Shown here piece by piece: positions 1-64,000 of a stretch of 64,000 nucleotides of DNA. Made by a program: the position numbers and the translations under genes. Location of the stretch: the IMG/VR virus record IMGVR_UViG_3300023116_008583, positions 26,192 to 90,191 of that record; one strand, 5' to 3'. The DNA is from a virus. Each line of letters starts with the position of its first letter. Position 1 is the first letter of the stretch. A model generated the notes under the pieces. That model ran no database searches, was not told where the DNA came from, and saw only the letters and a program-made list of their open reading frames with translations.

Positions 1-2
1 CT

Positions 3-755
3 GTTAAGTTTGGTACGGGAGAAGAATCCTTATCAAGCACAGAAGAGTTTGACTACTCAGAATTTGATGATGTAGACCCAGGATCAACCAAGACAACTGA
101 AGTTTTTGAGATTCTGAAGAATGTTGTTGAGTGTGGAGTTACCGCGGCTGCGATTCTTACTGCCAGGGGTCCCGAGGCTAGGCAGGGTATTAAAGATTTC
201 CTCTCAAAACTAAACGTGAACTTACAAGTCATCGATACTGTAAACACTTCTTCTCCGGCGGCCAAAGCTGCTAAATTTAGAGGCTATGCAAAACAGTTCA
301 ATCCTTCGACAATGCACTTCTATGAAGATTCAGACCCTAACAGAGCAGCTGTTGAAAACATGGTTAGAAGCTCGAAAGATTTTGAAGGTATTGACGTATT
401 CATTCACAACGTCAAGAAAGGTGAGAAGCAAGACTCGGGTCATGTCTTGGCTACGTATGAAGCTCCTCCTGAACCGAAAAATCCAATGGTGAAGGAAGCA
501 AGAGAGAAAACAGTTAATCTCATGCTTGAAGCGCTCACAGACACAGACGTTCGTCGTATTGAGGGCATAGCAAGAAGAGAGATTAGAGACTTTTTAAGGC
601 AAAACCTCGAGAAAAAAGTAATGAGTTTTGTGCAAAAAGAACTCAAGGGAAGAGACAACGAAAAGATAATCAGAGATATCGCAGCTAAAGTAATTGTTGA
701 TCTCTATCGTGCGCTCTGGGTCAAACGATCTTTTTGGGAACAAGATCTAAAATAG
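3..755 (+). CDS. HAD-like phage protein with C-terminal helical domain (5' partial)
   Basis: Frame is open from position 3, upstream of the 216 start in the track; ILTARG and FYEDS resemble HAD motifs II and IV. Confidence 0.55.
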   Translation, partial: VKFGTGEESLSSTEEFDYSEFDDVDPGSTKTTEVFEILKNVVECGVTAAAILTARGPEARQGIKDFLSKLNVNLQVIDTVNTSSPAAKAAKFRGYAKQFNPSTMHFYEDSDPNRAAVENMVRSSKDFEGIDVFIHNVKKGEKQDSGHVLATYEAPPEPKNPMVKEAREKTVNLMLEALTDTDVRRIEGIARREIRDFLRQNLEKKVMSFVQKELKGRDNEKIIRDIAAKVIVDLYRALWVKRSFWEQDLK

Positions 756-756
756 T

Positions 757-785
757 TTGAACAATCTGATAACATGATGTAGTAT
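757..785 (+). promoter_or_regulatory. sigma70-like promoter
   Basis: TTGAAC-N17-TAGTAT followed by AGGAG RBS and ATG 815. Confidence 0.5.
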
Positions 786-814
786 TTCTTATGCTTTCAT
801 AGGAGATAAACAGC

Positions 815-1798
815 ATGCCTCAAAACCCCAATCTTGAACCTGTTACTTTGCCCATGCCTCTTCGGTTTGAAGAGAAGCCGGAAACTGAATTTGTTAACGA
901 TCTTGATGCACTGCGTGTTGAGCTTGTTGACAGTCCTACTGGCGAGCAAATCCGCAATGTCGCATACCGTTATGTAAAAGCTACCTGGGCTGATTCCCCC
1001 GAAGAAACTGACCCCTTGAATGCCACTCAGCGCGAGCTTTCTGAGACTCTTGAAGATGTCATGCAGTTTCGCGCTCTTCCTGCTGGAATGGAAGCAATGT
1101 CCTTCACATTCCTCATTGGTGGAATCGATCTCCAGACCGTTACTCACTTGATCCGACATCGAGCCGGCACTTTTGCTGCTCAATGCACCGGTGATCGCTG
1201 GCAATCACATAGTCGTGCTTTGGTCCCAGCTGCTGTTCAAAACAGTCCTGAAATCTATGATCGCTGGAAGGACCACGTTGAAGCAGGTAAGCAGCTTTAC
1301 GCAGATATGATCGATACCAGGGAGATTAGTATTATGGATGCCCGGACCATTCTGCCACGTGCCATCGAAACCTTTTACTATGCTCGATTTAATCTGAAAG
1401 ACCTGATCGGTTTCATTCGGCAGCGATGTGATAAGCAAATTCAGCCCGCAGCAGATAATCTGATGGCTGCTAAGATGGCACTTGAGGTTTGCAAGGTTAT
1501 CCCAGAGGCAGCAACTGTTATCGGAACTAAGACTCTGACAGGTCCCGCCATGCACTACGTGCGTAATCTTCGAGCCGGAACCGGAACGAACCTTTATTGG
1601 CCCGACGCTGATACTGACGCTAAGATTGAATACCATCCGAATGATACGATCTATCAGGCTGAAAGAGATGATGTTAACGGTACTAACCCGCCTGAAGATG
1701 AAACAGGTGAAAATAGCAAATTCCGCCAACATTGGAACTCACTGCTAGCACAGATCAATGACATTGAAGTGGAATATCGAGATCGAATGGGTCGATAA
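815..1798 (+). CDS. thyX: Divergent flavin-dependent thymidylate synthase (ThyX-like)
   Basis: HLIRHRAGTFAAQCTGDR (RHRx7S motif with S replaced by C), DARTILP, FIRQR...IQ. Confidence 0.8.
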   Translation: MPQNPNLEPVTLPMPLRFEEKPETEFVNDLDALRVELVDSPTGEQIRNVAYRYVKATWADSPEETDPLNATQRELSETLEDVMQFRALPAGMEAMSFTFLIGGIDLQTVTHLIRHRAGTFAAQCTGDRWQSHSRALVPAAVQNSPEIYDRWKDHVEAGKQLYADMIDTREISIMDARTILPRAIETFYYARFNLKDLIGFIRQRCDKQIQPAADNLMAAKMALEVCKVIPEAATVIGTKTLTGPAMHYVRNLRAGTGTNLYWPDADTDAKIEYHPNDTIYQAERDDVNGTNPPEDETGENSKFRQHWNSLLAQINDIEVEYRDRMGR

Positions 1799-1799
1799 A

Positions 1800-2072
1800 G
1801 TGCCGTTTTCAAATAAAAACACGTCAAGAAGGCGAGAGCTGATTTATAGTTCAATCGATCTACAGCTAAGCTTTTACCAAGCAAATGCAGTTCTGTTGTC
1901 AAACAAAGAAAAAGAAATGAGCGAACAAGAATTTCTTATTTGGGAACAGTACTTACACCCAATTGCAAAATCAGACGAGTTTTTATATCGCGATATAGTT
2001 GAATTCGGTGCTCAGCTACCTGATGTTGGACATGCTTTAAGAGAAAGACTTAAGAAAACATCTTTGTCGTAG
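1800..2072 (+). CDS. hypothetical protein
   Basis: ORF packed directly after thyX; GTG 1800 is the likely start. Confidence 0.55.
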   Translation: MPFSNKNTSRRRELIYSSIDLQLSFYQANAVLLSNKEKEMSEQEFLIWEQYLHPIAKSDEFLYRDIVEFGAQLPDVGHALRERLKKTSLS

Positions 2073-2082
2073 GAAATTAAAT

Positions 2083-2298
2083 TTGAGACTTCGAGAACTA
2101 GATCTTCACGGTTTTGATCATGACTGGGCTAGAAAAATGGTTATTTCTTGGTCGAATCAAAACTTTCCGCCCTACAAGATAATCACAGGAAACTCAGCAC
2201 AGATGCAAAAAATAGTGAGAGAAGTCCTCGGAAAAAAATACAATATTGAATATGAAAGCTATCATAATTTAGGAGCGCTCATTGTTACCCCCAGATAA
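2083..2298 (+). CDS. Smr-domain-like small protein
   Basis: LDLHG and IITGNS motifs. Confidence 0.65.
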   Translation: MRLRELDLHGFDHDWARKMVISWSNQNFPPYKIITGNSAQMQKIVREVLGKKYNIEYESYHNLGALIVTPR

Positions 2299-2446
2299 TC
2301 TAAATCCAGAAATCTTAAGAGTTATGTTAATGGCTGCTATTATAGAGCTAGAGGAAACTAAAAGAAAGAATTCTTTATACTCTGTGCTTATACCCTTTAT
2401 GTTTACAGTAGGCCTAGGCGTAGGCTTCTACATTGGAATTTCATAA
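2282..2446 (+). CDS. small membrane protein (not in ORF track)
   Basis: TTG start after AGGAG; 54 aa with hydrophobic C-terminus VLIPFMFTVGLGVGFYIGIS; fills the gap between neighbours. Confidence 0.5.
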   Translation: MLPPDNLNPEILRVMLMAAIIELEETKRKNSLYSVLIPFMFTVGLGVGFYIGIS

Positions 2447-2459
2447 TTTTGGAGAAAAA

Positions 2460-2897
2460 ATGAAAGTTTATATCGCATCACCTTTTTTCAATCCTAAGCA
2501 AGTTGATCAAGTCGAGTTTATGAAGAATGCTTTGACTGCAACTGGTCATGAGTATTTTAGTCCAAAGGATTTTTTCGTTCTCAAACCAAATGCAACTCAA
2601 GAAGATCGTCAACGCATCTTTGATGTGAACTGCGAAAAGATTCAGTGGGCTGATTTTGTTCTTTGCAATACTGAGGCAAAAGATCTCGGTACTATTTGGG
2701 AAGCAGGATATGCTTATGGCATCAATAAGCCTGTTGTTTTCTTTGCAGAAGGTCTCCCGGATGGAAAGTTCAATGTGATGCTTAGTGAAGCAGGACAATC
2801 TGTTAATACGACCAGAGATCAGCTTGTCGATTATCTAGACCGTGTAAATGAATCTGGAGAGCTTATAATTGAACAGTACACGGGGTTCACGCAGTAA
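2460..2897 (+). CDS. nucleoside 2-deoxyribosyltransferase / MilB-RCL-like nucleotide N-glycosidase
   Basis: KVYIASPFF, DLGTIWEAGYA (catalytic Glu), FNVML; GGAG RBS before ATG 2460. Confidence 0.85.
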   Translation: MKVYIASPFFNPKQVDQVEFMKNALTATGHEYFSPKDFFVLKPNATQEDRQRIFDVNCEKIQWADFVLCNTEAKDLGTIWEAGYAYGINKPVVFFAEGLPDGKFNVMLSEAGQSVNTTRDQLVDYLDRVNESGELIIEQYTGFTQ

Positions 2898-2899
2898 GC

Positions 2900-3223
2900 A
2901 TGAAACACGACATCATTACTGAAGAAAATGCGGATAGATTTAAAGGACAGACTCAAATGCCTAATTTGATCCTGTACCCTATTAAGAAAATTGATGACAA
3001 TATTTTTGAAGTAGTGAAAAAGGAAACAATGGTTTTTTGGGGAAACAAAGAAGGCAATAGTATCAAGTCTTCTAATGTGTCTCTGAAATCCATTGGAAAG
3101 TTTGACGGCGAGTTGAGTGAGGCTTTACAAGTTTTAAAATCAACGCTTCCACCGTCTCAGGCCTTCCTAATACACGTGGAAGGAAATAATATTAGCAGGG
3201 CAATGATTCCCCTGAGAAAGTAA
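2900..3223 (+). CDS. hypothetical protein
   Basis: ORF in operon-like packing. Confidence 0.6.
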   Translation: MKHDIITEENADRFKGQTQMPNLILYPIKKIDDNIFEVVKKETMVFWGNKEGNSIKSSNVSLKSIGKFDGELSEALQVLKSTLPPSQAFLIHVEGNNISRAMIPLRK

Positions 3224-3231
3224 GAAATTTT

Positions 3232-3585
3232 ATGAATGTCAGCGAAACAAAAAGCGCTTTAATTGAAGCACATGAACAACTTTGTTCGTTTGCGAAGTCT
3301 CTTCATGTCTTAGGTTTTAAAGATGATGATTATTTTGATTTCGAATTTGAGTGGATCCAGATGTGTGTAGGTTTGTGCGAAATCTATTCCACCAGCACAG
3401 ACGAGTTTGTAAAAAATCGAGCACTAAAGAAGATCAATTCGATCATCGGCAATGAAGATTCAGATAATCAACTTTCTTTTGATTTCGCTACATCTGCTAA
3501 GTCTAATCCGATTAAAGCAGTTCGTGCAACTAAAGAAAACACCATGCCTTTTGATTTTGAGAGCGTAAATTTCATTGACGACTAA
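3232..3585 (+). CDS. hypothetical protein
   Basis: ORF in operon-like packing. Confidence 0.6.
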   Translation: MNVSETKSALIEAHEQLCSFAKSLHVLGFKDDDYFDFEFEWIQMCVGLCEIYSTSTDEFVKNRALKKINSIIGNEDSDNQLSFDFATSAKSNPIKAVRATKENTMPFDFESVNFIDD

Positions 3586-3775
3586 CGAAAGAAAGCCTAT
3601 TTTGGAAGATGAGAGCATTCTTTGGCCCGGAACAAAGATCGTGGTTAAAGAAACCAAGGAGCAAGGAATAATCTTGCACTCTCTCAGATACGGTGAAACT
3701 TATTCCGTTCAAACACCCTCAGGTAACGTTTTAACTCTTAAGAAAACAGATATGGAGATCATGTCATGCGAGTAA
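3575..3775 (+). CDS. small SH3/KOW-like protein
   Basis: PGTKIVVK...G...YSV beta-barrel pattern. Confidence 0.45.
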   Translation: MTTNERKPILEDESILWPGTKIVVKETKEQGIILHSLRYGETYSVQTPSGNVLTLKKTDMEIMSCE

Positions 3776-4737
3776 TGATTACAGGTGAAGAAGGATTTAT
3801 CGCAAAGAATCTACCTGCCTCTTTTGATGCTCTTGGGCACGAGTTTGTTCCGTTTTTGAACAACAAGAATTTGGTGTGCCTTGATACGGGCGAACCTTGT
3901 GTGTATAGAAACACAGAAGATGACTGGGCTAGAGAGTTATCTGCCAACGAAATTGATTTAGTAGTGCACAATGCTGCGGTTGTGGGAACTGATGTTGTTG
4001 CCCTTAACAGTTCTGAGTCTACGCAATCTAATGTGACAGGAACATACAATATTTGTAGAGCTGCAAAAAAATTGAATATTCCAGTTTGCTATATCGGAAC
4101 TACAGTGATTTACGATACAGCTGCATATCAAAGAAACGTCATTCACGAAACGTCAGCGAGATTTCCAAGAACTCTTTATGGAATTCAAAAAAGAGCATCT
4201 GAAGATATCGTGATGTCAGTTTGCAAGGACTATAATATCGTGAGGCCTCTGTTTGCTTACGGAGGTGTCGGCGACATGAACAGCCTAATATCGAAGACTT
4301 TTTATGCTGCTACTAAGGGTGTAGAACAAATAGATATGTTTCTTGACCCAGCTAAAGTCAAGGATTACATGCATGTTGAAGATTTCTGCGATGGAGTTGC
4401 ACTAGCGTGTCACAACCAGGCATGGGGCACTAGTTTTAATATCGCTGCAGAAAACCCCTATGATACTCGAGAAATCGTAAGGGTGATGGAAAGAGTTTCA
4501 AAATTAGATTTGATGCATAAGATAAAATGGCATCCCGAAACTGACTATCTTGGGAATCACAGACTGTCTTCAGAAAAGTTTAAGTTAGCGTTTAACTGGA
4601 AACCTAAGTATACCCTCAAGTCAGGAATTCAAGCAGCTTGGAATTCAATCTCAGCTTCTGAAGATACAAGCTATGATCCTCTTAAATACCTGAACGAAGC
4701 AAAAGAAAAAGGTGTAGATCTAACTCAATTTTACTAG
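3766..4737 (+). CDS. NAD-dependent epimerase/dehydratase (extended SDR)
   Basis: ITGEEGFIA Rossmann loop, HNAA, YGIQK (YxxxK), DYMHVED. Confidence 0.9.
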   Translation: MRVMITGEEGFIAKNLPASFDALGHEFVPFLNNKNLVCLDTGEPCVYRNTEDDWARELSANEIDLVVHNAAVVGTDVVALNSSESTQSNVTGTYNICRAAKKLNIPVCYIGTTVIYDTAAYQRNVIHETSARFPRTLYGIQKRASEDIVMSVCKDYNIVRPLFAYGGVGDMNSLISKTFYAATKGVEQIDMFLDPAKVKDYMHVEDFCDGVALACHNQAWGTSFNIAAENPYDTREIVRVMERVSKLDLMHKIKWHPETDYLGNHRLSSEKFKLAFNWKPKYTLKSGIQAAWNSISASEDTSYDPLKYLNEAKEKGVDLTQFY

Positions 4738-4749
4738 AGTAGAAATAAA

Positions 4750-5910
4750 TTGTCAAAAGAGCTTCCCGATAATGTAATTCCTTTTCCTTTGGAAAAAGTA
4801 AATCCTCCAAAAAAGGAAATGTTTTATCATGACATCATTAAGACAAAAACTGCGTCGGAAATGTCTGATGAAGAGCTAGTTTTTTGTCTTCTCAACACTC
4901 CAATTTCTTCTCTTGGCGACGCATACGATGAAAAATTTTGGTCTAGAAGAATTTCCTTGCTGATCAAAGTAGGTGTTTCGCTAGATCACCCAGATATCGT
5001 TGATGTTTTTGATAACGTAGAGCCTGAAGATGAAGTTCAAGCAGAAAAGCATCGCTTTGATATCTGTGTTTCTAGAGGGAATAAAATAGTAACGATCTGT
5101 GAGCTCAAATGTCTCTCAGAAATCTCTGAAAACCAGCTTGAAAAATATAGCAAAAAGCTTGAGACCAGGAAGTCCAGTTCAGCCCCTAGATATTTGATCT
5201 CTTTGTTTGACCCGAACTATGATCAAGTACCTAATCAATGGAAAGATATATCACTCTGTTATTTTGCAGAAGCGTTTAGAGAGATCTCGGAAGTCTTAGT
5301 TCGAAATCCTGCTATCGCGAATGACTTTTTAAACTGTCATGATTTTTTAATTCTTGTTGATGAGCTTGCATATAGATTTGACACAGACATGGATCCTTTT
5401 GACAACGACTCTGCAGATTTGACCAGAATGAAAGACATAGCGCTTAGGACTGACTTTTTTAAGCCCTTAGACAGGATCGTCCAGCAAGTATGCGCATCTG
5501 CAGCTTGCAAACTGCTTGATAAAAACAACCAAGATTTCTTTCTCCAAACAGGAAATACTCGGGGTAACAATTACTTCAATATCTTTACAAACGTGGAGGG
5601 AGTTGAAGTGGGAGTGCAGTTTCAAAATGGTGCATTAAAACTGTATAGAAACAGTCAAAAAGATACCCCAGAATTAAATGAAGTCCTGAGCAGAATTGCA
5701 AATTTCATATCGAAGTCAGAAAGATCATTCTCGTCAGATAAAGGTAAAGGTTTTAGATCTATCCGGCTAAACGATCTAAAGAACAAGTGTGATGCCTGGA
5801 CAGTCAATGGGAAAAAGCAGATAATAAAAACTTGCTTTGAAGGAATTGTTTTACTCAATTCTATCACATGTAAAAACAAGATCTTTAAGGTAGAATCATT
5901 ACATGATTAA
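4750..5910 (+). CDS. PD-(D/E)xK nuclease superfamily protein
   Basis: RFDI...ICELK...ENQLEKY. Confidence 0.7.
   Translation: MSKELPDNVIPFPLEKVNPPKKEMFYHDIIKTKTASEMSDEELVFCLLNTPISSLGDAYDEKFWSRRISLLIKVGVSLDHPDIVDVFDNVEPEDEVQAEKHRFDICVSRGNKIVTICELKCLSEISENQLEKYSKKLETRKSSSAPRYLISLFDPNYDQVPNQWKDISLCYFAEAFREISEVLVRNPAIANDFLNCHDFLILVDELAYRFDTDMDPFDNDSADLTRMKDIALRTDFFKPLDRIVQQVCASAACKLLDKNNQDFFLQTGNTRGNNYFNIFTNVEGVEVGVQFQNGALKLYRNSQKDTPELNEVLSRIANFISKSERSFSSDKGKGFRSIRLNDLKNKCDAWTVNGKKQIIKTCFEGIVLLNSITCKNKIFKVESLHD
5868..5896 (+). promoter_or_regulatory. sigma70-like promoter, probably leaderless
   Basis: ATGTAA-N17-TAGAAT, 6 nt before ATG 5903. Confidence 0.5.
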
Positions 5911-7543
5911 AACAGAAGACTGGATCGATTACTTTCCTCACGAAAAACCCAGGCCTGTGCAAGAAGATGCCATCAACAGGATCTTGAATTCGTTTTTATC
6001 CTCTGATAAAAAGTTTTTCATAGCTGAAATGGGTACGGGCTGCGGAAAGTCGGCAATTGGCGTCACAGTTGCTAGATATCTTAACTATGTTGTCAACGAA
6101 GACATTGAAGGATTTGGAAGAGGAGCGTATTTTGTTACTACCCAAAAGATTCTCCAGGACCAGTACGTAAAAGATTTCGGGGGCTATGGCCCTATGAGAA
6201 GCATAAAATCTGCGTCAAATTACCAGTGCGTCTTTCACAAGAACAATAGTTGTGCAGAATCTCAGGCGATGCTAAGGTCTGTTGAGAAAGATACACCTTT
6301 CTTTAAGACCTGCTCAGGACACTGCACTTATAGGAAAAATAAAGATGACTTCTTGAAGTCCCCAGAGTCAGTCGTTAACTTTCCGTATTTTTTAACTGAA
6401 GCAACTTATAATGGAAAAATTACTCCTCGAAATTTTCTTGTACTTGATGAGTCTCATAATGCTGAGCAGGAGCTCTCAAGATTTATTGAGATTGCAATTT
6501 CTGAGAGATTTGTAAAAAGCACTCTAAAGATGAACTGGCTGGGAGAAAAGAGTCAGCTTAACTCTTTCTTGTGGGTTAGAGATAAATACTTTCCAAAAGT
6601 CAAAGATCGCTTAAGTCACGTTGAAGGAATACTTAAAAAGTTTGAAGGGCTTAAAGAGAAGCTTGAAGAATTTGCTGGTTTTGCCAGACAACATGATATG
6701 CTAAAATCTCATGTTGATAGACTGACTACTTTTATTAGACACTACGATAAAGAGAACTGGGTCTGTGAATATGACTCAGGGTATGGTCGAAAGCTAGCAA
6801 AGGTTGTGTTCAAGCCTGTAGATGTGTCAGATTTTGCCAAGGACTATTTGCTTAGGCTTGGGCACAGAACTCTTTTGATGTCTGCTACTATCGTCAATCA
6901 CAAGTCTTTTTGTAGGTCTTTGGGAATCTCCTTGAGTGAAACTGAGTTTATCTCAACTCCTTCTCCTTTTCCCAAAGAAGGCCGGCCAATAGTTGAGCTT
7001 CTCGTTGGCAAGATGAATGCTAAAGAGATAGACAATACCCTTCCGGTGCTAGCACAAACCGTAGAAGAGATCTTGAAAATGCATCCTGATGAAAAGGGTA
7101 TCATTCACTGCCACACTTTTAAGATTGCAAAATATCTTTGGGAAAATGTAGGTGAAGGAAATGATAGGCTCCTTTTGCACGATACAGACACGAGAGATGA
7201 AGTTCTTCAGCAGCACATGAGAGCAGAAGAACCCACAGTCCTACTCAGTCCTTCAATGCAGGAAGGTGTAGATCTTAGGGGTGATTATTCGAGATTCCAG
7301 ATTATTTGTAAAGTACCTTTTCCGTATCTCGGAGACAAGGTGGTAAAAAAGCGGATGTCCAAGTGGCCTGAGTGGTATTCGACTCAGACAGCAAAAACTG
7401 TGATACAGGCAGTGGGACGCAGTGTAAGATCTGAGGACGATCATGCAGTTACATATATCTTAGACGAAGGCTGGCGATACTTTTACAATCGTCACAAGGA
7501 ATACTTCCCGCAAGACTTCAGAGAGTGTTTGCAAAGGTACTAA
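5903..7543 (+). CDS. DinG/YoaA/XPD-family SF2 helicase
   Basis: Q motif PRPVQ, GTGCGKS, four-Cys (Fe-S) region, DESH, SAT, EGVD, QAVGRSVR. Confidence 0.9.
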   Translation: MIKTEDWIDYFPHEKPRPVQEDAINRILNSFLSSDKKFFIAEMGTGCGKSAIGVTVARYLNYVVNEDIEGFGRGAYFVTTQKILQDQYVKDFGGYGPMRSIKSASNYQCVFHKNNSCAESQAMLRSVEKDTPFFKTCSGHCTYRKNKDDFLKSPESVVNFPYFLTEATYNGKITPRNFLVLDESHNAEQELSRFIEIAISERFVKSTLKMNWLGEKSQLNSFLWVRDKYFPKVKDRLSHVEGILKKFEGLKEKLEEFAGFARQHDMLKSHVDRLTTFIRHYDKENWVCEYDSGYGRKLAKVVFKPVDVSDFAKDYLLRLGHRTLLMSATIVNHKSFCRSLGISLSETEFISTPSPFPKEGRPIVELLVGKMNAKEIDNTLPVLAQTVEEILKMHPDEKGIIHCHTFKIAKYLWENVGEGNDRLLLHDTDTRDEVLQQHMRAEEPTVLLSPSMQEGVDLRGDYSRFQIICKVPFPYLGDKVVKKRMSKWPEWYSTQTAKTVIQAVGRSVRSEDDHAVTYILDEGWRYFYNRHKEYFPQDFRECLQRY

Positions 7544-7546
7544 TCA

Positions 7547-7864
7547 ATGGATCAGGCTGAATGCAATAGACAGAAACTAGTCAGCATAAGCCTCGGGGAT
7601 CTAATCAAGCTTGAACCTAAGAAAGTTAGAGTAGATAGAATATCAAAGCCCTGTCTTTGGAAGCCGATAAAGGTTGTTACCTGGAACGAAGATCTAAGCT
7701 TTTTTTATAGCGGCTTATACACAGAGATCACGTCAGGAATAGTAGTTAAGAAGCACATGTACACTATGTGGCACGGAAAGCTGTTCCAAGGCGTGGAGAT
7801 AATGACGTCTGAAGGATCTGCGATGCTTAACATCAATGATTTTAAAAACGTAAAAATTGTCTAA
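7547..7864 (+). CDS. hypothetical protein (GDL-type beta-barrel)
   Basis: ORF packing; SLGDLIKL. Confidence 0.5.
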   Translation: MDQAECNRQKLVSISLGDLIKLEPKKVRVDRISKPCLWKPIKVVTWNEDLSFFYSGLYTEITSGIVVKKHMYTMWHGKLFQGVEIMTSEGSAMLNINDFKNVKIV

Positions 7865-8210
7865 AAAGCTCGCTGTTTTTGGTAGGCTTTTTTATTTTAA
7901 AAAGAAGCCAATATTTACAATTGATATGCTTCCATCCTTTCCCTACTTCGATTTTGACGTGTTCAAAAAAACCTCCTATAGGGACTTGTATTTCGGCAAT
8001 ATTATCAAAAATGTTCAGAAAGAGAGTCTTAAAGATCCAGGATTCATGAACCCAAGAGTCAAGAATCTTTTGCAAGACATAGACGCAGTCAGCGCCGAAC
8101 TAGAATCCTACGCTTTGCAAAATCCACTTGCAGCACCACCGCCTGAGACCAAGAAGAAGGTAGATGAAATATACGCAACAGCAAAGCGCTTAAGAGTTTA
8201 TCCTGATTAA
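7857..8210 (+). CDS. hypothetical protein
   Basis: ORF packing. Confidence 0.55.
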   Translation: MSKKLAVFGRLFYFKKKPIFTIDMLPSFPYFDFDVFKKTSYRDLYFGNIIKNVQKESLKDPGFMNPRVKNLLQDIDAVSAELESYALQNPLAAPPPETKKKVDEIYATAKRLRVYPD

Positions 8211-8213
8211 GAC

Positions 8214-8220
8214 ATACTTA
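8214..8220 (+). promoter_or_regulatory. putative late-promoter motif ATACTTA
   Basis: Intergenic ATAYTTA, 7 nt before ATG 8228. Confidence 0.5.
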
Positions 8221-8227
8221 TTCACGT

Positions 8228-9034
8228 ATGATTACTTTTATTTTAATACTTCTTGTACTTATTGGGATTCATGAGCTTGGCCATCTGGTTGCCGGGCATC
8301 TGCTTAAAGTGCAGCCTAAAGTTTTCTCTATCGGGTTCGGTCCTGCGCTTCTAAAATGGAAGTGGAAGGGCACGATTTGGAAACTCAGCCTGTTCCCCTT
8401 GGGCGGATACGTTAGGTTTAAAGGTGATCAAGATTTAGATTCAACAGACCCGACTACTTTTTGGGGATGTGCTCCGTGGCGCAGAGCTGCAATCGCTTTC
8501 GCAGGCCCAGCAGTCAATCTGATCTTTCCGTTCTTTCTGTACTTTTTCTACGCGTGGGGTCATGAGGTCCCTCGAGGTCCAAATGATATTCCTCCTCCGC
8601 CCGGAGCGCAAGTCGCAACGATAGATGCTCCTTGGGCTGCTAATATCTCGTGGAGAATCACGACAAACATGTACGGCGCAATGCACGAGGGTGTGAAAGA
8701 GATGGTAACAAAGGCACCCACACAAGACACCTTGGGTGGCCCAGTGATGATCTACGAGATGTCAAAGGCGGCAGAAGAAACGACTGTAAAACAAAAAGAT
8801 ATGGGACACGTGATCGATCTTTTAGCAATGCTTAGTATCAATCTCGGTTTCTTAAATTTACTTCCTATACCCGCGCTTGATGGAAGCCACATCGTGCTAT
8901 CTGGTGTAGAAACTGTGACCAGAAAAAAGATATCATATAAAACTCGCATGAGACTTACAATGGTGGGCGTTGTTATGCTGCTCTCAATCATGGCCTTCGC
9001 GATCTACTCAGATATCGCTAGATACTTTCTGTAG
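8228..9034 (+). CDS. site-2 protease (M50, RseP-like, no PDZ)
   Basis: HELGH, FSIGFG, PLGGYV, AGPAVN, NLLPIPALDG, TM segments. Confidence 0.9.
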   Translation: MITFILILLVLIGIHELGHLVAGHLLKVQPKVFSIGFGPALLKWKWKGTIWKLSLFPLGGYVRFKGDQDLDSTDPTTFWGCAPWRRAAIAFAGPAVNLIFPFFLYFFYAWGHEVPRGPNDIPPPPGAQVATIDAPWAANISWRITTNMYGAMHEGVKEMVTKAPTQDTLGGPVMIYEMSKAAEETTVKQKDMGHVIDLLAMLSINLGFLNLLPIPALDGSHIVLSGVETVTRKKISYKTRMRLTMVGVVMLLSIMAFAIYSDIARYFL

Positions 9035-9040
9035 ACTGTC

Positions 9041-9454
9041 GTGAGAAATCTTTTAATAATAGTAGCTTCTTTCGCCCTGATAAGCCTAGGTTGGTTTGCA
9101 CCGTCCAACCCTTCTGCTAAGCTTGTTGTTCAAGGGCATGATCACACTTGGGTTGGAAGCTACGCCAAGGTTAGTTTGAAAATTATACCTCCAAAAAGTC
9201 TCCAACTTAAGGAAGACGCGCCACTAAGATTAAAAATTGCTGTGACGCCTAATCTAACAACTTCTCCGGATATATTGCGCGCAAAACAAGAAAATTTTGT
9301 ACAGGGAGTCGCGATGTTCAACTTCCTTGTCAGAGGTGCAAAACCAGGTCTTGGCAAGGTAACAGTTGATGTCTCATACTTTCTGTGCTCAGACACAATC
9401 TGCAAGAGATACACTGACACAATCAGCCATCCGGTTTACGTCAAAAAAGACTAA
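9041..9454 (+). CDS. exported beta-sandwich protein (DsbD-N-like)
   Basis: Signal peptide; YFLCSDTIC cysteine pair. Confidence 0.5.
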   Translation: MRNLLIIVASFALISLGWFAPSNPSAKLVVQGHDHTWVGSYAKVSLKIIPPKSLQLKEDAPLRLKIAVTPNLTTSPDILRAKQENFVQGVAMFNFLVRGAKPGLGKVTVDVSYFLCSDTICKRYTDTISHPVYVKKD

Positions 9455-9504
9455 TTTTTAAAATTTGGCTTCATGGAAACCCGTCCTTTGAGGCAGGCTT
9501 TCTT

Positions 9505-9533
9505 GTGTAAATCTCATTTCTTCTGCGTATAAT
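9505..9533 (+). promoter_or_regulatory. sigma70-like promoter
   Basis: GTGTAA-N17-TATAAT, then AGGAG RBS. Confidence 0.7.
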
Positions 9534-9550
9534 AACTGCAGGAGAAACAA

Positions 9551-38046: not shown

Positions 38047-38394
38047 ATGAAAGACCTAGTTAGAAACATTGTAAGACATGAGATTAATGAGCAGGCTTCT
38101 CGTAGAACTGTTATTAATCCACCGTCTAAAACTTATATTCTGGTCTATGATAACTCCTATCTTCTAAACAACCTCCTTACTCGCATTCGTGTGATGGAAG
38201 GGGTATCGACTGTGTATCAGAGAGATGCTATTAAGAAGGTCGGTAATCGATCAAAGGTACCAGTTGAGATATCTTACTTGCCTGTTGAGGGTTCTGGTGG
38301 AGACGCAGCTTTTGTTGAGGAGCTCTTGAAAAAAGTGAGAAATCTTAAGGGTGTTGTTCGCCTAGAGAAGCCTGTTTCCGCACCTCAAAACTAA
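38047..38394 (+). CDS. hypothetical protein with N-terminal helical tag
   Basis: LVRNIVRHEINE. Confidence 0.6.
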   Translation: MKDLVRNIVRHEINEQASRRTVINPPSKTYILVYDNSYLLNNLLTRIRVMEGVSTVYQRDAIKKVGNRSKVPVEISYLPVEGSGGDAAFVEELLKKVRNLKGVVRLEKPVSAPQN

Positions 38395-38395
38395 A

Positions 38396-38424
38396 ATGTA
38401 ATTTGCGCCTTTTGTGAGTATAAT
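38396..38424 (+). promoter_or_regulatory. sigma70-like promoter
   Basis: ATGTAA-N17-TATAAT, then AGGAGGT. Confidence 0.65.
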
Positions 38425-38442
38425 ATTACCACAGGAGGTAGG

Positions 38443-39282
38443 ATGAAAGTACTCATTCTCGATGGTCATAATCTCATTCACCGTGCACGAGCGGGCTACA
38501 ACCGCGGTGCACATTCAATCACGTACATGTTCTTCAGGTCTCTCCGACCGCTGATTGAAAAGATGTCGCCTGACAAGGTGTATTTTGTGCTCGAAGGTAG
38601 CCCAAAGAAAAGAATCCAGCTAGACGGCGACTATAAAGCAAATCGAAAGATCGATGAGTCTGATCCAAAGTGGGAAACCATGCAGGACTTTTTCAGGCAA
38701 AAAGATGAGTGCGTAGAGTTGCTCTATCAGGCGTTTCCTTTTACTATTGTCCGCCATCCCGATTTTGAAGCAGACGACATCATTGCTCACTACGCAAGGT
38801 TGCACAAGGAAGATGACGTCGTGATCGCCTCAGGTGATTCTGATTTCATTCAGCTGCTAACAGATGAGAACCCACAGATCAAGCTTTATCATCCAATTAA
38901 AAAAGATTTTGTTACACCTCCTGACTATGACTACTTAGAGTGGAAGGCTATTCGTGGCGATGCTACAGACAATGTGCCTGGCATTCCTCGACATGGCGAT
39001 AAGACTGCGGAAAAGATTGTGAGAGATCCTGAACTCTTTGAGAAAAAGCTTGAGGATCCTGAGTGGGAAGCACAGTTTTTGAGAAACTTAAGCTTAATTA
39101 GAATTGATGCACTTACTCAAACCGAAATCGACGGTATTCAAGTCGTTGAACCTGACCTCAACACTCAAGTTATTAAAGAAGCGTTTGAAGGTTGGGAGTT
39201 TGGTTCTGTTTTAAAAGAAAAACCCTGGAATAAGTTTATCAAGACTTTCGAGGATATCTTAGAAGGAGAAAGCTTTGCCTGA
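38443..39282 (+). CDS. 5'-3' exonuclease / flap endonuclease
   Basis: LDGHN, YKANR, EADD, SGDSD, GDATDNVPGI. Confidence 0.93.
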   Translation: MKVLILDGHNLIHRARAGYNRGAHSITYMFFRSLRPLIEKMSPDKVYFVLEGSPKKRIQLDGDYKANRKIDESDPKWETMQDFFRQKDECVELLYQAFPFTIVRHPDFEADDIIAHYARLHKEDDVVIASGDSDFIQLLTDENPQIKLYHPIKKDFVTPPDYDYLEWKAIRGDATDNVPGIPRHGDKTAEKIVRDPELFEKKLEDPEWEAQFLRNLSLIRIDALTQTEIDGIQVVEPDLNTQVIKEAFEGWEFGSVLKEKPWNKFIKTFEDILEGESFA

Positions 39283-40078
39283 AGGACCAGAATGTAGAAG
39301 AATGGCATTGCAGCTTGCTGAGCAAGTTTCTAACAAGACAATAAAGTCAATAGAAATACTCACAGGCAGGTATACGAAAAAACCGATAGAGAATATTGAG
39401 AAGTTTGAAGACGACTTTCCCATAAAGATCCAAGGTGCCGGAGTCCACGGAAAGTTCATCTTTTTCCTGCTCGATAATCAGTGGAGCATCTGGAATACTC
39501 TAGGTATGACTGGATCTTGGTCTGCTGAGCAGAAAAAGCACAGCAGAGTAAAGCTTTGTTTGAATGAAGGCGATTTATATTTTAACGACCAGCGTAATTT
39601 TGGAACTCTAAAGATCGTTCAAGGCAAAGATCCTCTCGTTGAGAAGCTTAACTCGTTAGGTCCAGATCTATTAGCTGAGGAGTGCCCGAACAGGTTGTTC
39701 GCCGAGCGCCTGGCAAAAAAGCACAATAAAACTATCGCTGAAGCAATAATGGATCAATCCGTCCTGTCTGGGGTTGGAAATTACGTCAAGGCTGAAGCTC
39801 TTTATCTTGCAAAGATCAGCCCAAACAGAGTCGTCAGCGATCTAACTTCAGATGAGATAGTGCTTTTGAATAAGACTACCAGATCAGTGCTGGTGAATTC
39901 CTTTGAGTCTGGTGGTGCAACTATTAAATCTTATGCCGATTTTTACGGTGATGTCGGCACTGCCACTGATAGATTTTTGGTCTACGGTAAAAAGTTTGAT
40001 CCTAACGGAAATCCTGTCGTAAGAGAAAAAACTGCTGACGGTCGCACGACACACTGGGTTCCAAAAGTTCAAAATTAG
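39275..40078 (+). CDS. Fpg/Nei DNA glycosylase-AP lyase (zincless finger)
   Basis: N-terminal PEGPE, GK, LGMTG, GVGNY, GRTTHW with no Cys finger. Confidence 0.92.
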   Translation: MPEGPECRRMALQLAEQVSNKTIKSIEILTGRYTKKPIENIEKFEDDFPIKIQGAGVHGKFIFFLLDNQWSIWNTLGMTGSWSAEQKKHSRVKLCLNEGDLYFNDQRNFGTLKIVQGKDPLVEKLNSLGPDLLAEECPNRLFAERLAKKHNKTIAEAIMDQSVLSGVGNYVKAEALYLAKISPNRVVSDLTSDEIVLLNKTTRSVLVNSFESGGATIKSYADFYGDVGTATDRFLVYGKKFDPNGNPVVREKTADGRTTHWVPKVQN

Positions 40079-40113
40079 CATTTACTATTTGTGCTTTTTT
40101 TCATAGAATAATA

Positions 40114-40334
40114 GTGAATGTTATACCAATGCAAGAAATTTATACAGGCAGCATACTTTCATATAGGATCTTAGTTGAGGACGGTAATAAAGTCCTTAAA
40201 ATGGGAACTATAGATGCTGAAAATAAAATGTCTGATGAGACGCATGAGTTGTATGCAAAGCTTTTAGCTACAAGATATAACGTAAACTACAATAAAATTT
40301 GGATTATACCCAACAGAATATTTGAAAGAAGTAT

Positions 40335-40338
<4 letters not shown>
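40114..40338 (+). CDS. hypothetical protein
   Basis: Preceded by TTTACT-N17-TAGAAT. Confidence 0.5.
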
Positions 40339-42871
<2,533 letters not shown>

Positions 42872-42900
42872 TTACTTCTAGGCATTCCGCCCTAGGAGTT

Positions 42901-43095
42901 ATGACAGTGAATGGATTTCTTTTGTTTTATCAAGTTGCATTAGTTTTTTTTGCATTGATGTTTGTTTTGGATATAGCTCTTATCGGAGTTTCTCCTGCAA
43001 CATATGCGTGGCCAGTTTGTTTTGCGTATTACTACATGAGATATCAAGTGGCTAAGAAGTTCTACAATTTGTCGAAAGAAAAAGAAGATGATTGA
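42901..43095 (+). CDS. small membrane protein
   Basis: Two hydrophobic segments; AGGAG RBS. Confidence 0.55.
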   Translation: MTVNGFLLFYQVALVFFALMFVLDIALIGVSPATYAWPVCFAYYYMRYQVAKKFYNLSKEKEDD

Positions 43096-43534
43096 AGGTG
43101 TTTGGAAAACTCTTTCTGGCACTGAGGTTGATATCTCAGAAAAAATTGAAAAGTTTAGAGTTGACAAATATAACGTACATGTAGGAAGCGACTCATGCTT
43201 GTGCGGTGAGAAGTTCAGACTAATCACCACAATATGCTTCAGGGAGCCCGGCAAAGGTGTTATAGTTTTTTGGCGTGTAAAGAAGCCAAATTCACCAGAA
43301 TCACTTTATAAAAGATTGCAGATGGAAGTACTTGATTCAATTGATATTGCTTCAAAAGTTCAAGAATTATCTGGAAGAGATATAACAGTACATGTTGACA
43401 TTAATCCAGATGAGAAGTACGATTCAAATAGATTTTACGATGAAATGGTTGGTATGGTAAAAGGTTGTGGATTTAAATGCATTACTAAACCCGATGCATT
43501 TGCTTCTGCGATTGCAGACATGTACACGAGGTAA
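43088..43534 (+). CDS. RNase H-like YkuK (DUF458) family protein
   Basis: VGSDS, RLQMEV..S, VHVDIN, KPDAFAS..AD. Confidence 0.8.
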   Translation: MIEGVWKTLSGTEVDISEKIEKFRVDKYNVHVGSDSCLCGEKFRLITTICFREPGKGVIVFWRVKKPNSPESLYKRLQMEVLDSIDIASKVQELSGRDITVHVDINPDEKYDSNRFYDEMVGMVKGCGFKCITKPDAFASAIADMYTR

Positions 43535-43537
43535 GAT

Positions 43538-44095
43538 ATGAATGAGAAAGTTAAAGAGAAGATCGAGGGTTTTGCCAAAACTTTTGACGATGCTAAATCA
43601 ATTGTAGAAGAAAGCTTTGAAAAATCAGAAGGTGTAATTCAATCTGCTATTGACTCTAATAAATTAGCAGCCGAAACTAGAACTATTGTTGATGCTTCTA
43701 CTGAGTGGATGATTCTTGTCAAGAATGACGCATACGAAAAGGGGCGACAAGAAGGATACGCTTCTGCTTCTGAACATGTCCTTCCGGTTTTGCAGCAAAA
43801 GAAGGAGATGATAAAACAGCTTGATTCTCTGCTTAAAAAGTTTTTAGATGCTATGGGCAATGAGCTTACTGTTGCAATTGATGCGCTTGAGATGAATAGG
43901 ACTCGAATCCACGATAAGGATAAGCAAATTCAGGATCAAAAAGAGCTTCTGAATACAAGAGCCAAAGCGATTTCTTCCCTTAGGGAAGAAGTAGAAAGCC
44001 TTAAAAGAGAAAACGAAGCTCTTCAAAAGAAAGCTGAAGAAAAGCCAAAGCGTGGGCGCCCAAGAAAGAAGAAGGAAGAAGACCCTTTGGACTAA
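43538..44095 (+). CDS. coiled-coil protein with C-terminal AT-hook-like motif
   Basis: KPKRGRPRKK. Confidence 0.6.
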   Translation: MNEKVKEKIEGFAKTFDDAKSIVEESFEKSEGVIQSAIDSNKLAAETRTIVDASTEWMILVKNDAYEKGRQEGYASASEHVLPVLQQKKEMIKQLDSLLKKFLDAMGNELTVAIDALEMNRTRIHDKDKQIQDQKELLNTRAKAISSLREEVESLKRENEALQKKAEEKPKRGRPRKKKEEDPLD

Positions 44096-44096
44096 A

Positions 44097-44118
44097 GGGA
44101 GAGGAGAAAACCTCTCCC
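44097..44118 (+). terminator. strong hairpin after stop codon (terminator or stabiliser)
   Basis: GGGAGAGG-AGAAAA-CCTCTCCC, 8-bp stem, no clear U-tract. Confidence 0.4.
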
Positions 44119-44162
44119 GAAAGCACTTGGACAAAAATAAAAAACAAGATCTGGAACTTATA

Positions 44163-45146
44163 ATGAGAGAACTTAGCCCAGAAATAGAAGAGAAGCTAGC
44201 TAGGATTGAGTCTATGGTGGGTAATACTCCACTCTTAAAGCTAGATTTTGTCTTTCATAACAAACCAGTCAGCATCTTTGCCAAATACGAAGCTGTAAAT
44301 TTTTCAGGTAGCATCAAAGATCGAATGGCAATTAAGATCTTAAGACATGCATACACTACAGGCATTTTAAACCCAGGAGATTTGATAGTAGAGGCAACGT
44401 CTGGAAATACTGGAATTGCCTTTTCAGCAATGGGTGCATTCCTCGACCATCCTGTTAAGATCTACATGCCTGAGTGGATGAGCGAGGAGAGAAAAGCTCT
44501 CATGCGTCTTTATGGTGCTGAAGTTGTTGAAGTTACTCAAGAACAGGGTGGATTCCTAGGATCAATGGAAATGGCAGCCGCTGATGCCGAAAAAGAGGGT
44601 GTGTTCTGCCCGTCTCAATTTTCAAATTGGCAAAACGTTGAGGCACATAGAGAGACAACAGGCCCAGAAATAGCAAAGGCTTTTGCAGATCTTGGTCTTC
44701 GCCCGGATGCTTTTGTTGCTGGTGCTGGAACTGGCGGTACGATCATGGGTGTGTCTTCCATCCTTAAGATGGAAAACATAAACCTTAAATCTCATCCAGT
44801 TTTTCCATTAAATCACGAGGAAAACGGCGGCACGCATAGAATAGAAGGGATCGGAGATTCTTTTGTCCCAAAGATTCTAAAGCTAAATGCTCTACATTCA
44901 GAAATAAGAGTAGATGATGAAGATGCAATTGTTGTCGCCCAAATGCTAAATCAGAAAGGGCTTTCAGCAGGAATCTCCTCAGGAGCAAATGTCTGGGCAG
45001 CTCTTTCTATTGCATCAAAAGGTGGCAAAAACGTCGCAACGGTTTTGTGTGATTCTGCAATGAAATATTTAACTACTGATCTTTGCAAGCCTGCAAAAAA
45101 AGCTATGGGCGATTTAAAGTTTGTAGGATTTGATCGAGTTGACTGA
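44163..45146 (+). CDS. PLP-dependent cysteine synthase family protein
   Basis: GNTPL, SGSIKDR, ATSGNTG, GTGGT, GISSG. Confidence 0.92.
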   Translation: MRELSPEIEEKLARIESMVGNTPLLKLDFVFHNKPVSIFAKYEAVNFSGSIKDRMAIKILRHAYTTGILNPGDLIVEATSGNTGIAFSAMGAFLDHPVKIYMPEWMSEERKALMRLYGAEVVEVTQEQGGFLGSMEMAAADAEKEGVFCPSQFSNWQNVEAHRETTGPEIAKAFADLGLRPDAFVAGAGTGGTIMGVSSILKMENINLKSHPVFPLNHEENGGTHRIEGIGDSFVPKILKLNALHSEIRVDDEDAIVVAQMLNQKGLSAGISSGANVWAALSIASKGGKNVATVLCDSAMKYLTTDLCKPAKKAMGDLKFVGFDRVD

Positions 45147-45152
45147 TATTTA
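45146..45152 (+). promoter_or_regulatory. putative late-promoter motif ATATTTA
   Basis: At the gene junction; GGAG RBS and ATG 45172 follow. Confidence 0.45.
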
Positions 45153-45171
45153 TAATTTGCGGAGATATCAA

Positions 45172-45585
45172 ATGAATTACTCACCAGCTGCAGGCGTCGT
45201 TATTATTAAGCATCAAGAAGGGGAGCACGATGTTGTGTGCCTCTTAACACATACTGGCAAGATTGATCTAACGAAGGGAGTTATAGATCCCGGTGAAAAA
45301 CCTTTTGATACAGCCTTAAGAGAAGCTGAAGAAGAAGCTTCAATCACAGAGCTAGATTTTAAGTATGGTGAAGAACCCTTGGTACATGATGCAACGACAA
45401 TGTATGTTGCTGAGACAGCGCAAGAACCAGAAATTCAAAGAAATCCTCATACAGGTTTGTTCGAGCACAAAGCAGTGATTATGGTACCACTGAGAAAGCT
45501 CGTAAATGACCCCAGGCTTCTCGAATATCTTAGGCCTGCTGTGGACTATGCTTACGAACTCGTTTATAACGAACCCCCAATGTGA
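45172..45585 (+). CDS. Nudix hydrolase
   Basis: KGVIDPGE...ALREAEEE Nudix box. Confidence 0.85.
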   Translation: MNYSPAAGVVIIKHQEGEHDVVCLLTHTGKIDLTKGVIDPGEKPFDTALREAEEEASITELDFKYGEEPLVHDATTMYVAETAQEPEIQRNPHTGLFEHKAVIMVPLRKLVNDPRLLEYLRPAVDYAYELVYNEPPM

Positions 45586-45610
45586 ACATTTAGACCCACT
45601 AAAGTATAAT
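45582..45610 (+). promoter_or_regulatory. sigma70-like promoter
   Basis: GTGAAC-N17-TATAAT. Confidence 0.55.
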
Positions 45611-45624
45611 CAATAGTCTGTGAG

Positions 45625-46659
45625 GTGCATGTGAACAACTTGTACGAAGTACTTGGTATAGATAAAACCGCCTCAGATAAAGACATTAAAAAAGCTTACA
45701 GAAATCTTGCGAAGAAGCTGCATCCAGATACATCAGATGATCCTAATGCCGAAGAAAAATTCAAGGAAATAAGCGCTGCTTACTCTGTTCTTAGCGATCC
45801 TCAAAAGAGAAATAATTACGACAAGTACGGCACAGCTGACCCACCTACTACAGGATTCAATCAAGGCCCAATGCCTAACATTGATGACTTTTTTGGTGGG
45901 TTCGGAGGTAATTTTGAAGACTTGTTTGGCAGGAATTCTAAAAGAAGCTCTGGGCCTCAAAGAGGCACAGACATTAAAGCCCAGGTCGTCATTACACTAG
46001 AACAGGCATCAAATGGCGGAGAAGTTACGATCAACTATGACAAGATAGCTAAGTGCGGTACTTGCAATGGGAAAGGATCTGAGACGGGTGATGTTAAGGT
46101 ATGCGGAGCTTGCAATGGTGCAGGAAGCACAACGCACCAGCAAGGATTCTTTACTTTTACCTCTTCTTGTCAAAAGTGTGACGGCCAAGGAAAAGCTGTA
46201 ATAGATCCGTGCATATCCTGCAACGGTAAAGGCGTCTCAAGAAAACATAAGAACGTAAGCGTAAAAATTCCCGCAGGAATCTCAGATGGAGCAGTCGTCA
46301 GATTAAAAGGAATGGGTAATGAAACCAAGTATGGTTATCCAGGAAATTTGCTCCTCGTAGTTCATGTTGCCAAAAATGAAAACTTTGAAAGAATTGGAAA
46401 TGATGTTCATGCTGAGTTGTGGCTAAGCGTAAGCCAAGCTATGTTAGGTGATATCGTAAAAATAAAAACACTATCAGGCGAAACTAAAAACTTAAATGTT
46501 CCTGCAGGAACACAGCATGAAGACAAGTTAAAAATCAAAGGCGCCGGAATCAAAGACGGAGATCATGTCGCCATCGCCAAAATTAAAATACCGCAATACT
46601 TGACACCCAAGGAGAAGGACTTAATTGAAGAGTTCCAAAAAATTAGAAAAGATCAATGA
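45625..46659 (+). CDS. dnaJ: DnaJ chaperone
   Basis: HPD J-domain, G/F region, four CxxCxGxG repeats. Confidence 0.96.
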
Positions 46660-47077
46660 CTGGCATCCTCCAAAATCTCCCTATGGTTTGATTCAAGAAG
46701 AATTATATGAAGATCCGTGGAAGATACTCGTTGCGTGTGTTTTTTGTAATTTGACAAGGAGGTTTACAGCTGAGCCCATCATGCGAGAGTTCTTTGATCT
46801 GTATCCTACACCAAATGATGCGATGAATGCGAACTCTTCGCGCTTGGAAGAGATGCTCAAGCCTATCGGGCTTAGCGCCAGAAGAGCAAAGACACTAATC
46901 AGAATGTCTAAAGAATACTTGGAAAAAGACTGGAAAGAGCCTATAGAGCTTTACGGTATTGGCAAGTATGGAAATGATGCGTGGAAGATATTTTGTACAC
47001 CTGACTGGAAAAATGTACAGCCAAAGGATCACGCTTTAAATTGGTATCACGATTGGCTAATTGCCAATTATGCATAA
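46625..47077 (+). CDS. MBD4-like HhH mismatch DNA glycosylase
   Basis: [11 protein letters not shown]...DPW...[17 protein letters not shown]. Confidence 0.85.
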
Positions 47078-47112
47078 TTATAATAGAAGAGAAATCTTCA
47101 GAGAGGAATAAA

Positions 47113-47304
47113 ATGAAGCAAGACGATTTACAACAGATTGTTGAAGTAAGGCAACACTTGGTTGAATTCTACGGTGCGCTTGGGCAGAAACGTTCACCTG
47201 GCGCAGATATCGGAATTCTTAAACAGAGTGATGTTGCTCATGAACTTGAACAGCTAATCAGAAAAGTTGATACTGTTCTCGCACCTTATGTCAATTTCGA
47301 GTAA
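47113..47304 (+). CDS. hypothetical protein
   Basis: GAGGA RBS. Confidence 0.6.
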   Translation: MKQDDLQQIVEVRQHLVEFYGALGQKRSPGADIGILKQSDVAHELEQLIRKVDTVLAPYVNFE

Positions 47305-47306
47305 AC

Positions 47307-47522
47307 ATGTACGAGATCATCACACCCCCATACGAGGTCGTGGAGATCTATGTCGAATGGATAAATGAGTGTGCTGATATGTCTGACCATTTCCGAATTA
47401 TAGGAGACTTAAAGTCTGCAAAGGAGTGGGAAGCTTCCATGATAGAAGCCCAAGAGGCAATGTCAGAATATTTAACAACTCTTCAATCACAAGTAATATT
47501 CAATAAATACGGAAAGGGGTAA
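47307..47522 (+). CDS. hypothetical protein
   Basis: ORF packing. Confidence 0.55.
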   Translation: MYEIITPPYEVVEIYVEWINECADMSDHFRIIGDLKSAKEWEASMIEAQEAMSEYLTTLQSQVIFNKYGKG

Positions 47523-47526
47523 AAAA

Positions 47527-47871
47527 ATGCCATCTTCATCTAGAACAAGTTTGAGCGCTCTGGAACTTGAACACCCATCAAACGCGCCTACTAACCAAAT
47601 AACTAAAGCCGAAACAGGCAATACAAGTGAGAGCACAGAAGATGTGCTTGAGACTGTGGGTTTGATCAATCAGAAAGTTAATGATGCAACTGAGCCTGCA
47701 CAAGCAATCATCAATTCTCTCGCTGTTGAGCCTGATGTAGAAAGTGCAACAAAGACTAGAAAGCGTCGCGCTAAAAAGTCGACAAGCACAAGAACAGATA
47801 CGACTAAGTCTAAGACGACTGCTCGCTCTAGAAAAACTACGAAGTCATCAAGAAAAACAAAGACAACCTAA
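47527..47871 (+). CDS. protein with basic Lys/Arg/Thr-rich tail (histone-H1-like composition)
   Basis: KTRKRRAKKSTST...SRKTKTT. Confidence 0.5.
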   Translation: MPSSSRTSLSALELEHPSNAPTNQITKAETGNTSESTEDVLETVGLINQKVNDATEPAQAIINSLAVEPDVESATKTRKRRAKKSTSTRTDTTKSKTTARSRKTTKSSRKTKTT

Positions 47872-47879
47872 GGGGTTAA

Positions 47880-48380
47880 ATGAACTCGATCTGGGTGGGC
47901 TTTTATTCACCTCCTTTGCGCAATTGGCGCCATAAGATCGTTGCATGGTGGACTAAGAGTCCTCTTGTTCATTCTGAGCTCATACTTCCTGGCGGAATCA
48001 CCGCCGGAATTTGTCCAGAAGGTGAAGGTGTTGTGAGGATGGTCCAAGAGGACCGATCTGAACACGAGTACTGGAAAAAGGTTGAGCTTAAAGTTGATGA
48101 TCACCAGCTAAAAAATATATTCAGATTCTATGAGCAAACAGCCGGACAGCGATATGACTGGATCGGGATGTTAATATCACAATTCGTGCCGTACATGATC
48201 AAGCATGATCGGAAGTGGTACTGCTCTCAATGGATCGCACATGCTCTTATCACAGCAGGCATTTTCCCGGTGACATACGAAAAGATCTCTCCTGGTCGCC
48301 TCTATGAGATGGTTTTGAATGTAGCAGCGCAACAGTCACTTGATGAAGATTTGTGTAGCTCTGAGAGCAGCCAAGTATAA
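47880..48380 (+). CDS. permuted papain-like (NlpC/P60) enzyme
   Basis: HSEL...YDWIG...WYCSQW (His before Cys). Confidence 0.7.
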   Translation: MNSIWVGFYSPPLRNWRHKIVAWWTKSPLVHSELILPGGITAGICPEGEGVVRMVQEDRSEHEYWKKVELKVDDHQLKNIFRFYEQTAGQRYDWIGMLISQFVPYMIKHDRKWYCSQWIAHALITAGIFPVTYEKISPGRLYEMVLNVAAQQSLDEDLCSSESSQV

Positions 48381-48381
48381 T
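48353..48381 (+). promoter_or_regulatory. sigma70-like promoter
   Basis: GTGTAG-N17-TATAAT, then AGGAGG. Confidence 0.6.
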
Positions 48382-48402
48382 CAATACAAATCAGGAGGAA
48401 TT

Positions 48403-49350
48403 ATGCGTTACGGCTATGCTTGCATCAACATGACTTTGCAAAAGAATCATAAGATCACTACCAATCGGTCTATGATCAAGCGTACTTTTGCTGCCAAAGG
48501 AATAGATTATGCCTCAGAGCTGGCTGTAAAAAACACTGAGGATCTTGTAAAAGTTATTCAATGGAACAATCGCAACGGATTTAAGCTGTTTCGGATGTCT
48601 TCCAAGCTATTCCCTTGGGCTTCTGAGTATCGCCTAGAAGACTTGCCTGACTTTGCCGAGATCAGGTCTAATCTTGAGGCGGCAGGCAAAGAAGCTATGG
48701 ATAACGGACAGCGTCTTTCTTTTCACCCGGGCCCATTCAATATTCTCACGTCTCCTCACGAGCGGGTTGTCCAGTCTTCTTACACAGACTTACGAATCCA
48801 CGGTGAAATAATGGATTTGATGGGAATGCCCAGAAATCACTGGGCCAAGATCAACATTCATATTGGTGCTTCATATGGAGATCACCAGTCAGCAACTGAT
48901 CGATGGTGCAAAAACTTTGAAGGCTTACCTGATTCTGTCAAGTCAAGACTGACAGTAGAAAATGATGACAAAGAATCGCTGTATGGTGTGTCTCACTTAC
49001 ACGAGCTGGTTTATGCTCGAACAGGTGTGCCGATCGTATTTGATTACCATCACCATCGTTTTGTCGACGGTGGACTTTCTGAAAGAGATGCACTTCATCT
49101 TGCTGTGTCCACGTGGCCTGATGGTATCAAGCCCACTACACACTATTCAGACTCAAGATCTATTGAAATGAACAATGACAAGATTAAACCGCAGGCTCAC
49201 TCTAACTACATCTTTAACTTTGTCGACACCCATGATCTAGATATTGACATTATGTTCGAGGCGAAAGCAAAAGAATTGGCGGTCATAAACTATACGGAAA
49301 ATCTATGCCAAGATGACGACGTTAAATTCTGTTATACTTTAGACAAATAG
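48403..49350 (+). CDS. uvsE: UV DNA damage endonuclease
   Basis: GYAC, FRMSS, HPG, ENDD, FDYHHH, HYS, EAKAKE. Confidence 0.93.
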   Translation: MRYGYACINMTLQKNHKITTNRSMIKRTFAAKGIDYASELAVKNTEDLVKVIQWNNRNGFKLFRMSSKLFPWASEYRLEDLPDFAEIRSNLEAAGKEAMDNGQRLSFHPGPFNILTSPHERVVQSSYTDLRIHGEIMDLMGMPRNHWAKINIHIGASYGDHQSATDRWCKNFEGLPDSVKSRLTVENDDKESLYGVSHLHELVYARTGVPIVFDYHHHRFVDGGLSERDALHLAVSTWPDGIKPTTHYSDSRSIEMNNDKIKPQAHSNYIFNFVDTHDLDIDIMFEAKAKELAVINYTENLCQDDDVKFCYTLDK

Positions 49351-49380
49351 TGAATATAATCATATCAATTAGAGGATTAA

Positions 49381-49677
49381 ATGGCACAGAATAAAAAGAG
49401 ATTTAAGCGACCTATTGGCAAAGCGAAGAAAACAGGTGTTACTGAAGCGTGGCCCTGGGAAAGAAAGTCCGGATTCTGCCAATCTGACTCACATCCCTGG
49501 CATGTTTGCTTGGCATTCGATGGACAGAAAGAAGGCGCAATACATACTATGTTTACTTATATCGATCGTCAAGACGCATATAATAAGTCTAAAGCTTTAA
49601 ATAAGATTTACAAAAACTCAAATAGATTTATCACGTATATAAGAAACTGGAAAACGGGTGAAGAGATAGAAACTTGA
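49381..49677 (+). CDS. hypothetical protein
   Basis: GAGGA RBS; TATAAT upstream. Confidence 0.6.
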   Translation: MAQNKKRFKRPIGKAKKTGVTEAWPWERKSGFCQSDSHPWHVCLAFDGQKEGAIHTMFTYIDRQDAYNKSKALNKIYKNSNRFITYIRNWKTGEEIET

Positions 49678-49696
49678 TGATACTTATTTGACGTAT

Positions 49697-49784
49697 GGAG
49701 AGTTGACCGAGAGGCCGATGGTGGTCGCCTGGAACGCGGCTGTGGGGCAACCCACCGAGGGTTCGAATCCCTCACTCTCCTCCA
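49697..49784 (+). tRNA. tRNA-Ser(GGA)
   Basis: GGAGAGT/ACTCTCC acceptor stem, GTCGC-CTGGAAC-GCGGC anticodon arm, long variable arm, GGTTCGAATCC, encoded CCA. Confidence 0.93.
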
Positions 49785-49802
49785 AAACTTAAAGGGGCAC
49801 TC

Positions 49803-50588
49803 ATGCAGAAAATTTTATCTCTCTCTCTCGTTTTCCTGTTTCTAACATCTTGTAGTTCACATAATCAAGAAGCAGCTACTTGTGACAACGCTGAGCAGGT
49901 TCAAGAATCTGCTTTTGCTGATGCTGCCGCTCCTGCAGCTCCTGTTGACACGCTAAATCCTTACGAGCTTAGAGCAAGATATGCAACTGTCAAGGTGTTT
50001 ACACCGGGCAGCGGCAGAGGCTCCGGAACGTATGTTCTCCACAAGGGAAGATATCTGGTCATTACAGCAGCTCATGTTATCGACGATTCGGAAAGATCTT
50101 TTGTGTGGGTTGTGACTCCCGAAGGAGAGAGAAAGAAGGCGTGGATAGTTTACTTTGATCTCGCAGAAGATCTCGCTGTTCTTGCGCTTAAGAAGCTCGA
50201 TTCAATTTTAGCGATGCCTCTTAGGGTTAACAGATCCCTCCCAGAAATCGGTGAGACGATCGTGTACTCAGGATACCCGGGACATCATGATCTTCTAACT
50301 CTTAGAGGTCAAGTAGCAGGAATAGAAAAGATTTCTGAAGGAAGAACAAAGATAACAGTCCACACCTACGGTTGGATGGGCGCATCAGGATCTGGATTCT
50401 TTGATCAAAAAGGTAATATGGTAGGAGTTCTGGTTGCCCTTCCCATAGGAAGGGGTTACGTTCCCCAGCTTTTAGAAGCCATAGTTTTTGCTACGCCAAT
50501 ATCACTGCTTGATTTCGATAAGCTTGATGAGAATCTATGCGCTGAGCAAGGTTGGATGAAGCCTGAATGGTGCCCAACTGATAAGTGA
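49803..50588 (+). CDS. trypsin-like serine protease, lipoprotein
   Basis: Lipobox LTSC, TAAHV, DLA, GASGSG. Confidence 0.85.
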   Translation: MQKILSLSLVFLFLTSCSSHNQEAATCDNAEQVQESAFADAAAPAAPVDTLNPYELRARYATVKVFTPGSGRGSGTYVLHKGRYLVITAAHVIDDSERSFVWVVTPEGERKKAWIVYFDLAEDLAVLALKKLDSILAMPLRVNRSLPEIGETIVYSGYPGHHDLLTLRGQVAGIEKISEGRTKITVHTYGWMGASGSGFFDQKGNMVGVLVALPIGRGYVPQLLEAIVFATPISLLDFDKLDENLCAEQGWMKPEWCPTDK

Positions 50589-50589
50589 G

Positions 50590-51834
50590 CTACCTACAAA
50601 TCTCATCAAACATTGTTTGCAGTTGAGTGAAAACTGTATTGGGATCAGACGCAGCTGAGTGTAAATCACTTAAATTATTTACCAGCTGATCAAAAGTATT
50701 AAAGTGTTCTCTCAAAGAGAAAATATAGATCCCAAAACCACTATCTCTAATCGCATCAGCTGCATCAACCTCTGTGTTTGTTGGGTTGGCGTAGGATTGC
50801 CCAGCTTCATCAGTCATTAGAACAATAATCTTTTGAGAGCTTTCTGAGAAGTTAAATGAGATATCACCATTGCAAATACCGATCACCGCGTCGTAAGAAG
50901 GCTCCAATCCACCAGAGTTCGGCATATGAACAGTTTCTATTGTTTGTAGGTGACGCAAGAATTCATCTCTTGGGACAAGATCTGTGACTTTTAGCAAGTG
51001 TTTGTAGTTGCTGCCAGGATCACGTTCTGGCTCTCTCATTCCAATCACTACAAGCCCAAATTTAAAACCACTTGTGATGGGATCTGATAAGAGAGGTGTG
51101 ATTCCGCCGATCATTGATCTAATCTCATCGCTGAATGACCCTGACACATCCACAACAAAAACTATTTCCGCCGGCTTTTCTTCAAATCCTTCATCAATTT
51201 GTCCGTCGCAGTTATTGTCAATTCCGTCACATCTTTCTTCTTCTGGAAGAACTTGGCCTTCACAGTGAGACATAACAGCGTCTGTGCAGTATGAGATACC
51301 AGCTCTGCAGATTCCAACTCTCATTGTGCCAGGAGGTCCATCATAGCAAACTACTGCTGTTTGATTAACAATGTGCTCATCAATTTCTCCGCTACAGTTG
51401 TTATCAATACCATCGCACACTTCTTCTGCAGGCCCAACGTGTCCCTCGCAAGATAGCACCCCTTCATTACACTCATAAACTCCGGGCTGACAAATTCCTT
51501 CGCTATAATTCACACCCTCAACAAATCCACAAAGCTGGTTTTTCTCTGGGTAGTTGTCATCAACTATGCCATTGCAATCGTTGTCGATTCCATCACAAAC
51601 TTCTTCTTCTGGTCCTTGCGCTCCAATGCATTCACCCCAGCCATTAAAAGTGCAGTGTTGCTGCCCGTATGAGCAAATACCATTTCTTACTAGGCTAGAT
51701 AGATTCTCAATAATTTGACCATTCTCATCGCAGACTCTTACTTCGCCCGGAGAGCATTCCAGTGAAACAAGCGTGTCGTCATCAGGACATCCAGCAAGTA
51801 TTAACACTGATAATCCAAGAAGGTACCTGCTCAT
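50590..51834 (-). CDS. lipoprotein with CDGIDNxC repeats and a VWA domain
   Basis: LAGC lipobox, three EExCDGIDNxCxGxxDE repeats, DVSGS MIDAS, TDE. Confidence 0.8.
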   Translation of the reverse strand: MSRYLLGLSVLILAGCPDDDTLVSLECSPGEVRVCDENGQIIENLSSLVRNGICSYGQQHCTFNGWGECIGAQGPEEEVCDGIDNDCNGIVDDNYPEKNQLCGFVEGVNYSEGICQPGVYECNEGVLSCEGHVGPAEEVCDGIDNNCSGEIDEHIVNQTAVVCYDGPPGTMRVGICRAGISYCTDAVMSHCEGQVLPEEERCDGIDNNCDGQIDEGFEEKPAEIVFVVDVSGSFSDEIRSMIGGITPLLSDPITSGFKFGLVVIGMREPERDPGSNYKHLLKVTDLVPRDEFLRHLQTIETVHMPNSGGLEPSYDAVIGICNGDISFNFSESSQKIIVLMTDEAGQSYANPTNTEVDAADAIRDSGFGIYIFSLREHFNTFDQLVNNLSDLHSAASDPNTVFTQLQTMFDEICR

Positions 51835-52292
51835 TTTGAGTACCTCTCAATACAAGTTTTCTGATCTTTGAAAATCAAAACAGTTAGAACGCTGCTGCTA
51901 AAAAGCTTAAATCTAATAGATTCAAATTGTCTATCAATGTCGTCATGACTAGCAGTAAGAACAACAGGTGCAGCTTTTCCTGTGCTGCCAGGAAAAGAAA
52001 AAGCAAGCAAGAGATCATTCTCAGTTGATTCTACTATGCCCTTTATGGAGCCCCTATTTTCTCGGTCAGGTAAACCAATGTGAATATTAGAAAAAGATCC
52101 ACGTTTTAGATAGACATCGTTTTCGAAATATACGTTCCATGCGCAGTTCTTATTTTGTCCTGGCATGTAGTATGTCTGCCCCCCGACGAAAACAGGGGTT
52201 TGTGATGCTGTTATAAGATAGTACGTTGCGCCCGCTGCAATAAGCAGCAAGAATAATATTGAAAATCTAGTTTTTTCTCCAGCTGTTGCCAT
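51831..52292 (-). CDS. membrane-anchored hypothetical protein
   Basis: N-terminal TM; overlaps neighbours as an operon. Confidence 0.55.
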   Translation of the reverse strand: MATAGEKTRFSILFLLLIAAGATYYLITASQTPVFVGGQTYYMPGQNKNCAWNVYFENDVYLKRGSFSNIHIGLPDRENRGSIKGIVESTENDLLLAFSFPGSTGKAAPVVLTASHDDIDRQFESIRFKLFSSSVLTVLIFKDQKTCIERYSK

Positions 52293-52548
52293 CTAGATTT
52301 CTTTGCCCTTCTATGGTGACAAAAGGCATCTTCATCACATTATTAAATATTTGGTCATTCTCATTAATAGAAGCATTTTCTATAATGTGGATCTGCTTTT
52401 TTTCTTTGGACTTCTCGCCTGTGTACTGCCAAGTAGCTCCATTTTTGGTCCATACTTGTGTCTCTGAGATGTTTTCTTCTTTGTTCAAAATCATTAGAGA
52501 GATAGAGATAGCGACCACTGCCACTACAGAATTCTTAAAGAGTTTCAT
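52267..52548 (-). CDS. membrane-anchored hypothetical protein
   Basis: GGAGT RBS before MKLFKNSVVAVVAI. Confidence 0.5.
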   Translation of the reverse strand: MKLFKNSVVAVVAISISLMILNKEENISETQVWTKNGATWQYTGEKSKEKKQIHIIENASINENDQIFNNVMKMPFVTIEGQRNLDGNSWRKN

Positions 52549-52605
52549 TGAAATTACTCCGCACAAAGCTCGTCTAATATTTTTGGTCGATACGAGCGAT
52601 CGTAC

Positions 52606-52612
52606 ATATTTA
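52606..52612 (+). promoter_or_regulatory. putative late-promoter motif ATATTTA, leaderless
   Basis: 5 nt before ATG 52618; no RBS. Confidence 0.5.
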
Positions 52613-52617
52613 GTAAT

Positions 52618-53421
52618 ATGCAAAAAAGCAATAAAAAAATGTGGTTTATTTTTCTTCTTCCTCTGCTGCTGGGTACTGCAAGCTGCAATGTAAGCCCGTA
52701 TAGAATTGATATGCCTACGGAAGCATTTGGGATGCTGCGTCACCACATGATGCTGTCTATTTGCAGTAGTAAAAAGAAAGGCTGCTCAGGAAAGATAACG
52801 ACTTCTTCGTCCTCCGGCGCATTCTTTGCAAAAAGCAAAAAAGATCCTGACTATAGCTTTTATCTTACAGCAGGACACTCTTGCGCTGAACCAACATTTC
52901 CTAAGTTTTCTGACGGATCTTACATCAAATATATGGGATCTAATCTTGAAGTTGTAAATGAAAAGCTTGAGAGAATGCCAGCAACAATTGTAAAGATAGA
53001 TAAGCCAAATGATCTTTGCGTTTTAAAAGTAAGAACGTCACACGTTAAACACATCAGCTACTTGGACATCGCATCTGATCCATCTAAGCGGGGCGAAAGA
53101 GTTTATAATATGGCAGCTCCTTACGGATACTTTGGCAGAGATACGATTCTTTTATACGAAGGTTTTTACGTCGGCCGCCCAAGTCAGCATGAGTCTGTTT
53201 TTACGATACCTACACGTCCAGGATCATCAGGATCTCCAATACTAAACGCTTCTATGGAGATTGTCGGAGTTGTTTACGCAGGTGTTGAGAAACTTGAAGC
53301 AATGTCGATTGCTTCTCCGCTTGATGCAATACAAGAAATAGTTGGATCCGTAATCGGAGAAGATAGAGATGTTGCTAAATTCTGCCTTTTGGGTTACTGC
53401 TTTTCGGCGTATATGCGATGA
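52618..53421 (+). CDS. trypsin-like serine protease, lipoprotein
   Basis: TASC, LTAGH, DLC, PGSSGSP. Confidence 0.85.
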   Translation: MQKSNKKMWFIFLLPLLLGTASCNVSPYRIDMPTEAFGMLRHHMMLSICSSKKKGCSGKITTSSSSGAFFAKSKKDPDYSFYLTAGHSCAEPTFPKFSDGSYIKYMGSNLEVVNEKLERMPATIVKIDKPNDLCVLKVRTSHVKHISYLDIASDPSKRGERVYNMAAPYGYFGRDTILLYEGFYVGRPSQHESVFTIPTRPGSSGSPILNASMEIVGVVYAGVEKLEAMSIASPLDAIQEIVGSVIGEDRDVAKFCLLGYCFSAYMR

Positions 53422-53729
53422 GTATCTTTGGCAGGTTAAAACATAAAATTGATGCTTGGAGATGGGATCACCTCAAGACCCTTTGGTCTCGATACGGAAT
53501 TCCTTTTCTTGTCATATTCATAGCATGGGAAATTATTGAGGACGTTGTGTTTCCTGTAATTTTTTATCTGCTAGGTACACATGTAAATGAAGCATTCTAT
53601 CTAGGTATTCCCGTAGCCTGGATCTTGTGTTTGCATCCGATTGCTGTTCCCATAATATGGGCAATTTATTGTTTCGCAATTAGGAAAAAGCACGTTAAAA
53701 TAGATTTAGATGAGGACGACTGCTGTTGA
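53418..53729 (+). CDS. membrane protein
   Basis: Hydrophobic segments; WEIIED. Confidence 0.6.
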   Translation: MSIFGRLKHKIDAWRWDHLKTLWSRYGIPFLVIFIAWEIIEDVVFPVIFYLLGTHVNEAFYLGIPVAWILCLHPIAVPIIWAIYCFAIRKKHVKIDLDEDDCC

Positions 53730-54334
53730 GAAAGTACGTTTTTTTACTCGCGCTTTTGAGTTCATGTAACGCTGCGCATCAAATAGAAGATGCGGACAGT
53801 GAAGCTGTTTTTACTGAGGAGCTTATAACCTACTCACATCCAAGCGAAGAAGATGTAGAGATACTTCACTTTCACGCTTCTTCAGTTTTGGGTCACTTGA
53901 ATTCTGAGCAATTAACAAACGTAAGCATTATTTTAGAAGTGGCTGAGCAGCAAAAATTTGATAAGCGCTTGATGTTAACTGTCGCCTTTAAGGAATCTTC
54001 TTTTTACGCAAACCTGACTTCAAATACAGGTGATTACGGATTGTTTCAAATTAATGCTAGATGGTGGTATAAGTTTTTAGGGTACGCAACAAAGAAAGAT
54101 TTCGTAAAGCATAATATGGATCCTAGAGTTAGCGCTGAAAACGCTGTTAAAGTTATAAAAGAGCTAACACGCTACAAGACGTGCAAGGGAGATGATATCT
54201 TCGCATGTTATAACGGTGGTCCGGGTTGGCGTAAATCCAAAAACAGGGCAGTCATAGAAAGATATAAGCGATCATCTCTCAGAATTAGACGTCTCGTTAC
54301 TGAGAAGTACGATGAATGGATATCTCGAAAGTGA
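53726..54334 (+). CDS. lytic transglycosylase (SLT), lipoprotein
   Basis: LSSC lipobox, KESS, GLFQIN, YNGG. Confidence 0.85.
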   Translation: MRKYVFLLALLSSCNAAHQIEDADSEAVFTEELITYSHPSEEDVEILHFHASSVLGHLNSEQLTNVSIILEVAEQQKFDKRLMLTVAFKESSFYANLTSNTGDYGLFQINARWWYKFLGYATKKDFVKHNMDPRVSAENAVKVIKELTRYKTCKGDDIFACYNGGPGWRKSKNRAVIERYKRSSLRIRRLVTEKYDEWISRK

Positions 54335-54578
54335 TCCAAAGTTTAATATCGGTGACTTAGTTGTCATCGACAAGAAACTCTACAAGTCTCTCACATCTAA
54401 AAATTTTCCAGCGGGCGTTCCAGTTTTTGCACTTGTGATTGCTCGCAGAGCTCACGTCGACGTCCAATCTCACGTCGTACCCGCATCAGGTAATCGATTC
54501 TTTGACTATAAGATCTTACTAAGTGGAGAAGTTTACTGGGTGTATGAAGATGAAATCAGTGAGATCGGCTTCTTGTAA
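54312..54578 (+). CDS. small KOW/SH3-like protein
   Basis: KFNIGDLVVI...YKIL...WVYEDEI. Confidence 0.55.
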   Translation: MNGYLESDPKFNIGDLVVIDKKLYKSLTSKNFPAGVPVFALVIARRAHVDVQSHVVPASGNRFFDYKILLSGEVYWVYEDEISEIGFL

Positions 54579-54632
54579 TACAAATCTTGATTTTAGTGTA
54601 TAAATAACCTGTCACAAAATGATAGGATATGC

Positions 54633-54794
54633 ATGTCTCCTCAAACTACTAACAATCTCCGACTGCTTGGCATCGGAATTATTTTATGTTCTTTTGTTGT
54701 TCCCGGCCCTCAAATAGATAGTCTTGCCAACATAGCAATGATCGGTCTTCTTGCTGATTGGGCTTATAGAATTATGACCGATACTAATAGATAA
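54633..54794 (+). CDS. small membrane protein (not in ORF track)
   Basis: 53-aa ORF after AGGA RBS with two hydrophobic stretches. Confidence 0.45.
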   Translation: MSPQTTNNLRLLGIGIILCSFVVPGPQIDSLANIAMIGLLADWAYRIMTDTNR

Positions 54795-54847
54795 ACAAAT
54801 TACTAGGCGCATATTATATAGAATGCTGTATAACGCTTAGGAGTCAA

Positions 54848-55147
54848 ATGAAAAACAAGAGCAAGTGGAAGAAATTTAAAGACGTTATTATGTTTGGTGA
54901 TCAAGAGATGACCGTCACAAAGTATCGATGCTTAAACGGGTGCGGGATGTTAACTACAAAAGAGCCTGACAGGACCAAGACTTGCCCATGCTGCGATGTT
55001 AATAACAGTAGGCGTAGAGAAGCTGAAGAAGCAACCTCAGCACGAGTCAAGGGCGGACTTCCAAAACGAAAAGGTGGAGATTTCAAAGAAGTTGACACTG
55101 AAGGAGGAACTCCTTATAATCCTCCCAGGGAAATGAAGAAAATGTGA
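54848..55147 (+). CDS. zinc-ribbon-like protein
   Basis: CLNGC...CPCC; AGGAG RBS. Confidence 0.55.
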   Translation: MKNKSKWKKFKDVIMFGDQEMTVTKYRCLNGCGMLTTKEPDRTKTCPCCDVNNSRRREAEEATSARVKGGLPKRKGGDFKEVDTEGGTPYNPPREMKKM

Positions 55148-55154
55148 GGTGTAA

Positions 55155-55517
55155 ATGGGCTTCAGAGTAATTAAAGAGTCAGGCAAGGAAGACAAGGTCA
55201 AGACTAACCAACTTAAACGTCAATTACGCAAATCATGTGATAAGATCGCGAAGACAATCACGGAAGAAGTAAAAAAGTTTCAGGAGATGGCCAAGAAGGA
55301 AAACCTGGAAGAATACTTTTGGATGCACGCAGCACATCGAGCCATGCTCTACATCGACTCCAAGAGCGAGGATAGCTTTCTAGCTGCAGAGATCGGTGAC
55401 CTGTTTGCCAAGAGCGACTTTGAAGGCATGGATAGGTACAACACGCACATCGACATCGATCGCTTAGATAAGGCGAAAGAGAAAGAATATCTTAGACAGT
55501 TAAAGAAGGATAAATGA
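55155..55517 (+). CDS. hypothetical protein
   Basis: GAGGT RBS. Confidence 0.6.
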   Translation: MGFRVIKESGKEDKVKTNQLKRQLRKSCDKIAKTITEEVKKFQEMAKKENLEEYFWMHAAHRAMLYIDSKSEDSFLAAEIGDLFAKSDFEGMDRYNTHIDIDRLDKAKEKEYLRQLKKDK

Positions 55518-55729
55518 AAACCAAGAAGCCTCCAGTTTCGGGTGACCTAGTAGAAGTGTTGATCTCTGATAGAAATCTTGTCACGGGTGAGCTTGAGCAT
55601 ACCTGGAAGTCAGGGGTTCTTCTTGAAGTTTCTACAGCTATTGAATTTAATTCTCTGCTCTGGGTTGAAGTACTTGTTGGCGGAGAAAAAATAATAACAA
55701 CACCTGATAAAATCGAACTAGTTTCATGA
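55514..55729 (+). CDS. small KOW/SH3-like protein
   Basis: SGDLVEV...GVLLEV. Confidence 0.5.
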   Translation: MKTKKPPVSGDLVEVLISDRNLVTGELEHTWKSGVLLEVSTAIEFNSLLWVEVLVGGEKIITTPDKIELVS

Positions 55730-55740
55730 AAGGAATAGAA

Positions 55741-55968
55741 ATGGAAAATCAGTTTGAAGATGCAGTAAAAGAGTTTATGACTCGCTTGACCACAATTGAG
55801 TCCGAGATGGACACCCTCCGAGAAGACCGCAAGGAACTAATCGATGAGTTTAAGACAAGGCTTGACACTAAGGCTTTCAAGGCAGCTCTGAGCATCTACA
55901 AGATTCGTTTGAAAAATGTTGATTCTACAAATACGATCGAGCAGATGCTTGATATATTAGAGGCGTGA
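55741..55968 (+). CDS. GapR/DUF2312-like DNA-binding protein
   Basis: F..RL..IE.E...L.EDRKEL..E.K...DTK pattern. Confidence 0.6.
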   Translation: MENQFEDAVKEFMTRLTTIESEMDTLREDRKELIDEFKTRLDTKAFKAALSIYKIRLKNVDSTNTIEQMLDILEA

Positions 55969-56174
55969 TGCTAAAGCCTGGTGATCTGGCGTGGATCCAA
56001 GACGAGGAACTGCCGAAGGATTACGGGTTTATAGGTGTGGTGCTGGAGATGCCTAGGTGGCGAGAGGATGACTATGAGCACATGTGCTATAAGCTTCTCT
56101 CAGATGGCGAGATTTACTATGTTGAACCGGAGTTAGTAACCCCTTATGAAGAAGTACGACAAGCTAGTTCGTGA
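55965..56174 (+). CDS. small KOW/SH3-like protein
   Basis: LKPGDLAWI...GVVLE...YKLL. Confidence 0.55.
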   Translation: MMLKPGDLAWIQDEELPKDYGFIGVVLEMPRWREDDYEHMCYKLLSDGEIYYVEPELVTPYEEVRQASS

Positions 56175-56457
56175 TAAGATTCCAACGATCATCAGAGAGT
56201 CTGGTAGCTCTTGCAAGACTAGGACTATCAAGTCTGACGAAATTGAGACTTATTATCGCAGAAAAATTCAGGAAGAGCTAGACGAGCTTTTTGAGAATCC
56301 TTGCGCAGAAGAAATGGCTGACTTGATGGAGGTTGTTGACTCCCTGCGGAATGTGCTTGACCTAAGGATCGAGAAAGTGATTGACGTCAAGTGTGCCAAG
56401 AGAAATGAGCGAGGCACCTTCAAGAACGGCACTATCTTAATTCACGTAGAAGAGTAA
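56146..56457 (+). CDS. MazG-like / PRA-PH nucleotide pyrophosphohydrolase
   Basis: YDKLVRDKIP, EELDE, EEMADLMEV, KRNERG. Confidence 0.85.
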   Translation: MKKYDKLVRDKIPTIIRESGSSCKTRTIKSDEIETYYRRKIQEELDELFENPCAEEMADLMEVVDSLRNVLDLRIEKVIDVKCAKRNERGTFKNGTILIHVEE

Positions 56458-56505
56458 TATCTCTTCCTGGGCGCATAAATATATTGTAGGCCTAGGAGCT
56501 TTATA

Positions 56506-57936
56506 ATGAGATTGCATCTCGACGGTGATCTACCTAAAATCGAAGAAAAGAAAGATCTGGTCGAAATATTCGTCAACCACTGTTGTGAAAAACTGGGTAT
56601 TGACAACGGCTATGATGTGCACATCGTAGATGATAGAGATGCGCACGACATAAGAACAACAGCGTATTATGATCCGAATAATGAGATCATAAAAGTCTAC
56701 GGTAAAAATAGAGCCCTTCCCGATGTGCTCAGATCCATCGCTCATGAGCTCGTTCATGCCAAGCAGCACGTCAAGGGTGAGTTTGATGAGCATCCGATGC
56801 AGGATGTTGGCGGTTACTTGGAAGATGATGCAAATGCTCGTGCAGGCTCTCTGCTTAAAGGCTTCTCTCTAAACAGGGAGAAAGACGATGTGTATGAAGT
56901 CCGTCGCTTATTTGAGAATTTGATCATCGAGTCTGTGATGCTTGAAGTCGCAGACGGTCAAAAATCTTTAAGCGAAATCAAAGAGCTTACACGTCAGGCA
57001 GTTAATGAAGCACTCACTGCAGGTGCTATTAGAGCCATCGAAAGTCTTAAGCTTGCCAATTTCGGTAAAGTATCTCAGGCAGATATAGAAAAAGGCGTTG
57101 CAGTTCACATGCCAGTAATTGGCGCTCTTCAGCAAGGTTTAAAGGACATGGGATTTAACCCAGGAAGAGTTGATGGCATCTTTGATGCGTCAACTGAAGC
57201 TGCGCTGAAAGAATTCCAGAAAAAGAAGAACGTACATCAGACAGGCACCACGACCCAAGAAACTTGGGAAGCATTTTTAAAGGCGAATGAGCAGGGTGAA
57301 ATTAAATCATCTGTCGCTGCTAAGCCTCTGAAGAGCCCTAAAAAGAAATCAGGTGTCGCAAGAGGGACTGTAAATCAAGATGCTGCCAAGCGTGCCCAAG
57401 ATCTCTCAAAAGAGACAGGTATTCCGGCTGAAGTTATTTACGCGATTGAGATGAGAGAGTCCTTCGGTAATCCAAACTCTTTCGCTTACAATGCGCACAT
57501 CTCTCGAAATCCTAAGTACAGTGCGATATCTGGGCACACGCTTTCATCTTCTGCTCGCCGCAAGCTTCCTTCTGGCAGGTCTTACTATGGCAGTGATGCG
57601 AAGAAGCAGTTTAACAGAGCTTACAAAGTTGATCCAGTCGCGGCGATCGCAGGAGGCGCGTGGGGTTTGTACCAGGTGCTTGGAGCTTTCTCACTCTTGG
57701 ATTACGACGGCGACCCAAAGAAATTCTTGGCTGTTTGGAATTCAAATCCAGAAGAACACTCTAAAACAGCGTTTAAGCGCTGGGTCGCTAGAAATCCTGA
57801 CGCAGTCGAAGAAATGAAATCTGGCAACACCGCGAAGTGGGTTAAGAGATACTACGGCGCTGCAAGTTCAGATTACATTAATCACGTCACAAAGAACATG
57901 GAAAGATACAACAGGGCGTATCGAGCAACATCATGA
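56506..57936 (+). CDS. zincin-like domain + peptidoglycan-binding domain + muramidase-like domain
   Basis: AHELVH; LQ..L...GF.PG.VDG.F...T..A...FQ; E.RES...WGLYQVLG. Confidence 0.75.
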   Translation: MRLHLDGDLPKIEEKKDLVEIFVNHCCEKLGIDNGYDVHIVDDRDAHDIRTTAYYDPNNEIIKVYGKNRALPDVLRSIAHELVHAKQHVKGEFDEHPMQDVGGYLEDDANARAGSLLKGFSLNREKDDVYEVRRLFENLIIESVMLEVADGQKSLSEIKELTRQAVNEALTAGAIRAIESLKLANFGKVSQADIEKGVAVHMPVIGALQQGLKDMGFNPGRVDGIFDASTEAALKEFQKKKNVHQTGTTTQETWEAFLKANEQGEIKSSVAAKPLKSPKKKSGVARGTVNQDAAKRAQDLSKETGIPAEVIYAIEMRESFGNPNSFAYNAHISRNPKYSAISGHTLSSSARRKLPSGRSYYGSDAKKQFNRAYKVDPVAAIAGGAWGLYQVLGAFSLLDYDGDPKKFLAVWNSNPEEHSKTAFKRWVARNPDAVEEMKSGNTAKWVKRYYGAASSDYINHVTKNMERYNRAYRATS

Positions 57937-58397
57937 ACATCGAGCAAGAGAACAAGCTCCGCGAACTGATAAGAGAAACGCTGTCTATCTACGGGACTCG
58001 TCGATTTGCGAATACACTCGGCGGATTTGGAAGGATGTTCAAACTTGGTGTAGATTATAAGAACGCCAATACAAATATCCCACAAGTCCGCGTGGGATCT
58101 GTGGCAAGGTATCCTGAGATACCTGTTAAGGTTCTGATCATGTCCAACTGGGACGGTCAAGAGCTTTATAATGAGCTGTTTAAAACAGGCTTTTTCAGCG
58201 ATCGAGTTAACGTACAGCCAGATAGATACATTGCCAAGAACGGCGACTTGCTTGTGTACGGTCACGCTGTGTCAGGTGATGGAGTCAAGGTTGAGGTTCC
58301 TTACTTGGTTAAGACTGAAGTTGAGAAAGCAGTGTCACGCCTCGCAAGTAAAAATCCCGATGCTGAGTATAAAGTAAGAGCGGAGTTAGTGAATTGA
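57933..58397 (+). CDS. hypothetical protein with N-terminal helical tag
   Basis: ENKLRELIRETL. Confidence 0.6.
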   Translation: MNIEQENKLRELIRETLSIYGTRRFANTLGGFGRMFKLGVDYKNANTNIPQVRVGSVARYPEIPVKVLIMSNWDGQELYNELFKTGFFSDRVNVQPDRYIAKNGDLLVYGHAVSGDGVKVEVPYLVKTEVEKAVSRLASKNPDAEYKVRAELVN

Positions 58398-58684
58398 TCA
58401 ACACAATTCTCACTTGCTTCTACATCTGTGCTCAAGCTCTAGCGATCTTGCTTTTTATCCATCAAGTCAGAGCCGTCGCTAAATCTGTGACAGCAGATGC
58501 GATCTCTGTTCCTGCTTATTGCGTTTTCACAATGAGTGCTTTTGCATCAGTCCTGTACACGCTCATCGTCGTTCATGATCTCGTGCTAACAGCAGTTGTC
58601 ACATCTTATTTTATCGGCAACATGATCATCTTGTATCTTGCCTACTTTAAGCAGAAAAAAATCCAGAGGCAAGAAAATGATTAA
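58394..58684 (+). CDS. SemiSWEET/PQ-loop-like three-TM protein
   Basis: Three TMs, HQ in place of PQ, ADAIS motif. Confidence 0.5.
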   Translation: MINTILTCFYICAQALAILLFIHQVRAVAKSVTADAISVPAYCVFTMSAFASVLYTLIVVHDLVLTAVVTSYFIGNMIILYLAYFKQKKIQRQEND

Positions 58685-58875
58685 TCATGAAGACATAACA
58701 CTTTACTTCATTTCGGCAGCCTTAACTTTCATGCTTGTTTCGATTGTTTATTGCGGGTAAAAAATGAAGAAATTTATCACACCTGAGATTGAACACATGA
58801 TTCGTTTAGAAGTAGAATCAAAACTGCGCAAACTATTACCTCCAATAGTCAGACCGCTTGTTAGGAAAATTCTAA

Positions 58876-64000: not shown

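Follow-up and report, generated by a model that had tools for sequence, protein, structure and literature searches.

A virus-restricted sister family of ThyX with a rewired active site and a probable separate role in pyrimidine nucleotide metabolism

In a 64,000-nucleotide stretch of viral DNA (hereafter the window), a jumbo-phage gene at positions 815–1798 encodes a ThyX-fold protein, and the evidence below supports that it is under strong purifying selection and has a coherently altered active site. The protein, here called the variant, is a member of a large, almost exclusively viral family, which probably does a different job in pyrimidine nucleotide metabolism from that of ThyX. We see about an even chance that the variant is a neofunctionalised flavoenzyme of a pyrimidine-modification pathway, and not the ordinary dTMP synthase of its phage group. 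This reading draws on the ThyX fold, combined with a score below the equivalog cut-off and a separate clade; on the replacement of critical ThyX residues by residues that are themselves conserved; on paralogy with canonical ThyX, a gene linkage conserved over 82 loci and a ThyA-like partner; and on several links to glycosylation and the restriction to viruses.

Results

The variant has a ThyX fold with additional terminal segments

The gene, its translation signal and the parts of the encoded protein are as follows.

801–805, + strand: Shine-Dalgarno sequence AGGAG, 9 nt upstream of the ATG at 815, read directly from the sequence
815–1798, + strand: ThyX-like gene, 327 amino acids plus stop (protein P0001), assigned from the open reading frame, Pfam Thy1, the AlphaFold (AF2) model and its ThyX fold
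815–889, + strand: N-terminal arm, residues 1–25, conserved and extended, absent from canonical ThyX alignments
890–1519, + strand: ThyX-fold core, about residues 26–235, from Pfam, Foldseek and structural alignment
1520–1795, + strand: family-specific C-terminal extension, residues 236–327, in which NLYWPD and HP.D..Y motifs are conserved and which ends in a helix

P0001 matched Pfam Thy1 (PF02511) over residues 47–231 with 68.8 bits against a gathering threshold of 24.8 (E = 6.9e-19), and missed the thyX equivalog cut-off of NCBIfam (TIGR02170; 52.6 bits versus 87.9). The AF2 model (pLDDT 94.7) was compared with the PDB by Foldseek (E = 8e-11), and all top matches were ThyX or PolB. ThyX structures aligned to the model with Z of 15–17 over 200–215 residues, among them M. 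tuberculosis ThyX (3gwc; Z 16.8, 214 residues aligned, rmsd 3.1 Å), which bears out the assignment to ThyX in an earlier, sequence-only reading. These alignments started at residues 22–33 of the model; the N-terminal arm has no secondary structure there, yet its pLDDT is about 93. The C-terminal extension, already pointed out in that reading, reaches past the Pfam match, and the model shows it as an ordered segment. Parts of the gene were covered by metatranscriptome contigs of three studies, two of these contigs starting at 818–828; as such libraries can contain DNA, the coverage does not prove transcription.

The arginines of ThyX are kept and the S-x-R-Y loop is replaced

Compared with canonical ThyX (EC 2.1.1.148; T. 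maritima TM0449 and M. tuberculosis Rv2754c; PF02511, TIGR02170), with which it shares the fold as well as RHR, R147-LP, R174-x-D, N163, Q180 and E58, the variant is longer at both ends, by about 90 residues at the C terminus. Four stretches contain the active-site motifs.

1076–1093, + strand: L88-P89...E93 in place of H-x-x-P-F-E; H53 replaced by Leu and E58 kept (hhalign and HMMER)
1142–1198, + strand: T110-H111-L-I-R114-H115-R116...A121-A122-Q-C124-T125-G-D127-R128; RHR kept, S-x-R-Y loop replaced
1337–1357, + strand: D175-A-R177-x-x-L-P181, corresponding to R147 plus LP of ThyX, kept in the alignments
1424–1444, + strand: R204-x-D206-x-Q208-I-Q210; R174, D176 and Q180 kept, H178 replaced by Gln

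Alignment to T. maritima ThyX revealed equivalents of E58, R78, H79, R80, R147, N163, R174, D176 and Q180 in the variant, together with changes of H53 to Leu, Q75 to His, N85/E86 to Ala/Ala and H178 to Gln; the canonical S-x-R-Y loop reads C-T-G-D-R. Most of what the sequence-only reading had described was recovered in this analysis. The motif string that it quoted, THLIRHRAGTFAAQCTGDR, comprises residues 110–128; the His of the upstream HxxPFE is absent (RALPAGME, residues 86–93, with Leu at the H53 position); the Gln before RHR is His (H111, at the Q75 position); HAQ is replaced by QIQ (residues 208–210); and AR.LP (in DARTILP, residues 175–181) and the later Arg (R204) are kept. Its claim that the motif Ser had become Cys held in part: a Cys stands literally at RHR+8, whereas its equivalence to the Ser depends on the alignment. 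HMMER placed C124, without a gap, opposite the Ser of the signature, which is S105 in the M. tuberculosis enzyme. In hhalign against the phages' own canonical ThyX, one residue was inserted, placing T125 opposite the Ser, with Gly next as in the T. maritima enzyme, and C124 opposite Ile/Leu87, with low column confidence. No alignment by either program kept S, R and Y of the signature (RHRx7S, then x-R-Y) together. His53 and its partner Asn85 are also lost, with L88 and A121 in their places.

In ThyX, S88 and Y91 are strictly conserved, critical residues, H53 stacks on folate/flavin, H53, Y91 and N85 form a network, and mutation of Y91 makes flavin oxidation about 1000-fold slower (PMC11940539). 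Among the structural matches of the variant were solved structures of two mutated forms of T. maritima ThyX, S88A and S88C (3g4a and 3g4c). Koehn et al. in 2009 are said to have found that both mutants retain activity.

Conservation was then assessed in 81 family representatives. R114 was present in all 81, R204 in 80, R177 in 79 and R116 in 76, some family members having no second Arg of RHR; L88 and E93 were found in 70 and 73, respectively. Cys124 occurred in only 59 of the 81 and is therefore not a universal nucleophile. The motif residues were invariant or nearly so in the 121 closest relatives (at least 53% identity). In an alignment of 17 sequences, the most distant at 33% identity, P89, E93, T110, H111, R114, H115, R116, A122, C124, T125, D127, R128, D175–R177, R204, D206 and Q210 were invariant, so that chance does not explain the altered motifs. 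Judged from these sequences, the kept arginines R114, R116, R177 and R204, whose ThyX counterparts hold flavin and the phosphate or base of the nucleotide, fit binding of FAD and a nucleotide by the variant. The equivalent of R174, which contacts uracil O4 in ThyX, is invariant, which argues against a switch to cytosine; a simple substrate switch to dCMP, modelled on the Asn-to-Asp change in ThyA, was accordingly not favored.

The family is found almost only in viruses

A profile search of 185,579 species genomes with a narrow family alignment gave 3 family matches, all on metagenome-assembled contigs, and a single-sequence search with the variant reached no more than 433 representative clusters, formed at 50% identity. 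By tblastn against phages, Geobacillus phage GR1, with its homologue UDY80709.1, was the only close relative, the remaining matches being canonical ThyX at 21–31% identity; the variant and canonical ThyX are about 19% identical. Megablast of window positions 1–6000 against the phage collection gave no match. In a phylogenetic tree, the family formed a clade of its own (46 rows, support 100), and its sister clade also has a QC(T/S)GD motif; canonical ThyX lies apart from the two. One protein (P0263) contains two ThyX-like domains, and in the P0158 fusion the extra C-terminal part resembles an HNH homing endonuclease by eye, for which reason this fusion is not counted among the functional links.

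With several catalytic residues missing, the variant might be taken for a decaying or non-catalytic relic of ThyX. That is hardly credible: the relatives number more than a thousand and show invariant replacement motifs, the open frame is intact over its full length and encodes a high-confidence fold, and synteny is conserved across lineages only 45–50% identical.

The variant is linked to nucleotide-pool genes

The following genes of the window bear on nucleotide metabolism.

2433–2897, + strand: nucleoside 2-deoxyribosyltransferase (PF05014, E = 2e-16; PDB 6evs, E = 8e-14)
13661–14572, + strand: P-loop kinase fused to a small ThyA-like domain (C235, R255-S-S-D258, D266 at the N177 position, S-A-H300)
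20608–21180, + strand: thymidine kinase, as context (PF00265, E = 1.9e-38)
22589–23080, + strand: dCMP/cytidine deaminase, as context and source of dUMP (PF00383, E = 8e-20)

The thymidine kinase that had been noticed before is thus real. The deoxyribosyltransferase was the most constant neighbor; it was found at 74 of the 82 variant loci, in GR1 and in three distant contigs. A MazG+NT5C fusion lay near the variant at 73 of these loci and MazG at 72, and GR1 and three distant contigs have a non-homologous YfbR-type HD 5'-deoxynucleotidase instead of the HAD-type 5'-deoxynucleotidase domain. The module adjoins the DnaE polymerase. Such a conserved module could be ordinary deoxynucleoside salvage, which counts against a neofunctionalised enzyme.

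Several genes point to sugars. The variant cluster of GR1 includes a glycosyltransferase, and the window carries a phosphomannomutase, two NDP-sugar epimerases and a cytidylyltransferase-like gene. A natural fusion of a GT2-like domain to the variant (P0132) is a lead only. A PHROGs scan of ten further unknown proteins of the window gave one weak adenylyl-/cytidylyltransferase match and otherwise none.

Canonical ThyX is encoded alongside the variant

We analyzed 55 related viral contigs that had been picked for carrying the variant; all are fragments, and many are closely related. Canonical ThyX was also present in 22 of them, comprising 4 of the 5 largest (most complete) contigs and 18 of the 50 further fragments. 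The copies extracted from three large contigs have RHRx7S-R-R-Y, HxxxLEH and HAQ/GAQ intact, and the canonical sequences of these phages fall into two distinct types. The variant is therefore a paralog and not the only ThyX-family gene of the phage group.

In three cases the variant was found alone. Neither ThyA nor canonical ThyX was found in the complete genome of GR1, which also has a dUTPase; no canonical ThyX was found in a 235-kb relative (G001, 70% complete), and no second thymidylate synthase in the source record (90 kb, 29% complete). Here the variant could be the dTMP synthase, and GR1 in particular keeps a plain thymidylate-synthase role alive. The phage of the window makes dUMP through its dCMP deaminase and would therefore normally need a thymidylate synthase. 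It is quite possible, without being probable, that the variant is a true dUMP-to-dTMP synthase of a second, mechanistically rewired flavin-dependent class, in which D127, C124 or T125, H111 and R128 would stand in for Y91, S88, Q75 and R90, and canonical ThyX would be a redundant later acquisition. The ThyX fold, the score above the Pfam threshold, the kept equivalents of R78, R80, R147, R174, N163, D176 and Q180, and the Thr-Gly pair that hhalign places at the Ser position all accord with such an enzyme; if the variant corresponded to Td, the gene set (dCTPase-like MazG, dCMP-type ThyA-like enzyme, kinase, deaminase and thymidine kinase) would parallel that of phage T4. By contrast, the canonical ThyX of two types in 22 of the 55 contigs, the loss of H53, N85 and Y91, the score under the equivalog cut-off and the members with no second Arg of RHR argue against it. 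The altered substrate or chemistry that the sequence-only reading had proposed is supported in part: the active site is coherently altered, and the comparative genomics speaks against a mere dTMP synthase; any change of substrate or chemistry is putative.

A small ThyA-like protein accompanies the variant

A small dCMP-type ThyA-like protein is encoded directly downstream of the variant in GR1 (UDY80710.1) and at two other loci, L094 and L096 (hhalign probability 93–95%). In the marine group it is fused to a kinase in five of five large contigs, and the variant was present in 61 of 78 searchable records with the kinase-ThyA-like protein. A PDB sequence search with this protein returned nothing significant; the best PDB matches of the fusion-protein model were the dCMP hydroxylase AfhB of phage HY126 (9iqu and 9iqc). 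At the position of ThyA D169, the GR1 and L094 copies have Asn, a published marker of 5-hydroxy-dCMP synthases (PMC13326640), and the marine copies keep Asp. The AfhB-type synthases bind flavin only loosely.

These features fit a further reading, in which the variant makes no nucleotide product and serves as the flavin-handling partner (reductase or carrier) of the adjacent ThyA-like enzyme, itself an AfhB-type flavin-dependent dCMP 5-hydroxylase. NADPH oxidase activity is known for ThyX enzymes (PMC11940539), and the residues lost from the variant are the folate-side ones. We consider this partnership distinctly improbable: a mere reductase would not need the nucleotide-binding R177 and R204, which are kept, an NfsB-type flavin reductase (UDY80708.1) already adjoins the variant in GR1, and Asp is kept in the marine ThyA-like copies. 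A complex prediction for the variant and the kinase/ThyA-like protein, run without controls, scored 0.00 and is evidence neither way.

Discussion

If the variant is a neofunctionalised flavoenzyme, it would have kept the ThyX fold and the arginines that may hold flavin and a 4-oxo-pyrimidine nucleotide, and would have replaced the network of His53, Asn85 and Tyr91 (possibly also Ser88) that gates folate binding and drives methylene transfer in canonical ThyX. It would act at C5 of a pyrimidine deoxynucleotide, within what appears to be a conserved pool-editing and modification module of MazG-like NTP pyrophosphatases, a 5'-deoxynucleotidase, the deoxyribosyltransferase and the dCMP-type, often kinase-fused ThyA-like enzyme. 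Counted against this reading are GR1, G001 and the source record, in which only the variant was found, the dCMP deaminase, the invariant R174 equivalent, the presence of Cys124 in only part of the family, the reported activity of the S88A and S88C mutants, and the fragmentary and related nature of the contigs. That the product bears a hydroxyl, as 5-hydroxymethyl (methylene transferred and not reduced) or 5-hydroxy (with O2), and is later glycosylated, is unlikely. A broader scheme, also rather doubtful, would have a virus-specific branch of the ThyX fold install hydroxymethyl or hydroxyl instead of methyl at C5 of a pyrimidine deoxynucleotide, using flavin and, in most members, a Cys/Asp pair, with the ThyA-like protein as partner; it would feed into a glycosylated DNA base, as yet undescribed, both in GR1 and in abundant jumbo phages of marine and salt-marsh origin.

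Related divisions of labor have been described. PolB of Streptomyces is a ThyX paralog that acts as a UMP/dUMP C5-methylase in polyoxin synthesis and coexists with a housekeeping ThyX (PMC5954106); its structures (4p5a and 4p5b) match the variant with Z 16.0, a likeness at fold level. Bacillus phage SP-15, which has hypermodified thymine, encodes an ordinary and a divergent Thy1-family protein, and the latter (gp130) was hypothesised to be a hydroxymethyl-dUMP synthase (PMC5977210). The likeness is that of a jumbo phage with one protein of each sort; gp130 itself (413 aa) was rejected as a member of the present family, having no RHR and an hhalign probability of 0.4%. Phage T4, with Td and gp42 (dTMP synthase and dCMP hydroxymethylase), a dCTPase-like enzyme, dCMP deaminase, kinase and thymidine kinase, follows the same two-paralog logic, but with the ThyA fold and not that of ThyX, so that the comparison is an analogy only. 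The 5-hydroxy-dCMP synthases AfhB and RB69 gp48, flavin-dependent enzymes of the ThyA fold, demonstrate that phages have turned thymidylate-synthase folds to flavin/O2 chemistry at the C5 of pyrimidines (PMC13326640). Both resemble the neighboring ThyA-like protein and not the variant.

To our knowledge, a single function is ascribed to the ThyX family, and PolB is the only characterised neofunctionalised paralog. What is new here is a sister family that is large and restricted to viruses, has an active site rewired in a consistent way, is paralogous to normal ThyX within the same genomes, and is linked to genes of nucleotide-pool editing as well as to a small ThyA-like enzyme of the dCMP type. 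The presence of the gene in the cultured Geobacillus phage GR1 makes its function directly testable. If the product is not dTMP, phages would have a second way of obtaining modified pyrimidines for their DNA, in addition to that of the ThyA-fold enzymes; this would matter for the evasion of restriction and CRISPR and for new flavin chemistry. Should the variant turn out to be a thymidylate synthase, it would show that the supposedly essential residues of ThyX can be exchanged wholesale.

The ThyX-like gene and its protein family

The window makes up the final 64 kb of an IMG/VR viral record that is 90 kb long and has an estimated completeness of 29%, which implies a jumbo phage of about 300 kb. 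Nearly all genes in it lie on one strand, and the stretch is contained in salt-marsh and aquatic viral metagenomes. We analyzed the following gene, whose product is hereafter called the variant.

815–1798, + strand: ThyX-like gene, a 327-codon open frame; AGGAG stands nine bases 5′ of its ATG

Metatranscriptome contigs (one sponge study, two from salt marshes) span most of the gene within 818–1792, and two of them start at 818–828, at the start of the gene; they give a weak hint of transcription, though DNA carry-over is possible.

The variant passed the Pfam Thy1 threshold (68.8 bits against 24.8, residues 47–231) and scored well below the cut-off of the NCBI thyX equivalog (52.6 versus 87.9 bits). 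An AlphaFold model built from 42 relatives had a mean pLDDT of 94.7, and its top PDB matches (Foldseek E 8e-11) were exclusively ThyX or PolB, the one neofunctionalised ThyX paralog that the literature consulted describes (PMC5954106). Structural comparison with Mycobacterium tuberculosis ThyX gave Z 16.8 and an rmsd of 3.1 Å over 214 residues. About 25 N-terminal and 90 C-terminal residues lie outside the shared ThyX core, yet they are conserved and confidently modelled. In a family tree made with FastTree only, and with long branches, the variant falls within a 46-row clade (support 100); this clade and its sister, which reads HQLVRxRxGVTFSQQC(T/S)GD, both stand apart from canonical ThyX.

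Relatives number more than 1,276 among 90%-identity clusters and 433 among 50%-identity clusters, many of them from marine samples and on contigs as long as 296 kb. A search of 185,579 species genomes placed the family on three contigs only, all metagenome-assembled and with phage-like neighbours. The sole cultured carrier found was Geobacillus phage GR1 (49% identity), where the protein is annotated as FAD-dependent thymidylate synthase. We found no publication describing the family.

Rewiring of the active site

The active site was compared by profile alignment to M. tuberculosis ThyX and by hhalign to canonical ThyX proteins of related phages. Positions are given in Thermotoga maritima ThyX numbering; the RHR, Q103, S105, R107 and Y108 positions in the profile alignment agree with the M. 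tuberculosis ThyX numbering. Retained residues (variant numbers in parentheses) are E58 (E93), R78-H79-R80 (R114-H115-R116), R147 with the following LP (R177, L180-P181), N163 (N193), R174 (R204), D176 (D206) and Q180 (Q210); judged from these alignments, the residues with which ThyX grips flavin and nucleotide are kept. Altered positions are H53 (L88), Q75 (H111), N85 (A121), E86 (A122) and H178 (Q208), and the loop S88-G-R90-Y91 becomes C124-T125-G126-D127-R128.

All strings quoted in the sequence-only reading were located in the variant: THLIRHRAGTFAAQCTGDR at residues 110–128, RALPAGME at 86–93, DARTILP at 175–181, with R204 also in place, and QIQ at 208–210. Its proposal that Cys replaces the motif Ser depends on the alignment: HMMER, ungapped, pairs C124 with the Ser; in the hhalign alignment, a one-residue insertion puts T125 opposite the Ser, in a column of low confidence.

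In ThyX, S88 and Y91 are strictly conserved and critical, H53, Y91 and N85 form a hydrogen-bond network, H53 stacks on folate or reduced flavin, and flavin oxidation becomes about 1000-fold slower when Y91 is mutated (PMC11940539, a 2025 structural paper). Given these roles of H53, S88, N85 and Y91, the altered residues make up one functional unit, on that side of the active site which serves folate and methylene transfer.

The replacement residues were invariant or almost so in 121 close relatives and invariant in an alignment reaching as low as 33% identity; they are under selection. Across 81 representative clusters (50% identity), conservation was as follows: R114, 81; R204, 80; R177, 79; R116, 76; L88, 70; D127, 61; C124, 59; and H115, 33. 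Thus, the Cys is common but not universal in the family, though still better conserved than the RHR His. Overall, the variant family is real and conserved, a branch of the ThyX fold that has yet to be characterised and whose active site is rewired.

Coexistence with canonical ThyX

We examined 55 contigs chosen for carrying the variant, which is hence present in 55 of 55. Four of the five largest (200–237 kb, 61–87% complete) encode two Thy1-family proteins, one of 227–255 aa scoring 129–167 bits and the other, the variant, of about 330 aa scoring about 66–70 bits. The three high-scoring copies extracted from large contigs bear the complete canonical signature (H-x-S-T-L-E-H, RHRTWSYNEISRRY, and HAQ or GAQ). 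Both genes were also present in 18 of the 50 further contigs, all fragments, with several pairs just 4–7 kb apart. Canonical ThyX in variant-carrying phages is of two types, RHR...S-R-R-Y and KHR...S-A-R-Y. ThyA was found in none of the five large contigs.

Canonical ThyX was found neither in the 90-kb record, at 29% completeness, nor in its closest large relative; its site in 85%-identity relatives is occupied by other genes in this record. The complete GR1 genome likewise carries the variant only. This arrangement in GR1 favours the main rival reading, in which the variant would be a genuine, if rewired, dTMP synthase, as annotation pipelines already assign; so does the dCMP deaminase of this phage. 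The canonical paralog in many of the same genomes, together with coherent loss of critical residues and their replacement by conserved new ones, argues for a new function, and we regard dTMP synthesis as a substantial minority possibility.

22589–23080, + strand: dCMP/cytidine deaminase

Genes linked to the variant

Clustering of the ORFs of 82 variant loci gave a recurrent set of neighbours, listed here with the corresponding genes of this phage. The thymidine kinase had been pointed out in the sequence-only reading.

2433–2897, + strand: small nucleoside 2-deoxyribosyltransferase (closest PDB match 6evs), beside the variant in 74 of 82 loci
Record 24693–25700 (L003:6694–7698 in the region's locus handle): MazG/dimeric-dUTPase-like domain fused to an NT5C-type HAD 5′-deoxynucleotidase, beside the variant in 73 of 82 loci
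9551–13480, + strand: phage-encoded DnaE-type DNA polymerase III alpha subunit (PHP, NTPase, finger and HhH domains)
20608–21180: thymidine kinase
39275–40078, + strand: Fpg/Nei glycosylase (DNA-repair-type)
46625–47077, + strand: short HhH-GPD-like protein (DNA-repair-type)

The MazG–NT5C fusion lies about 0.5–1.5 kb upstream of the window start, and a small MazG-like pyrophosphatase accompanies the variant in 72 of 82 loci. Next commonest were Fpg/Nei and HhH-GPD glycosylases, DnaE-type polymerase and thymidine kinase; the glycosylase genes stand directly upstream of the ThyX-like module in related phages, and synteny between polymerase and ThyX-like gene is seen in marine contigs, GR1 and the metagenome-assembled contigs.

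GR1 and three distant contigs, whose variants are only 45–50% identical to that of the window, share the order deoxyribosyltransferase, YfbR-type HD 5′-deoxynucleotidase, variant, polymerase, and two of the distant contigs encode the deoxyribosyltransferase as a fusion with a P-loop kinase. In all four, the HAD nucleotidase is swapped for an unrelated YfbR-type HD enzyme of the same activity; this exchange is sound evidence of a functional tie between the nucleotidase step and the variant.

A small ThyA-like partner

13661–14572, + strand: 303-aa protein whose structure model (pLDDT 92.6) shows a P-loop kinase at the N terminus followed by a small ThyA-like domain

A Pfam search with this protein gave no match. 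Its model best matched the dCMP hydroxylase AfhB of phage HY126 (9iqu, 9iqc), followed by T4 dCMP hydroxymethylase, ThyA and MilA, all partial matches (TM 0.36–0.48). The alignment contains the ThyA landmarks (Cys at the nucleophile position, R-S-S-D and S-A-H) and, at the N177 position, the Asp of the dCMP-type switch. The protein is a candidate enzyme for cytosine C5 modification that comes with its own fused kinase. The fusion is present in five of five large contigs, and 61 of 78 searchable records with it also carry the variant, the remaining 17 being mostly short fragments.

In GR1 (151 aa) and the metagenomic contigs L094 (197 aa) and L096 (188 aa; Pfam ThyA 23.5 bits), the gene that directly follows the variant encodes a stand-alone homologue of the ThyA-like domain (hhalign probabilities 93–95%). 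Two of them, annotated as hypothetical, have Asn at D169 and Asp at N177:

GR1, L004:20969–21421 (UDY80710.1)
L094:8992–9582

A 2026 paper takes Asn at ThyA D169 to mark flavin-dependent 5-hydroxy-dCMP synthases (PMC13326640), whose published signature pairs it with Asp at N177; marine copies keep Asp at D169. A further reading, that the variant is a flavin-handling partner of the ThyA-like hydroxylase, seems to us rather improbable.

Possible glycosylation and other genes

A glycosyltransferase belongs to the GR1 variant cluster, and genes for an amidoligase, a gamma-glutamylcyclotransferase and an NfsB-type flavin reductase lie nearby; together with the ThyA-like signature, these suggest that GR1 DNA may carry a modified base. 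In a 551-aa metagenomic representative (P0132), sequence motifs and a language-model look-up point to a GT2-like glycosyltransferase domain fused to a variant-family ThyX-like domain, which could be a natural fusion or instead a gene-calling artefact.

Within its replication and nucleotide region, the window also holds a sugar-nucleotide supply set:

3766–4737 and 15024–15950, + strand: NAD-dependent sugar epimerases/dehydratases
32395–32988, + strand: cytidylyl/adenylyltransferase-like protein (weak; Pfam hits below threshold)
42089–42871, + strand: eukaryote-type phosphomannomutase

With the deaminase, the first of the following indicates broad auxiliary nucleotide metabolism; the last may be a PhuZ-like phage tubulin.

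18537–19565, + strand: GMP reductase/IMP dehydrogenase-family enzyme (E 1e-108)
35422–38019, 40525–42123 and 45625–46659, + strand, and record 18776–19381: ClpB-like AAA+ protein, GroEL, DnaJ and ClpP, a chaperone and protease set
8228–9034: M50 peptidase
23440–24132: superoxide-dismutase-like protein
48340–49350, + strand: UvdE UV endonuclease (DNA-repair-type)
25917–26948, + strand: weak tubulin/FtsZ GTPase-domain match (31 bits, slightly below the Pfam threshold)

Possible function of the variant

Virus restriction and tight linkage to a dCMP-type ThyA-like enzyme, nucleotidases and a deoxyribosyltransferase are further reasons to propose a new function within a pyrimidine-modification or pool-editing pathway, a proposal that we consider evenly balanced between right and wrong. 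Since R174, R147 and R78 are retained, a 4-oxo-pyrimidine nucleotide would be expected to stack on the flavin, as in ThyX. From the disappearance of the folate-side network and the linked glycosylation genes, we would guess that the product bears a hydroxyl group. In phage SP-15, a second, very divergent Thy1 protein has been suggested as a putative producer of hydroxymethyl-dUMP (PMC5977210); it has no specific relationship to the variant family. Taken together, the variant is probably not a plain thymidylate synthase, and its function is directly testable in phage GR1.
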